Source: a virus. Taken from it: 64,000 bases of DNA. The stretch is taken from positions 38,830 to 102,829 of the IMG/VR virus record IMGVR_UViG_3300050016_000171, one strand, 5' to 3'. Shown one piece after another: positions 1-64,000 of the stretch (position 1 is its first letter; each line of letters begins with the position of its first letter). The translations under genes and the position numbers were made by a program. The notes under the pieces were generated by a model. It was not told where the DNA came from. It did no database searches and saw only the letters and a list, made by a program, of their open reading frames with translations.

Positions 1-245
1 ACTGTCCATCCCAGAATCCAGTCTTTTTGATCCCTAGTCATAGAGCCTCCTTTATTTAGGGAATGGTGCGTGTCCCAGTGCGATAACTGTGAGCACAAGG
101 TATATTTCTGCAAGTAACTGCCAGAAAGCCGTCTCGAAATTCCCCTCGTCGAACGCTATGACGAACATGATGATGCCGTTAATCAGTGCTGCAAAAAATC
201 GTGATTACAAACATGACCAAAGCGAGTACTTCCATGTGTTTCCTC

Positions 246-515
246 CTATGACTTCAACCATTTGACCAGTTGTTGCCGGGCTCGACCACGGAATTGGTGG
301 CATCCCAGTTCAATAGTCAGATGGTACTTTGCGGGAAAAATACGAGCGATGTTGCCGTTGATAAAACGTTTGCCGGATCTCTTGTAAAGTTTAAAGCAGT
401 TGCCGTTCTGAATCGCAAATTGAATGTCTGTCTTCTTCGCGAAAAAGTACTCATCCCTAGCCGCGGTTTTCAGAAGATAGAATTTGCGCTTGTTGGTGTC
501 GAGAATGGTGATCAT
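246..515 (-). CDS. hypothetical phage protein
   Basis: 89-aa ORF in a tightly packed, overlapping minus-strand gene string. Confidence 0.6.
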   Translation of the reverse strand: MITILDTNKRKFYLLKTAARDEYFFAKKTDIQFAIQNGNCFKLYKRSGKRFINGNIARIFPAKYHLTIELGCHQFRGRARQQLVKWLKS

Positions 516-690
516 TGCGCCACCCTAATTTCCGCGGGCTCCCATCGGGTCTGCGGACGATAGAACGGTGAATCCTCGCGAACGATACGCGACGTGTTGT
601 TCGTGCCCGGATCTGCGAACGGACGAGGCTCCAGCCCCACGGCCAGTTCCGCCTTGTGGACGGCTTCAACTACCTGTTGCAGTAAGGTCT

Positions 691-945
691 TCACCGTGTC
701 CTCCTTTCAATTTGATCGCTGTCATTAGCGTCCCCGACCCATTCCCCTTTATTCCAACCCGGCCACGAAACTCCGTAGTGCAGATCGCCCGGGTATACCT
801 CAACTACCGTTTGGCGAATCCAAGTAGTTTCCAGCCAATACGTGTATCCGTCCTTGGCTTCGTGAGGAAGGAGCGCGACCCGTCTCACGAGACGCGTATC
901 CCCCAACTTCAGTTCCGGGGGCTCGGGTTTAGTTATCCACCTCAT
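691..945 (-). CDS. hypothetical phage protein
   Basis: Start reassigned to ATG at 945 (MRWITKPEPP), which overlaps the upstream stop as ATGA, with a GGAGA RBS. Confidence 0.6.
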   Translation of the reverse strand: MRWITKPEPPELKLGDTRLVRRVALLPHEAKDGYTYWLETTWIRQTVVEVYPGDLHYGVSWPGWNKGEWVGDANDSDQIERRTR

Positions 946-1154
946 GCTCTCTTCTCCACGGCGATGGCGTGATCGCAACGGGTTCGGGGATGGAAAGCCT
1001 TCTCTTCGCAAGTGCAGCGCCACGTAATACCATCTCCCCTTTTGTGGCCGGTCACTGTGTGAACCACATGCTTGCGGGTCCGGCTTGCTACACGGGCGTA
1101 AACCACCACTCCCGCTCTGGGTTCCTTCACATGCCTTAGACTGATGATTTTCAT
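942..1154 (-). CDS. SWIM-type zinc-finger protein
   Basis: CxC...CxH motif (WRCTCEEKAFHPRTRCDH); AGGAGG RBS. Confidence 0.7.
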   Translation of the reverse strand: MKIISLRHVKEPRAGVVVYARVASRTRKHVVHTVTGHKRGDGITWRCTCEEKAFHPRTRCDHAIAVEKRA

Positions 1155-1175
1155 CTGATCCTCCTATACGCCCCC

Positions 1176-1204
1176 ATTCTACTATAAGTGGGGCTCTTTG
1201 TCAA
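1176..1204 (-). promoter_or_regulatory. sigma70-type early promoter
   Basis: TTGACA-17 bp-TAGAAT on the minus strand. Confidence 0.85.
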
Positions 1205-1207
1205 GTA

Positions 1208-2125
1208 TTATTTCTCGTCCAGACCCAATTTCCTCAGCAACCCGCAAGGCGTGAGGCGACGGCGGGCGCTTGCGGCGCTGTTGATGTTCCTTGCGTCTAA
1301 CTTTTGAGATAACAGTACCTTCACGCGACCCATCTCCTTGTTCCAAAGCGCGCCCCGCAGAGTGGAGAGATAACTGATTTCTGCGTTGATGTTTTCAATC
1401 GTGATTTTAACTAATTCCTCATACTCCGGCGAGGCTTGAGTGAACGCGCTAAGGAATTTGAAGGCCTCTACGACGGGGGTGTTCATCGGAATAGCCGCCC
1501 CCGGGTGCCGGAAGAAATCCTCAATGAGTTTGCCGGGGGCATAGGCGGCGACGGCAGCATCATGCACTCGATTGAGACGGGCACACTCGATTGTGGCACC
1601 GGCTCGGCTTCCTGCCTTAAAACTGGCGTTTACCAGATAATGACGAATGGACAAGCCCGTGTGGTTGTCCACGACGACATCATAAAACCCGTTCCCGGTG
1701 ACGCGGTATCGAGGCTTGACTGCCGCCGCCGCTTCGCGGATCTCGTCTTGCACTTCCTTAAGGACGTGGATTCGCGGCATACCATGGCCGTAGGGCGAGC
1801 CCAACGCCCGGCCCATCGTGGGGAACCGACCGTCTAACCCGGCCTGCATACCCGAACGCATCTGGTTCTGCAATTTATCGATAATGCTCGCGTTGGTCGA
1901 GTCGGGATTCAGATCTGATCCCACGCCCTTGGAAAATTCGGTCAAGGGGTTGATCTTCAGGAACGTGGCTCGAACTTGCTCGGGGAAACGCAGTTCTAAT
2001 TCGTAGGCTCTGTCCACGGCGAAGTACTTGGACACCCCGGGTCGGTGCCAGTATCCTGAATTGGGCGTCTTCTCCGTCCAGCCCGCCTCAAGCAATTGCT
2101 CTGTGCGAAACTCTTTGTTAGTCAT
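1208..2125 (-). CDS. hypothetical protein
   Basis: 305-aa ORF with GAGGAG RBS. Confidence 0.7.
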   Translation of the reverse strand: MTNKEFRTEQLLEAGWTEKTPNSGYWHRPGVSKYFAVDRAYELELRFPEQVRATFLKINPLTEFSKGVGSDLNPDSTNASIIDKLQNQMRSGMQAGLDGRFPTMGRALGSPYGHGMPRIHVLKEVQDEIREAAAAVKPRYRVTGNGFYDVVVDNHTGLSIRHYLVNASFKAGSRAGATIECARLNRVHDAAVAAYAPGKLIEDFFRHPGAAIPMNTPVVEAFKFLSAFTQASPEYEELVKITIENINAEISYLSTLRGALWNKEMGRVKVLLSQKLDARNINSAASARRRLTPCGLLRKLGLDEK

Positions 2126-2280
2126 GTTATCTCCTCGGGAGCCAGATCACATTCTGTGAAGGCTCGAAGTAAATTTGCATAATCTCGTGGCCTAACTTTG
2201 CTACTAACGCCATCGTCGCCAAGAACAACAGGGCCGAAACCACTACTGCGAAAAGAAAGGGGCCTCGCGGCCCCCTCCCG

Positions 2281-3405
2281 TTACTGTTGGTGAAGTTGTA
2301 GACTGTCATTCGTGATCACCGGCTTGCAAGGGTTCTTGCCCTTGGGCGTCGTTGGATTGCACGTGAAAGGCTTCTCACGTCCGTACTTCCTTGCCGCCAC
2401 TGCGATATTCACAGGAGGCGTCGGCACAGGAGCATAGGTGACGTAGTTGTTGACCACGGGCGTTGGCACGATAATCGTGGCCGGGGCCTCGATTGCGCCG
2501 GTGCGCGTGGGCTCATCCAAAGGATACACCTTGACAACGGGAGACTGAGGTGCTGGCAAACAATCTTCCATCGTGACGCCCGCTTCCTTCGCATACTTGT
2601 TCAGGATGAAAATCTTGCAGCGGGCAACAAGAGACGGGGCCACGCGCGACGCTTCGAGCCGTGCGCAGTTCTCGTCAATCTTCCCGCCGCCGAAAGACAC
2701 ACCGAACATGGTCCCTTGGGCGCCGCCAGAGAACCCCTTGAAGCATGGAGTCGTCGGCAGAACCGTCGGAGCAACCGCCGTCGAAACTTGTCGGGGGTTA
2801 TTGATAACCGTCGACGAGTCGTTGCTGTTGTTGCCGTTTCCTACGCCGTTCCCCGAAGCCGTCGCTGTTGAGTTCCCTGAATTGCTGAGCGATTGACTTT
2901 GGTTTTGTTTTTGGTTTCCGCCGGTTGCCGTGGCCGAACCTCCTGCTCCTCCCTGACCTCCAGATGCTTTAACGTTATTGGTGACATTAGAGTTCCCTGA
3001 ATTGGAAACTCCAGAGACGCTATTGCCACCAGTTGCGTTCCCTCCGGTCGCGTTGCCACTCGTTGCCGAAGAAGTGGATTGGCTTCGTCCACCAGTTGCC
3101 GAAGAAGTTGAAGCAGAGTTTGCTGTCGAGTTACTGTTGCTAGTCGCCGACGCATTCGCATTGCTGTTTCCTCCTGTAGGCGGTGTCGTCGGCGGTTTCG
3201 GAACTTCGCAGACGTAATAGTCTTTCGGGTTCGTCGCGTCACTGCCGATATAGAATTGGCCGTCCCCGTCGCCTGCCGTGCCGGAAGGCTTGACAGAACC
3301 CACATCGACGCGCGACGCCAACGGATCACTACAGTTCCATGCTTTTGCTGGTCCTGCGATGACCAATGATGCGAGTACAAATACCGCAGCGATTACTGCT
3401 TTCAT
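2281..3405 (-). CDS. secreted/exported protein with a Gly/Ser/Asn low-complexity linker and Cys-containing domains
   Basis: N-terminal signal peptide (MKAVIAAVFVLASLVIAGPAKA), paired Cys residues, S/G/N/T-rich middle, AGAGGAGG RBS. Confidence 0.75.
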   Translation of the reverse strand: MKAVIAAVFVLASLVIAGPAKAWNCSDPLASRVDVGSVKPSGTAGDGDGQFYIGSDATNPKDYYVCEVPKPPTTPPTGGNSNANASATSNSNSTANSASTSSATGGRSQSTSSATSGNATGGNATGGNSVSGVSNSGNSNVTNNVKASGGQGGAGGSATATGGNQKQNQSQSLSNSGNSTATASGNGVGNGNNSNDSSTVINNPRQVSTAVAPTVLPTTPCFKGFSGGAQGTMFGVSFGGGKIDENCARLEASRVAPSLVARCKIFILNKYAKEAGVTMEDCLPAPQSPVVKVYPLDEPTRTGAIEAPATIIVPTPVVNNYVTYAPVPTPPVNIAVAARKYGREKPFTCNPTTPKGKNPCKPVITNDSLQLHQQ

Positions 3406-3873
3406 GAGTCCTCCTCTTCGAACCTCTGTAGCCCTTCGTCCGGGCTCTCAGTGGCTTACAAACTCCCAAATGAGTGATCCCATTAGCCATGATACAAATC
3501 CCACAGTTATCACAACCGCAAGAGTGAAGATGACGCAACAGACGGTGACGACCCCGGCCAGCATCGCCATGAATATTGTCACAAGCGCGTCAATCATGCG
3601 TTTTCCTCGAAGTCGATCTCGCCCAAGTCCACCACGCCCACCTCCTGAATCTCGATCACGTTCTTTTGGGCCTCGATCTTCTGTTGTCTCCGGCGCCGGA
3701 TGTCCTCGATCATCTGAGGCGTCAACCTCAACACGATTTCGGATTTCATTTGATTGGCTCCTTTCGTGCCTTCACGATTTCGATACAACAGGGTCCGTAG
3801 AGATAGCGCCCGATCTTTTGAGTCTCGACAATTTCCACCGGCTTAGCGCACTTGGCGCAGCAAACAGTGGTAC

Positions 3874-4431
3874 TCATGCCTTGTCTCCGAACTCTAGGGG
3901 TCGCGCGGATAGGGGCCTGTAGGATTCCAAGCACTTTTCACGAGTGGCCTTGAATACCTTCTCTGCCGCGTCCCAAGCCTCCACCTCGGCGTCCCATTTC
4001 CCCCAAGGAGTTTGCTTCCCCCACTCCATAAACATGGATCTCTTGTTACCCGGCAGACCGGCCAAATAGGCCAGCGCGTGGCCGATCTCGTGGGTCATCA
4101 CGGCCAAGGGATCGATATCCATCTTCTTAACTTGGCTCTCGTCCAGCGTTATTTCGAACTTGTTGGAATCTTGAGGGCCCTGAGGAGTTATACGCGAGCC
4201 TATCCAATCAGAACCTACAACGCGGAAATGAATAGAGAATTCTTGCTTTAGATTGGATTCAGAAACAGGGATCTGTTGCTGTTCTAGTCTTGCGATAATT
4301 TCGGGGTCGAAGGAGCCGATCTCATACGGAGGACGCGGAATGGGCATCGACTCGTCGAATTCAGTAACTTGGGTGTGTTCGACGAAGTTGCCGTTCTTAT
4401 CCGCAATGTACTTCTTCACGGTGCTTCGCAC
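3874..4431 (-). CDS. HEXXH zinc metallopeptidase-like protein
   Basis: THEIGH motif with downstream E..AW; AAGGAGG RBS before GTG. Confidence 0.65.
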   Translation of the reverse strand: MRSTVKKYIADKNGNFVEHTQVTEFDESMPIPRPPYEIGSFDPEIIARLEQQQIPVSESNLKQEFSIHFRVVGSDWIGSRITPQGPQDSNKFEITLDESQVKKMDIDPLAVMTHEIGHALAYLAGLPGNKRSMFMEWGKQTPWGKWDAEVEAWDAAEKVFKATREKCLESYRPLSARPLEFGDKA

Positions 4432-4512
4432 GTTTCCTCCTTTGTAGGGATGAGCCGTCTCCTCGCTCTGCGAGTGGTACGACGGCTCCCCTCGGTGATT
4501 TACCGTGAAAAC

Positions 4513-4541
4513 AGTCTACTATACTTGGGCCCGAATGTCAA
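4513..4541 (-). promoter_or_regulatory. sigma70-type promoter (identical to the copy at 41921-41949)
   Basis: TTGACA-17 bp-TAGACT, overlapping the 3' end of the SNF2 gene. Confidence 0.85.
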
Positions 4542-5980
4542 GCGTTAAATCCACTTTGTTTTGCTTTCGTATGAGGGCTGCAACTTGACGCTCGGCCAGC
4601 GAACCCTCAAGCACGAGATGCTTATAGAGCACCTTCAGGAACTGCCCTATGCGATGGATGCGATCTTCGGCCTGAGTAACGATGCCGGGTACCCAATCCC
4701 GCTCCACGAAGATCATCAGGTGGGCCGCAGTCATCGTGAAACCCACTCCCATGGCCCCGATAGTTCCCACGGCCACGTGAACGTCGGGATCGGTCTGGAA
4801 GCCGTCTACCAGTTCCTGACGGCGCATAGACGGCACTGTGCCATCGATTAGAACGGCGCCCCGGGCCTCGAAATGCTTGTGGATGGCTTGGGCCACCTCG
4901 ACGTGCCAGCACATGACTACGATTTTGTCGTGCTCCTCAAGGTCGGACTCGATCACTTCGATGGCCGGGGCCACCATTTCCAGCCCCAACTTCTTCATGG
5001 CGCCACTGTGATCTTGAAACCCCACGGTGAGCAAATCGTCCTCGTCGCGGTTGCCCAATAACTGGTCGAATTCCACCATTTGACGGGCGATAGCCTTCTT
5101 AACCGTCGCATTTCTGCCGGTTATGGGGACGATCATCCGGCGCTTAGGGGGCAGCTGGGGCAGGACGTCGGCCTTCAGGCGGCGGACCATAAACTTCGAG
5201 CGCATGTATTCTTGCAGTTCTTCGAGGTTGTCGGCCTCGTCCCAGATCCAGCCCGCGTGCATTTCCTTACCCTGTGCGGGATCGAATCTCTTGATCTCCA
5301 AAAGTTTGCAGTATCGACGGGCGAACCTATACCAGTCCGCGCCCAGCCCTGTGGGGTCCAAGGCCTGAATGATATTCCACAGTTCCTTGGGCTTCCCGTT
5401 GAGCGTGGGCGTTCCGGTCAGCATGACAAGTTTTCTTGCTGGAATACTTGACACTCGCTCCACGATCCTATTGTTCTCGTCTCGCTTGATGCCTCCCAAC
5501 ACCTCGCGGGTGCGGTCGGCGCGCCGGTTCTTCAGCTTGTGAACCTCGTCCACGATCACCACGTCCCATTTCTTCTCGCGCAGCGCCACACGATGATCCT
5601 TCAGGATTTCGTAGTTGATGATCGCGACGTCCGTGTCAGGGAACTCGCCCTGTCGGCCCTCGACGATGCCGATGGTCAGGCCCTTGACGTCCCATTTCTT
5701 GAACTCGTTGCGCCAGTGGGGCTTGAGGAAGCCGGGACACACGATCAGAACTCGGCGGGCGTCGTCGTAGTAGTTGCACAGGCCTACGGACTGGATGGTC
5801 TTGCCGGAGCCGGGGTCGTCGGCCAGAAGGGTGCCGGAGTGTGTTGCGATGTATTCGATACCAGCTAATTGGAAGGGGAGGTATTTCTGGTCGGCGGGGC
5901 AGGGAACTGCGAGATCCGAAGTCAGGGCGCGCGAGGGATCGGCGGGCGGCTTACGTAGACGCTTGAGTCGAATCGGAATT
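4519..5980 (-). CDS. SNF2-family (SF2) helicase/ATPase; true start uncertain, possibly ATT
   Basis: LLADDPGSGKT (motif I), DEVH (II), LTGTP (III), QAEDRIHRIGQ (VI); the N-terminus in the ORF track overlaps a separate Zn-finger gene. Confidence 0.9.
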
Positions 5981-6190
5981 GTACCAATCTCCCTTCTCCA
6001 TGATGGGTTTCTCGAATTGGCCCTTACTGTTGCGCCACATCGGGATGCCGTCGCTGAAACGGATAAGTTTGTGCTTGCAGCGGTAGCACTTGCCGCACCG
6101 GCTGCACTTGTACTCCATGATGCAGCCGCAGACTTGTCTACGTATCGATGTCGGTCCTTCAGACTGCGTAATTTCAAACTCTATCGTCAT
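5951..6190 (-). CDS. small Cys-rich (zinc-finger) protein
   Basis: CGC...CSRCGKCYRC..H; coupled to the upstream gene by an ATGA overlap. Confidence 0.6.
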   Translation of the reverse strand: MTIEFEITQSEGPTSIRRQVCGCIMEYKCSRCGKCYRCKHKLIRFSDGIPMWRNSKGQFEKPIMEKGDWYNSDSTQAST

Positions 6191-7149
6191 GCCCGAATCT
6201 CCAATTTGTGCAAATCCTCGAAAGTCAGATCGTGGTGCGCCAAATCCGGTAGATGAGACTGAAGAAGACGAAGCCTAGCAATCGCGCATTCTGCACCAGC
6301 GATTGTGCCCAAATTACGTCCGATCTCTGACATCACATGATAATGGGTCATATAGCCGCTGCTGAAATCACTGCTCTTCATTTCGCGATCCCTCTCGTAA
6401 CGAGCCATACGCTTTTTGGCACCTTTTAATAGGTGGGCGCCTTCCTCAAGCTGTCCTTGCCAGAAAGACAGCCGGTCGCGAAAATGCTGGTGCAATTCCT
6501 CGGCGGTGTAACGCAGCTTAAATGCCATGTTGTTCCTCCTTCTTGTCGCGCTCAATGTGGTGGGCCCAGTGCTTCTTCACGAAAGGCCACGCGACACATC
6601 CCACTACGCCATCGAACAAGGCCATCAGGAACAACTCGAATTCCCAGTGGGCCGCGTTATGCAGCAGAGACCAGAATGTTTCGGGATCACTCATGATTTG
6701 AGCACCGTCCCGCTCTTCTTGATTTCTTCGAGTTGCGCAAGGGCTTCTTTTCTGATCATGATTTCGGACTCTTCTGACAACGTATCGAAGGTCAATTCGT
6801 CGTGAACCACCTCGATTTGAAATACAGCGAAATTCGTAAATCGGAACCATCCACGGTCCTTTATGAGAAGGTCTACCATATATCCTTTGGGGAGGGCCGC
6901 GGGTTTCGCCGCGCGCAATTGCTTGACACACGCCCGAATCCCCGCGATGGTCAGGACGGGCTCTTTACTTTTCTTAGACATCGGCGTGGCCCCCTTTCAA
7001 CAATTTATATGTGGCCGTCTCACTTGCCCGACGCTGTACCCACGCATGAAGCGCCCCAGCCCAGCGAAGCGCATCGCGCCAGAACGTGGTGTAGCACACA
7101 ACCCAGATTGCGCCGTTGCAGGTTCTTGTTCGGTGATGCTCTTCGTAGT

Positions 7150-8265
7150 TCATTCCCCCTCCGTTCGAAAAGTCATGTCGTCGCCCCGGGGTTTTATTTG
7201 TCTCCAAATGATCGGAGCCGGGTCGTGCCCGTCGAGCATCGCGAACAGCGTCCCCAAAAGATTGGGGTCTGAAATCCGTTTGATATATTGAGCAAATTGC
7301 GCACGATACTCTCGGTCAGTCCCGTTCAGCCAAGGATCGGGTCGATTCATGAAAATCTTTCGGGCCTCTATGTACAGACAATTGAAATCTCCGTTCAGTT
7401 TCTCGGACCAAGACGTCAGCCACTTCTTGAAGTGCTCGGGCGTGTGCTCGAAACCCCCAGTGCCGGTCCCGTTCGACAGCAGTTCCCACACGCTGCGCGC
7501 GTTCATGCCCGTGACGATCTTGTGCAGGCGCAGATAGTCGGCCATCTTGACTTTGATCTTCAAGGGCGAGCCCGTGCCGTTGCGATAGGTCAGGACGTAG
7601 CCCTCTTCATTTTCGATGTTGGCTGCTTTCAGCGCAGCCAAGGACAGATTGTATTCTTCTGTGACGCGGATGCCGTTGTACCTTCCGCAGTCCACCAACG
7701 TGGGGTAATGATACTCCCAGCCGGTGCATATATCCACGAGCCCGATCAGCACCAACCCTTCGAAATCGTACTTCACCACGATTCGATTCTCGGGATAGAT
7801 GATCTCGAACAGAGGTGTCGCAGGTGTAGTCACGCAATCCACGAACCCATCAGGACACGCTCTATTGAACCATTCGGTGGCCCACTGCGATTGCGGACTC
7901 GTGAAACTCCCGCGAGTCGCGATGCCTTGATGGCCGTCGTACTTCCAATAGACGCCCAAACTACCATCGTATTTCTTTGTGACCATCGGAAAAAATTGCG
8001 GCAGGTTCTCTTCCCACGTCTCCGGCAGGTTTGATGTCTGAAGGTTGTGAAACTTCTTGAAAGGGCGCGCGACAATGTTATCGTTGTCGTCCACGATCAA
8101 GCCCCGGCAGAAGTCGATAGTGCCGCCCCACTTATTCTCGAACTGCGCGTGGGATGTGTAGTTATAGATGCGCAAAGGCAACGTGGGATGACGCTGGCAG
8201 CCCACGAAATGATCGTGCGCCAACTGTACCAACTCCTTAATGTCCAGCAATGCGCCCAGTTTCAT
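7150..8265 (-). CDS. T4 Rnl1-like RNA ligase
   Basis: IYNYT, CRGLIVD, ARPFKKFHN, KYDGS (motif I), FEIIYPENRIVV, EGYV, KVK. Confidence 0.9.
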   Translation of the reverse strand: MKLGALLDIKELVQLAHDHFVGCQRHPTLPLRIYNYTSHAQFENKWGGTIDFCRGLIVDDNDNIVARPFKKFHNLQTSNLPETWEENLPQFFPMVTKKYDGSLGVYWKYDGHQGIATRGSFTSPQSQWATEWFNRACPDGFVDCVTTPATPLFEIIYPENRIVVKYDFEGLVLIGLVDICTGWEYHYPTLVDCGRYNGIRVTEEYNLSLAALKAANIENEEGYVLTYRNGTGSPLKIKVKMADYLRLHKIVTGMNARSVWELLSNGTGTGGFEHTPEHFKKWLTSWSEKLNGDFNCLYIEARKIFMNRPDPWLNGTDREYRAQFAQYIKRISDPNLLGTLFAMLDGHDPAPIIWRQIKPRGDDMTFRTEGE

Positions 8266-8334
8266 TTGCCCTCCTTCGAACGAATCAAGATATCAACAAT
8301 GCGCAGGGTTATGAACCCGCAAGCCAACACGCAC

Positions 8335-8363
8335 ATTATAGTGACTTGCGCGTCTTCTGTCAA
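8335..8363 (-). promoter_or_regulatory. perfect-consensus sigma70 promoter driving the RNA ligase gene
   Basis: TTGACA-17 bp-TATAAT. Confidence 0.9.
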
Positions 8364-8937
8364 GTGCTGAAACCAGTGTACCACATTACCCCTCGGCGTC
8401 GATTTTCGCCAGCTCAAGTTTCAGACGATGCACGCGCGTCTCCCCTTCCACGAAGTCCGCGATCTCGCGAAGACAACCCTCGTCAAAAATCGAGGTGGTT
8501 GTTTCGCATACGTATTTTCGCCATGGGGCGTACCAGTAGACGTCGCCCAACTTCGGGCCACCGGCTGCGGCCTCTACAACCCAACGCTTAGTCTTGCCAC
8601 TGGGGCTCGTGCCGTTCTCGGTGAATTTGATGTAGCTCACAGTGTGTAGTCCTTTATGTTCTTGGCCGACTTGGGGCCGCGAACGATCTCCGCGAGAACG
8701 CCGCGCCGCACCCGGCGATACTGAGGCGCGCCGATCCGGCGAAGTTGCTGCTCAATGATATCGAGACGGCTTTCAATGGCTGGCAAATCCCTGTTCAAAA
8801 CTTTCGAAATTTCCATCAACCACTTATGATGATCGGGGTCATGCTTCATAGCTAGCTCTGAAGCATCCCAAGTCAAACGCGCAATGTCCTCGACTGTCGC
8901 ATTTTTGATGAAGTTCTCCCGAGATGTTAGCTTTTTC

Positions 8938-9621
8938 TTAGACATCTTTTCCTCCCGTGAAATCCTTGGTCTTCAACTTCGTGATAATCCGGTGATGGTG
9001 CTTGTCGAACAGCGTCTCAATGGTCCGGCCCACGAGACCTTCGGCCTTCTTGGCGGCTCCCGGAATGTGACTGACGAATCCTGCGCGTACGAAATCGGTG
9101 GCTTCGTCGAGAGACCAGTCCCCCATGAAGGGCACCACATCCAGTCCCAGTTTCGCTCCGACATCTTCAACTTGTTCCTGATTCAACCACCACTGGCCGT
9201 CTACGAACACGTCGAACAGAATGAACTTCTTGGTCGCGCTGTACTGCATGCCGCTCTTCTGGATTCCGGCGCCGTAGCCCTCGCCGTAGAGCACGACGGG
9301 GCACTGGAACGAACGCCCCATCTTCTCGGGCGTTACTATGCCAAGGATATTCTGAACCAAATCCGCGGACATGTTGGCGTTGTCCGTGCGCCCGCCGACT
9401 TTAACCGATGCTGGTATCCGGGGATCTGGGTACGGATCGGTATTACACGCCGCGGCGGATTCCGGCGCAAACATGATGCGCACGTTCGTGCCATCAATTT
9501 TCTCTGTCCAGCGCCACGTTTTGAAAATGCTGTACGCCCTGTTCTTGAACTCGCCCGGGATCACCGAGAAAGTTTTGGGGTCGCGCTCGTAGAGGGTCTC
9601 GATCTTTTGGTATTCGCTCAT
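8938..9621 (-). CDS. Rnl2-type RNA ligase (adenylyltransferase domain only)
   Basis: EKIDGTN, LYGEGYGAGIQK, FILFDV, EGLVGR, KLK; start MSEYQKI after a GGAGG RBS. Confidence 0.85.
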   Translation of the reverse strand: MSEYQKIETLYERDPKTFSVIPGEFKNRAYSIFKTWRWTEKIDGTNVRIMFAPESAAACNTDPYPDPRIPASVKVGGRTDNANMSADLVQNILGIVTPEKMGRSFQCPVVLYGEGYGAGIQKSGMQYSATKKFILFDVFVDGQWWLNQEQVEDVGAKLGLDVVPFMGDWSLDEATDFVRAGFVSHIPGAAKKAEGLVGRTIETLFDKHHHRIITKLKTKDFTGGKDV

Positions 9622-10357
9622 GATACCTCCGCGCCGAATTTGGAAATAAGCAACCACGACATCACTGCGAAGAATCCCCGGGGCAGAACGGTGAAAGCCT
9701 CCACGATAATCAAGGCCAATCCCTGCCAGTAACCTTGGGGCCTCAGGAAGTGCCACGCCAGAATGTCCGCGCCCAGAATAAGGAGCAGGGCCACTAGGGT
9801 GGCGAGTATCAGGAACAGGCCGAACACCACATAGTTCGTTGGCCAAGTAAAGTTACTCATGATTACTCCAGATGATACCGAGACCGACAAACGCCAATGC
9901 AAACCAAGGATGCCCCATGAAAAGGCAAACCAACGCGATAATGAATATGAAACCCATAGTTCCTCCTTACCAAAATTTGACGAGAAAGTGCTGAATGATC
10001 AGAACAGCGCCGACCCCCAGTGCTATCGTGCCCGCGACTTCGATAGTGGTGACAGCAATGATGAACGCAATTACAACTTTATCAAGTTTGTCAATTTTCA
10101 TGGCCGAAATCCTCCTTTGAACGCCACCCAGATCGTGACGAATGGAATCAGGTTCATACACAAACGCTTCTGCTTCGTCGAATAGTGCGCACCTACCCAC
10201 ATGCTGCCCTAGCGGAGCAGCACGCCCACGGTTGTCTTATGCACGCGCTTGGCTTCGAGGGCCAGAGACTCCGTAGTCCACGGCGGATCGGGATGGAAGA
10301 TGCCAGCCATAATGTCGCGACTGACGCGCTGACAAAGATCGTTTTCATAAGTTGACA

Positions 10358-11245
10358 TTAAAAATCTCCGTCCGCTACTTGATAGCACGTCAGGCCGTTC
10401 TTGCGCCACATCGCGACAACACGGTCGCGGTCGTCGATTGTGAACGCAACGCGATCTCGGGGCAGCAGGTTCAGGATGTCTTGCTTCACGAGCGTGTCGT
10501 CCCTACGATCTCCCGCGTTACGCATGAAGATGTGATGATAGGGCACGTTGTTCTTCGCAAGCCACTCCACCGTGCTGAACGCCGACGACCCCGCGTCTCT
10601 GCCGGACACGATGACAACCACGTGGGTTTCGTACAGGCCCCGCACCCAGTCCACGACCACCGAGAAAGGGGGATCGGCCAGAATCAAATCGTCGCGGTAA
10701 AAATAGTTCCAATCAACTTTCCCATTTTCTCGAAGTTTGCGCCTATGGCTGGTATCGGACAGTGTGCCGTCCACGTCCACGATCACGATGGGCTTGTTGG
10801 CGGGCCACTGGATCAGGCCGCGCGATAGCGCGAATCGCTCGACGACTACGCGGCCAACCTGCGCGCCACCCTTGGAGTACTTCCCCGCTCGCAGCGCATC
10901 CCGCCTTACACACTCGTCCACTGACACGTCGAAGAACTTGACCTCGACTGCCAAGCCCCACGCATTAGCCAACTCGGTCCAGTAATTTACGTGGCGGTCG
11001 CTCAGATTCGTGTTGTCAATCAGGAGATTGTACCCATCTCCCGCGGCTTCGTGCGCGGCGAGATACGCGCGCTCAATCACGCGCTTCTCATTGGCTTTGG
11101 AAAACTTGTAGTTAGGAGATTCATGGCGAATGTCGTCCCACGACACTCGGGCCCACTTGTGGGGCTCGCGCTCCATCAGATCGTGGCAGTACGTGCTCTT
11201 CCCACTCGCCGGGAGACCGCTCAGTATTCGCATGATGCCGGGCAT
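10358..11245 (-). CDS. pseT: polynucleotide 5'-kinase/3'-phosphatase (T4 PseT-like)
   Basis: GLPASGKST P-loop, IDNTNL, HAD motif DVDGT, SGR, IDDR, CYQVADGDF C-terminus. Confidence 0.9.
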   Translation of the reverse strand: MPGIMRILSGLPASGKSTYCHDLMEREPHKWARVSWDDIRHESPNYKFSKANEKRVIERAYLAAHEAAGDGYNLLIDNTNLSDRHVNYWTELANAWGLAVEVKFFDVSVDECVRRDALRAGKYSKGGAQVGRVVVERFALSRGLIQWPANKPIVIVDVDGTLSDTSHRRKLRENGKVDWNYFYRDDLILADPPFSVVVDWVRGLYETHVVVIVSGRDAGSSAFSTVEWLAKNNVPYHHIFMRNAGDRRDDTLVKQDILNLLPRDRVAFTIDDRDRVVAMWRKNGLTCYQVADGDF

Positions 11246-11255
11246 TGGCCCTCCT

Positions 11256-11663
11256 TTAAGTGTGCTTAGGATATATCAAAAATAGGTGTTTGTCAAGTCT
11301 TTTCGCGTATCGAATTGTCGCCCAAGTACCGGACCGAAGTACCTCAGTGTCTTCGCCCGGCGCCGCGACCATCAGATCGCAAGCCTTGACGATGTTATGG
11401 TTGCGCGTCAAGTACTCCCGGGGCGTTTCTGTTCGACCGGACTCTACCCAAGCGCGCTTCGCAGTGTGTATCGGCGGAAACGTCCAGATGCCGTACTTCA
11501 TATCCCGGGCGATTCTCACAGCCTCGGCGTCCGCACCGATGCAGTCGCCGTGAAGAAACCATAACTCCTCGCCCCAATCCTCATAGATGCGCAAAAAGGC
11601 TTCGAGGACTTCTTTCTGGAAGTCCGTCATGCCCCGTTGCGTTCCTGTGAATCCGATTTTCAT
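11256..11663 (-). CDS. SLOG/DprA-like nucleotide-binding protein
   Basis: IGFTGT, HGDCIGAD, RNHNIV, RSGTWATIRYA. Confidence 0.75.
   Translation of the reverse strand: MKIGFTGTQRGMTDFQKEVLEAFLRIYEDWGEELWFLHGDCIGADAEAVRIARDMKYGIWTFPPIHTAKRAWVESGRTETPREYLTRNHNIVKACDLMVAAPGEDTEVLRSGTWATIRYAKRLDKHLFLIYPKHT
11268..11296 (-). promoter_or_regulatory. sigma70-type promoter upstream of the PNK gene
   Basis: TTGACA-17 bp-TATCCT. Confidence 0.75.
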
Positions 11664-11910
11664 ATTTACTCCACGCAGACCCATCGAGGGGCGTGATTGA
11701 TTCCGCATCTCACACATTTTGCGTGATGCGTATAAATGGGCATCCACCCCGACATCGCAGCGCACGTAAAGGAGCAGAATACTGGAATCAATTCATCGCG
11801 CTCGTCTGGCACCTCAACGTATTGAACTCCGCGCGAAGCGCCCTCCGGGTCTGCCCAATGCCGTCGGCGATCAGCGCAACCCTGATGCGTCATGTAGCAG
11901 GGTTGACGTC

Positions 11911-12405
11911 TCACGAGTTCACCCTTCTGATCCAGCCGATAATAAATTGACGTTCGGCGGGATGCTCGCTGCCGATATCAAAAGAATGCTGAGCCAATAC
12001 AGTCTTGAACGCCGACAGAAGCGAAAGGGGCTCGGCTCCGTTCACTGCGGCCAGCGTTTGGGGCCCGAAGTTCCCATCAATACTCAGCTGAAGAACGCCC
12101 TGAATCAAGTGCACAGCCTCGCCCACGCCGAAGAGCACGCCCATATCGAATATTTTCGATGCCACAGACTGGTCCTCGATAGACCAATATAGTGGGTTGT
12201 TGTAACGTTGCGGCTGTGTAGTCGTCTCGTACCACTGCGCGGCCTCGGCGGATGTCAGCGTGCGAACATCTTTGCCCGGCATCGTGAGATTCAGATCCCG
12301 TTGAGTGATGCCGAAATTCGTGGCGCCCCCGGGATCAGCAGGGTTATCCACAAAGCCGCCCTCGTGTTGAAGCGTCAGCAGTACCGCTATTGTGAAATCA
12401 GCCAT
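11911..12405 (-). CDS. endolysin, glycoside hydrolase family 108 with a peptidoglycan-binding domain
   Basis: HEGGFVDNPADPGGATNFGIT; FDMGVLFG; IDGNFGPQT; F..GW.RRV C-terminus. Confidence 0.92.
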   Translation of the reverse strand: MADFTIAVLLTLQHEGGFVDNPADPGGATNFGITQRDLNLTMPGKDVRTLTSAEAAQWYETTTQPQRYNNPLYWSIEDQSVASKIFDMGVLFGVGEAVHLIQGVLQLSIDGNFGPQTLAAVNGAEPLSLLSAFKTVLAQHSFDIGSEHPAERQFIIGWIRRVNS

Positions 12406-12774
12406 TCTTCCCCTCCCGATGAAACGTATCATGCCCCCCGATTTGCACTGAATCGAGATGGTTATATCCGTCTTCAACCGCAAGAATGAAACTAGCACCT
12501 GCCCAATTCCGCAGGGCCTGCCAGAATCGCTCCTCGGGGTGCAGCAGACAATAAGCTATGAAATCTACCAACACTTTGCTGTTGCGCGTCTCAGTAACCC
12601 ACTTCGCGGGTGCCAGATTGGCGCGCACCTTGCCTAGCGAGGCGGGATCGTCCATCTCTCCGTAATAGGTTCCGTCCACGCAGCGACAATTGGAGCCCTT
12701 GCAGAATTCGCCCGCTGCGCAGCTACCGTGCTCGCTATTGGGATGCGGACACCCGCAATTAGGATTTACATAAC

Positions 12775-13437
12775 TCATTGTCCTACCTCCAATTCGTACG
12801 TGGACAGCTCGGACACGCACGTGAACTTCGTCTTGTAGCCCGGCGCGTGAACTTCCTTATCAACGTGGTAGTGGCCGAAGACCCACTCCTCGGGTTGATG
12901 CGCGTCGAGCATGGCCTGCAAGGCTCCGCACGTCCGAGACGTGCCGCAGGCCTGCTTCGCCATCCAATACGGGCCCATCAAATTGTAAAGTAGAGTCTTG
13001 TTGACGATCTCGGGGCAGTCGTGGCTCAACATGATCCGCGGTTTGGCCGCAATGTACATGTCGATGATCCTATCGAATACCCCATACGACAACTCTTCGT
13101 CGCACCACCAACTGATACCTTCGATGCGCATGTCACGGTCGATGCTCCACGCTCCGGCCACGTGAAAGATGTCGGTCTCTTTATCGTATCCCCAGTCACC
13201 GCGGTAGTTGCCATGTCGGCGGCACTTCTCGGGGTCGTCGTGATTGCCACGGAAGAAAGTATGGTTGCCCGTCGGCATAGTCGTGCCCGGGGGCGGCAGA
13301 CCCACGCCCTTGAAACCCAGTCCCATGTCGCCCACCTGAATACTCGTGGCGTGCGGGGCCTGCCCTTCCAGTTTTCGCAGAAGGTGGACGTACTGACCCG
13401 TCTTTCCGTGTACGTCGCCTATGATTGTGATCTTCAC
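12775..13437 (-). CDS. calcineurin-like metallophosphoesterase
   Basis: GDVHG, QVGD, RGNHD, SHDCP, FGHYH. Confidence 0.9.
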   Translation of the reverse strand: MKITIIGDVHGKTGQYVHLLRKLEGQAPHATSIQVGDMGLGFKGVGLPPPGTTMPTGNHTFFRGNHDDPEKCRRHGNYRGDWGYDKETDIFHVAGAWSIDRDMRIEGISWWCDEELSYGVFDRIIDMYIAAKPRIMLSHDCPEIVNKTLLYNLMGPYWMAKQACGTSRTCGALQAMLDAHQPEEWVFGHYHVDKEVHAPGYKTKFTCVSELSTYELEVGQ

Positions 13438-15451
13438 TTAGACCACCTCCGCTGGAAATATTTTGTTAGCAAAAAGGGCGTATTCTGTGTTCACCATTTG
13501 TAGTTTTTCCAGAGTAACTTTGCGCCAGCCTTCTCGCTCGAATCGCGTCACCACTACATCATCGTCTAGTACTTCAAGCCTCCCATCAGGTATGGCTTCA
13601 ATTGACGTGCCACTAACCATAACTCGTGGTCCGGTTGGCGGATATACATACCAAATTTTCATCATTTACCTGTCCTCCACCAGCGCGCCACACGCGCAAT
13701 GATAATCGTGAGAGCGACCCATCCGAATGAAACCGCGCACAGGGTTCGAAGAATCATAGCCGCGATCCGGGTGTCGCCAGCCCCTTGTTGATGCGGCGAG
13801 AGAGATCGGATTGCTTCTGGGCCTTCCGGGCTCGCGTTTGGAGACGGGTATTGATGATACGGATGGCCTCGCGAACGCTGTGCGTGATGTCGGGCTGATA
13901 ATTCGGAAATGATTCCGCGAATTCCAAATCGGCGTCGAACAATTCATCCGCGAGTTGCTTGGCCTCCAGCGTCCGGGGATGCCGGTGCCGAAGAATTCTG
14001 CCCTTGAAGCGCGCGGCGCCCATCAGTCCGTTGCGCGTCTTGGGCGCGATCAAAATGGTCTTCTCGTCCTCCGGTAGTTGCAGGCCGGTCTCCGCGTCCA
14101 GCTCGTAGTGCGCCGTGGAGTAGGTCAGATCGGCATGTACGACCGCGGAACGGTGGCGCCCCAGAACGCAGCCCGGGTTTCCGCAACGGGTCATCTTACC
14201 CAGACCCGGATTACGCTCGCTGTAGGACTTGGCGTAGTGTTCCGCGTGGTATCGGAGTGTTGCCTTGGCGACTTCAGAGAGTTCGCCCACCACATTGATT
14301 CGAATCATAGCCCCTCCTAAAATGGTCGAATTTTCATGCCCTTCAAAAGTTTAATATCCAGATCGGTAAGCATACGGTCGAACTTTTTCGCGCCCTCATC
14401 GTCCCCGTAATGATAACGGTTGCCGCCAACCTGCCCGGCCTTCTCGGCCCTCTCGCGAAAAGTCGTACCGTCGGGGCAAACGTGCTCCGAAGGCCGACAC
14501 GTGTAAACCCCCTTACACCAAAAGCAAACGATGCCCTGCGGCAGCTCGCCTTGCGGCATGATTACTCCCCTTCTTTTTCCTCGATCTTCACGCGCGTCCA
14601 ATAGCCGCCCGTGCGTCCGTCGTTGTAGAGCGTGAAGACTTGCTTGGTGCGCCCTACCTTTTTATCCTTCTCCCACTTCTCGCGGCTCGCTCCGTTCTTC
14701 TCATTGCTAGCTCGTCGGGGCATCAGGCCCTCCTTCGTTCTCCATAGCCGCTGCGTCCACGCCCATGGAATCGTTGACCAGTTCGACAACCTCGGCCAGT
14801 TTGTTCTCGGCGCCCATAAACTCCTCGACCGGCGTCTCGGCCATTGTTGGTGCCATCGCTTGAAGCGCGGCGTACGCTCTGTCATACTTCGCTTGAAGAT
14901 CATCGTAATGAGCGAGAGGAACCGCGTCCACCCACTTCGAAGCCACAAGGGCCTCTCCCAAGACGATTGCTTCGTCGTACTTCGTCAATAGGAAGCGAGT
15001 GTCGTCCGGTGTCACCGCCAGCTTCGCGTCCAGAAGATTGCGAATGCTCTTGATGATTTCTTGGGGCGTACGTTCCGCCAACTTTGTCTTCTCGCTCTTC
15101 TTGACCGAACGTCCAGCCTGTTCTCCTACGGTGTGTCCCATTAGAGTTTGCCTCCTTCGTCTTGGATTTGATTCTCGGCCCGCACTGAAATCGATTTTAC
15201 TGCGAACATGCTCGCCACTTCGAGGGATTCCCGAACGGCTTGAAATTCCCGATCACCTGCGAACGTCAAATTATTGGCGCAAAGGACCGTCAACTGAGTC
15301 AGGGCCTTGTCGAAGATCTGGCGCACTTCCAAAACTTTGTTGACGCCTCTTGAGTTCAAGGCATACGTTTTGAATTCCTTATTTTGAATGTCCATAATTC
15401 CTCCTTGTACATCTATGATGCGAATCTTACATGTTGGTGGGATGAAGAATC

Positions 15452-15901
15452 TCACCACACACCGTCCATGCCTCCCGACATCGCGACGCCCAGCATGCAC
15501 GCCGTCCACTCTTTGCCGTGCGATCCTTTGCCGTCGTGCTCCGCGACTCCGTAAGTCTGGATGTGACACATCTCGTGAATCATGGACTCGATAGCAACGG
15601 TCTGCGCGACGTTCGCGTAGGGCGCGATGTGAATCGAGCACGCCGAAGGCTTCATCGTAACGATATCGAGACTGCATTCCGTTGAGCCCACGTCCTCCGG
15701 TTCGTCCGGGTCCGGCGCGTAGATGATCGCGGTGTCCTTCGGCAACCGTCCACCGAAATACTCGTCGTTGTAGGTGGAGTAGATGCCCTCTAAAAATTCC
15801 GTGTTCACCGCCGATTTTCGCGCGGCGTTCGCCGCGACAGCGTGAAGCGAACCACCGACGATAATCATAACTGCGACACACAGTGCTGTAATCTTTTTCA
15901 T
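15452..15901 (-). CDS. SprT-like zinc metalloprotease with a signal peptide
   Basis: YN.EYFGG.LP, HEMCH, HGKEW; hydrophobic N-terminus. Confidence 0.8.
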   Translation of the reverse strand: MKKITALCVAVMIIVGGSLHAVAANAARKSAVNTEFLEGIYSTYNDEYFGGRLPKDTAIIYAPDPDEPEDVGSTECSLDIVTMKPSACSIHIAPYANVAQTVAIESMIHEMCHIQTYGVAEHDGKGSHGKEWTACMLGVAMSGGMDGVW

Positions 15902-15923
15902 TGGGCCTCCTGACTACTCAACC

Positions 15924-15952
15924 ATCCTACTATACTTCGACGTGAATGTCAA
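15924..15952 (-). promoter_or_regulatory. sigma70-type promoter
   Basis: TTGACA-17 bp-TAGGAT; spacer ends in AAGTATAG as in the 4513 and 41921 copies. Confidence 0.8.
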
Positions 15953-16668
15953 GCACTATTTTGGTGCCCGCCTGCCGTGCGCTCATCCGCGGTAAAAGGG
16001 AAGAGGCAACGGCCCTCCATAGGATCGTTGATGGATTCCGGTGCGCCGTACGCCCTAGAGCCTACCTTACGCTGATTGCCGACCAAGTGCGGCGCGCCGT
16101 CCTTGTTTTCAATGACTTGGCCGTCCTCAACCGTCAAACCGTAAAACAGGAGTGCGCGGGCCTCCATGTGCATTTCATGAATCATCTCGATCTTCTTGAT
16201 TGAGGCGCCCACGGCGTTGATGTAAGCCCTTTCGATATCGGCCTTGGTGATCAGGTCGATGCGGGGAACCCTGCCGACGACCACAGGGCGCCATATGTGG
16301 CCTAGCGCGCCCCTCAGGGGCGTCCCCAGAGCGTTGCGCCGGGGCGGGTCAGGCTCGCACCTCAGAACTTCAGAACTTTTCGTCTTATAGGCCCACAGAG
16401 CGTGGCCGGAATCACACAAATCGATGGCCTCCCGGAACGTGATCCATTTGCGGCACTTGCAGTTAGGCCGCATCCTGTAGTATTCAGGGGCCTTAGTGAC
16501 CTCTTCGAGCCAAGATTTGGGCTCGTCCTCATCGCGCCGGGGATTGCGGACGCAAATGTATCGATTATTTGGAAGGATCTGTTCTTCCAAGGTGCCCGGC
16601 CCGTAATCTTGCAAGAGACGGCACGTGTGAACCTTCACCGAGAACTCCACAACCATAGCGCGTTTCAT
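15949..16668 (-). CDS. hypothetical protein
   Basis: 239-aa ORF coupled to the upstream HNH gene by an ATGA overlap. Confidence 0.65.
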   Translation of the reverse strand: MKRAMVVEFSVKVHTCRLLQDYGPGTLEEQILPNNRYICVRNPRRDEDEPKSWLEEVTKAPEYYRMRPNCKCRKWITFREAIDLCDSGHALWAYKTKSSEVLRCEPDPPRRNALGTPLRGALGHIWRPVVVGRVPRIDLITKADIERAYINAVGASIKKIEMIHEMHMEARALLFYGLTVEDGQVIENKDGAPHLVGNQRKVGSRAYGAPESINDPMEGRCLFPFTADERTAGGHQNSA

Positions 16669-17210
16669 GGCTGCAGCCTTTCAAGAATTTCTTTGATGTG
16701 GTAGATGAATTCCTGTTGTGAGAGTTCTTGTTTCATATAATTGCAAATTTTACAGCAAGAAGTGCAATTTTCAGGCGTATACCCTAACGAGTTGTTCTTC
16801 CTGTCGATGCCATTGTAAAAATAGGATTGCCCGTTTTTCTTCTGTTTACCGTTATGCGCTCGATGTTTGCTTTCTTGAGATGGTGATTCGCCGCAGTAAA
16901 AGCAATCAGCGGATGTGAGTTCTCGAACAAGAGTTAGAGAAAGATGAAAATCTTTATTCGTTCGTTTGGCGTTTTCTCGATAACATCTAAAGACGGCTCT
17001 AAAAGCTGCCTCATCTCCTACCAGCCGTGTTTGGCATTTTCCGCAACCACGACTCTTTCCCGCCAATAGATTTCGACCATAAATTGACTTAGTCTTTCCG
17101 CACGTACAGACACAATCCCAGCAAATTCGACTACTTTTTCGGGCGCTTCGCCCTAAAACTTCCCATCGGCCAAATAGCCGCCCAGATAAGTCCTTTAGTT
17201 TCATACACAA
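16665..17210 (-). CDS. HNH homing endonuclease
   Basis: DLSGRLFGRWEVL...W.C.C.CG N-terminus; CFYCG, GIDRKNNSLGYTPENC..CC..CN; AT-richer than its flanks. Confidence 0.85.
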   Translation of the reverse strand: MCMKLKDLSGRLFGRWEVLGRSARKSSRICWDCVCTCGKTKSIYGRNLLAGKSRGCGKCQTRLVGDEAAFRAVFRCYRENAKRTNKDFHLSLTLVRELTSADCFYCGESPSQESKHRAHNGKQKKNGQSYFYNGIDRKNNSLGYTPENCTSCCKICNYMKQELSQQEFIYHIKEILERLQP

Positions 17211-17247
17211 TACCCTTTAGAGACTGGATCGCGTTTCACGGAGTCCT

Positions 17248-17274
17248 CTCAAAACCTGTTCCTACACAGGCATG
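17248..17274 (-). promoter_or_regulatory. 27-bp phage motif CATGCCTG-N6-AACAGGTTTTGAG, copy 1
   Basis: Identical to 36120-36146 and 36638-36664; a variant occurs at 48607-48633. Confidence 0.8.
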
Positions 17275-17672
17275 ACTTTCGGTCGACCTCGGGGCTTTCC
17301 TCCCAAGATCCCATGACCATCTGCCCTACAACCCGCTGCGACCCGTTTGATGTTTCGCACCAACGTGTCCACAGTCACGTAGTTCAAATTCATCTCTGCC
17401 GAAATTTGACCACGAGTCTGCTTCATACGAAAGTACAAATGGATGATCCGCATCCAGCGACCGGCTGCTGCGGATTGTTTCTTATTTGTTTTCAACTTAG
17501 GAAATGACCGAAGCAAAATCTTTTGAATTTTGGCATCGCTATTCGCCCAATCCGGGGTCTCTTTCTGTATGCTTCTAATCACCAAAATTTGGTGGCCGGA
17601 ACGCATAAATTGTTCTTTCGGATCTATTTGTTTCGCCAACTCCCCATATGTGGGGCGCAAGTTATTCGCCAA
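17262..17672 (-). CDS. putative transcription regulator with a sigma70 region-4-like HTH
   Basis: RIIHLYFRMKQTRGQISAEMNLNYVTVDTLVRNIKR resembles the sigma-4/LuxR HTH pattern. Confidence 0.55.
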   Translation of the reverse strand: MANNLRPTYGELAKQIDPKEQFMRSGHQILVIRSIQKETPDWANSDAKIQKILLRSFPKLKTNKKQSAAAGRWMRIIHLYFRMKQTRGQISAEMNLNYVTVDTLVRNIKRVAAGCRADGHGILGGKPRGRPKVMPV

Positions 17673-17971
17673 GGGTCTCGCCCTTCTCTGGGTACAATTT
17701 TTCGATCTCGTCTGCTGTGATCACGTCCGAACCCTGATTCGCGATGTGATCTGTACCAGAAGGCTTCCCGGAGATGCGAAGATCCTTATCGAACTGATGG
17801 CTCTGAAAGTGGTCGCTCTCATCAGCTTCATCCGTCGCAGGATTATACTTACGTCCGACAGCTTCGACCTGATCCTGCCGGGGATGCTCCTTGCAAATGA
17901 ATCTTGCGTTGGGAGAAACGGCTTCCTCCGTCAGATGCACATTCGCGCAGCCCTTCACTTTGCACTGTATG

Positions 17972-19189
17972 CTATTCATTGTCGGCCTCTTCCTCTGGTG
18001 TTTCGTCCGCGAACAGGTCGTCCAGTGTCTGATCTGCGGATTGAATGAAATTTGCATCACGGTACAACTTGTCTTCCTTCACGAACGCTTGGAAGTATGG
18101 ATCGCTCGTGTCGTCGTGCGGGTATCGCACTCCGAACGTGTTGTCCCAAGTATTCGTCTTCCACGCGTTGACGATGCTCTGAATCTGGCGCCCGGCCACG
18201 CGTCCTGCTGTTGCCGCGCTCTCCTTAGTGACGAACGAGGCATTAAACTGTACACGGCAGCGAGTAATGGCTGACGCCGGAACCTTGCATGCGTTCTGAG
18301 CCAACCACATCTCTTTGCGCGCTACTGCGGCCTTGGTCGTGTCAAGCTTCCCGTCCGGCTTACGGCCCTGAGCCTTCTCCATTTCCTCGATCTGGAAGGT
18401 TCCGGCCAACAGCCACCAAAGATCGTTCTCGTCTTCGGCCCCCACCACCGCCTCCGTGCCAGCTTTATACGCTCCGGCGTCCACCAACAACGTTACGATA
18501 CGGCCCTTCGCCAACTTGGTGCTGGCTTTCTTGAACCAAAGGAACGCCACGTCCCGAATGTCCGCGAGCCAGCTGTAGCGGCGCAACTGCATATCGAATC
18601 TCGACATGCCTTGAGACTCATGGAAGTCCTTCGCTCCTGTTTTGATGTCTACGATTAACGGTCGCAGTATACCATACTCTGCCCTCCATGTCAAGGGCGG
18701 AAGTAAGGGATGTGCAGGATCTACATAACACACGATATCCAGCTTCCCGGCGTCTTCGATCTCGCCGTAGTTGGAGTCTCCGGGGTAAACCTCCTTGGCG
18801 TACTCCCTCTGGAACACGCTCTGGGCCCCCATGGGGATCGGCAGAGAGGGTTGCCTAAGGATGTACAGTTTCATCATGTCAACGCCACAGCGGTTCAGGT
18901 TCTCCCAATCCTTTTCGGTCTTGGAGAACTTCAGATCCTTCTGCTCCTTGTGCGCCCCCCACTCAGCCTCGAATGTTTCAATGCCGCGGACCCCGTTGTT
19001 CTCATGATAGAACTGGATCGCGGTTTCCAGCGCGCGCCCGAACTTGAACGCGGCCTTATTGTCTATAGGCTTCCAGCCTTCGACGCGCCTCAGGTAATAC
19101 TTGAGGGGGCATTGGTCGAAGTCCAGTCCTGCGCTGTATGAGTGTTTGCGCCACGCTTGACCCTTCTGGTTCACATATAGAACAGCCAT
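17972..19189 (-). CDS. PD-(D/E)XK nuclease (Cas4/AddB-like exonuclease)
   Basis: SYS...CPLKYYL, FG.A, GKLD, IVDIKTG, QLRRY. Confidence 0.8.
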   Translation of the reverse strand: MAVLYVNQKGQAWRKHSYSAGLDFDQCPLKYYLRRVEGWKPIDNKAAFKFGRALETAIQFYHENNGVRGIETFEAEWGAHKEQKDLKFSKTEKDWENLNRCGVDMMKLYILRQPSLPIPMGAQSVFQREYAKEVYPGDSNYGEIEDAGKLDIVCYVDPAHPLLPPLTWRAEYGILRPLIVDIKTGAKDFHESQGMSRFDMQLRRYSWLADIRDVAFLWFKKASTKLAKGRIVTLLVDAGAYKAGTEAVVGAEDENDLWWLLAGTFQIEEMEKAQGRKPDGKLDTTKAAVARKEMWLAQNACKVPASAITRCRVQFNASFVTKESAATAGRVAGRQIQSIVNAWKTNTWDNTFGVRYPHDDTSDPYFQAFVKEDKLYRDANFIQSADQTLDDLFADETPEEEADNE

Positions 19190-19460
19190 TAGTCTTCCTC
19201 CTCGCCGCCATCTTCTTCGTCGCCATCCCAAATGAAATCGTCGTCGTCATCGTCCTCTTCGAGGACGTCTTCTGGGTCTTCGAAATCGTCGCTGTCCTCG
19301 CCAAACATCATTTCGTCGAGACGCCTGAGAACTACACCCTCTTCGTCGATCTCCTGAGGGTCGCGCGAGGCGCAAGTCTTGCAGGTGTTCCGCTCGTACT
19401 CGTAATACTCTTCGAAGTCATCCTGCGTTTTGATTGTGGCGCAAACATCGCAAAAGTGGA

Positions 19461-19964
19461 TCATAGAGTCTCCTTAGATTCTCGAAGTTTCCGCAAAGCG
19501 GGGGCGACAAATTCCATCATCTCCCCATATGTCAAATGGTCGAGTTTAATCCTGTTGCAGCGTACACAACACGGCACTACATTGTTTGCAGAATATGAAC
19601 CTCGCGGGTCTACTTTATCTAAAGAGTATCCTCTTATACCCAAAGGCCCGAGACAATAGTGGCACCCGTTAAAACTCAACAAACCAATAAAGAAATTCGT
19701 ACGCCATAACGGATCGCTCTTAGAGACTTTGGTTTTCTTTAAAAAGAACACCAATCGTGCGTGCCGAAACGAAAAGGTTTGCTGTAAGCGCGATCTCTCT
19801 TCGCCGTGAGTTGCATAGTGCCTCTTAAAATACAATCGCATTTCGGCAGCATGTTGGGTACGATACTTCTTCGCGCAGATTCGGCACCATCCTCTTGTTC
19901 GTCTGAGGACCGAAGGCGAGGCGGTCTTCTTTGTCAACTCGCATCTACACTTATAGCATTTCAT
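19461..19964 (-). CDS. HNH endonuclease
   Basis: CHYCLG, SLDKVDPRGSYSANNVVPCCVRCNRIK. Confidence 0.8.
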   Translation of the reverse strand: MKCYKCRCELTKKTASPSVLRRTRGWCRICAKKYRTQHAAEMRLYFKRHYATHGEERSRLQQTFSFRHARLVFFLKKTKVSKSDPLWRTNFFIGLLSFNGCHYCLGPLGIRGYSLDKVDPRGSYSANNVVPCCVRCNRIKLDHLTYGEMMEFVAPALRKLRESKETL

Positions 19965-21535
19965 AACGTCTCCGAATTCGACAAATTCTGAATCTGATCC
20001 TTGAACGGCTCCAAGAACATACTATGGCGTCCTGAGTAACTGATGTGTAAGAGGTGAGCCGCCCTTGTCGCTGCAACATAGAAAATTCTGGTTTCCTCTT
20101 CCAACTCCCCGTCCTTATGTGGCATCCGCCCCTGTTCGGCCCCCACAATAAAGACATTTTCCCACTCTCTTCCTTTTGCTTGGTGTACTGTACTTAGAGT
20201 CAATCCTTTCGCATTCTTGCGCCCATGCGAACGCTTGCGCAAATACTCTATGAACTCCTTGATGGTTCCGCCCTTCGTGCCAGCCAGAGTTACAACGCTG
20301 TTCAAATTCTCGATAGGGTTTGAATCTTTCGTTACACTGTGCTTATATACTTCAAGCATGCGGTGCTTCTCGATTAATCCCTTCAACACTTGCGCAGCAG
20401 GCTGATTGCTGTCTACCTCTTTAGCATATGTAAGAAGCTTTCGAACCTCGTTTTGATCAAAGAAGTCCTTCTTCCCCAATATTTTGTACTTGATGCTGCG
20501 CATCGTGCAGATGCGGTGATAGATGAAAAGTTGGCGGTTGGTGCGCGCCAGTATCGCGGTGTTCTCGGGATCGGTGATCTGCGCCAGAACCCAGTAAGCT
20601 TCCTCATGATCATCGGAGTACTTCTTGAAGACGGGGCCGATACCCTCTTCGTTGTCTGTCATCATGCGTGACGCGATGCCGTTATCCTTGGGCAGAATAG
20701 CTTTGAAAAATTCGACCAACTTTTGGGTGCTGCGGTAATTCTTACCGATGTACAACGTGTTGGCTCCCGGGAACTTCTGGGCGAAGTTGGTCAGGTTTCC
20801 GCTCTGCGCGGAGCGCCATTCGTAGATCAATTGGTTCTCGTCGCCTACGACAAAGATGTTGCCATTGAACAGGAGTTGCAGGATGCGGAACTGAACCACG
20901 TCCGTATCTTGACACTCATCCACGGCAATGTACTTGCGCTGCCATTTCGCACGGACCTCGGCGTTGGATTCCAGCAACGCCAGCGTCTCCTGCATCACGC
21001 TGTCGAAGTCCAGCCACCCCTGCTCGCGACATTCCTTTTCGTAATCGGAGTAAGCCAAAGCGTAAAAGTATTCGATGCCGTTGTTGCGGGATCTATCCAT
21101 GGCCTCGTCGGGGTCGATGTTCTGGCGCTTCCAGTCCGACAAATATTCCTTCAGCGCGTTGAAGTTTCGAATCGCGGGATAACGCTTCACAAGATCGAAC
21201 AGCAGTTTGTAATCCTCCATGCCCACCGGAATCACTGTATCGCATAGAGGAAAAGACAAATTGCTTCGCTCCTGCCGTAGCAGTTCCATGCAGAAACTGT
21301 GGAAAGTGCGGAACACCTTGTCGGCGTCCAGCAGGCCAACCTTCTTCACCATAGCCTCAGCAGCCGCAGAAGTAAAACTCAGATTCAAAATGTCCCGAGA
21401 TGAAATTCCACGCATCAGCATAGCCAAATGGCGCTGAACAAGAGTCGTAGTTTTTCCTGTGCCGGGGCCTGAGACGGCTACCCAAACGCCGTCTATAGCC
21501 TCGACACACGCTTTCTGTTCTGCGTTGAGTTCCAT
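19961..21535 (-). CDS. uvrD: UvrD/Rep/PcrA-family SF1 helicase
   Basis: GPGTGKT, TFHSF, VDECQD, VGDENQ.IY.WRSA, NYRST, STVHQAKGRE, YVAATRA. Confidence 0.93.
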   Translation of the reverse strand: MELNAEQKACVEAIDGVWVAVSGPGTGKTTTLVQRHLAMLMRGISSRDILNLSFTSAAAEAMVKKVGLLDADKVFRTFHSFCMELLRQERSNLSFPLCDTVIPVGMEDYKLLFDLVKRYPAIRNFNALKEYLSDWKRQNIDPDEAMDRSRNNGIEYFYALAYSDYEKECREQGWLDFDSVMQETLALLESNAEVRAKWQRKYIAVDECQDTDVVQFRILQLLFNGNIFVVGDENQLIYEWRSAQSGNLTNFAQKFPGANTLYIGKNYRSTQKLVEFFKAILPKDNGIASRMMTDNEEGIGPVFKKYSDDHEEAYWVLAQITDPENTAILARTNRQLFIYHRICTMRSIKYKILGKKDFFDQNEVRKLLTYAKEVDSNQPAAQVLKGLIEKHRMLEVYKHSVTKDSNPIENLNSVVTLAGTKGGTIKEFIEYLRKRSHGRKNAKGLTLSTVHQAKGREWENVFIVGAEQGRMPHKDGELEEETRIFYVAATRAAHLLHISYSGRHSMFLEPFKDQIQNLSNSETL

Positions 21536-22842
21536 TACTCTTTGGCCCCGATTTTCTGATTGATCAACTTCACGAGCCCTTCGGCGCCAATCTCTGCATA
21601 CTTCTCGTCAAGGAATCCCAAGAAAGATTCCCACTGGTTGACAGTTAGGTGTTTCGTTTCCGCTGTGGCGAACATGGCCTTCACGAAGAATAACATCTTC
21701 TGCGCGATGCCCCCGATGCCTTCGCACGGGATCATCTTGCCTTGTTTCAGAATTATGTTCGTATAGTTGAACAAACGATCCTTGAAAACCTTGATCTGTT
21801 CGGCGTTGGGCTGGTCCTTCAGTTCGACGCGGGGTGGCGGTGGCGGTTCAACCATGGGGTCTCCGATTAGCTTAGTGGCATTTATGGTTGCTAGGGCCTC
21901 CGCAGCAGCCTGTTGCGCAGGCGTGGGAGGGGAAGGAGGGGAAGGAGGGTTGAGGCAAACGTGAGGCTTCCCATCTTCGTTGACGTAAATTATCGATGTA
22001 GGATTGTCGGGATGCGGCCCTTCGTGCACCGGCACGTGACACGCCAGACATTGCTTCACCCAAACAGGTTCAGGTTGACCCGGCGATTCCAACACGACTT
22101 CGCCCTTCTTCCGGCGACGACGTTTCTTGGGCTCTTCTGCGATTGCGGCGGCAATAGTCGCGTTGGTGGCTTCGATAATATTTTTCACTAGACTGTCGCC
22201 CGCAGCAATGATTTTCGGATCGATGGAGGACGTTCCGGCTTCGACAACCGGCAAGACTTGCCCGTTTGGCATCTGCACCGTGTCTCCAACTTTCATAGGA
22301 GTCACATCGCGGCCCGCCGAAGGATTGGGTGAGAGCGAAGCCGGGGCTGCGATTTCGGCCAAGGGCTGAGTTGCGCGGGAGATGTCCGTGGTCGTGTTCT
22401 GAACTTCTGACTCGTCGAGCAGGCCCCCGCCTACGAATTGAAGCGTGAGGCGGCGGGTAGCGCGCGTTTGCGCTGTCATGATTGCGTCCGACAGGTACTT
22501 GCCACTGCGGCCCCGGGTGTCTGCGGCGCCTACGGCCACGTCTGTGCGGCCTGTCTTGTCGTGGCCCTTGGCGATGAACATGATGGAGCCGTCGCCCACC
22601 ACTTCCCGGATCTCGTCAACAGAGATTCCGCGGTTGCCCCTCATGATATCCGTAGCGCCCTTCTTGGCGTAGAGCACGAGGTGGCGACCGGCGTCACCTG
22701 AGTCCAGCCACATGAATTCTAGCAGGCTCAACTCGGGCGGAATCTCGAAATACTCGCACGCGTTAACCTTGTACTCAGTCTTCTGTGCGTCGCTCAGATT
22801 ATCCAGACTTGTGAGCGGGATGAATTTTTTCTTGTTTGCCAT
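21535..22842 (-). CDS. putative single-strand annealing protein (RecT/Bet-like) with a long C-terminal extension
   Basis: AIMTAQTRATRRLTLQFVGGGLLDESEV resembles a phage Bet-like signature; lies between the polymerase and helicase/exonuclease genes. Confidence 0.55.
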   Translation of the reverse strand: MANKKKFIPLTSLDNLSDAQKTEYKVNACEYFEIPPELSLLEFMWLDSGDAGRHLVLYAKKGATDIMRGNRGISVDEIREVVGDGSIMFIAKGHDKTGRTDVAVGAADTRGRSGKYLSDAIMTAQTRATRRLTLQFVGGGLLDESEVQNTTTDISRATQPLAEIAAPASLSPNPSAGRDVTPMKVGDTVQMPNGQVLPVVEAGTSSIDPKIIAAGDSLVKNIIEATNATIAAAIAEEPKKRRRRKKGEVVLESPGQPEPVWVKQCLACHVPVHEGPHPDNPTSIIYVNEDGKPHVCLNPPSPPSPPTPAQQAAAEALATINATKLIGDPMVEPPPPPRVELKDQPNAEQIKVFKDRLFNYTNIILKQGKMIPCEGIGGIAQKMLFFVKAMFATAETKHLTVNQWESFLGFLDEKYAEIGAEGLVKLINQKIGAKE

Positions 22843-22851
22843 TTTGTCTCC

Positions 22852-25011
22852 TTATTTGTGATAATACGTGCTTTCAAAACCGTCGCCCTTCAGAGGAAGA
22901 CCCGGTGCCCAGTAAATCGGCTGGGACATCTCCCACTCCATCTCCCTCACCCCGGGCGCAAAAGGATCGGTACTTTTCTCTGTTACCCCTTCGTCATGCA
23001 CATGCCCGCAAATCGGCAGCCCTCGTTCGTTCTCGAACTTCAGGAGCACATGCGCCAGCACGTCTCGCGCGATGCCCTGCACAATGTTTTCGAAAACCTT
23101 GCCGCCGTGCGATGTGACTACGCCCCAGCCGTGCGTCTTCTGGTCCTGACCTGCGTATACCAGCGTGGGTTTGTAAACATCCACACGGATCGGAACACCG
23201 AGAGTATCCAGATCGTTAGTCTCGCGCGTCCAAGGCATCTTGGTGCTCTCGATGCGCGCGTCCATATAGTGCAGATAGCGACCGCTGGGCAACTGAATCC
23301 GAAGGATGGGGTGCCGACTTCGGATAGGAATCTTGTCAATCTTGATGCAGCCGTTGGGGCCTACGTTGCGAACCGTATTCGCGCCCTTGAGCACGTCGTC
23401 AACGGCCTCTTCCAAGATGTACCAGAACTGGACGATCTCCTTGTACGACTCGCGGAACACGTCTACGATGATCTGAGCCTGTTCCAGCGACATTACGACG
23501 CCATAGCCTTCTGCGTATTCTCGGAGGGTCGCAGCGCCCATGCGATAGACACAGCCCAGCACGCCCGGCTTGGCCTGCTGCCTGTGCTTCTTCGCCGCGC
23601 CGCGCCGAATGGGGTCCTTCTTGTTTTTGAGATCGAACTCCAAAGTCTCGTACGGAATCTGAGTCGTCTTCATCGCGAAATCGATATACGGGTCGCGACC
23701 CTTGTGGAACACATCTAGCAGAGGCTGGCACCCCGATACCCATGCGCCCACGCGCGTTTCGATTGCGTTCTCGTCGGCCACCGCGAACTCGTTGCCGTCT
23801 TGGGTTTCGAATGCCGTACGCAGAAGTGACTTGATTACCGATAACACCGCGCCCGGGTCCGGCTTCTCAGGCGTCGGATGCCCGAATTGTTTCTCTATGG
23901 CTTCATAATCGTCGGCCATAACCATGGCACGGGCCATGTTGACGTTGTCCTCGTCCTCGAATCGTTCGTCGGGTCGCGCCATGTTGTGGAATTGGAGCGC
24001 CGTGCTTGACCATCGACCGCAGCGCGCGCTGCCCATGAATGTGAACAGGTTCCGCAATCTCTTATCCGGGGAGACTTGTCGGAGAATCGTCGCGAACTTC
24101 GTATAGGATGTGCTGGCTGCCGTCTGCCTGTTGAGCAGAACTTCTCGGCATAGTGGAGTCAAGTTCGTGTTGTTCTTCAACTCCGAAGCCACGAAATCTT
24201 TCTCGATGGACTCCTCGGCGTAGCCTCGCTCTGTCAACCAAGGTATCAACTGGTCGCCCGAATTCGCGTTCGCCAATCCCGTGAGTTTGTTCTGGGTGTC
24301 CAAGGCGGCTTTTTTCGCGATTCCGGCGATCTTGAATGCCTTGGTAACGAACTCCACGTTCGTCGGCATGCCTCGGTCATTGACCGTCTGGTCGAATATC
24401 CAGACTTCGCGCTCCTTGGGCGGCAGAGGCATCACGCCCAGCAGCACCTCGCGGCGCATGACTTCGCGCTCGGCTACCACGTCCTGCCGACAGTACTCGA
24501 TGAACTTCGCCCAATCCTCGGGGTCCGTTTCCTTATCGCGGAAATAGTACTCGACGGGCTCGCCCCTTTTCTTCTTGCGCTTCGAGGGCATACAGAAAAT
24601 GTTGATTAGGCGCTTGCCGTCCGCTTCCTTGGCGTAGTCGCGCGGCAGACCCAGAATGATGGAGACATCTTCCAAAGATGCGGGCAACGATAAGTAACGC
24701 GCGCTGGCCTGCGGGTCTTGGAAACGACGAACGGGAAGTGTGACGCCCAACACAAACTTGAAGATGTAACGCTCGAACGCGCTGTTGAACGCGACGATCT
24801 GCACGAGAGGATCGTTAAGCGCGTGGTACAGTTCCTTCGGGACGGGCTCTTCTTCGCAAAGCCACATCTGAACTTCGCCTTCGTCAATCGCCCAGCCCAG
24901 CATCAGGGCTTTCGTGGACGGGTCGGTGGCGTAGTTGTACAACCCCACGGATTTGGGTCCGCTCAACTGCGCAGTCGATCTGGTTTCGAAGTCGATGTAC
25001 AGAGTCTTCAC
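22852..25011 (-). CDS. DNA polymerase family A with 3'-5' exonuclease
   Basis: IDFET, AFNSAFER, YCRQDV, GRWSS, ADENAIETRV (motif A), RQQAK..LGCVY (B), ENIVQG.ARD, HVHDE (C). Confidence 0.95.
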   Translation of the reverse strand: MKTLYIDFETRSTAQLSGPKSVGLYNYATDPSTKALMLGWAIDEGEVQMWLCEEEPVPKELYHALNDPLVQIVAFNSAFERYIFKFVLGVTLPVRRFQDPQASARYLSLPASLEDVSIILGLPRDYAKEADGKRLINIFCMPSKRKKKRGEPVEYYFRDKETDPEDWAKFIEYCRQDVVAEREVMRREVLLGVMPLPPKEREVWIFDQTVNDRGMPTNVEFVTKAFKIAGIAKKAALDTQNKLTGLANANSGDQLIPWLTERGYAEESIEKDFVASELKNNTNLTPLCREVLLNRQTAASTSYTKFATILRQVSPDKRLRNLFTFMGSARCGRWSSTALQFHNMARPDERFEDEDNVNMARAMVMADDYEAIEKQFGHPTPEKPDPGAVLSVIKSLLRTAFETQDGNEFAVADENAIETRVGAWVSGCQPLLDVFHKGRDPYIDFAMKTTQIPYETLEFDLKNKKDPIRRGAAKKHRQQAKPGVLGCVYRMGAATLREYAEGYGVVMSLEQAQIIVDVFRESYKEIVQFWYILEEAVDDVLKGANTVRNVGPNGCIKIDKIPIRSRHPILRIQLPSGRYLHYMDARIESTKMPWTRETNDLDTLGVPIRVDVYKPTLVYAGQDQKTHGWGVVTSHGGKVFENIVQGIARDVLAHVLLKFENERGLPICGHVHDEGVTEKSTDPFAPGVREMEWEMSQPIYWAPGLPLKGDGFESTYYHK

Positions 25012-25027
25012 TGCGGCCCCTTATACC

Positions 25028-26275
25028 TTAAACCGCTTCGTTTCCTGCAATATCCCATCCCGCAGGAGCTGTACCGCGCCGAAACAGCTCAAGCTTTCTG
25101 CCGTGGTCATATAAGCCCTCAATGATTTTGCGGAACTCTTCCGGCTTCTCCGAATGTTTTGTGCGCCCTATTGATTGCACCGAATCCACCAACTTCGATA
25201 CATCGGGCTTACAAGAACCCCGTGTTGCAATCAAAAGTAGTTCGTGACGGACAGAGTTGTAATGGCCCATATTGTGTTTCACCTTGTCCCACACAAACGA
25301 AGACTTATACTCAAAACCCCACGCTTCGATGATCGCAAAACACCGCTCAAGTAAAGGCGATGTAACCCACAGGAAGAGTACGGCGTTCTTGTCGGCCATG
25401 TCGCGCACCAGTCGCTTTCCGCTCACCTTATACTTCTTGAGTTGATCGTCATCTAAACAGTCGTAATGCCGCTCGGCATGCCCGTGTTCGTCCATTTTAT
25501 TCAGGCCGATGTACTTCCACGGCGGATCGGCATAAAGAATACGATAAGTACCCTCTAACTCCTTCGGCTTAGCTGCCGCGACCGCTGTGTTGTAGTCTTC
25601 TTTCTTGGCTGTTCGAATAGCCGCACGCACGTCTGTTCCTGTCTTTACTAGAGAAACCGCAGTCGTGCGGGCGACACCGGACAGAGAAGATAATTTTTTA
25701 GCTTCGTTGAACGTAATAATCTGGTCTTGAACGAGAGACTCTAGCTCAGGGGCGTCTTTTTTAACTTTTTGAAGAGCGCGAAGCCGTTTTTCTGAAACAT
25801 TTTCTTCCTTTGCTATCCTTTTTCGTTTCCTAATGGTTGCCGTTTTTAGCTTGGGGGACTTTTGGGCCTCCGAGTTATTGTTTTTAGGGCGGCCTTTTCC
25901 TCCGGTTTTTCCTGCTTTAGCTGCACGCTCGCTATTGGATATGGCTACCTCTGAGTCCAATCGCTTACCCACTAAAACGAGCCGTACATCATCGGTCAGG
26001 TTTCTACGCCCTAGTTGGTGGTTCAAAACCCAAAGTTTCGCGTTGTCGCGGTCGGGCTTTTTGATCTCGGTTGTAGAGAACTTGAGACCATTCTTCTCGG
26101 CAATCTTGAAGCGGTTGTGACCGTCGAGCAAGATATTCTTGCCCCCCGACTTCCAGATAGCGAGCGGCACCGTAATCTCGCCGTCTTGAAGAATGTTCGC
26201 TTCTAGTTGCCTGAACTCCTCAGGCAGTAACGCAGGAATCAACCGCTTGAACTCCGAGTCTATCGCTATTTGCAT
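25028..26275 (-). CDS. ParB/Spo0J-like N-terminal domain fused to an MT-A70 adenine methyltransferase
   Basis: LLDGHNR...QLGRRNL (ParB-like); ILYADPPW, LFLWVT, WGFEYK, HSEKP, LELF.R (MT-A70). Confidence 0.9.
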   Translation of the reverse strand: MQIAIDSEFKRLIPALLPEEFRQLEANILQDGEITVPLAIWKSGGKNILLDGHNRFKIAEKNGLKFSTTEIKKPDRDNAKLWVLNHQLGRRNLTDDVRLVLVGKRLDSEVAISNSERAAKAGKTGGKGRPKNNNSEAQKSPKLKTATIRKRKRIAKEENVSEKRLRALQKVKKDAPELESLVQDQIITFNEAKKLSSLSGVARTTAVSLVKTGTDVRAAIRTAKKEDYNTAVAAAKPKELEGTYRILYADPPWKYIGLNKMDEHGHAERHYDCLDDDQLKKYKVSGKRLVRDMADKNAVLFLWVTSPLLERCFAIIEAWGFEYKSSFVWDKVKHNMGHYNSVRHELLLIATRGSCKPDVSKLVDSVQSIGRTKHSEKPEEFRKIIEGLYDHGRKLELFRRGTAPAGWDIAGNEAV

Positions 26276-26801
26276 CAGTGGTCTCCGCGAAAACGAATTT
26301 GTCTTTTGCTAGTGCGCAATCTACCGCTGCCAATATTTCCTGCTGTGATGCTGCCGCCCTAGACTTAAACAACCACTGGCAGCCGCTATTTTTCGGGGCC
26401 TTACTAAAAATAAGTTTACCCGTTCGTATGAGAATACCGGGATTCTTACGCGACACACAAAACATTGGGTCAAAGCCGCCTTGGTTCAGGGGAGACCCGT
26501 CCTCCATTGTGTATTCGGAAAAATGCTTTGTTACTTTCTTGACTAGATCGTCTACTGATACCCAGTCTTGCGATTGCGCGACCACGAAGTCGATCTGCTC
26601 TTTCTTCACTTCCCCCAGCGCTATTTTTTCTCCGTCTCGGTAGGCGTATACCACATCACGCGACGGGATGACTTCTAAATCCACTAAAGGAAACACAATC
26701 GTTTTGTCTTCGAACTCCACTGTTGCTTTGCCGTTCGTTTCGTTGATTACTTCGCCTACACCGAGTTCGGGGTATTTTGGATGTCCTACTCTCGTATTCA
26801 T
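26220..26801 (-). CDS. hypothetical protein with an SH3/Tudor-like N-terminus
   Basis: RVGHPKY..LGVGEVI....ATVEF pattern; has its own promoter and AGGAGG RBS. Confidence 0.6.
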   Translation of the reverse strand: MNTRVGHPKYPELGVGEVINETNGKATVEFEDKTIVFPLVDLEVIPSRDVVYAYRDGEKIALGEVKKEQIDFVVAQSQDWVSVDDLVKKVTKHFSEYTMEDGSPLNQGGFDPMFCVSRKNPGILIRTGKLIFSKAPKNSGCQWLFKSRAAASQQEILAAVDCALAKDKFVFAETTDANSDRLGVQAVDSCVTA

Positions 26802-26835
26802 TTTGTCCTCCTAGCCGAAGATTTCATACAAGACC

Positions 26836-26864
26836 AATCTACTCCTTTTTTGCCTTTTTGTCAA
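26836..26864 (-). promoter_or_regulatory. sigma70-type promoter
   Basis: TTGACA-17 bp-TAGATT. Confidence 0.75.
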
Positions 26865-27694
26865 GGAAATAAAATAGCATCGTCCATCGATTTTCGTATG
26901 TCCTGTCCGTCTCCCGGGGCTTCGCTACCCATAACACGCCACCCTGAAGGAGGGGGTCCGAAGTCTACTGTTATTTTTTCCGTTACTCCATTTTTTGTCT
27001 TGGGTATTTGAACGCCGCCGTAGCGACCGAAAATCTCTAAATACGGCCCCGGGAAACGACGTTCTGCCAAAGCATGAATACTCCGAGGCTTGGACGAGTG
27101 TCTTTGTTTCGACTCGACTAACAAAGGGCTAGAATTTTCTCCCTCTACTAATAGGCTAGAAGTTCCTGTTCGAATAGATGGCATTCCCGATTTTTTAGCT
27201 ACGATACAAAACTCAGCATTTCCCAAAAACCAAAATCCCACACCTCCGTAACCAGCATTCCTATCCTTATCCCACTTCGCCCATGTAATGGTGGAACATG
27301 CTTCGAAGCCCCACGACTTAATCAGATAATTAGTCGCCGATTCATCGTGGCCTTTCAACCCTCCGATCAAAAAAGGAGAGACTGTCCACATAAATAGGTA
27401 TCCACCTATTAGATCGCCGACCGGCAACTTACCCAAATCTTCTATAGAGAGTGGTTCGATTTCTTTGTATTGGTTTTTCTCGGTGTCTCGATTGCGTGTA
27501 AACCCCGAGAGTTTACCTGCACCGTCTTTCATTCCCGGAGCCACTGTATACGGCCAATCCGGGTCTATAATTCCCGTCATAAACGGTTGTGGGGGTCTCT
27601 TTACGTATTCAAAAGATTCTTTTCCCACAGCGAAACAGGTTTGAATTTCGACTTCGTCTTTTTCGGGCGCTCGCTTACTTTTGTCTTTTTTCAT
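26861..27694 (-). CDS. MT-A70-family methyltransferase-like protein with an altered catalytic motif (DPDW)
   Basis: IIDPDWPY, LFMWT, WGF, W.K, G.GFWF..N.EFC, HSSKP, YLEIFGR, GW..MG.E. Confidence 0.8.
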   Translation of the reverse strand: MKKDKSKRAPEKDEVEIQTCFAVGKESFEYVKRPPQPFMTGIIDPDWPYTVAPGMKDGAGKLSGFTRNRDTEKNQYKEIEPLSIEDLGKLPVGDLIGGYLFMWTVSPFLIGGLKGHDESATNYLIKSWGFEACSTITWAKWDKDRNAGYGGVGFWFLGNAEFCIVAKKSGMPSIRTGTSSLLVEGENSSPLLVESKQRHSSKPRSIHALAERRFPGPYLEIFGRYGGVQIPKTKNGVTEKITVDFGPPPSGWRVMGSEAPGDGQDIRKSMDDAILFP

Positions 27695-27711
27695 TTGCGC
27701 TCTTTTCTGGT

Positions 27712-29784
27712 TTAGTCTTCGTCTTCAATGTCCTGCAAAAGAACCACTCGCTTGGGGTCGCCCCTCTTGCCAGTGCCTACTTCCTTGATGATGCGGTTCT
27801 TGAGCAGTCCTTGATACGCCTGATTCCATAGCGAGGTGCCGCCCCGCTCGGGATGCATCGCGCGTGTAACGTTGCGCATCGACATTTCGCCACCACTGCG
27901 CTTTAGGAGAAGACGCAATTCCATTTGCACAGCGCCCTCTTTCGTTGTTGCTTCATACGTCTGTACATATTTCTTGACAGCTTTCTCATACTCGACAAGC
28001 GCGAGGGCTCGTTCGATGCAATCACAGTCGATCTCGTCCCGGCCCAAGTCAATGGCGAAATACAACGCGAACTTCTCGGCCCGGATTTCTTCGCGGTTCT
28101 CGACGCCCTTTGCCATAGCTTCCTGTAATGGTGTAAGGTTCTCGATCTTGAATACGCCTTGCGCAATAGCCGCATCCACACGCTTGCGTGTGATCAGCGC
28201 GCCCTCCTGAGTCGCCACATGAATCTGAGGGGACAGAGCCTTGAACTTCTCGGGTTGATACAAAAAGAAGAACCTTTCATCGAGTCCTGAGGACCGGCCC
28301 GACAACTTTGACCAGTGCGTGGTGAAGTTCTTGTCGGTGCAGCACGCGATCAGAGACACGCAATAACTCCCGGGATCGAACGAGAAACTTTCCTTCTTGG
28401 ATTTGATCAGGTTCTGGAACTTGCCAGATTCGTAGAGCGCCAGTAGCCGGGACGTCAGTGTGCTGCCGTCGATGCCAGCTTTATTGGTCAGCGTGCTCAG
28501 TTCGTCGTAAAATAGAATTCCATTGCGGCACTTGAGCCGCGACATCTCAAGGCCCAATCCTTCGGGCGATCCGATCTCCCACACGAGAGCCTTGCTGTTC
28601 GCGTTCTCCATCGAGGTGTTACCGTGCTCGACCATCCCCGCATACTTGAAATACTCGATGGCGCTCTCGACCGAACTGGATTTGATGATCTTCCCCTTTC
28701 GGCCAATGAGGACCATAAAGAGCGACGGGATTAATTGCTTCTGCTCCACGCGAATTTTGTTGGCGACATAATTCAACATCAGGGCCATGGCGGGCATGAA
28801 CATGTACTCTTCATACCGACTGTTGACTCTGCAAAATGGTTCTACCAGCCCATCATAGATCGAGGTGCCAAGCATCACCCACTTGGGGAAGATGGGATAG
28901 GGCGGCAGCTTCAGTTCAAGTTGCTCTTCAGCCTCTTCCTCTGTGAGCGGAGCGAGGGGCGTGGCGGGCGCGATGCCGTATGCGGTTTGCCCCGCAGGCT
29001 TGTCGCCGAACAACACTGTGTCTTTCATCAGACTTCCGAGAGGATACCGACCGTACATGCCGCGCACGTCTTGAAGAACCTTGTCCTCGTTGATCGGCTC
29101 CTCGCAGTTCTCGTGGGTCCACGCCAATATCGCGGCCTCGGCTGCTTCCTGAGGGACGGCCTTGGCGATGAACGTCCCGATGATCGAGACGAGATGACTG
29201 TTGATCTGGCCGTGCGGAATCTTGGGGTCTCCCGGCAGGCGTGTTCCTATCTTGGCCTTCTCGATTCGTTGGGCCTTGATCCAATCAGTCAAAAAGAGCG
29301 GGGCCTCGATGATGGGCGCCGTGCAAACAACCTCGTAGGGGTCTCCTGAGATGGGGTGAATCGAACCTGCCGCGACCACGTACTCTCGATCCACGCGAAC
29401 AGAGAAGTCCCCGTTCTTGACGAAGCCTTGGGCCACGTTGCCCATGGCGACGGATACGGCGTTCTGTTTCCAGTAATAGTGGCCGCGCCCCGGACGGCTG
29501 CGGACACGATAGGTGAGGGGAATCTTCTGGCCGGTCTCGGCTTCGATGCGCCCCGGCACGGATGGGTCGTCGATCTCGAAGAACCACACGCCGTCCAGCG
29601 TGGCGCTGGCTACTGCGGCGCAGTTGGCTTCGGGTGACTCTTCGTTCCATTGTGCGAGAACTACGGGATCTTTTGTGGCGAGGGAGGGCCAATCGCTGTC
29701 TGCCGCGATCTTCGTACGTGGCCGGAGCCGGATGACAGGAGCGCCCTTCGCGACGGTCGCCGTCGCACGTTCAAGGAAGTTCAT
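27712..29784 (-). CDS. bifunctional primase-polymerase (Prim-Pol) fused to a P-loop helicase-like domain
   Basis: W.SLAT.D...W, EID, GRGHYYW, YVVAAGS.HP.SG..Y; C-terminal G.KG..KSS, YDEL, LL.LY, SGL.ERF. Confidence 0.85.
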   Translation of the reverse strand: MNFLERATATVAKGAPVIRLRPRTKIAADSDWPSLATKDPVVLAQWNEESPEANCAAVASATLDGVWFFEIDDPSVPGRIEAETGQKIPLTYRVRSRPGRGHYYWKQNAVSVAMGNVAQGFVKNGDFSVRVDREYVVAAGSIHPISGDPYEVVCTAPIIEAPLFLTDWIKAQRIEKAKIGTRLPGDPKIPHGQINSHLVSIIGTFIAKAVPQEAAEAAILAWTHENCEEPINEDKVLQDVRGMYGRYPLGSLMKDTVLFGDKPAGQTAYGIAPATPLAPLTEEEAEEQLELKLPPYPIFPKWVMLGTSIYDGLVEPFCRVNSRYEEYMFMPAMALMLNYVANKIRVEQKQLIPSLFMVLIGRKGKIIKSSSVESAIEYFKYAGMVEHGNTSMENANSKALVWEIGSPEGLGLEMSRLKCRNGILFYDELSTLTNKAGIDGSTLTSRLLALYESGKFQNLIKSKKESFSFDPGSYCVSLIACCTDKNFTTHWSKLSGRSSGLDERFFFLYQPEKFKALSPQIHVATQEGALITRKRVDAAIAQGVFKIENLTPLQEAMAKGVENREEIRAEKFALYFAIDLGRDEIDCDCIERALALVEYEKAVKKYVQTYEATTKEGAVQMELRLLLKRSGGEMSMRNVTRAMHPERGGTSLWNQAYQGLLKNRIIKEVGTGKRGDPKRVVLLQDIEDED

Positions 29785-29812
29785 GGTGTCCTTTTGTTCG
29801 AAAAATTGCGTA

Positions 29813-30316
29813 TTAAATCTTGATACCGGCCTTACGAGCCTCGGCAACGCTGCGATAGCCTCGTGCCGCACCAGTTGTCTCATCGTGCTCGGTCACGAGC
29901 ATCGGAACTTCCGATGAAGACGCTCGGTTCGAACTTTGCTGAACCATTTCGAGGGCCAAAGTCCACTCCCGGGTCTCCGGTGCCCAACGCTTCCGACAGA
30001 TCATGCAGCGAACAAGACGGGAGCCGTCGATGTAAGTATGATCTGTCACAGCGTAATCTTTGAAGGCCAAGCTGCGGACATGGCCGCCTTTCAGGTGTTG
30101 ACATTCGTTCTGGCGACGCCGGATCTTCAAGCGAATTTCGTTGTGCTCTTCGGCGGTGCGAGTGAAGTACTTCGGCACGTACTGGTGCAACTTCAGTTTC
30201 AAGCACAGTTGGTAGTACTCGACGTCATTCAGGATGCCGTGATACGTCCTAAGAAGGTTGAACCGTATCGTTCGGATCACTCGCCTGAACAGCATCCTTT
30301 TCAGATTCACGCTCAT
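29813..30316 (-). CDS. hypothetical Zn-binding protein
   Basis: C.HLKG...H...CMIC...W. Confidence 0.55.
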   Translation of the reverse strand: MSVNLKRMLFRRVIRTIRFNLLRTYHGILNDVEYYQLCLKLKLHQYVPKYFTRTAEEHNEIRLKIRRRQNECQHLKGGHVRSLAFKDYAVTDHTYIDGSRLVRCMICRKRWAPETREWTLALEMVQQSSNRASSSEVPMLVTEHDETTGAARGYRSVAEARKAGIKI

Positions 30317-30507
30317 TTAAGTCTCCTGTATACGGCAGCGGACAGTCGTCGCAAATGATGCCGTCCGTGCAGTCCATTGCTTCGCAAGCTTTCCCGCAGA
30401 TCAAACAATAAAGGGTCTTCATTCTGCCTCCTAAGAAATGCCGGGTGTCCTAGCCGCTAGACGAATGTTACTCCTGCGAGTCGAACGCAGGCTCTCCCGG
30501 CTATTCA

Positions 30508-31140
30508 TTAGAACTTTGCGTCCAGCACGACTTCGGCAGGCGCCGCAACTGCGGCGGGGGCCGGAGTTGCAACAGGGGCTACGGGGGTTCCCGCAGTCGC
30601 CACGCCTGTCAGATTCGCACTGATGTTTGACACTGGCGCAGCAGGAGCCTGTGCCGGAGCCGCCGTACGAGTGTCCTTACGGTCCTTGCTACGAATGAAG
30701 GTGGCCGGGATCGCCAGTGCCGCTTCGGTGCCCAGCGGCAGAACGCCCTTCACATTCGCGTAAAACGTACCCTTCTTGTTCGCGTCCTCTTCCTTGACGA
30801 TGAAGAGCAAATTCGAAATGCCCAACACCTTCTCCACGTCGTATGGTGCCGGAGGCGCGGTTCCCAAAATGCTGCGAACCATCTTGAACAGATCGCCGCC
30901 TTCGTTCATCGTGGCGTTGAAGCTGCTCATAACGCGAAATGGGTTGCCTTCCGTGTCATTCGCATATCCGCCGCCAGCCGATGCCTGCTTGCCCAGAAGC
31001 CAAACAATGCGGATCTTGTTCTTGATCCCGTACTTCGTGGGCTTCGGTCCCAAGTCCACAACGTCAGCAATCACGCCGACGAACGTTCCCGAGTCCGGCT
31101 TCTCGTACACCTTTTTCTTGTCTTCAACGATTAACGCCAT
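30508..31140 (-). CDS. putative single-stranded DNA-binding protein
   Basis: P..G.F...I.DVVDLG OB-like N-terminus, YANV, Ala/Pro-rich tail ending in F; lies in the replication cluster. Confidence 0.6.
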   Translation of the reverse strand: MALIVEDKKKVYEKPDSGTFVGVIADVVDLGPKPTKYGIKNKIRIVWLLGKQASAGGGYANDTEGNPFRVMSSFNATMNEGGDLFKMVRSILGTAPPAPYDVEKVLGISNLLFIVKEEDANKKGTFYANVKGVLPLGTEAALAIPATFIRSKDRKDTRTAAPAQAPAAPVSNISANLTGVATAGTPVAPVATPAPAAVAAPAEVVLDAKF

Positions 31141-31158
31141 TTGAGTCTCCTTTATTGG

Positions 31159-31893
31159 CTATGAATACCACAGCTTTTCGACCGGGATATCCGTGACAAA
31201 GGATACGTCGAACTCACCGTGGCTTGTTTCTGCCGCCACATCACTCTGCTTCACAACTTTGTACCAGAGCCGATAGGTTGGATTCCAACCAAACTTCCGG
31301 GCCTTCGCCAAAGCATTATCGGGGAGCCCGCTATCCTTAAAGCCTGTGTGGGCCTTGAGGATTACGATGGGCTCCTTGGCCCTTGCCACAACCGCATCGA
31401 TGTCGTACATGGATACGATCTTGAGACACGTCTGAACGTCGGTCAGCGCGCCGTGCGGGAACAGGTTCAAGAACCCGTGATCCGCAGCCATGTACGTCAA
31501 ACCCTTCGACTCCACTCCCGGGAGATCCGTGCGAGTGTCGATCCACAACTTTTCTGGAACCGTCCTACCGTGCCGTGACGCCCAAGCCCCCAACATGTGC
31601 TTGTCGAAGCGAATCACGTTCTGGCCCACGATTGCTTCTGCTTCTTTCATCATATCGATTACGATATCGAGTGCATCAAAACTGTCGTAGCCGAACTTAT
31701 TTACCGCTGCTTGTGTGAGGCCCGTCAGGCCCGTGATGAAAGACGAGATCGCCACGTCAGTCTTGACGAGGAAGCCCGTTGATTCCATCGTACGCTTCTG
31801 GCCGGTGGAGTAAAGGATCGCGCCGACCTCGATGGGCCTGTCATTCTGAAAGTCCAGCCCGGTTGTCTCCATGTCAAACCCCATGAGAATCAT
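31159..31893 (-). CDS. DEDDh 3'-5' exonuclease (DnaQ-like)
   Basis: FDMETTG, GQN..FD, IDT, HGALTD. Confidence 0.88.
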   Translation of the reverse strand: MILMGFDMETTGLDFQNDRPIEVGAILYSTGQKRTMESTGFLVKTDVAISSFITGLTGLTQAAVNKFGYDSFDALDIVIDMMKEAEAIVGQNVIRFDKHMLGAWASRHGRTVPEKLWIDTRTDLPGVESKGLTYMAADHGFLNLFPHGALTDVQTCLKIVSMYDIDAVVARAKEPIVILKAHTGFKDSGLPDNALAKARKFGWNPTYRLWYKVVKQSDVAAETSHGEFDVSFVTDIPVEKLWYS

Positions 31894-32868
31894 TGTTTTA
31901 TGTAACTCCCTTTCTCGTCCGGCATGGTCCCAACGATGCGCCTTGTGCGAGTACTGATGCTTTGGATCATATGCAAAGGCACAAAGAATTGCTCGTCAGG
32001 AACGTATACCGCGTTCAAGGGCGCGTCGGGATCTTTGCGACAAACCATCCCTTGGTTGACCCTCATGATATGAATCAAGTGCGTCTCCGTTGCGACCTTC
32101 AATCCCGGCATCCCCTCGACTTCGACAATTACGTCCTGCCGGACGAATGCGGGCCAGTTGGGTGGCCGGGGCTCTTTTACTTGACCGATGTACTCAATCA
32201 TGTACGTTGTGGTCGCGGCCATTTATGCCTCCAAAGTGTCGATTGGTGTCTCTGGCGCAGGACCGCCTTTGAGAACTTTGTCAAATTTGTATCCGGCTTC
32301 CTTAACCACGTCCTTCGCAATCACGAGAGCCGCTTCGGCGCGCATAGACTCTACTGCTAGCTCGTCGAGAACGTATCCGCTTCCTTCGAGGATGGTCTGG
32401 AAGTTGGGATTCAAAAGAAGGCCGCACGTAGAGAATAGTTTATGCGCGGTCTCGACACTCATACCCCTCTTCTTGCCGCTTGCTGGTGACGCCATTGTGT
32501 CCTCCTATCGAACGACCTTCAGTGACGCGGGTTTACCTTCCTTGATGGCCTTCGTTCCCGCCTTGGCTTGCTCCGCGGCCTGTGCTGCGATCTTGATGGC
32601 CTGCGCGGCGCCAACCTGCGGGGTCTCGATGATCTTCTTGGGTTCCGGCACGTTGTGCTTGCTCGTTCCGACGCCCTTGATCTCGCACTCGTCGGAGCAA
32701 TAGAGGAAATTGCGTCCGTCGCCGGTCTGGATGACGCGCGACGTATTGAGCCACGAGTTATCCTTGACGACTTGCTGGTGGTCCTTCATACTGAAGGTCA
32801 CCGTCTTATCGCACTGCTCACAGCTGATGGTTCGAACCTGCACGTCCATTACTGGCATTGTTATCTCC

Positions 32869-33624
32869 TTAAAGTTGCTCCGTCAATTGGTAAAACCTGT
32901 GCATGAACATCGTCTTGGCTACGTCCGGCGCCCAGCACCTTACTTCCACGTCCGCTGCTACTTGGTCCTCGCTCCACTTGGTGCCCCATTCTTTGGCGGG
33001 CATCAACTGTTCTTTCTCCGCGTACAGCATCATCGTGTCGGCTTTGTGTACGCTCTCGGGCTGCGTCTCCGATAGATGAAACTTGAGGCAAACGGCCTTC
33101 ATGATCTTCTCTTCGACGCCCATGTATGTCGGGCCCACGGCGGTGTAGTGTTTCAGTGGCCGGTTCAGGTCTGCGATGTAGGCCTCGGATGCGTCGTGCA
33201 AGAGAGCCCAAAGAGCGTCCTCTTGCGGCACGATCCGGCTAGCGAGAACAGAATGCTCCGCGACAGAGTAAAACCGACGGACGTGGCCCGTGAATCGGCA
33301 CATCATCGAGAGCGCGTGTCCGATATCCGTGATCAGAATCTCGTTCTGCCGGGGGTCGAGGATGTGAAAGATCCCGCCGCCAGCGGTCTGAATCCAAGCC
33401 TTGTCAACATCGACGCTACAACCCACTTTGATCACTTTGCCGTCTTGAACGAAACCGGTGGCTGTCTTTGGGACCACTAAGTCCTCGTAATTAAAGATTT
33501 GACGTTGACCAATCGGCTTCCCGTCAATTATTCTACTCGCCGTGGCTTGCTTTGGGACCACCATCGGATTCGTCGCGGTCGGTATTTCCATGATTTCGCC
33601 GGGCTCATAATCTCGCTGCTTCAT
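32869..33624 (-). CDS. HD-domain 5'-deoxynucleotide phosphohydrolase (YfbR-like)
   Basis: DIGHALS..CRF.GH, YSVAEHS, LLHDASEAY..D. Confidence 0.88.
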   Translation of the reverse strand: MKQRDYEPGEIMEIPTATNPMVVPKQATASRIIDGKPIGQRQIFNYEDLVVPKTATGFVQDGKVIKVGCSVDVDKAWIQTAGGGIFHILDPRQNEILITDIGHALSMMCRFTGHVRRFYSVAEHSVLASRIVPQEDALWALLHDASEAYIADLNRPLKHYTAVGPTYMGVEEKIMKAVCLKFHLSETQPESVHKADTMMLYAEKEQLMPAKEWGTKWSEDQVAADVEVRCWAPDVAKTMFMHRFYQLTEQL

Positions 33625-34184
33625 GATTTCAACCCCCTTGCATACTCGGCGATTGTGATGGCCTGCTCTTGAATCAAGGCAACCTCGCCCGTGTACGCTT
33701 TGATAAAATGGTCGAACAAGTAGTCGTCCAAGTCCACTTCGCTGGAATGCGTGGCGTCTCGTGACGGGTCCACGTAAGGCGTGCCGTCGGGATTCATGCG
33801 CGAGACGTTGATGATGAAACCACCCCGGGCCTTGACTCCCCGGGCCTCATTCTTGTAGCGGATGTCCGTGATGACCGCGACGTCTGGCTGCTCCCTGTCA
33901 ATCTGCGCAAAGCACTTGTCGGCCCAGTAGTCATAGTTCTCGTAGCGGCGGGCCGTGCCTACTCGCTGGAGCAGGGGCGAATCCTTCTCCGTCATGCCGT
34001 GCAACTCGCGACATTCCTTGTAGAGAGCGTCCGCGAACTTGTACAACATGGCTGCGGGCCTTACCTGCTTGGCGCCATAGTGCCTTTGCAGGATGCTGCG
34101 CTGAAAGATGAAGTGGTTGACCACGGCCTCACCGGCTGTGTCCTTGCCGTGGCGCGCCTTGTTGCCGAATGCTAGAATCAACAT
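33621..34184 (-). CDS. deoxynucleoside monophosphate kinase
   Basis: GNKARHGKDT, FADAL, LLQRVGT, ITDIRYKNE, HSSE..LD. Confidence 0.88.
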   Translation of the reverse strand: MLILAFGNKARHGKDTAGEAVVNHFIFQRSILQRHYGAKQVRPAAMLYKFADALYKECRELHGMTEKDSPLLQRVGTARRYENYDYWADKCFAQIDREQPDVAVITDIRYKNEARGVKARGGFIINVSRMNPDGTPYVDPSRDATHSSEVDLDDYLFDHFIKAYTGEVALIQEQAITIAEYARGLKS

Positions 34185-35032
34185 TAGAGCCTCTTCCCCC
34201 TTGCGTGAGATGCAATCAAAATAGTTCCGTTGTCTTTCAGTTCGCAAACCGACAGGCCTCGAAGGCCCGGCGTCATGCGCATGCTGGATGCCCAACTTCC
34301 AAAATACTTCAGGTAACTCGGCGAGATAATCACAGCGCAACCGCGTTCGTAAACCCGGCCCGTGCTTTGGTCGTAGTCCGTGAGGTATACCGTATCGTTC
34401 AGCGTGGCGTGAAGGTGGCCGGTCCAGAGGATGTCCGGCTTGGCCCACGACAATTCCTTACGCGCCGCGTTACGCTGTGCGCCCGCCGTTTGCGCGCCGC
34501 CTGCACCGTGATGGGTCAGGAGACGGAAGTTGTTGCCGCGCCACCGAAAGGTTGCGAAGCAGTAGTCGTTGAAGTATTGGACCTGAAGGTTGTCGGCCAG
34601 CCTCTTGCCGGTCGAGGTGTGCGTGGCCGCGTACGTGCGTGCTTCATGGTTGCCCGGGAGCGAGAACGCGATCTTGTGCTGCATTGGCGCCAGCAACACG
34701 GTCGCCCTTTCGATTTGCTCTTCGTTCGAGAGCGGCGTGTGGCCCATCTTGGCCGCAGTGATGTTCTCGATCATGTCGCCGCCCAGCCACGATACGACGT
34801 TGGGGGTCTCGGCGATCCACTGTCGGTGCTTTAGGAAAAGTTTCTCGTCGAATGAGGGGTTGCCGATGTGCACATCGAACAGTGGCGCCAGTTGGATGGT
34901 GTCGAGATTGTCGTCCAGTTCCACGAACAACTCTGGGAACTCGGACTTGGGGCGCTCGATATCAAGGGATGATTCGAGGAACGTACTTTGAACCCTCTGC
35001 AACTCTGTCTGAATCTTGACTTTCTTCGTCAT
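34184..35032 (-). CDS. metallophosphoesterase
   Basis: DVHIG, GGD, GNHE, HHG, GHLH. Confidence 0.85.
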   Translation of the reverse strand: MTKKVKIQTELQRVQSTFLESSLDIERPKSEFPELFVELDDNLDTIQLAPLFDVHIGNPSFDEKLFLKHRQWIAETPNVVSWLGGDMIENITAAKMGHTPLSNEEQIERATVLLAPMQHKIAFSLPGNHEARTYAATHTSTGKRLADNLQVQYFNDYCFATFRWRGNNFRLLTHHGAGGAQTAGAQRNAARKELSWAKPDILWTGHLHATLNDTVYLTDYDQSTGRVYERGCAVIISPSYLKYFGSWASSMRMTPGLRGLSVCELKDNGTILIASHARGKRL

Positions 35033-35343
35033 GTTATCTCCGTGGGAAGTTCAACTGTTCTTCGGTCATACCCGTCAAACGGCAGAACATTTGTATTGGA
35101 TTCAATCTATGTCCGCTCCATGTGACGCTCTTACGGTTACGTTCAACCATTTTGTCTACGGCGTATTTAGCGGTACTGTGCTTTCGTCTTAGGCTCCCGT
35201 TCCAGCGATCATTGACTGCTTTGCTCTTCGGGGTCTTGTCGTACTTTGCACTTCTTCTACGTCGTGCTATCCTACACGCTTCGCAATACTTGAAAATTGT
35301 GTTGTTCGGTCGCGCACAATGAGCACAGCCGAAGTACCCATAC

Positions 35344-36111
35344 TTAGTATCCGGCAGCATGAGCGCCAAAGATTCCTGCGACGAATCCAAAGCCGAAGCC
35401 AATCTTGAGCCCTCGAACGAAAGCGTGCTTGGTCTTGACTTTTTGGGCGTTGACGTCGGCGACATGGGACTTCTTCTCATCGGTCAGCTCCGTATTCAGA
35501 TCGGCGATAACCAGCGTCTGCTTTGCAATGATGGTGCCGTCGTTCGTCAACTCTGTGTTCAGAGCCACGTTTTGGGCTTCGAGACTCGGAATGGTTTCAA
35601 GTTCTTGCGTAATCTTCAACGCGCCCGGAGCGGAGACAACCAACGAGCCCGGCACTTGCGAGGAGTTCACATCTGCCGGAGTTAGCTGTGCGATCAAGGC
35701 GAGGCGGGCACCCAGATCGGGGAGAGGCAATGTTGCGTCCGTTGCCTGCTGCGTCTGTGTGACCTGCTTCTGTTTCACGATCTGCTGCGCGAGCAGCATC
35801 TGCTGCGCGGCCACCGTCTTCTGTAAGGCCACCAATGTCGCGGTGTCGGCCTTCGTGGTGGTGTCGTCAACCTTCACCACTTGTGCGGCGACTTGCGCCA
35901 CTTTCGAATCCCTACGATCCCAAGCGTCTATGGCCCGGGAGTAGAAATGAAACGCCGTGAACGCCAGAATGGCGACGATGATCAGTTTCTCGTGAGCCTT
36001 AATCAGGGTCTCCCAGCTCTGTACCCATGCGGGCAGCGTCGATACAGGCTTGACTACAACCGGCCCTACGGGCTGCGGGGTTGGCGTTAGCGTTGATGCT
36101 GTGGCGCTCAT
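35344..36111 (-). CDS. membrane-anchored coiled-coil protein, possibly a spanin-like lysis accessory
   Basis: N-terminal TM segment, long Q/T/A-rich coiled coil, Gly-rich hydrophobic C-terminus; preceded by the 27-bp motif. Confidence 0.5.
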   Translation of the reverse strand: MSATASTLTPTPQPVGPVVVKPVSTLPAWVQSWETLIKAHEKLIIVAILAFTAFHFYSRAIDAWDRRDSKVAQVAAQVVKVDDTTTKADTATLVALQKTVAAQQMLLAQQIVKQKQVTQTQQATDATLPLPDLGARLALIAQLTPADVNSSQVPGSLVVSAPGALKITQELETIPSLEAQNVALNTELTNDGTIIAKQTLVIADLNTELTDEKKSHVADVNAQKVKTKHAFVRGLKIGFGFGFVAGIFGAHAAGY

Positions 36112-36119
36112 GTGGTCTC

Positions 36120-36146
36120 CTCAAAACCTGTTCCTACACAGGCATG
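36120..36146 (-). promoter_or_regulatory. 27-bp phage motif, copy 2
   Basis: CATGCCTGTGTAGGAACAGGTTTTGAG runs directly into the GAGGAG RBS of the gene starting at 36111. Confidence 0.8.
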
Positions 36147-36148
36147 AA

Positions 36149-36637
36149 TTATTCGTGTACTTTTTGCACTGTTTTGGCTGGGAATACCGCCCGGGACGGC
36201 CAATTATCGACATAATCGGCGCATCGCCTCAGCCACTGGGAATCGTCAATCCGGCCTAACTTCCGGTTGCACCCTGCGTACCGTCCGGCGCAAAGCAACC
36301 CTCGGACGCTGTACGGCATCGCGGCCTTCTTCACTATCGCTATAGCCTCGGTCTTGGTTTTCGCAGTTCCTCCGAACGTCTGGCCGTTTATTGTAGTCTG
36401 GGCCAGCCAATACTTCACCGGCTTTGACTGCGACGGCAACGCGTAGCCTTCGTCAGTCAGTCGGCGCGCCGTGACCTTGAAGTGCTTGTGGTCAACATTC
36501 AGAGGCATGTCCTTAGCGAATCGTCCGCAGGCCGCGCATCGATGGCCCTGCGCCTCGGAGAGGGCGTTGACCATTTCGAGCGTCCACCCATATGTCTTCT
36601 GAAGTCTCTTGTCCCGTGATTTTTCTTGTGGAGTCAT
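36149..36637 (-). CDS. endonuclease VII-like nuclease with an internal insertion
   Basis: KTYG.T...Q..RCAAC, LNVDH.H...VRGLLC......CN..LG. Confidence 0.82.
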   Translation of the reverse strand: MTPQEKSRDKRLQKTYGWTLEMVNALSEAQGHRCAACGRFAKDMPLNVDHKHFKVTARRLTDEGYALPSQSKPVKYWLAQTTINGQTFGGTAKTKTEAIAIVKKAAMPYSVRGLLCAGRYAGCNRKLGRIDDSQWLRRCADYVDNWPSRAVFPAKTVQKVHE

Positions 36638-36664
36638 CTCAAAACCTGTTCCTACACAGGCATG
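36638..36664 (-). promoter_or_regulatory. 27-bp phage motif, copy 3
   Basis: Abuts the ATG of the EndoVII gene. Confidence 0.8.
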
Positions 36665-37510
36665 CTTTATAGCTAATCTCCTATTGATTATGCTTCGTAC
36701 ACTTTTTCGCCCGTCTCGGCGTCGATCACCTGAACGGTATAGAGACCGCCGGAGCCCCAAGTGCTGAGCAATTCCGCACCTTGTTCACGCGCGAAGACTA
36801 CAGCCTCATCGACGGTATCGAAACGCCCGGCAAGATCGCTCCATCCGCCATTTGGATACCACTGCGGGTATGAAAATACGAGATATCTCTTCATGTTAGC
36901 TCGGCCAGTGATATCGGATCGTGTAGTAGACCACGTAGATCCAGCCACACAGCACATGCCAAAACGCTAGCTTCAAACTTCCCCACTTGAGGTAGGAAAG
37001 AATACCGGCAAAAACGTCGCCTATGATTCCGAAAGTTCCTATGTTGCTACTGCTGTTGTCGCTCATGTTGCCTCCTCGAACCACGGATTCTCCATGTACC
37101 GGATGTGCCGCCCCTCGTCCCCGTGCGTCCACGGGGCCATAATCTTCTCGTCTGTGAATCCCTGCCCTCGCGCAACGTGAAGCCACATCGGGAACTGTCG
37201 GGCGCACTCCAGCAGGTCACGCTCCCAAATCCAGAACCATTTACGAAAGCGCAGCTTATCGATTTCGATCTGTGCCTTCGAGAGCGTCATCGGCAAAATA
37301 CCGCGATGGACCCAGCGCACGCCATAAGTATGCCAATCCCTATTAGAAAAAGAACGATGACTGCTGGAAAACAGGTCGCCATAAACAAATGATGATCGCG
37401 TAGCCAGCGATTATCAAACGCCCATGTAAATAACGTCTCTCCTACCCAAATCAAAAAACCTTCGCCTACAACAAATGCTATCATCGCGAGAAACACAACT
37501 AAGATGCAGT

Positions 37511-38272
37511 TCATTGATGACTCCCACTCCAGAATTCACGATACACATCGGCGATAATTTTTGAGACCGCGGGCCTGTCGATCATTGCTGGCAGGGGTGA
37601 TGCGTCCGAGGCGCGCAGAGCATCGGCTTCCAGATCCCGGCCCATGGTTCGAATCTCGGTTAACTTGAACTTGCCTTCGCGAATCGCGATCAGTTCGTCC
37701 TTGTTGGGCCGGGGCAAAGTGATATGGCCTGTCTCCATCAGTTCCTTGGCCTCGCCATAGAGACGAATCACGTGCATGGCGTACTTGGTGTCGTAGCCAT
37801 ATTTTTCTTCGTCTGCTGCGCGGTGCACGTTCTTCTGGCCCTTCTCGCCGAAGAGTCGCTTCATCTGATCGTCAGCGAATCCCAAGAACGGACGCACGTG
37901 TCCGCGGCTAAGGAACTTCTCACCATGCCACTGAATTACTTTCCATGCACCCTCTTCGTATTCCAAGGGAGCGAACAGGAAGTGCAGAGACGATGGGTTG
38001 CCCTTGGCTGCCAGTCCGGCCCACTTGCGCAGGCTATAGAGGCACACGTCCACGTCCGTGGGCCCGTTGCCACCCGGCCCGCCGCCCGTCGAGGTGACGA
38101 AGTGCTCCGACTTGTCGAGCCCCAGAGCCAGCTGGGGCGGCTCTATGAAGACCCCATACCAATCAGTGTCGTCCGTGCCGCCCACCTTGGCGCCATGGGC
38201 GTGGCTGCCGCCGATGTACGTCATGATTAGCGATTTAGGATATTGGAAACCGTATTGAGAAAAGTTTTCCAT
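37511..38272 (-). CDS. Pol-beta superfamily nucleotidyltransferase (YcgL/RlaP-like)
   Basis: GS.AHG....D.DWYGVF, GNP, GYDTKYAMH.IRL, L..IR.G. Confidence 0.85.
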   Translation of the reverse strand: MENFSQYGFQYPKSLIMTYIGGSHAHGAKVGGTDDTDWYGVFIEPPQLALGLDKSEHFVTSTGGGPGGNGPTDVDVCLYSLRKWAGLAAKGNPSSLHFLFAPLEYEEGAWKVIQWHGEKFLSRGHVRPFLGFADDQMKRLFGEKGQKNVHRAADEEKYGYDTKYAMHVIRLYGEAKELMETGHITLPRPNKDELIAIREGKFKLTEIRTMGRDLEADALRASDASPLPAMIDRPAVSKIIADVYREFWSGSHQ

Positions 38273-38381
38273 AGACTAGGCTCCTTTTTCGGAAGTAGCT
38301 GTACTACGTCGGGAAAGCACTCGCAGATTCCCCGCGCGCACCACCTACACCAACCATGCTCGCAAATTTCGCAAATGTGCA

Positions 38382-38753
38382 TTATTCCTCCCACAAGTGG
38401 CTGGGCCACAGAAAACTGTCGTAGTCTCTTAGGGCTCGCTCGCCTTCGTTCCGCCTCACCCATTCCACGTATCCTGCGATGATGTGGCCGTGACACCACA
38501 GCGGCGCGCACCAGCACATGATGTCGTCCGGCAGATCAGTGACAGCCTGCTTGCGCAGATTCTTCTGCTCGGGCGCGAACCAGTACAGCGCAAACTCAAT
38601 CAATACATCTTCACGCGTAGGTGGGCGACCACTCGGCATGAACCGACGCATCGAACACGGATTGCAGAATGGCGAACGGGGATAGCCGCCGCTCTCACGC
38701 CCGATGTACTGCGCGTCCTTAGGCGCTTTCCGAATGTGCCAGACGTTGATCAC
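38382..38753 (-). CDS. DUF4326-like protein
   Basis: YIGR...SPF.NP, CWCAP..CHG..I. Confidence 0.75.
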   Translation of the reverse strand: MINVWHIRKAPKDAQYIGRESGGYPRSPFCNPCSMRRFMPSGRPPTREDVLIEFALYWFAPEQKNLRKQAVTDLPDDIMCWCAPLWCHGHIIAGYVEWVRRNEGERALRDYDSFLWPSHLWEE

Positions 38754-39715
38754 AGCGATAGATCCTTCATGTTTTTCGAATCGTAACCCAACACGAAACC
38801 CATCTCGCCGCCCTTGTCAGAATCGTTTTTCAAGTACTTGATCTTCGAGTTGGCCCTCAGGCGTGCCACGCTTTCCTCGATTGGAATCCCCAAGCAAAGG
38901 AATGAAGCCGCGATCTCGCGAAGATAGGCCAGTTCCAATCCCTTGGTCTTCTCAACCAGCTCGTCCAGTTCCGCATCCGAGACCTGATTCTTGCACGTGA
39001 ATCTTATGTAGGCCTCGCGCGTTGCTTCGGTGGGAGACTTGACGCCGATGACTAGATCGAAACGTCCGGGACGCTTGATAAATCGATCCTCAAGCATTTC
39101 GGGTTTGTTGGTCGTCGCAAGGTGGACGATATTGTTGAACTGGTCTTGACCATCCAAAAACGAAAGAGCGCACTTGACCTGATGCTCGCCCTCGTCCCCC
39201 GTGAACAGCCCTTCGATATCTTCTTGCAGAGTGAGGATTGGGCGGTCGGGCTCCGCAGATCGGAACATTGAGATGGCCGCGGTCGCCAATGAGAAATCAG
39301 AGATGGAGAACACGACGCCGCCGACCTTCATCACCTCGTCACACATCTGGCGCGCGACCGATGTCTTGCCGCAGCCCGGACGGCCATAGAGAAGGATGCC
39401 GCGCTTATGGACGAATCCGCGTGACTTGTATATGGCGCCACTCTCCCAGAACTTTTGCATCTGCTTCAGAATGTAATCCGACGGGAGCCCGGGCAACGAA
39501 ATCAACTGGTCCGTAGGGAACATCTGAGTCTGGAAAACGATGCCGTCGTTCTGCGAATTGTGGAAGGTGTAAATCCCAACCGGCAGACTCTTCTCCATGA
39601 TTGCGACAGGCTTGAAGCGATAGCCTGACTCGGAGACCCAGCCCGACCGAGGCTTCTTGGACTGCAACCGATCTGCTATTGCTGACGATACATATTCGCC
39701 GTCTACGTAGGGCAT
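38750..39715 (-). CDS. AAA+ ATPase
   Basis: KRGILLYGRPGCGKT, EDI, LDG, ATTN.PE.L, RPGRFD. Confidence 0.88.
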   Translation of the reverse strand: MPYVDGEYVSSAIADRLQSKKPRSGWVSESGYRFKPVAIMEKSLPVGIYTFHNSQNDGIVFQTQMFPTDQLISLPGLPSDYILKQMQKFWESGAIYKSRGFVHKRGILLYGRPGCGKTSVARQMCDEVMKVGGVVFSISDFSLATAAISMFRSAEPDRPILTLQEDIEGLFTGDEGEHQVKCALSFLDGQDQFNNIVHLATTNKPEMLEDRFIKRPGRFDLVIGVKSPTEATREAYIRFTCKNQVSDAELDELVEKTKGLELAYLREIAASFLCLGIPIEESVARLRANSKIKYLKNDSDKGGEMGFVLGYDSKNMKDLSL

Positions 39716-40595
39716 TGATGCCTCCTTGTCGTCATCAGGATGTTGTACTGAAGCTGAACCCATGTGCGGTGGTATCTTTACTCGTGATCTCGTCAATGTT
39801 CCATCAGTTCGTTTTTTATACTCCCACACTACATGCGTGAAGATCATGATTGACCACAGCACCCAAGGCATCCGATGCCGCCGCACACGCAGCTCGCGAC
39901 TGGCAGAGGCTTAACCGCGAACCGTTCTGCTACCCCGCGCCAACCCGCAACGTCCCTCTCAAGTTGCGCGATGACATCGCGCGCCGTAGTGAGTTGGGAT
40001 TCCGCATCGTTGAGCGTATGTATCAGATCTGCAACCCACGTGCGCAGCACCCGCTCGTTCACCCACAACAGGAGGCGAGTCATCCTCTCGATATCTTTCT
40101 TAGTCAGCAACATTGGTGTCCTCTTGATAATACTTAATCCAACCTTCAATCGCCACCTCGACGTCAGCCTTGTTATCATAGCTGCCATACGCCGCGCCAT
40201 CTTGATCGAAAATCACATACTTGCTATTAATCTTTTCTATGCGGAATTCCATTTTTCCCCTCTCGTGTTCTCGTAAGATTTTATACGTCGCGTCTTCCGC
40301 ATTCTTGAAGTTGCCGGGCGTCCGGGGACGCTCGCGCCTGTCGGGTGTCTCGTTCATTTCTCACCCACTTCTTCGTAGATGCCAACGATCTCGCTCAGAA
40401 CCAGAACGTAGAAAGCCATAAACGCGGCTGTGTTGTGGACGAATGCGGCGCAGCCGATTAAGTAAGCCACGATGCGTACCCCGCTCTTGAAGAAGCTAAT
40501 CTTCTTGTGCAGGCTCATGCCCTTCTTCTCGGGCTCGGGTGGGAAATGCTTCACTCGGCCAGTCACCATATCGATCTTTGTAGACCCTACGATCA

Positions 40596-41498
40596 TTAGT
40601 CCTCCTCGTCCATATCGATTTTGTATCGGAAACCCAGCCACGTGGGGAAGCGGGGTTTGTCCTTGCTGCCTGTTGGGAAGTATTGGTATTTGATTATCAT
40701 ACCCATCATTATATCACGTTTGGACCAGATGTCAAGTCTTTCTTTGTCGTCGAAACCCGTGCCAATCTTGAACTCTACGTATTTATACGTGCCGTTGATG
40801 CCGCGCACGATTAGCGCACCAAGATCGCCCCGGCCCGTCAGACCGTCCTGCGCGGTGCTGCGCTCTGTGCGGCCCACTGCGTTCTTCTTGGCCTCGTTGC
40901 CGTTGTGCATTCGCTCTTCGTAGCCGATGATGATGGCCTCGGCGTCCTCGAAGCGTTTAATCTTGAGGAGGTAGCCTTCCTTCTCGGTGCTGCGACCTTG
41001 CTTGTAGGGCCCGTCAAGGCTGCGCACCATTATGCCTTCGTGGCCCTCTGCAACTGCTAACTCTTCGACAAGATTCAAACTTTCGACGTTGGGACACAGG
41101 CTATGAGTAAGCAATTTGACGCCCGACATCCCATCAAGCAAAAGTGTTTTCAAATAATTGAAACGCATTTGAAAACCACCGGGAAGATTGAAGTTGTCAA
41201 ATACCCAATAGCGCAGGCCCTCGATGGGATTGCCGTCGCCCATGACTGCGGAGACAGTCTTGCGATACGCGTCCGGCGCCGTGGGATCTCCCAGAATCAA
41301 CTCGCCGTCCGTGCCATCGGGTAGTCCCTTGAACAAGGCCTGAACTTTGGAGTTCGGGATGGGCTTCAGAGTTCGGCTCATTAGCCGCCCGCCGATCACG
41401 AGACACCGCACGCCGTCCAGCTTCAGGGATGCCAGCACTGGGAACGTCAGCTTCGTCACATCTGTACACTTGCCTGCGAGCATGGGCTTGAAACTCAT
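40596..41498 (-). CDS. lig: ATP-dependent DNA ligase
   Basis: KPMLA, KLDGVR, DGEL, VFD, EGIMVR, LLKIK, IGTGF, PRFP. Confidence 0.93.
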   Translation of the reverse strand: MSFKPMLAGKCTDVTKLTFPVLASLKLDGVRCLVIGGRLMSRTLKPIPNSKVQALFKGLPDGTDGELILGDPTAPDAYRKTVSAVMGDGNPIEGLRYWVFDNFNLPGGFQMRFNYLKTLLLDGMSGVKLLTHSLCPNVESLNLVEELAVAEGHEGIMVRSLDGPYKQGRSTEKEGYLLKIKRFEDAEAIIIGYEERMHNGNEAKKNAVGRTERSTAQDGLTGRGDLGALIVRGINGTYKYVEFKIGTGFDDKERLDIWSKRDIMMGMIIKYQYFPTGSKDKPRFPTWLGFRYKIDMDEED

Positions 41499-41899
41499 CG
41501 ATTCACTCCTTCGAGGAAGAGTGGGAGATAGCCGAGAATATGATCGACCTTTGAGGGTTGGATCGGATGCGTCGCCACTGCGGTGAGGATGTGGCCCGTA
41601 CCCAATCCATAGGCCGGTTCGTTCTTGTCGTAGAAACGTTCATGTTGAATTCGTGCGCGCGTCAGAAGATCGATCACGTGCAGCAGTTCTCTGGTATCGC
41701 GACAAGAGAGAAGAATTGTCGTGATGGGTTCGTACCCAATGCTATCGACAGCTAAGCGCGCTTGCTGGAACCTCACTTTGCCAACAGCGTGCGCGAGTTG
41801 CGCAGCCTGTCGGCCTAGTGGCTGGACCGTTTTCGTAGGTCCGCTCACGCTCGGTACGATAACTGAGGGTGATACGCTGTAAATTCGCTTCTCTTCCAT
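41495..41899 (-). CDS. peptidyl-tRNA hydrolase 2 (Pth2)-like protein
   Basis: G.QAAQLAHA, D, LTAVA..P, L..LPL motifs typical of PTH2. Confidence 0.65.
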   Translation of the reverse strand: MEEKRIYSVSPSVIVPSVSGPTKTVQPLGRQAAQLAHAVGKVRFQQARLAVDSIGYEPITTILLSCRDTRELLHVIDLLTRARIQHERFYDKNEPAYGLGTGHILTAVATHPIQPSKVDHILGYLPLFLEGVNR

Positions 41900-41920
41900 T
41901 GGGTCTCCTTGACTGTGAGC

Positions 41921-41949
41921 AGTCTACTATACTTGGGCCCGAATGTCAA
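41921..41949 (-). promoter_or_regulatory. sigma70-type promoter (identical to 4513-4541)
   Basis: TTGACA-17 bp-TAGACT. Confidence 0.85.
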
Positions 41950-42379
41950 GCACTTTCTTTCGGGCGTTGCGCATGATCTCCCTTAACCGCTGGGTCGTAA
42001 TCTGGTATCTCGGGCTATTCTTGCCGCGAATCCTTTTGATCTCCGCATCGAAGTGGGCATCGATCATCAATCGTAGCGCGGTACGCAAGGGGTCTTTGAC
42101 GGGCGGCAGGGGCTCGCCCAATCGCCACTCGCTGTAGAAAACGTCACCCTGCGTCAGCCAGTCGCGAAACTCTTCGGGCATGAACCCGTTCTTCGCAAAG
42201 TTGCAGCCCCGGCACGCCTTCACCTCATTCAGTTCCAACTTCGGGAACCGATGCTTGGGGTACACGTGTTCGATGGACGTAGCCAGCAGCGTGTCCTTCG
42301 CGCCGAATCCCGTTCCACAATAAAAGCAACGGGACTCGTGAAGACGGAGCCATGTGCGAATGAATTCCTCCCTCGTCAC
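41927..42379 (-). CDS. HNH endonuclease
   Basis: RCFYCG, IEHVYP, N...AC..CN..K. Confidence 0.82.
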   Translation of the reverse strand: MTREEFIRTWLRLHESRCFYCGTGFGAKDTLLATSIEHVYPKHRFPKLELNEVKACRGCNFAKNGFMPEEFRDWLTQGDVFYSEWRLGEPLPPVKDPLRTALRLMIDAHFDAEIKRIRGKNSPRYQITTQRLREIMRNARKKVLDIRAQV

Positions 42380-42384
42380 TTGGA

Positions 42385-42620
42385 CTGCCCGATGAACTGC
42401 GCCGGGCGCTGAGAGATGCGCGGAAGAAGCGCGGCTGGAGCCAGAGGGAACTGGGACGCCATCTCGGGATCGCCCAGAGGCACGTCTCCGGCATCGAGTC
42501 GGGGAAGATCGTGCCCCGCTACGATACGCTTCTCGAACTGGTGCGCATCCTCGATTACGACCTCATCATGGTCCCCCGCGCCCTCGGGAAACGTCTCGAA
42601 GAATTCCTGCAAGATAGTCT
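42385..42620 (+). pseudogene. start-less XRE/HipB-like HTH antitoxin fragment lying antisense within a phage ORF
   Basis: Plus frame reads LPDELRRALRDARKKRGWSQRELGRHLGIAQRHVSGIESGKIVPRYDTLLELVRILDYDLIMVPR; in-frame TGA at 42361, with no ATG/GTG/TTG or RBS before the HTH. Confidence 0.75.
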
Positions 42621-44523
42621 CGTATCCGTCGTTGCAACGGCAAGCTTTTGCAACAGGACAACGTGGGGGCAAATCTACCCTAGTTTGACCACTTATTTTT
42701 GCCGCGACAATTGCAGATGATACGGTACTCCACCATCTCAAAGCCACCAAGCAGATCGCTATTTCGTCCTCTGTCAATTCGATTTTCATAGTCCCTCCCT
42801 TTGCTGAATTTTGAGGCTCTCCCGCGAAGTACGATTCTCCCGGATTGGAATTGTCCGGTTTACGGATTTGTTTTCATCGGGCCGACTGGAGTACTAAGGG
42901 TACTGGTACGAAAGTTCTTCGCCCGCATTTTCATGGCCGTTCCCTCCAGTCCTTTTCCTGTCCCAGTACCTTAGCCACAGTCGCGCGGGACATGCCGTCA
43001 TCCTCGAAGGAATCGCACACATGGCGCAGCGTGGCCCGCGCATAGGCCAATTGCTCGGCTGCTTTGTTAGCCCTGCGGATGGCTGCCCATGCGTGGACCC
43101 GGTTACTGTAGCCCGTACTGTGCACACGTCCACCCTCGAATATGTCGAAGCCTACTTCGCCGTGGCGGACCTCATAGGCCATAGCGCACCGCCGTGGGGT
43201 TGCTCACGCTCACGTAGCGTTTTGCCGCTTCATAGCTACTGAAAATGGCTAAGACTTTTTGCGTGCGGGGGTCCACGACACGAAACACAGATGTGACCTC
43301 ACCACTCCAGAGATTGATGTGGCCCTTCTCGATGATGGTCATTAGCGTGCCGCCTTTGCCAACGCTTCGCGTATAGTGTTGGCCCGCGAGACGCAGTTCT
43401 CGTCGTCATAATCCTCTAACGCGACTCCTAGCAGCCTGCGGAGCGTGGCGTTCTCTTCGCGCAGTTCGATGATTATGCGAGGATAGTTGAGGCGTCGCCG
43501 CACGTAGGATGTGCATTCATCCGGCGTAAGGAATTCGCTACCGCTAGGCGTGAGACCCATGAGACCCATGAGCGCCAAGGCCCATTCCTTCTGAGTAAAT
43601 TTCTCATATGCGTTCTGTTCTGCCATTGTTTCCTCCTTAGCAAATTTCGTCGAGAATGCTTTTGTCACTGATCGACCCCATATTATGGAACACGTTGCCC
43701 ATCTGGTCTACAGTTATCGGCTGTGAATTTTCGGCAGTGGGCACGGCCCATTGTGGGGGTGTCTGCGCCTTGATCTGCGCGGCGCCCGGAGTGTGCAGGC
43801 CAAACTCATCGCGCGAAATGCCACGCATGCGTCTACCGCACAGCATCGCTACCGTGAGCATCTGGCCGGTCGTGGTGCCGTAGAACTCCACGGCCTCGAC
43901 TGTACCGCATAGGCCGGTGGCTTTGTGGATAACAGGATCTCCGATTTTAAGTAGCAGTAAATTCATCTTTGAATCTTTCATGTTCCCTCCTGTCGAGCCA
44001 GTATTGTAGTACGATGTCGGCCATGGAGTACAATGGCACGAACATCAAAATTCCGATAACGACTAACGTGTGACCTCGGCCAGTTTCTCGCGAAGGATTG
44101 CCGCAGTTATCTTGAGACCAGCGGCCTCCAGCTTCTTGATTGCCTCCTCCAGCTTCTTGATTGCCTCCTCGACCTTAGCGCGAGCCATATTGATCTTCGC
44201 GTTCGCTCTTGGACTTAGCGTGGCCTTCGAACTGTATCGCGTTCTTGGCCTTGCGTGCTGCGCCGCGCTCTTTGTCGCGCATCTTGGCTTCCCATCTGTC
44301 GGTATACGCGAACCTCTCTTGCGGTTGATCCTTGAATTCGTGTCTCATGACGTGGCCTCGTACTTGACTAAAATCTTGTCAATTTCGATGTTATGTGCCA
44401 ACCAATCCGCGTAGCCGAGAACAGTGTCGCCGTTTGCAACGTCGTACTGCCAGTCACCTTTTGGGTATCTCTCTTCGTTTGTCACTGTGTTGCCTCCTAT
44501 GTTTGACTCGAATTTTGGTTCTG

Positions 44524-44913
44524 TTACCTAGTAGTGGTATGGGGTAGTACGAGTACCCTTACTGCTACGACTGCGATCCCGTCCCGATGGTAGCCTAGTG
44601 CTGTTGCCGCTGCCTCGCTTAGATCCAGAAGCCGCCCTAGTCGTTTTGCTGGCCCTCGGTCTGTAACCATAACTGCTACCCGTTGACCGTTGGCTTGATT
44701 GGTGACTTCCAGAACTGTGCCAAGCGGATAATCGTAACTCGCCGCCGTCCATGCGCGGGGATTGAAACGCTGTCCGTTCGCCATTGTGCCGCGTTTTCCC
44801 GTTGTCCATTCGTATCCATACCAACTGGCCTTGCCTAATCTTATAGGTTGGTCTGGGGGCGCTGCTAATGTTGTGCTCGCGAGAATAAGAATCAGAACTG
44901 TTAAGCGTCTCAT
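44524..44913 (-). CDS. RlpA-like double-psi beta-barrel protein (lytic transglycosylase-like) with a signal peptide
   Basis: GKASWYG, MANG..F, TAA, PLGT.L.V.N..NG, V.DRGP, LDLS.AAA..LG. Confidence 0.88.
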   Translation of the reverse strand: MRRLTVLILILASTTLAAPPDQPIRLGKASWYGYEWTTGKRGTMANGQRFNPRAWTAASYDYPLGTVLEVTNQANGQRVAVMVTDRGPAKRLGRLLDLSEAAATALGYHRDGIAVVAVRVLVLPHTTTR

Positions 44914-45276
44914 GGAGCCTCCTGTCTGCGGAAACCAAACCGCATGTGATCCGTTGCTGTGTGGCCCATTGAATGCAAACCGTCTGCTCGTCCTTGAATC
45001 CCGTGTTATAGCCGGAGATAAATGCGACGAATGATAGTGCGAGTCCTAATGTGGCCTCGACTGCAATTATGATGATCCATTTACGCATGGTGTCTCTCGA
45101 TTCCGAGACGGCGCACATCGTAAGCCACCATCGTGACGCCGCACTCTGTGACTGGCGTCGAAAAAGGATCGTGTGGTGTTGGCTTCGGCTCCTCGAATTC
45201 GAGCACAACCTTCGGTAGTGTTACCGGAAACAACTGCGAAAGAATCCAACCCATGATACCTCCTTTATACCTATTC

Positions 45277-45305
45277 AGGATAACTCACTCGTGCCTGTTT
45301 GTCAA
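45277..45305 (-). promoter_or_regulatory. sigma70-type promoter containing AAACAGGCACG
   Basis: TTGACA-17 bp-TATCCT. Confidence 0.75.
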
Positions 45306-45842
45306 GCCCAAAGATTTCACGCAACAACTCGCTTTCCAATTCATGATCTTGTTCTTGCTCGAATGTCTGACCCTCCTGATTACGTGGGATGGGCAGATTA
45401 GGTACCCCTTTTCCGTTTTTCACTGGCTCCCCCTCCTTTCAATTCTGGATTCCAAATTCTTGGACCCTCCTCGCCTCAATATGGGAGGGGTATTGCGAAG
45501 TACGTTTCTCCCGGACTCAAAATTCCTAACTGAGAAACGATTTTCAAAATGCTATAAAGATTTTGGGGGCTAGTACCAGCGGCCTTGCTTGTGTTAATGG
45601 CGCAATCAAAATCGTGGTAGCGGTCAATCGAAAACTCCGAGCTTGCGCGGTCGCTGTATTCGCCAAGCCATGATGTATCCGGCGAATCATCCATCATTCG
45701 CCTGATCGTAATTTTCAAAATTCGATTCTTTGCTGGATTGCGTTTTGCCTTGGGCATCGTCTTATCCGTCCTTTCCGCGTTCGCGGCCTATCTAGTCTAT
45801 ACTTCGCCGCACGCCCCTCAAAGGCGCGCGACGCTGGACAGT

Positions 45843-46406
45843 CTAGGCGATTTCTTGCAATGCTTCTAATTCTGCGTCCGTAAAGAATTTGCGTATCTTC
45901 TGGTACTCTTTGCAGACTGCAATATAGGTTTGCTCTGCTCGTTTTGAGTCTGTGTCATACCCAAAATCGCCGCAGAAATCAGCAAGCGTGCCAACATCAT
46001 GCTTCTGGACACAGGCGAGTAAATCATACGGAGTTGGAATCCGCGCGGGTTGTTTTAATCGCGGGAGAATGCCTAACGCACCGTCGCTGTAGCCTTTCTT
46101 GCCTAGCACACGGTCAAGAGTTTGATAGGAACAAACGCCCGGATTCTTGCGAACATGATTAAATTTTTCGTCTGAATAACTGTTCCAGAAATCAAACGAA
46201 AGGTGTCCGCGATCCTTGCCGGAGATTGTGCAACGGTAGTGCTTCCCGTGGATATGAGTTTTGCGTGGGAATACGTTGATTTTGTCCATGTCGCGTTCTG
46301 CTAGCGCATCTTCGCAGAACGTAGGGCAATCGTCGCCGATAAGAACCGCGCGAAATTCTAATCCACTAGCCGCTAGAAAATCTGTTGCTTGTTTCTGATA
46401 GTCCAT
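45843..46406 (-). CDS. hypothetical early protein
   Basis: MDYQKQA start after a GGAGG RBS; PT.YD.L.C...D...F.DFC..FGYD.DS is a common phage early-gene pattern. Confidence 0.65.
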   Translation of the reverse strand: MDYQKQATDFLAASGLEFRAVLIGDDCPTFCEDALAERDMDKINVFPRKTHIHGKHYRCTISGKDRGHLSFDFWNSYSDEKFNHVRKNPGVCSYQTLDRVLGKKGYSDGALGILPRLKQPARIPTPYDLLACVQKHDVGTLADFCGDFGYDTDSKRAEQTYIAVCKEYQKIRKFFTDAELEALQEIA

Positions 46407-46617
46407 TGTATTTCCTCCGTGTTTAACGTCCTGCCCGGACGGATTCAAAAACACTTTCCTTGTGTGCTCCGTCTGTCAGTCCGCCAGAACTGACAGGCAT
46501 TGCCCGCTAGGATTGACGAATCGTTTTCGTGCCTTGCACGATGATTGCGAGTTTACCGTCCGTTTTGCGGACTGTGTTAACCCTCAGTTTCGAATTGTGT
46601 TTGGCTACCATGAGACG

Positions 46618-46645
46618 ATTCTAGCATATCCCGTTTTGGAGTCAA
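46618..46645 (-). promoter_or_regulatory. probable sigma70-type promoter
   Basis: TTGACT-16 bp-TAGAAT with TG just upstream of the -10 box. Confidence 0.6.
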
Positions 46646-46872
46646 TGGTACTTTCGGCCTAGTACTACAGGCACATCCACAAAACGAGAATCACAATGCT
46701 TAGGACAGCCCAAAAATGCCAGCTACCCCATGCGCTAGGCGTGGAATACGTGCGACGGCGGGGTAGAAATTCGTTTCCGCATCGTGTAAAATTGGCGTCA
46801 ATCCACGCCCGCTGTTCGCTTGTCAAGTCTTCCCATTTGTTTTCCATTATCGTCTCCATTGATGCTGATAGA

Positions 46873-46901
46873 ATGCTAACAAACAGGCACGTGTTTGTCA
46901 A
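46873..46901 (-). promoter_or_regulatory. sigma70-type promoter with a palindromic spacer
   Basis: TTGACA-17 bp-TAGCAT; the ACAAACA-ggcacg-TGTTTGT palindrome overlaps it. Confidence 0.7.
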
Positions 46902-47520
46902 GAGAATTCGTAAGCTATTTTGAGGCGTAACTTGTTTGTTTTGAGAGGGAAAAATAGGCTCGCCAGTCTTGACGTTGATTAGCGTCCGGTAAGCGTAGGG
47001 TCCTGCCGTTGTGGACAAGATGCGCCTACCGTACCCAACGTTGTTCTGTCGGCGCGCCCTCGATCATTAGACCAGTTCACGCGCGCGAGCAAACCCGTTA
47101 AGAGTGCATCCAAAAGAACTTTACAAGGGCAACCACGCCCCACAGAATGAATGCGCAAACCCCAATTTGGATAGCCCAACCCACAATGAAGGCCGCTACG
47201 GGGTTGGTGGGGTTTTCGATGCTTTTGGCGTGCGCCGTGTGCTCTTGGAACGTCATGGCGTGTTACCTCAAGAGGAAGCATACACGCCTCAAACGTGGAT
47301 TGCAAGCTAATTCGGGAGCGTGTGCGGCTCGCCGGGCAGCGGGCATTGATTCCCATATTTTATGCAGTTTCACTGTAATATGTGCCAAAAAGACGTATAA
47401 TTATGCAATGCGCCTGTTTTTGCTCCCGATACACGCCAAATGGCGCGTGCGGGGTGCCGATTGACGTGTTTTGACGAGTTTTGACGAGTTAAGCATTGAT
47501 TATGTGACCCGACAAGGGGT

Positions 47521-47979
47521 TGGTGACAGCATTGGTGACAGCATTGGTGACAGCATTGGTGACAGCATTTTTAGGGGTTATCTATATGGGCTTATTGGAG
47601 TTAGCAAAATGCTGTCACCAAAATAGGGCCTTCCCCGGTAAAACACGCAATTCCTTATTTTAGATGGGCCTGAACGCATTATAACTCTTTTATATACATA
47701 TACTTGTAAGACGATACGTTACGAGAGAAGAGATAACAAGGCGAAACATAATTAACGCTTAACTTCCATAATTAATGCTTAACTTTTGGCTTTCCGCCCC
47801 AATGGTGACAGCATTTTCATCGAAAACACACTTAAATCGTGTGCTATCAATAGTTTATGCTGTCACCAGATTACAGAATGCTGTCACCAAACTTTTGGAG
47901 AATGCTGTCACCAAATTTTGAGAATGCTGTCACCAAATTTTGAGAATGCTGTCACCAAATTTTGAGAATGCTGTCACCA
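47521..47979. repeat. iteron-like array: 12 copies of ATGCTGTCACCA/TGGTGACAGCAT, probable origin of replication
   Basis: Four tandem 12-bp copies (47521-47568), singles at 47609 and 47803, six opposite-orientation copies at 21-24 bp spacing (47857-47979); AT-rich core; located at the strand switch. Confidence 0.85.
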
Positions 47980-48606
47980 AACTCTACAAGATGGCTCGGC
48001 AGACCACAGAAATTGCCCGTGGAATCGCCGGAGCGCGCGCTCGGTTGTATGATGATGCAAGCAATAGAGTTATAGATTGCGTGTTAGGCCGCTCGATTCA
48101 TTGATTCACCGTGATTCGCACAATTTTCAAAACTTGCCCGAAAATCACGAAAAAATCGTGTAAAATGTACACGAAAATACTCGCGCCTTGATTCTAAAGG
48201 GTTTACGCAACGAATCAGGCCAAATCGGGCAACATAATCAATAGAGCATTGATTGTATCGCGTTGATTCGCAACGGGTTGCAAGCAACGTGCAACGGTTT
48301 GCAATAGGTAGTACTGGTACGCTCGCGCCGATGTCGCGCTGCTAAATGGTTTGTCCTCATATACTTAGGAGGCTGCTCTGTATGTTGTTGAGTCGTCGAG
48401 GCTTGCGTGGTTTCCTCGTAAGGCTCTCATTCTAAAGGGCTTGGCCGTGGGTAGGGTCGCCCCCACCCACCCCACCCCGCCGCCGCGGCGCCGGAGGCGC
48501 ACACACAATCACGTACCCGCGCACAAGACCGTCCAACATATACCACACAATTGAGCGTCCGGCGCGGCCCCTCCCCGGGATACAAGACAAAGGACTTAGC
48601 ATAATA

Positions 48607-48633
48607 CATGCCTGCATACAAACAGGTTTTGAG
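48607..48633 (+). promoter_or_regulatory. 27-bp phage motif, variant copy 4, heading the plus-strand arm
   Basis: CATGCCTG-CATACA-AACAGGTTTTGAG, preceded by CATAAT. Confidence 0.75.
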
Positions 48634-48828
48634 AGGGAGTGAACTTCTCCCGCCCTGTAAGCGTACGACGACATTCCGAAATGTAAGCGAGCGACGACAT
48701 GAGCCAGAGACGACAGGTGGCAACAGCCTTTGAACGCCCGGGTGCTCAAATCGCGAAGCCGATAGATTCCCTTTACGGTCGAGAGATCCCAGAGCGCGCG
48801 GATGGCCCTTGGGATGGAGACATCGACG

Positions 48829-49095
48829 ATGAGTAGCCAGATTACGGTCACGAAATGGATTTGGGATTTCACAGCCCAGTCCGGCCACGCCATGGCGGGA
48901 TACATCGTGGTCACGAAGGTCAAGCAGCATCACGGTATGCACGCGGCCCTAATCGCGGCAGCCGTCGGCACTGTCGCCGCGGCCTTGAAAGAGTTTTGGT
49001 ACGACCAGAATTACGAGACTGTCGATACGAGGGGTAGCAACCTCTTGGACTTCTCGATGTACGAGATCGGCATAATCGCCGGTCTGTTGTTCTAA
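48829..49095 (+). CDS. small membrane protein (YfiM/DUF2279-like)
   Basis: H..AG, TM helix, KE.WYD, S.LDF, G...G; GGAGA RBS. Confidence 0.55.
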   Translation: MSSQITVTKWIWDFTAQSGHAMAGYIVVTKVKQHHGMHAALIAAAVGTVAAALKEFWYDQNYETVDTRGSNLLDFSMYEIGIIAGLLF

Positions 49096-49099
49096 GAGA

Positions 49100-49295
49100 G
49101 CCGGGCTCGAATAACAACCGGATACAAGGCGACAGAATTCACATCGCCCCAAGTACTTCGGACCCGAAGTAAAGGGCAAATTTTCGCAGTCAGCGAAGTA
49201 TTACCGCTCGCCTCAGGCGACGGACTCGGCGGCAAACACGTAGCTTCAGGCCGCATGACTATTTCGGTGAGCAATTCCGAACGCCGCGACCCGGC
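49100..49295 (+). ncRNA. candidate structured ncRNA with a pseudoknot
   Basis: Intergenic; several hairpins; loop AGTCA (49188-49192) is complementary to TGACT (49256-49260). Confidence 0.4.
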
Positions 49296-49611
49296 GAGAC
49301 GTCTGGAAAACGAGGCCAACTTTACATAGGAGGTGAACCGATGACCCTAGCACTTTAGGAGGTGTCATGTGGTATCACCCGTAATAGTTTCGAAGCGTCC
49401 CAAAAATGCCGAACCCAAAAAGGGCCGGAAGGGACGTAAGATCGGGAAAGGTGTCAGGAAGGTCGCGCACTCGCGCTGGTCTACCTACGCCAACCTGATC
49501 GCGCATTGCAAACAACGCCGGGAGCAGTCAATCAAAACCCGCACGTGTTTGGCTTGCGACAAAGTTTTCCACAGTCATAATGCCGCAAAACGACATATAT
49601 GTCTGTAGAAG

Positions 49612-49770
49612 GAATCGTGAGGAGTGGTTAGGCTAATCTCACATGGGATTCCCTGCGAAGTTCAAAGCGAACATCCCCGTCAAGGGGCAGGTTCGGAAGT
49701 CGCGTTCCGACGCGGGGATTGCTAATCAACTCGAACGAGGCGCCATCGCGCGCCTACCTCACAGCGATTC
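49612..49770 (+). ncRNA. candidate multibranched structured ncRNA
   Basis: Nested closing helices GAATCG/CGATTC, GTGAGG/CCTCAC, GAGTGGTTAG/CTAATCAACTC plus at least four inner hairpins. Confidence 0.55.
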
Positions 49771-49772
49771 GT

Positions 49773-49835
49773 GGAACGTTACTCAGCATGAGTAGTCCGA
49801 AAGGACAGATGGCCGTGCGAGTCGGCTGCGGTCCA
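49773..49835 (+). ncRNA. anticodon-less tRNA-like element
   Basis: Acceptor-like GGAACGT/GCGGTCC, UA, short D hairpin, GTCC-GAAA-GGAC in place of the anticodon arm, T arm GGCCG-TGCGAGT-CGGCT. Confidence 0.55.
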
Positions 49836-49841
49836 CAGGAT

Positions 49842-49918
49842 GGGCTCGTAGTTCAGCCCGGGAGAACGCCTGCTTTGCAAGCAGGATGTCGGGGGTTCGA
49901 ATCCCTCCGGGTCCACCA
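49842..49918 (+). tRNA. tRNA-Ala(TGC)
   Basis: Cloverleaf, G3:U70 pair, TTCGAAT T-loop, encoded CCA. Confidence 0.95.
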
Positions 49919-49936
49919 ATTTTGAAATAGTTCAAG

Positions 49937-50012
49937 TGGGGTGTAGCGCAATCGGTAGAGCATTCGGCTGTTACCCGAAAGGTTGTTGGTTCGAGTCCAA
50001 CCGCCCCAGCCA
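49937..50012 (+). tRNA. tRNA-Asn(GTT)
   Basis: Cloverleaf, anticodon arm TTCGG-CTGTTAC-CCGAA, G73 and CCA. Confidence 0.95.
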
Positions 50013-50083
50013 GTCGATTATATCGTAGTACCGATTGGGGGTGCCTCTAACACCCCCGATCAAACCCTTTAGAGGAGGGCCAG

Positions 50084-50452
50084 ATGGAAGTTTTCAAGTG
50101 TTTGTATTGTGATTCGGACGTGAACCCGGAAACGGGATTGCCTAAGCGCGGTCCTAAGAAATCGAAGTTCTGCTCTAAAACTTGTAATAGCAATCTCAGA
50201 GTTGACAAGTGGAGAGAGCGAACTAAGATACGCGCAGTTGAATACCTCGGCGGCAAATGCGCCCGATGCGGTTATAGCAAGTGCATGTGGGCCTTGCAGT
50301 TTCATCACCGAGACCCAGAGATGAAGAAGTTCACTATCTCAAGTTGTTGGCGTCACGTTCGTTCTTGGGACGTCATACAGCAAGAATTAGACAAGTGTAC
50401 TCTTCTTTGCGCAAACTGCCACGCCGAAGAGGAAGACAGATTAAGAAATTGA
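50084..50452 (+). CDS. HNH endonuclease in the tRNA array
   Basis: KFCS..C; GGKC..CGY.KC..AL.FHH.DP; ELDKC.LLCANCH. Confidence 0.88.
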   Translation: MEVFKCLYCDSDVNPETGLPKRGPKKSKFCSKTCNSNLRVDKWRERTKIRAVEYLGGKCARCGYSKCMWALQFHHRDPEMKKFTISSCWRHVRSWDVIQQELDKCTLLCANCHAEEEDRLRN

Positions 50453-50461
50453 GTTTCACTG

Positions 50462-50850
50462 CGGGGCTTACCGAAAGGTGGCCCCACCATATTGAGTTTT
50501 CACGCGAGACCGTACTCAGTCGGAAAGTCCGTATTGTTCGTCACCTTCGCCGTGATTTTGTAAGCCCCGATGCGACCGCTGCAACAGGTAATGTGTTGCA
50601 TGTTCTCGGGGTATTGATAGTGCGTGGGTTCGATCCCCACTTCGACCGAACAGGCGCGCCCTACGGGCATCCCGCCCCACTACGTCGTGTAGATCAGTGG
50701 TAGAGCATGCGGCCTGCCAACACCCTGTGTGCAAACGAATGGGTCGGAGCCGCCAAGTTTCATTCGGAAGGGACAGAGTGGTGAGAGCCCCTGACGAAGA
50801 CGCACCATGTGCCCGGGAAACTGGGGGACGGTCGTGCACCTCCCCGAATG
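50462..50850 (+). ncRNA. candidate ~390-nt structured RNA containing a circularly permuted tRNA-like module
   Basis: T arm (50624-50640) lies upstream of the D arm (50689-50706); long helices 50462-50471/50560-50569 and 50761-50767/50844-50850. Confidence 0.55.
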
Positions 50851-51184
50851 AGAGATTATGATTCGACATCGCCCCCCTGCGGAGAACACAATGCGGTCAA
50901 GTCCTCCCAAGAACATCTATTGGGAGCTGACTAAGGCCGGAGAGCCCTGTCCCTATTGCGGTCGCCTCCACGACGAGGCCGGTCGCCAACTGGACGAAAG
51001 AGGCAAGTTGATGGTTCAGCCCGCGCGCCAAGATGGAGACGTCAAGTTCGTGAAGCCCTGTCCGCGGTCTTCGCTGAAACAGGCCCAGATCCGTAACGCC
51101 CCGCCCTTGAAAGTGAATCGCATGCTGGGGACCGAGAGAGAACGATTGTCGCGAGTCGGTAAATAGTTGCCGAAAGGAGTATCC

Positions 51185-51670
51185 ATGTTGAGGAGTCGTG
51201 ATCGCTTGGATATGAAGAAGGACGAAAAGCAGGACGAGTTGGAGCGAATAGAAAAACTCGAAAAGCAAGTCCATCTGATCGAAGAATACGAATTGAAGAA
51301 GTCACGGGGGATGCTAGTAGCACGATCCGTGATTCTGACCATAGGAGACAAAGACATGCCAGCAACCATTCTCGTAGGCGGAAACGGCGCGAAGGCCGTC
51401 TTCACTGAGTTCACAGGACTCAACGGAACAGGAAACGTGATCGCGCCGATCTTGGCGCCAGTGTTCTCATCCAGCGATACGACTATCGCAACCGTGGATC
51501 AGAGCGGCAATATTACCGCTGTGGCTCCCGGAGCAGCAGTTATCTCTGCCATAGACAGTGGCAACAATCTTAGCGCGTCGGATACGGTTACTGTTAACGC
51601 AGCCGCACCACCGCCTCCCCCGCCGCCAGTCGCACAGTCGGCCACAATGGTTGTGACTGCCGTCGCGTGA
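51185..51670 (+). CDS. Ig-like (Big_2) domain protein with a second in-frame start at 51356
   Basis: FSSSDTTIATVDQSGNITAVAPG.A.ISA Big_2 signature; AAGGAG-ATG at 51185 and AGGAG-ATG at 51356. Confidence 0.8.
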   Translation: MLRSRDRLDMKKDEKQDELERIEKLEKQVHLIEEYELKKSRGMLVARSVILTIGDKDMPATILVGGNGAKAVFTEFTGLNGTGNVIAPILAPVFSSSDTTIATVDQSGNITAVAPGAAVISAIDSGNNLSASDTVTVNAAAPPPPPPPVAQSATMVVTAVA

Positions 51671-52742
51671 CTGCAAAAAGCTGTCAAGTCCGTGTTCGGT
51701 TAGATTCACCTACGGAGGTGACTGATGAACGAAGTGAACCGGCTATAAGCCGTTGATACACGCAAGCATCTGGTGAAAGCCGACCTACTAGGCTTGACGG
51801 GCCCGGAGAGACGGGCGCTTATTTTAGGAGCCACCATGAAGGTCAAGAATTCGCAGGAGGCCGTTGAGGCCATGAAGAAAACCGCGCCGGAAGCAATCGA
51901 CGCTGCGGATATGATGGATGGTGCTCCCAACGCGGGCACGCGTTCGACAGGCAAGTCCGTCGAGCCCGGCCCGTTCAAGTACCGCTTCTCGACCGACACC
52001 GCGGTAACAGAGGCCAAGGCCGACGCAGGCGCGCACAAGCGCGCGGTCGAATTGCAGGAAGGCCAGAACCTCAGTAAACTGGGCAAGGACACGCCCCCGG
52101 GCGGCGATTTGGAAGAGCCGGGCAAGGGCGAGAAGTTCGAGTCCACGCGAATTGGATAATTGCGAGGCGCTATGATCGCATCCCTGTTCGGTTACGCATT
52201 TTCGCTTTGGATCATAGTCTACGCGTGGGGAATTGTCGCGTGGCAGAAGTTGTTCCCAAGACGCAACAAGCCGTGTTCCCGACCGCGATGTGGTTGTGGA
52301 GAAAGTTTCAAGAGGAAGCAATGAATCAGAAACAGCGTATCGAAGAGTTGGAAAGGGAAGTGAAGGAACTCCGGCGTCAACTTTTGGATCTGTCCTTGCG
52401 GCAGCCTCAGGCTATTCCGATCTACATCCCGAATCCGGCTCCCGCACCAGCGGCTCCGTATCCGTGGACGCCGAACTACCCCATGATCACTTGTGGGATG
52501 AACACCACTATGGACCAGAGAACACGTTCGAATTTGCAGTAAGAGATTTGCCGAGGTCAAGATGGTGAGATCAACGTCGCGGTCTACGTCTCACTGATGA
52601 ACCCTCCCACGAAACGCCGGGCCACTTCCAAGCGTACCCGGGGCGATATGAATGGCCGCACCATTTGAGGAGTAACATGAAAGCATTCACACTCGGACAG
52701 CAGCCGCAGCATCCACAAGATGCGCAGCCAGTCCAAACGAGT

Positions 52743-52816
52743 GTGACGGTAGCTCAACGGCAGAGCACGCGATTGTGAATCGCGGTACGAGGGACCAACA
52801 CCCTCCCGTCACCCCA
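52743..52816 (+). tRNA. tRNA-His(GTG), atypical
   Basis: Perfect stems, C73 and CCA; T-loop ACCAACA; T rather than G at position -1. Confidence 0.85.
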
Positions 52817-52818
52817 CT

Positions 52819-52897
52819 AGGGTGATAGAGGAGTCTGGTTGTCCTCGCCTCTCTCGGACAGAGGAGAACGGTGGTTCAAATCCACCTCACCCTACCA
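52819..52897 (+). tRNA. tRNA-Pro(CGG), atypical
   Basis: CCTCT-CTCGGAC-AGAGG anticodon arm, A73 and CCA; A37 and an A1:U72 pair. Confidence 0.85.
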
Positions 52898-52906
52898 ATT
52901 TTTTCT

Positions 52907-52982
52907 TGGCAGGTAGTGTAATCCGGTAGCACAGTTGGCTCTGAACCAACGAGTCTGGGTTCGAATCCTAGCCCGCCAACCA
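52907..52982 (+). tRNA. tRNA-Gln(CTG)
   Basis: U1:A72 pair, GTTGG-CTCTGAA-CCAAC arm, CCA. Confidence 0.92.
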
Positions 52983-52989
52983 CATCGAT

Positions 52990-53063
52990 AGGCTGGTAAG
53001 CTTAATGCAAACTGCCCGGCTCCAACCCGGGACTTGGGAGTTCAAGTCTCTCCCGGCCTGCCA
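52990..53063 (+). tRNA. tRNA-Trp(CCA)
   Basis: CCCGG-CTCCAAC-CCGGG arm, G73 and CCA; D loop lacks GG. Confidence 0.88.
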
Positions 53064-53101
53064 TTTGAGAAGTACAATCGCACCACACGAAAGGAAACAC
53101 A

Positions 53102-53422
53102 ATGAGCAAGGCATCAAGCAAGACGGCAAAAAAGTCGTACCCGCGTCCTCTCCAAGACCGCGTGCTCGTTTCACCCGTTCAAGATGACGAGAAGACGGCC
53201 AGTGGGTTGTTCATCCCGGAGTCGGCAAAAGAAAAACCGCAGATGGGCAAAGTGTTGGCTGTCGGCAACGGTGCAATCGACCCCGTTACCTTCAAGCGCA
53301 TTCCGATGGAAGTCATCGTCGGAGATCAAATCCTGTTCGGGAAGTACAGCGGCAACGACATCAAACTTGATGGCGTTGAGATGCTGATTTTGAAAGAGAA
53401 TGAAATTCTCGCAGTCATCTAA
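53102..53422 (+). CDS. groES: co-chaperonin GroES
   Basis: RPLQDRVLV, KTASGLFIPESAKEKPQ.G.V.AVG.G, GD.ILFGKYSG. Confidence 0.96.
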   Translation: MSKASSKTAKKSYPRPLQDRVLVSPVQDDEKTASGLFIPESAKEKPQMGKVLAVGNGAIDPVTFKRIPMEVIVGDQILFGKYSGNDIKLDGVEMLILKENEILAVI

Positions 53423-53772
53423 AAGGAGACCACAATGTTTATCGTAATCGCAGGAGTAATTGCTGGGTTGGCAGGCATCGGCGTGTACGCGACCTTGAAG
53501 GGCGTGTTCGGAGCAGTTGCCGAAGCTTGGGCGAAGTCCGAGGAAGTCAAGGTGAAGGCTGAGATCGCAAAGTTGAAGCTCGATGTCACGACCGAAGTTT
53601 CGAAGGTCGAGACTACAGCTTCCGCCGATCTGACCGCATTCGTCGCCAAGATCAAGTCGCTTCTGTAATTGAAACTCTGCGGGGCCGGTCCGGCGCGAAG
53701 GGCCCCCTTCATGCGGTGGTGCACACCACGCAGAATATCGCCGGGCACTTATAGAACCACAGGAGATTCAGC

Positions 53773-54813
53773 ATGTCAGCAACGATAACGAAAGGAACGC
53801 AGGCCGATTGGGGTCGTCTCTTCTTGACTCCGGGCTCGATTCCCGCACTCGCCTCTTTACCAAATCCTCTCGGGCTGGACCTCCTGCAAATCATAGATGA
53901 AGGCGGCGACATCGTTGTTAACGTCAACAAGTTGGGTGTTGTCACGCTGTTTCCGTCCAACGGTGCTGGCGGCGGTGGCTCAAGCGTTGCTTCCAAATTG
54001 GGCGCGGCTGCAAATTACACGATACTCGCGGCGGCAGGCATCACCAACGCTACCCCGGGCACTGTGATCAAAGGCGGGAACATCGGATCATTTCCGACAC
54101 CATCGATTACCGGCTTTCCTCCGGGCGTAGTCACAGCTCCGTACTCCATCGATAACACCGACGCAGCAGCGGCGCAGGCCGCGGCTTTAATCGCGTACAA
54201 TTATTACACTGGTCTGTCTTTCACATCCTTGGGCGGATCAATCAACTTGAGCACTGCCTTCTCGGGTGGGAATGTCGTCACCCCGGGCAACTACAGTTTC
54301 GGTGCTGCGCTCATGACGACAGGTCTCGTCCTGAACGGCGCCGGTCTGTATGTGTTCAAGGGATCATCGACCATCAACTTGGCCTCAGGCCAAGCAGTGA
54401 CGTTCGAGAACGGCGCGGACCCCTCTAACGTGGTTTGGTTGGTCGGCAGTTCGTTCACTTCCGTTGCCACTTCCACGATGGGCGGAAACATTCTCGCCAA
54501 CACCTCCATCACGCTGGGCGGCGGTGTCTTGGCCGGTCGCGCGCTGGCTGGTATCGTTACGTCGAGCGGCGCAGTTACTATCGCGGCGGCTACGACTGCT
54601 ACTTCACCGGGCAACGGCAGCGGCACCACGAAGCAGGTTCTGTTCGGTAAGTACTACACCCGTTTGGGTCAGGGTCTTACCAACACACTCGCGGGCTATT
54701 TCGCCGACGTGTTCTCGGAAAACGCACAGTTGCAGGACATTCTTCAAGTGACGGTTCAGGGCGGCAAGGCTGTGTACCACCTCGATCACCTCGGGGTCGC
54801 GTACTACTCCTAA
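53773..54813 (+). CDS. DUF3494 ice-binding (IBP-1 fold) domain protein
   Basis: LG.A.NY.ILA...ITN, G.IG..P..SITGFPPG, A..AQ.....AYN, PG.Y, F.NGA..SNV.W.VGSS, GNILA.TSITL..G...GRALA. Confidence 0.9.
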   Translation: MSATITKGTQADWGRLFLTPGSIPALASLPNPLGLDLLQIIDEGGDIVVNVNKLGVVTLFPSNGAGGGGSSVASKLGAAANYTILAAAGITNATPGTVIKGGNIGSFPTPSITGFPPGVVTAPYSIDNTDAAAAQAAALIAYNYYTGLSFTSLGGSINLSTAFSGGNVVTPGNYSFGAALMTTGLVLNGAGLYVFKGSSTINLASGQAVTFENGADPSNVVWLVGSSFTSVATSTMGGNILANTSITLGGGVLAGRALAGIVTSSGAVTIAAATTATSPGNGSGTTKQVLFGKYYTRLGQGLTNTLAGYFADVFSENAQLQDILQVTVQGGKAVYHLDHLGVAYYS

Positions 54814-54821
54814 GGAGCACC

Positions 54822-55166
54822 ATGGTCACCTTCATCGTTTTGGCGGCAGCGACCGCTTTGGGAACTACTGGTCAATTTCTTGACGCATACACCACATACA
54901 TTGGCGTGGACGTCAAGAAGATCGCAGTGGAAACAAACTCCTCGGCAACGTGGCTTGTTGCTCATCCTGCACTTAACTTCATCGTGAAAACAGGTGGCCC
55001 GCTTCTGGCAGGGTGTTTGGGTTTGTTCGCTGCACCCCACATAGCTCCTGATCACACTGGCCTCATGATTCTTCAAGTGATGATTGCCGGGACGCAGGTA
55101 GCGATGGGCGTCACCGGGCTGTTGGCGGCTAAGGGCAACAACGCGATTAACAACGCAAAGAAATAA
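54822..55166 (+). CDS. membrane protein (DUF5658-like)
   Basis: D..TT..G......E.N motif with several TM helices. Confidence 0.5.
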   Translation: MVTFIVLAAATALGTTGQFLDAYTTYIGVDVKKIAVETNSSATWLVAHPALNFIVKTGGPLLAGCLGLFAAPHIAPDHTGLMILQVMIAGTQVAMGVTGLLAAKGNNAINNAKK

Positions 55167-55174
55167 GGAGCATC

Positions 55175-55615
55175 ATGGCAACCGGAAAAGGAAACACCAA
55201 CAGCATCTTGTTCCTTGAAGCAATCTTTCAAGCAACGTTCTCAGAGATCGCTAGCTTGCTCGCGAACGCGGGCAGCCCGCTGACTAACTTGTACGTCAGC
55301 TTGCATACTGCGAACCCGGGCGCTACCGGCAACCAGACCACGAGCGAAGCGGCCTACACGAGTTATTCCCGCGTGCCAGTCGCGCGCACGTCCGGCGGCT
55401 GGGCAATTACGGGCGAGACGATTTCGAACGTCGCCGCGGTGACTTTCCCGGCAGCAACAGGCGGCAGCGAATCAGAAACGTACGCCGCTATCGGAACCCT
55501 CGCGTCCGGCACGGGCAACCTGCTTTGGTTCGGAGCCTTGACTACGCCTTTGGCGGTTAGTTCGGGGATAACTCCGAGCTTCGCCATCGGCGCGCTGACG
55601 ATTACAGAATCCTAA
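55175..55615 (+). CDS. virion tail-associated protein
   Basis: LYVSLHTA.PG....TSE..Y..Y.RV.V, N...VTFP..TG, G.L.....V..G....FA.G.L; widespread tail-fibre-associated family. Confidence 0.75.
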   Translation: MATGKGNTNSILFLEAIFQATFSEIASLLANAGSPLTNLYVSLHTANPGATGNQTTSEAAYTSYSRVPVARTSGGWAITGETISNVAAVTFPAATGGSESETYAAIGTLASGTGNLLWFGALTTPLAVSSGITPSFAIGALTITES

Positions 55616-55624
55616 GGAGCGCCC

Positions 55625-57271
55625 ATGAGTATTTTCGGGACTCCTCTTGTAAGTTTTACGGGTGGCTCAGCTTTCTCACCTGTGACTTCGAACGCTATCA
55701 ACGTTCCTTCGGGTGCGATGATTTGCTTTCTTGCTGTCGCGCCTACTGTTGATACACCCGTCGTCGTCACGGACTCAAGTTCGAACGTGTACGCGTCAAC
55801 TACGTTGATATCGGACGGGACTGACGACTATCAGTTCGGTTACACTTTCGGCGCGCCCGCAAACGCCGCGCTAGTTGTTACGGCGAATTGGCAGCCAAAT
55901 TCCGGTACAGCACTTCTGTATGTCTGGGTCGTTCCCATCACGGGCGGCACGCCTATATTCGACGTGCTATTCCTAGAGGGGGCGCTGGTTTCGGCAGGTC
56001 TCAGCAATACCGCCTCGGCAAACACGTCGGGCACAGACGAAATAGCGTTCTGCGGCATATATGATCGGAATGGAGTTGGCGGGTGGAGCGCGACACCGCC
56101 GATGATCCTTGAGACTTCATCCTTTCAAAACGTTCGTCAAGCAGGGGCCTATACAACGTACAGCTCGCCGCAGACGGGCGCAGTTCTCGGCATATCGACT
56201 GCAGGTTCCCCAGCCGGAGGGATTGTTGGCGTCGCGTTCAAGGCAGGAGCATCGCTCTCGAATATTGTGGCAGCGATGGCCGGGGCCGGATCTCTTAGCG
56301 GAACACTTTCCGGTACCGGATCTTTAGCCGCAGTTCTTGCAGGACATGGCTCGGTTGTTGCAAACCTCACTACATTTATCAGTCCGAACCTCGTTGCCGC
56401 AATGGCTGGAACGGGTTCGCTCTCGGCCACACTATCCGCTTCGGCCTCTTTGGCCGCAGCTATGGCGGGGCAGGGTTCTCTTATCGGAAATTTGACGGGC
56501 GAGGTTGTGGTGTCGCTTGCGTGCGCCATGGCAGGTCGTGGCAGCATGGGTGTGTTCTCGTCGAACCCGGTGGGGAGTCAGCCGTCTCCGTACATCTTGA
56601 GAGAGTTCGGAGTCACGTTATCGAATCCTGCGTATCTGGACACGAACTCCAATACGTTGCAGTTGTTTCACCAGCCAAGTTTTCTCCCCAATGTGAATGC
56701 GGGCTCTGTGCTGCCGCCACGTTGGTCAACTCCGGGAACCCCGGACAACCAAGGTTTTCAGGGACGCGTGCAGGCGCCGGGCGAACTCTTAGTCGCGCCC
56801 GACAACCTTCGCCTCTCAGGCAAGGTTTACACAGTGACCGCGCAGGGAATGGTTTTCATTCCTGCCTCTGCGGTTAGTCCGACTGTCAATATCATTCTGT
56901 CACAGAACTATTTTGGCTTCGGTCAGGCGCAGGTTATCGACACCCTGTTTACTTTGGTGAGCCCCACGGCTCTGGTGCCGGGTACAATGAATAGTTGGAC
57001 GCTGATTGCTACGCTCGCCGGAAACGGCGTGGGTACGCCGGTCGTTAGTTGCGCTGGCCGCTTGTGGATTGGCGGGACGCAGTACTACGGAAGCGGATAC
57101 TCAATCAATCCGCCCCAGACTATTTCGGGCCATTCGCGCCCGAGTCGTCACCGAGAGCCCATCATACAGTTGAGTTTGGGTGTGCAGTTCGGCGGGACCA
57201 TCAGCGGGCCGGATTTATTCCAAGCCTACTTGACCAAGTTCGAAATGAGTTACAACAAGGGCAATTTCTAG
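55625..57271 (+). CDS. putative virion fibre/receptor-binding protein
   Basis: S/T/G/A-rich beta protein with five AAMAGxGSL-type repeats. Confidence 0.65.
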   Translation: MSIFGTPLVSFTGGSAFSPVTSNAINVPSGAMICFLAVAPTVDTPVVVTDSSSNVYASTTLISDGTDDYQFGYTFGAPANAALVVTANWQPNSGTALLYVWVVPITGGTPIFDVLFLEGALVSAGLSNTASANTSGTDEIAFCGIYDRNGVGGWSATPPMILETSSFQNVRQAGAYTTYSSPQTGAVLGISTAGSPAGGIVGVAFKAGASLSNIVAAMAGAGSLSGTLSGTGSLAAVLAGHGSVVANLTTFISPNLVAAMAGTGSLSATLSASASLAAAMAGQGSLIGNLTGEVVVSLACAMAGRGSMGVFSSNPVGSQPSPYILREFGVTLSNPAYLDTNSNTLQLFHQPSFLPNVNAGSVLPPRWSTPGTPDNQGFQGRVQAPGELLVAPDNLRLSGKVYTVTAQGMVFIPASAVSPTVNIILSQNYFGFGQAQVIDTLFTLVSPTALVPGTMNSWTLIATLAGNGVGTPVVSCAGRLWIGGTQYYGSGYSINPPQTISGHSRPSRHREPIIQLSLGVQFGGTISGPDLFQAYLTKFEMSYNKGNF

Positions 57272-57279
57272 GAGTCCTT

Positions 57280-57939
57280 ATGAGACTTCTTCTGGCAGTG
57301 AAGTCGTGTCAGCGCGATTTAGAAAGAGGCAGTCACGAAACCATCAGGCAAACGTGGGGTCGTGATGTGCGAGACGCTGATTTACGTTTCTTCATTGGCC
57401 GGGGCACGCCATCGAAAACAGACGAAGTGTCTGTAGACGCGCCAGACGATTATGATTCGTTGCCGCAGAAGACACGCGAGATTTTGCGGTGGTCGGTAGC
57501 CGCCGCATACGAGTTCACGTTTCTTTGCGACACCGACACCTTCATCATCCCACGGGGGTTGATGGCTTGTGGATTTGAGTCCCATGATGTGGCCGGTAAG
57601 TTTTGTGTAGGCCATCCGGTGGGAAGCCTGCCTTTCGATTACAAGGATGAGCGCGGGGAGTATCGTGGAGTTTATTCGTGGCCCTCTGGCGGTAGAGGCT
57701 ATTTCGTCTCAGCCAAAGCAGCTCGCGTTATCGTCGATACCGAACCGCACGTCTGGGCAGAAGACATGTACGTGGGCCAAGTACTGGGTCCGTGGATTCA
57801 AGGCGGCGTGATCCGTGCCGCGGATCTGATAGATTTTGTCGGGCACATCTCTTGGCACTATCCCCGAAGTCATTTCGTAGTTGACTATCTTGCGGGTTGG
57901 ATGAAAGCCATGCAGTCATTGCACGGGGCTACCAAATGA
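57280..57939 (+). CDS. GT31/Fringe-like galactosyltransferase
   Basis: R.TWG, DDY.SLP.KT, CDTDT (DxD), SGG.GY..S, EDMYVG. Confidence 0.85.
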   Translation: MRLLLAVKSCQRDLERGSHETIRQTWGRDVRDADLRFFIGRGTPSKTDEVSVDAPDDYDSLPQKTREILRWSVAAAYEFTFLCDTDTFIIPRGLMACGFESHDVAGKFCVGHPVGSLPFDYKDERGEYRGVYSWPSGGRGYFVSAKAARVIVDTEPHVWAEDMYVGQVLGPWIQGGVIRAADLIDFVGHISWHYPRSHFVVDYLAGWMKAMQSLHGATK

Positions 57940-58718
57940 TCGTCGTCAAGCTTTTAGGCGGGATGGGCAATCAGCTCTTCCAGAGAGCGTACGGTTTCGC
58001 ATTGGAGAGCCACGGCTTCGAAGTTGCTTTCGATAGATCTGAACTTATCGAGGGCACGCATCGCGAGTATTCACTCGAAGAGTATTTCGATCTCCAGTTC
58101 AGAGACAACTCAACGAACCAGCCCCTGTATGAGAAGAGTTTGAGGTTCGACTCCCAGATGTTGGAGCCGCCCTATGACCGCACTATGGTGGGGTACTGGC
58201 AATCCGAAAAGTACTTTGAGGCTCAATCGTACAGCATTCGAAAGCGATTCAACTCTCATTGGATGTTCAAGCCTCTTCAGCCCTACACGAAATCAATAAG
58301 TACCGAGATATTGAAACAGAACAGTGTGTTCATTCACGTCCGTCGTCAGGACTATGTGGGTCTACAACATTTTCACGGGATGCCGGGACTCGACTACTAC
58401 GCCGGGGCCGTGGATACGATTCGTGACCAACACATCAACCCCAAGTTCTTTGTCTTCTCCGACGACACGGACTGGTGTAAAGAGCATTTCCCGTCTGACT
58501 TCCGCATCGTGGAAGGCACGGACAAGCACGAAGACTTGAGGCTCATGGCCTCCTGCAAGCATGCCATTGTTGCCAACTCCTCTTTCTCTTGGTGGGGCGC
58601 GTGGATCGGCGACGATCAAGCGGGCAGAACGGTGATCGCACCCCGTCGTTGGTTTGCTGTTGAGAAAGACAAAGCGGACGACACGGATATCGTCCCAGAA
58701 AGATGGCTTAGGATATGA
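57936..58718 (+). CDS. GT11 alpha-1,2-fucosyl/colitosyltransferase
   Basis: GGMGNQLFQ, GYWQSEKYF, HVRRQDY, FSDD..W, M..CKH.I.ANSSFSWWGAW. Confidence 0.93.
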   Translation: MIVVKLLGGMGNQLFQRAYGFALESHGFEVAFDRSELIEGTHREYSLEEYFDLQFRDNSTNQPLYEKSLRFDSQMLEPPYDRTMVGYWQSEKYFEAQSYSIRKRFNSHWMFKPLQPYTKSISTEILKQNSVFIHVRRQDYVGLQHFHGMPGLDYYAGAVDTIRDQHINPKFFVFSDDTDWCKEHFPSDFRIVEGTDKHEDLRLMASCKHAIVANSSFSWWGAWIGDDQAGRTVIAPRRWFAVEKDKADDTDIVPERWLRI

Positions 58719-59377
58719 AGTTCGAAGCATTCGTTCCAGACTGGCCCGGCCCCAAACAGCATGCGCAAGAGGTTGCAAATAGAATCATTCCGCACTGTGG
58801 GGTAACGGTTCTGGACGATCCCTCCGACTACTTCAACGCGCAGTGGAAGAAGGCGCGCGCGCAGTTCACCGGTGATGTTCTCCTGTGGGTTATGGCTGAT
58901 GTCACGCTGCCCGTTGATTTCGAAACAATGTTTTCAGAGATGGAGAGAATTTTCTCTCGCTGGGATGTGGGTTGGTATGCCCCGGATATCGCGTGGACGA
59001 GCTACATCTATAATCTTACTGATCTGAAACTTGTTGAGCCCTGCGTCTACGAAGTTCCCAACACTGATTCTTTGTGCATCGCGATTCGCGGAGATGTTGT
59101 ACGACGGATGCCGCGCATAGACCCCCAAGTATCTTTCATGTGGGGTATGGACTTCATCGCCATCGCCACCGCGCGACTTATGGGATTGAAGGTGGTTCGA
59201 GACTATCGGTTCAAGGCCTATCACCCAAACAGTACAGGCTACGACATCCCTCGCGCGTCGAGTGAGATGGCCGCGGTTATCGCTGCTTGCCCTCCGGCGC
59301 ATCAAGAAGAGATTGGACGTTTGCTGGCTGAGGATAATTACCTCAAGAAAAGAGCCCGAGATGAATCTCAGGGATAA
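58715..59377 (+). CDS. putative GT-A fold glycosyltransferase
   Basis: ADV and WG.D motifs; position within the glycosylation operon. Confidence 0.5.
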   Translation: MKFEAFVPDWPGPKQHAQEVANRIIPHCGVTVLDDPSDYFNAQWKKARAQFTGDVLLWVMADVTLPVDFETMFSEMERIFSRWDVGWYAPDIAWTSYIYNLTDLKLVEPCVYEVPNTDSLCIAIRGDVVRRMPRIDPQVSFMWGMDFIAIATARLMGLKVVRDYRFKAYHPNSTGYDIPRASSEMAAVIAACPPAHQEEIGRLLAEDNYLKKRARDESQG

Positions 59378-60290
59378 GCGGGTTTGCGTAACTGGCGGCG
59401 CTGGCTTTCTGGGATCGCATGTCGTCAATCGTTTGTGGGCGATGGGTTGTTCCAAAGTTTTTATACCCCGCATTCAGGACTACGATTTGCGCCAACGCGA
59501 GGACGCAGTGAGGATGTATCACCACGCGCAGCCGGATGTTGTCATTCATTTGGCGGCGCTCGTAGGCGGCATCGGTGCGAACCGAGCCCTCCCCGGAAAG
59601 TTTTTCTACGACAACGCAATAATGGGGATGCAGTTGATGGACGTCGGGCAGCAGTTCGGCATTCAGAAGTTTGTGCAGATGGGCAGCGCATGCGAGTATC
59701 CCGCGAACGCGCCGATACCCACGCAAGAGACGGATGTGTGGAGCGGTTTCCCCGAGGGCAGCAACGCTCCTTACGGAATAGCCAAACGCGCCCTTCTGGT
59801 TCAGGGCCAAGCGTATCGCGTGCAATACGGCATGAACGTCATTCACATCCTGTCCACGAACCTGTACGGGCCCGGCGACAATTTTGATCTGGGAACGTCC
59901 CACGTTATTCCGGCGATAATCAGTCGGTGCGTGACAGCTAAAGAAACAAACGCCTCCTTTATTACGATGTGGGGAACAGGGCGAGCAACAAGAGACTTCA
60001 TGTTCGTGAAGGACGCCGCGGAAGGAATCATCCAAGCCGCGGAATCCTACAACGAGTCCATGCCCATCAACTTGGGATCGGGCAACGAGAATTCAATTTC
60101 ATATATTGTCGATAGAGTTAAGAGCATAGTCGGTTTCCACGGCGATGTTGTCTGGGACGCCAGCAAGCCCGATGGGCAAGCCCGCCGGGTTCTGGATATT
60201 ACTCGTGCTCGTCAGTTCGGATTTGCACCAAAGACGTTGCTCGAACAAGGGCTGAAAGAGACCATCGAATGGTACGTCCAATCACGCTAG
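59361..60290 (+). CDS. fcl: GDP-L-fucose synthase family epimerase/reductase (Fcl/WcaG/ColC-like)
   Basis: TGGAGFLG, HLAA.VGGIGAN, GS.C.YP, YG.AK, NLYGPGDNF, SHVIPA, WGTG..TRDF, KPDGQ.RR. Confidence 0.92.
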   Translation: MNLRDKRVCVTGGAGFLGSHVVNRLWAMGCSKVFIPRIQDYDLRQREDAVRMYHHAQPDVVIHLAALVGGIGANRALPGKFFYDNAIMGMQLMDVGQQFGIQKFVQMGSACEYPANAPIPTQETDVWSGFPEGSNAPYGIAKRALLVQGQAYRVQYGMNVIHILSTNLYGPGDNFDLGTSHVIPAIISRCVTAKETNASFITMWGTGRATRDFMFVKDAAEGIIQAAESYNESMPINLGSGNENSISYIVDRVKSIVGFHGDVVWDASKPDGQARRVLDITRARQFGFAPKTLLEQGLKETIEWYVQSR

Positions 60291-61453
60291 GCCACCTCGG
60301 CATCAGTTCGAAGGGTCGAGAGTACGTGAACGACGCTCTGGACAACAACCGTTTGTCCCGCGGCAAGTACACGGAAACTTTCGAACGCGAGTTCGCGCAT
60401 CTGCACCAGTCCAAGCACGGCATCTTCATGAACAGCGGAACGAGCGCCCTTCAGGTGGCGCTGGCCGCACTGAAGGAAGTTCACGGATATCAGGATGGGG
60501 ACGAGGTGCTGGTTCCGGCCACGACCTTCATCGCCACATCGAACATCGTGTTGCAGAACAACTTGAAACCGGTGTTTGTGGACGTGCACCCACTTACGTA
60601 CAACATTGATCCCGAGATGATTCGGGAGAAGATTACATCTCGTACGCGCGCGATCATCCCGGTGCATTTGTTCGGGCTCCCCGCGGATATGCGGATGATC
60701 CAGAACATCGCATCAGACAACGACCTTCAGGTGATTGAAGACAGTTGTGAGACCATGTTCGCGCAGACGAATGGCCGATCTGTAGGTTCGTTCGGGCATC
60801 TGTCTTGCTTCAGCACGTACGTAGCCCATCTCGTAGTTGGCGGCGTCGGCGGGCTTGTTCTCACGGACGACGACAAGCTGGCTAAGATTTGCAAGAGCCT
60901 CATGGCTCATGGTCGAGACTCGATCTACACGAGCATCGATGACGACAACAACGTCGGCAGCGGCCTTCAGAACATCATCGAACGCCGCTACAAGTTTGAT
61001 CGTCTGGGCTACTCGTATCGGGCGACGGAGTTGGAAGCAGCAATTGCACTGTCAGAATTGGAACGCTGGGAAGAGAACATCACCCGTCGTCGCCAGAACG
61101 CAGCGTACCTTACGTCTCTGTTGCGAGACGAAGACAACATTTTGCAGCTCCCGTTCATCCCAGAGAACTACACTCACAGTTTCATGATGTACCCCATGGT
61201 GCTGAGCCCGCACTTGGATCGCGATAAGCTGCTGCTGCTTTTGGAAGAGCGCGGCATAGAAACTAGACATCTTTTTCCCTTGCTTTCGCAGCCAATTTAT
61301 GAGAAACTGTTCCCAGGAGAAGCCGAAAAGTATCCTGTGGCACAGAGATTGGCGAAACACGGCTTTTTCATCGGGTGCCATCAGGGTCTTACTAAGGAGG
61401 ACTTAGATTATGTCTCTGAGGTCTTTCATGAATACAACCCGGTGTATCGATGA
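60269..61453 (+). CDS. DegT-family PLP enzyme with His at the catalytic Lys position (ColD-like 3-dehydratase)
   Basis: NSGTSAL, IEDSCE, FSTYVAHLVVGGVGG (His where DegT aminotransferases have Lys), HGR. Confidence 0.8.
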   Translation: MVRPITLGHLGISSKGREYVNDALDNNRLSRGKYTETFEREFAHLHQSKHGIFMNSGTSALQVALAALKEVHGYQDGDEVLVPATTFIATSNIVLQNNLKPVFVDVHPLTYNIDPEMIREKITSRTRAIIPVHLFGLPADMRMIQNIASDNDLQVIEDSCETMFAQTNGRSVGSFGHLSCFSTYVAHLVVGGVGGLVLTDDDKLAKICKSLMAHGRDSIYTSIDDDNNVGSGLQNIIERRYKFDRLGYSYRATELEAAIALSELERWEENITRRRQNAAYLTSLLRDEDNILQLPFIPENYTHSFMMYPMVLSPHLDRDKLLLLLEERGIETRHLFPLLSQPIYEKLFPGEAEKYPVAQRLAKHGFFIGCHQGLTKEDLDYVSEVFHEYNPVYR

Positions 61454-61977
61454 CAACTAAAATTTGTGTCGGCTGCAAAGAGCCGAGGTCATTAGACGAG
61501 TTTTATAAAGATGGGCGACGACTCAATGGTTTGTGGTCTCGATGTATTTTGTGTATTCGTATCGCGAGTAAGACTCCCGAAAGTCGTCTGAAGAGGAACG
61601 CGTATCGTCAAAGCCCGAATGCTCAAACGAGCCTTTTCAAAACGTCCTTGAAAAGAAAGTTTAGAATGTCCCCGGAAGATTATGAATATCTTTTGGACGC
61701 CCAAGATGGCCGATGCGCTTTGTGTAAGAGGGCGTTCGATTCTAAACTCTTGAAATTATCAGTAGACCACGACCACAAACATGTAATTCACTCAGATGGT
61801 GCTGCGGCGGGTTGCATAGAGTGTATTCGGGGTTTGTTGTGTTCCAATTGTAATCGAGTTGTGTTGCCTGTGTTGGAGCGGGACTCAGATTTACAAAGTG
61901 ATGTGGTTAAGAAATATCTATCTCAAAGACCGCTGAAAGAAAAATATGACCGTATCAATTTTGGTGCCGCTCTATAA
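61450..61977 (+). CDS. endonuclease VII-like homing endonuclease
   Basis: N-terminal C..C...EFY...C..C; Q.GRCALC, SVDHDH, IRGLLCSNCN. Confidence 0.85.
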   Translation: MTTKICVGCKEPRSLDEFYKDGRRLNGLWSRCILCIRIASKTPESRLKRNAYRQSPNAQTSLFKTSLKRKFRMSPEDYEYLLDAQDGRCALCKRAFDSKLLKLSVDHDHKHVIHSDGAAAGCIECIRGLLCSNCNRVVLPVLERDSDLQSDVVKKYLSQRPLKEKYDRINFGAAL

Positions 61978-62647
61978 TCAAGCGTCGTTTGTAGCGGAAA
62001 CGTTTGATTCTATTCTTGCGCAAACATATATAGATTGGGAAATAATTTGTGTGAATGACGCCAGCACGGACAACAGTCTTGAAGTGGCCGCAAAGTACGC
62101 AGACAAACATTCCCAGATCCGGGTGATGAGCAACAAGGTGAACCGCGGATTACCCGCGACGAGAAACATCGCCTTAGGCCACTCCGTTGGGGATCTGATC
62201 CTTCCGCTGGACTCCGACGATTGGATCGAGCCCGATTACTTAGAGAAGACAGTGGCGCGCATGATGGATGGTGTGGGTGTTGTCTCGACATGGATTCACA
62301 TTTTTGGACTGGGCCGCGAAAGCACTGGCGCGCCGGGTTCGAGTTACCCGATATTTGTTCCCACGCTGGAGCAGATCACTTCAGGAAACACCTTGGCAGT
62401 ATGCTCCTTGATTCGGCGCGAGACGCTTCTGGAAGTTGGCGGCTGGCCCGAGGACTTTACGCGGGGCTCAGAGGACTGGGCTTTGTGGTGTTCGATTGTG
62501 GCTTTGAATAAGTGGAAGATAGATGTGATTCCGGAATATCTGTTTCATTACCGAGTTCATAAAAACTCAATGTGCAGGTCAAAAACAATGGCCCCCTTTT
62601 CAGAGACATTAGCCCGAATCCAATCTATTTATAGAAAGGAAAAATAA
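61946..62647 (+). CDS. GT2 glycosyltransferase
   Basis: VSILVPLYN, VNDASTD, RN, LDSDD, EDW.LW, YR.H. Confidence 0.92.
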   Translation: MTVSILVPLYNQASFVAETFDSILAQTYIDWEIICVNDASTDNSLEVAAKYADKHSQIRVMSNKVNRGLPATRNIALGHSVGDLILPLDSDDWIEPDYLEKTVARMMDGVGVVSTWIHIFGLGRESTGAPGSSYPIFVPTLEQITSGNTLAVCSLIRRETLLEVGGWPEDFTRGSEDWALWCSIVALNKWKIDVIPEYLFHYRVHKNSMCRSKTMAPFSETLARIQSIYRKEK

Positions 62648-63249
62648 TGTTGGGAACGCTGTATCGTTATCCCCATCCGTATAAATCGGATGCGTTTATT
62701 TACGTAGGCCAAGGACCAAAACGGGATAAATCTCATCGCTCGGCGCTTTCGTCTTTTGGAAAGCGGTTTAGGAAAGAATTTCCGGGTATAGCTTTGCCTC
62801 AGCCGATTCGAGAGAAGATTGAAGTACAGGATTACCTTGAGCTGAACGAACTGGAAACTATTTGGATGTTTCAATATCATACGTGGTACGGCTATGATGG
62901 TGGGATGAATCTTAGACTCCCGGAAGATAAAAATTATAAGAACATAGCCCAGATGGGCGGCAGGGTTGGGGGACGCAAAACGCTAGAGTCAGGAAAACTT
63001 TATAAGTTCTCTACGTCGGACTCTATTAAGGGCGGTAAAGCTTCTGGTCCCGTTAACGGTCGAAGCGGGGGTCGTATCGGCGGGCGTAGAAATGTCGAAA
63101 GCGGGCATCTCGCTCGTCTAAGAAATCCAGAGCATCAGGCGGCAGCTGCTCGATCTCAAACCCATAAACGATTTCACGAAGATCGAAATCGTGCAAATCC
63201 TCGTTGCGTTCTTTGTAGCGAACGAAATCTGATAGTTGCTTTTTCTTAG
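62647..63249 (+). CDS. GIY-YIG-like homing endonuclease
   Basis: LY...IYVGQ..R..H, E..W, G.N; GGR.GG repeats; C-terminal H...H..C..C. Confidence 0.6.
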   Translation: MLGTLYRYPHPYKSDAFIYVGQGPKRDKSHRSALSSFGKRFRKEFPGIALPQPIREKIEVQDYLELNELETIWMFQYHTWYGYDGGMNLRLPEDKNYKNIAQMGGRVGGRKTLESGKLYKFSTSDSIKGGKASGPVNGRSGGRIGGRRNVESGHLARLRNPEHQAAAARSQTHKRFHEDRNRANPRCVLCSERNLIVAFS

Positions 63250-63254
63250 ACTTT

Positions 63255-63971
63255 ATGATACACGACATAGTTCAGGGGTTGTGGGTGACGGGCGATCTCT
63301 CCAACATGGAGAGGCTGAGCATCAATTCCTTTTTGAAGAACGGACACGAGTATGTTCTGTACGTGTACGATTCTGTAGGTCGCATACCCGATGGCGTGAT
63401 CGTCAAGGACGCGAACGAGATTATTCCGCGTGAGCAGTTGTTCTTGGTCCGCGGTGGCTATTCAAGTTTCTCGGATTTCTTCCGATGGAAACTGGTTCTG
63501 GAAAAGGGCGGCTGGTGGGTTGATACCGACGCCGTGTGCCTCAAGCCCTTCGTGTTCGATTCTGAATACGTGTTCATCGGTGGTTTGGGGAAACCGGGAT
63601 CAGACGATTGCATTACGAGTGGGTTGTTCAAGGCGCCCGCGCACAGTCCGATTATGGAGTGGGGCTGGGCGCAGTGTCAGCAAATGAATCCGGCGACTAT
63701 GACGTGGGGCCAAGCAGGCCCTCCTTTGATCACAGAAGCAGTTCACCATTTCGGATATCAGAAGTACATCATACCCGGACGATTGTTCTTTCCCATATTC
63801 TGGGCGGGCGTGCCAAACGACTTTACGAGAGCAGGGGCGTCTATAGATTTCAAGGATGCCTATTCAGTTCATTTCTTCAACGAATTGTGGAGACAGGCCG
63901 GTCGGGACAAGAACGGAACTTATCCCAGCACATCGGTGTTCGAGCAGCTAAAGAAAGAATGGGGATCATGA
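63255..63971 (+). CDS. GT32-like (DxD) alpha-glycosyltransferase
   Basis: W...LS..E.LSI.SF...GH, FSD.FRW..V...GGWWVDTD, WG..GP, HF.NE.WR. Confidence 0.88.
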   Translation: MIHDIVQGLWVTGDLSNMERLSINSFLKNGHEYVLYVYDSVGRIPDGVIVKDANEIIPREQLFLVRGGYSSFSDFFRWKLVLEKGGWWVDTDAVCLKPFVFDSEYVFIGGLGKPGSDDCITSGLFKAPAHSPIMEWGWAQCQQMNPATMTWGQAGPPLITEAVHHFGYQKYIIPGRLFFPIFWAGVPNDFTRAGASIDFKDAYSVHFFNELWRQAGRDKNGTYPSTSVFEQLKKEWGS

Positions 63972-64000
63972 AACGCGCGCTCATCACAGGGATCACGGGC
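63968..64000 (+). CDS. gmd: GDP-mannose 4,6-dehydratase, 5' fragment running off the window
   Basis: MKRALITGITG is the characteristic Gmd N-terminus; operon context with fcl. Confidence 0.75.
   Translation, partial: MKRALITGITG

Follow-up and report, generated by a model that had tools for sequence, protein, structure and literature searches.

A tRNA-shaped, non-decoding element behind a structured RNA in a phage tRNA array: a candidate processing tag for RNase P

Introduction

The tRNA arrays of phages are generally interpreted only in terms of codon usage or counter-defence. The use of tRNA shape as a processing signal is well documented in vertebrate nuclear RNAs and in plant mitochondria. 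In the MALAT1-mascRNA system, RNase P reportedly cleaves on the 5′ side of a tRNA-like element, a cut that gives the upstream RNA its 3′ end, and CCA is then added to the element. tRNA-like domains are also known in tmRNA, in the YrlA Y RNAs, and at plant-virus 3′ ends. In phage T4, RNAC and RNAD are made from tRNA precursor transcripts. These small, stable RNAs, also termed species 1 and 2, lie beside the phage tRNA genes and are described as RNAs “of yet unknown functions” (PMC9697503). The t-elements of plant mitochondria are tRNA-like, non-decoding sequences between genes, at which RNase P and RNase Z make transcript ends (Forner et al. 2007, PMC1920247). The YrlA Y RNA (RF02553) carries its tRNA-like module in permuted form, within the stem that binds Ro (Chen et al. 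2014, PMC4201824). A literature search found no paper describing a tRNA-shape processing signal in phages.

The locus described here belongs to the genome of an uncultured phage (∼103 kb), part of which, a 64-kb stretch referred to as the window, was analysed. The same DNA is present in peat and permafrost metagenomes from many studies. A gap of 233 nt between the stop codon of a small protein gene, P0001, and the gene for tRNA-Ala holds two RNA modules: an upstream structured RNA (module 1, the scaffold RNA) and a tRNA look-alike without an anticodon loop (module 2). The reading favoured below, if true, would mean that phages also use the shape of a tRNA as a processing or recognition signal. 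New as well is what appears to be a small family of phage structured RNAs, in which the outer scaffold is fixed and the inner domain can be exchanged.

Results

Genomic setting of the two modules

The replication genes of the phage, encoding Prim-Pol, a family A DNA polymerase, and UvrD and SNF2 helicases, occupy the minus strand up to ∼46 kb of the window. After this point the plus strand carries small genes, two tRNA clusters, GroES, and virion or sugar genes, and the look-alike is located in the first rightward transcription unit, beside the divergent control region. No near deposited phage was found: the DNA polymerase is at most 36% identical to any in the phage collection, and blastn and megablast searches of the stretch against 50,697 phage records gave no match. 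ARAGORN and Rfam identify six true tRNAs in the window, Ala and Asn followed by His, Pro, Gln, and Trp, with an encoded 3′ CCA (NCCA) in all six. tRNA-Ala(UGC) (49842–49918, Rfam 64.9 bits) and tRNA-Asn(GUU) (49937–50012) are on the plus strand, as is the look-alike; the cluster of tRNA-His, Pro, Gln, and Trp spans 52743–53063.

The P0001 gene (49369–49608, plus strand) encodes a small basic CCHC zinc-finger protein, and its stop codon (49606–49608) lies 3 nt 5′ of the scaffold RNA. Language-model look-alikes of P0001 include dsRNA-binding finger types, and its homologues P0230–P0235 are 76–81% identical. The HNH protein homologue P0003, 58% identical, is encoded on a 107-kb ENA contig. A weak sigma-70-like promoter match (TTGCGA, 16 nt, CATAAT; 49554–49581, plus strand) is found within the 3′ end of P0001, ∼30 nt 5′ of the scaffold RNA. 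This match scores 9/12 and is a lead only, since the scan returned 7 sites where 4.0 were expected.

Anatomy of the scaffold RNA and the look-alike

The scaffold RNA (49612–49770, plus strand) is a closed and fully nested multistem structure in both the RNAfold MFE and centroid structures, which reproduce the anatomy claimed for this stretch in the preliminary description. The outer stem reads GAAUCGU/GCGAUUC. The fold comprises helix P0 (49612–49617/49765–49770), helix P1 (49618–49622/49757–49761; UGAGG/CCUCA), helix P2 (49626–49631/49722–49727; GGUUAG/CUAAUC), hairpin a (49636–49649), and helix P3 (49738–49755), a hairpin with the stem AGGCGC/GCGCCU. Enclosed by these helices is an inner four-way junction (49650–49718), with an 8-bp closing stem, three short hairpins, and a local folding energy of −34.4 kcal/mol. 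This junction, a detail absent from the preliminary description, is cloverleaf-shaped, but its details are not those of a tRNA, and it is particular to this lineage. The scaffold RNA folds with −61.2 kcal/mol (z −2.67), and 2 of 200 shuffled sequences are as stable. The plus strand is more stable than the minus strand (−90.2 vs −82.5 kcal/mol) and is the strand that the G·U pairs suit, although the z-score of the minus strand (−2.59) is nearly as good.

Only two nucleotides, G49771 and U49772, separate this multistem RNA from the look-alike (49773–49835, plus strand), a spacing that was described before and is seen again in the RNAfold anatomy. The look-alike is 63 nt long and adopts a four-arm fold in RNAfold. 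Its acceptor stem (49773–49779/49828–49834; GGAACGU/GCGGUCC) forms six of seven pairs, with an A·G mismatch at 4:69 and an A-U pair at 3:70. The D-like hairpin (49780–49794), (UA)CUCA-GCA-UGAG(UA), has a loop of 3–5 nt that is without GG. The position of the anticodon arm is taken by a capped hairpin (49795–49806), GUCC-GAAA-GGAC, composed of 4 bp and a GNRA tetraloop. The variable region, AGAU, and the T arm (49811–49827), GGCCG-UGCGAGU-CGGCU, follow, and the discriminator A49835 is succeeded by the six nucleotides CAGGAU and then by tRNA-Ala. All four stems are kept, with a single mismatch in ∼20 pairs. The folding energy is −27.4 kcal/mol (z −3.1), which none of 200 shuffled sequences reaches. 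Unlike the six true tRNAs of the window, the look-alike encodes no CCA and reads A-CAGGAU at its 3′ end.

Both the sequence and RNAfold bear out the cloverleaf that had been described, 63 nt long with a shortened D arm, a GUCC-GAAA-GGAC cap, and no CCA, and its placement 6 nt before tRNA-Ala agrees with the ARAGORN start of that gene at 49842. The T arm had been called intact. This holds for its 5-bp stem, its 7-nt loop, the G53-C61 pair, U54, and A58, but position 55 is a G, so that the arm is not fully canonical. The look-alike is tRNA-like precisely in the parts that are read by RNase P and other tRNA end-processing enzymes.

A geometry test and family models

Cloverleaf-shaped local folds of 55–85 nt number 418 in the window, many of them within coding sequence. 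Together with the minus-strand z-score of −2.59, this count makes energy and shape alone weak evidence. With z-scores of only −2.5 to −3.1 in its favour, the energy argument was replaced by a test of tRNA-specific geometry, in which a 7-bp acceptor (at most one non-pair) has to abut a 5-bp T stem whose 7-nt loop begins with U, has A as its fifth base, and is closed by a G-C pair. Both strands of the 64-kb window, 128 kb in all, were searched. The matches are five of the six true tRNAs and the look-alike (49773–49834), and nothing else. tRNA-His is missed owing to its T loop, ACCAACA. Markov-random copies of the window give a mean of 1.03 matches, and from ∼1.0 random match per window the probability of a match inside the 233-nt gap on the plus strand is ∼0.002. 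The other 31 nt of the look-alike form two perfect hairpins, which lowers the odds of chance further. The look-alike is a genuine tRNA-derived or tRNA-mimicking, non-decoding element, whether by descent or by convergence.

The look-alike is recognised by no Rfam model, that for tRNA among them. The Rfam tRNA, mascRNA, YrlA, and tmRNA models gave no match to the look-alike at E ≤ 10, either in an 801-nt region or in the 76-nt element alone, and in the case of the tRNA model (RF00005) the threshold is 29 bits. ARAGORN does not call the look-alike, nor does it find a tmRNA. The matches that these models made in the region fall elsewhere: the mascRNA/MEN-beta model (RF01684) matches only tRNA-Ala, with 18.6 bits where its cut-off is 42.5; the one match of the YrlA model (RF02553) spans the two true tRNAs and has 19 bits where 69 are required; and the Rfam permuted-tmRNA model reaches 14 bits only, on tRNA-Ala. 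Among 19 window proteins scanned, none matched the Ro60 family in Pfam. An identity as a tmRNA, YrlA RNA, ribozyme, or riboswitch was rejected, as none has Rfam support.

Conservation of the scaffold RNA

A profile of a 548-aa tail-fibre-like protein led to two related IMG/VR contigs, UViG_3300014501_000002 and UViG_3300050133_000063, which comprise a complete 111.5-kb genome with terminal repeats (L002) and a 46.5-kb fragment (L001). These relatives are syntenic with the window in iteron-like repeats, a P0001 homologue (53% identity for the L001 protein), tRNA-Ala, and virion genes. An alignment search of IMG/VR and JGI metagenomes with P0001 returned only the same two contigs, and tblastn of P0001 against phage records gave no match. 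Scans of IMG/VR with the exact look-alike pattern, the HNH protein, or the 548-aa protein alone found no relatives.

BLAST of the element against the two related records aligned a 30-nt stretch at 84% identity, upstream of the P0001 homologue. The homologue of the scaffold RNA at this site (L002:1335–1483) has the same outer architecture (z −3.8, none of 200 shuffles as stable), with P0–P3 in the same order as in the window. The blocks that the window and its relatives have in common are UGAGGAGUG on the 5′ side, AACGAGGCG...CGCCUACCUCACA on the 3′ side, and a small internal CUCACA hairpin. Helix P1 is identical in the window and L002. In helix P2, GGUUAG/CUAAUC of the window corresponds to GUGACA/UGUCAC of L002, with five of six pairs changed on both sides and all six still paired. 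In P3, a C-G pair of the window is U-A in L002, and three pairs of P0 are changed on both sides. In all, P0, P2, and P3 differ by two-sided changes at nine hand-paired positions, and none is broken. RNAalifold on the hand-guided alignment finds P0–P3 again and counts 30 pairs, of which 15 are unchanged, 4 are changed on one side, 11 on both sides, and none is broken. The alignment was guided by picking the helices in each sequence, as MAFFT alone misaligned the 5′ halves, and it compares only two independent sequences, since L001 and L002 do not differ over the RNA block, owing to recent mosaic exchange, and count as one.

The inner domain is not shared between the two lineages: the place of the four-way junction of the window is taken in L002 by a long hairpin. 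In the relatives, the P0001 homologue is located ∼260 nt downstream of the scaffold RNA, whereas in the window P0001 is upstream; P0001 or its homologue adjoins the scaffold RNA in both lineages. Apart from the scaffold RNA, no noncoding part of the gap aligns between them. Scanning IMG/VR and GTDB genomes for the motifs added no true member. Nine other IMG/VR motif stretches were rejected as coding or as lacking the 5′ motif, and 29 GTDB genome matches were rejected for failing the hairpin or 5′-motif check, apart from one (L039) that has the hairpin; the 5′ motif is absent there too, and this match was set aside as an ordinary terminator-like hairpin. Judged from the aligned sequences, the scaffold RNA belongs to a new and small phage family of structured RNAs, so far confined to this group of peat phages; conservation covers its outer helices and junction sequences and leaves the inner domain free to vary.

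That the gap contains no RNA gene, and either encodes a 50-aa ORF (49643–49795) or carries folds that are chance features of an intergenic spacer, is highly improbable. The codon-usage score of the ORF (0.114) lies in the range of real genes and is reached by only 0.3% of shuffles, and gene callers predict the ORF on four contigs. However, it has no Shine-Dalgarno sequence at a usable spacing, as GAGGAG ends 18 nt before the ATG and the neighbouring genes have GGAGG 5–9 nt upstream. No homologue was found among 5.8 billion proteins, the nucleotide blocks common with L002 fall in different reading frames, and the ORF extends 23 nt into the tRNA-like element. The ORF was rejected as coding on the ribosome-binding site, the homologue search, and the reading frames. 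As for chance, the frequency of cloverleaf-shaped folds speaks for it, and the geometry test and the compensatory changes in the scaffold RNA speak against it.

Origin of the look-alike

A clear homologue of the look-alike was not found in the reachable relatives. In L001, the sequence between the P0001 homologue and tRNA-Ala contains ORFs and no look-alike, and L002 lacks the whole 1.45-kb block that includes tRNA-Ala. A stretch of L002 (1512–1602), 28 nt after the scaffold RNA, has the acceptor/T-arm geometry; with an ill-defined body (z −1.07), this candidate is a lead only. When the look-alike is compared with eleven tRNAs of this phage and its relatives, the best global alignment has ∼44/64 identities, as between unrelated tRNAs. 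Its 3′ acceptor strand, CGGUCCAC, is that of L001 tRNA-Ala, and its T loop is one base off UUCGAGU. If tRNA-Ala were the parent, the 3:70 pair would have changed from G·U to A-U, with loss of the alanine identity mark.

The serious and main rival of a processing tag is decay: the look-alike would be a defunct tRNA gene, possibly a former tandem duplicate of tRNA-Ala from which the D and anticodon loops were deleted, with module 1 as a separate neighbour. This account is somewhat unlikely. The tRNA sets of the group differ, with Ala, Asn, His, Pro, Gln, and Trp in the window, Ala, His, and Thr in L001, and weak His, Pro, and Met in L002. The content of tRNA genes turns over fast in this phage group, as the loss of the 1.45-kb block in L002 also illustrates, and dead tRNA genes are to be expected. 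The shared acceptor strand, the missing CCA, the acceptor A·G mismatch, the G at position 55, the silence of the Rfam tRNA model, and the absence of the look-alike from the only relatives within reach are all compatible with decay. However, the stems of an old pseudogene should be eroded, and here the D, cap, and T stems are perfect and a single acceptor pair is broken. The losses fall exactly at two loops, one of which is replaced by a stable GNRA tetraloop, and the similarity of the element to the tRNAs compared does not exceed that between unrelated tRNAs. Relative to tRNA-Ala, every stem is rewritten on both strands and still pairs, a pattern that would mean selection on the fold if tRNA-Ala is the parent; in these alignments it fits selection for shape better than neutral decay, the parentage itself being a guess.

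Transcript evidence and population variation

Contigs from two metatranscriptome runs cover 49653–49813 and 49701–49890. The second of these extends from the scaffold RNA through the look-alike into tRNA-Ala, of which it includes the first 49 nt; this fits co-transcription, with DNA carry-over possible. The RNA-library contigs are continuous across 49772/49773, the predicted site of cleavage. As contigs cannot reveal RNA ends, their continuity reflects only uncut precursor or carried-over DNA. An RNA-run contig (49202–49607) terminates at 49607 in Illumina adapter sequence, 4 nt short of where pairing in module 1 begins, and hints weakly at a discrete RNA end. When one DNA run and three RNA runs are compared with the stretch, the sole differences are three single-base insertions (49742–49746) in one DNA contig of depth 2, and the population variants of these four runs carry no covariation signal.

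Discussion

The best explanation for the look-alike, held tentatively and somewhat short of probable, is that it is a tRNA-derived, non-decoding module that is co-transcribed with the tRNA array and cut by RNase P, and that the cut sets the 3′ end of the upstream RNA. Modules 1 and 2 would be transcribed together with tRNA-Ala and tRNA-Asn, and host RNase P would cut between U49772 and G49773 and between U49841 and G49842. The first of these cuts would fix the 3′ end of module 1 at 2 nt beyond its closing stem. The look-alike would be freed as a small RNA of ∼63–70 nt, and might then be trimmed and receive CCA, or be degraded. Module 2 would have come from a tRNA gene, by descent or copying, and would have kept the acceptor/T-arm helix and a compact four-way junction. 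The features for decoding and charging would have been lost, with a GAAA cap in place of the anticodon loop, no GG in the D loop, A-U at 3:70, and no CCA.

A processing tag of this kind had been proposed in the preliminary description, and its premises stand: the look-alike has a 12-bp acceptor/T-arm helix and no decoding ability, and a conserved structured RNA lies in front of it. Supporting the proposal, tRNA-specific geometry occurs in 128 kb only in true tRNAs and in the look-alike, and the stems are intact although no tRNA of the phage or its relatives exceeds ∼44/64 identities. The 3′ strand of the closing stem of module 1 runs into the acceptor stem with 2 nt between them. Bacterial RNase P prefers U at −1 and G at +1, and these are the bases found on either side of the predicted cut at 49773. 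Other features weigh against a tag. Type A bacterial RNase P uses RCCA, and the look-alike, having no CCA, may be a poor substrate. Pairing of G49771 with C49836 and of U49772 with A49835 is possible and would extend the acceptor to 9 bp, which could shift or hinder cleavage. The D loop has no GG, and so the look-alike has no canonical elbow. The G at position 55 and the lack of a clear homologue also count against a tag, as does the arrangement in the relatives, where module 1 precedes the P0001 homologue and is followed by only a poorly defined acceptor/T-arm candidate. A broader form of the proposal is unlikely: the scaffold RNA and the tRNA-shaped tag would be one conserved phage module and the counterpart of MALAT1-mascRNA, in which RNase P would mature the RNA, P0001 would be its partner, and L002 1512–1602 would be a diverged tag.

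The two modules could instead function as one uncut RNA of ∼225 nt, whose tRNA-shaped 3′ domain would be a handle for tRNA-binding proteins or a protection of the 3′ end, much as in the tRNA-like domains of tmRNA, YrlA Y RNAs, or plant-virus 3′ ends. With a gap of just 2 nt, across which pairing is possible, the closing helices could stack, and the RNA-library contigs span the junction. A zinc-finger gene with dsRNA-binding fingers among its look-alikes stays beside module 1 in both lineages. Nevertheless, RNase P has to cut 6 nt downstream for tRNA-Ala to mature, and an equally good helix is offered to it here. The Rfam YrlA, tmRNA, and TLS models and the tmRNA search of ARAGORN are without a match, the 3:70 pair is A-U rather than G·U, and in the relatives the next candidate follows module 1 at a distance of ∼28 nt. 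A single uncut RNA is quite unlikely.

More doubtful again is a role as decoy or sponge, the decoy having been the other function proposed in the preliminary description: the look-alike would titrate tRNA-directed defence enzymes of the host, or tRNA-binding factors, and would itself escape cleavage at an anticodon loop. The look-alike keeps the shape of a tRNA while offering no anticodon loop to cut, and the first rightward transcription unit, by a divergent control region, is a frequent place of counter-defence genes. However, the anticodon loop is what most known anticodon nucleases recognise, and a mimic without it would be poor bait. The look-alike is present in a single copy and is not conserved in the relatives, and neither a defence or counter-defence gene nor a Pth2-like partner was identified near it.

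Comparison with known systems

The processing tag that is favoured here can be set beside several described RNAs. The look-alike has in common with canonical tRNAs (RF00005) the acceptor/T-arm geometry, G53-C61, U54, A58, the four-arm layout, the position in a tRNA array, and a 3′ acceptor strand like that of tRNA-Ala. It differs from them in having no 7-nt anticodon loop on a 5-bp stem, no D-loop GG (G18 G19), and no CCA, and in having a G at position 55. Compared with tmRNA, the look-alike has A-U at 3:70 instead of the alanine identity pair G3·U70, and again no CCA. Similar to YrlA, the locus joins a tRNA-like module to another structured part of an ncRNA; unlike the module of YrlA, the look-alike is contiguous and follows the other part on its 3′ side.

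The phage RNAs RNAC and RNAD of T4 are alike in being small RNAs beside phage tRNA genes, a likeness by description alone. The t-elements, compared by concept only, are organellar and flank mRNAs, whereas the phage element follows a structured ncRNA in a tRNA array. The mascRNA and MEN-beta (RF01684) RNAs differ in being vertebrate nuclear RNAs, and their upstream RNA is a long RNA that ends in a triple helix, in contrast to the 160-nt RNA with its own closing stem in the phage. As in those RNAs, a non-decoding tRNA shape stands 3′ of a longer ncRNA, with the acceptor/T-arm helix intact, the D loop reduced, and the anticodon arm non-functional.

The scaffold RNA and the leader of P0001

The scaffold RNA, the multistem RNA at positions 49612–49770 of the window, has a partial homologue at 1335–1483 of L002, the complete 111.5-kb genome of a related phage. 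In the related phages, a candidate (L002 1512–1602) lies 28 nt 3′ of this RNA and displays an acceptor/T-arm geometry, CGUGUCG ... CCCGG-UGAAAUU-CCGGG-UGACACG. It includes a D-like hairpin, GUCU-AAUUGGC-AGAC, and its body is poorly defined (z of −1.07).

The 5′ motif of the scaffold RNA, UUUGAGGAGUGACACA, is found in two copies in the L002 leader (1284–1299 and 1359–1374), 75 nt apart, and CCUCACACGA is likewise present there in two copies. In both phages, the 5′ UGAGG of the scaffold RNA has two possible partners, a distal CCUCA or a nearby internal (C/U)CUCA, and thus, judging from the sequence, the RNA may adopt two alternative folds.

The non-coding leader located 5′ of P0001, a small zinc-finger protein, is present in contigs from three different metatranscriptome runs (49069–49317 in the window); it shares no sequence similarity with the L002 leader. 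Directly 5′ of the P0001 start, both phage lineages carry a mini-ORF of five codons that has a strong Shine-Dalgarno sequence of its own; the codons read MTLAL* in the window (49342–49359) and MTITL* in L002 (1714–1731). This mini-ORF may encode a leader peptide or serve as a translational-coupling device.

The neighboring tRNA genes

The T-loop geometry test, which calls for a 7-bp acceptor stem abutting a 5-bp, G-C-closed T stem with a 7-nt U....A.. loop, is failed by the tRNA-His of the window (52743–52816) because its T loop is ACCAACA in place of UUCRANY. Despite this failure, the gene scores 54.8 bits with Rfam. The tRNA-His of L002 (2231–2301) is weak, at 34.6 bits, with an A·C pair in the acceptor stem and the T loop UUAGACU, and is not called by ARAGORN. 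A 1.45-kb block of L001, a 46.5-kb fragment of another related phage, is absent from L002 (L002 1852–2700 versus L001 2452–3897); besides two ORFs and tRNA-Ala, this block holds the P0001 homologue's 3′ portion.

In one contig from RNA run X16, position 49923 is fused directly to 50462, and the absent 538 nt comprise tRNA-Asn and an HNH endonuclease gene (50084–50452). This junction suggests either a variant genome without the tRNA-Asn/HNH cassette or removal of the cassette. A GGGGC...GCCCC-ACCA minihelix starts exactly at the right end of the junction (50462). Separately, the stretch 50462–50850 has a T arm, GUGGG-UUCGAUC-CCCAC, placed upstream of a D arm and a Gly(GCC)-like anticodon arm, an order of arms that looks like that of a rearranged or split tRNA.

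The zinc-finger protein P0001

The gene for P0001 (49369–49608) adjoins the scaffold RNA in both phage lineages. The protein is small and very basic, contains a C-x2-C-x12-H-x-C finger, and has about 25 homologues in metagenomes. Its look-alikes by protein language model are C2H2, zf-met, and JAZ-type fingers, and some of these finger types are known to bind dsRNA.
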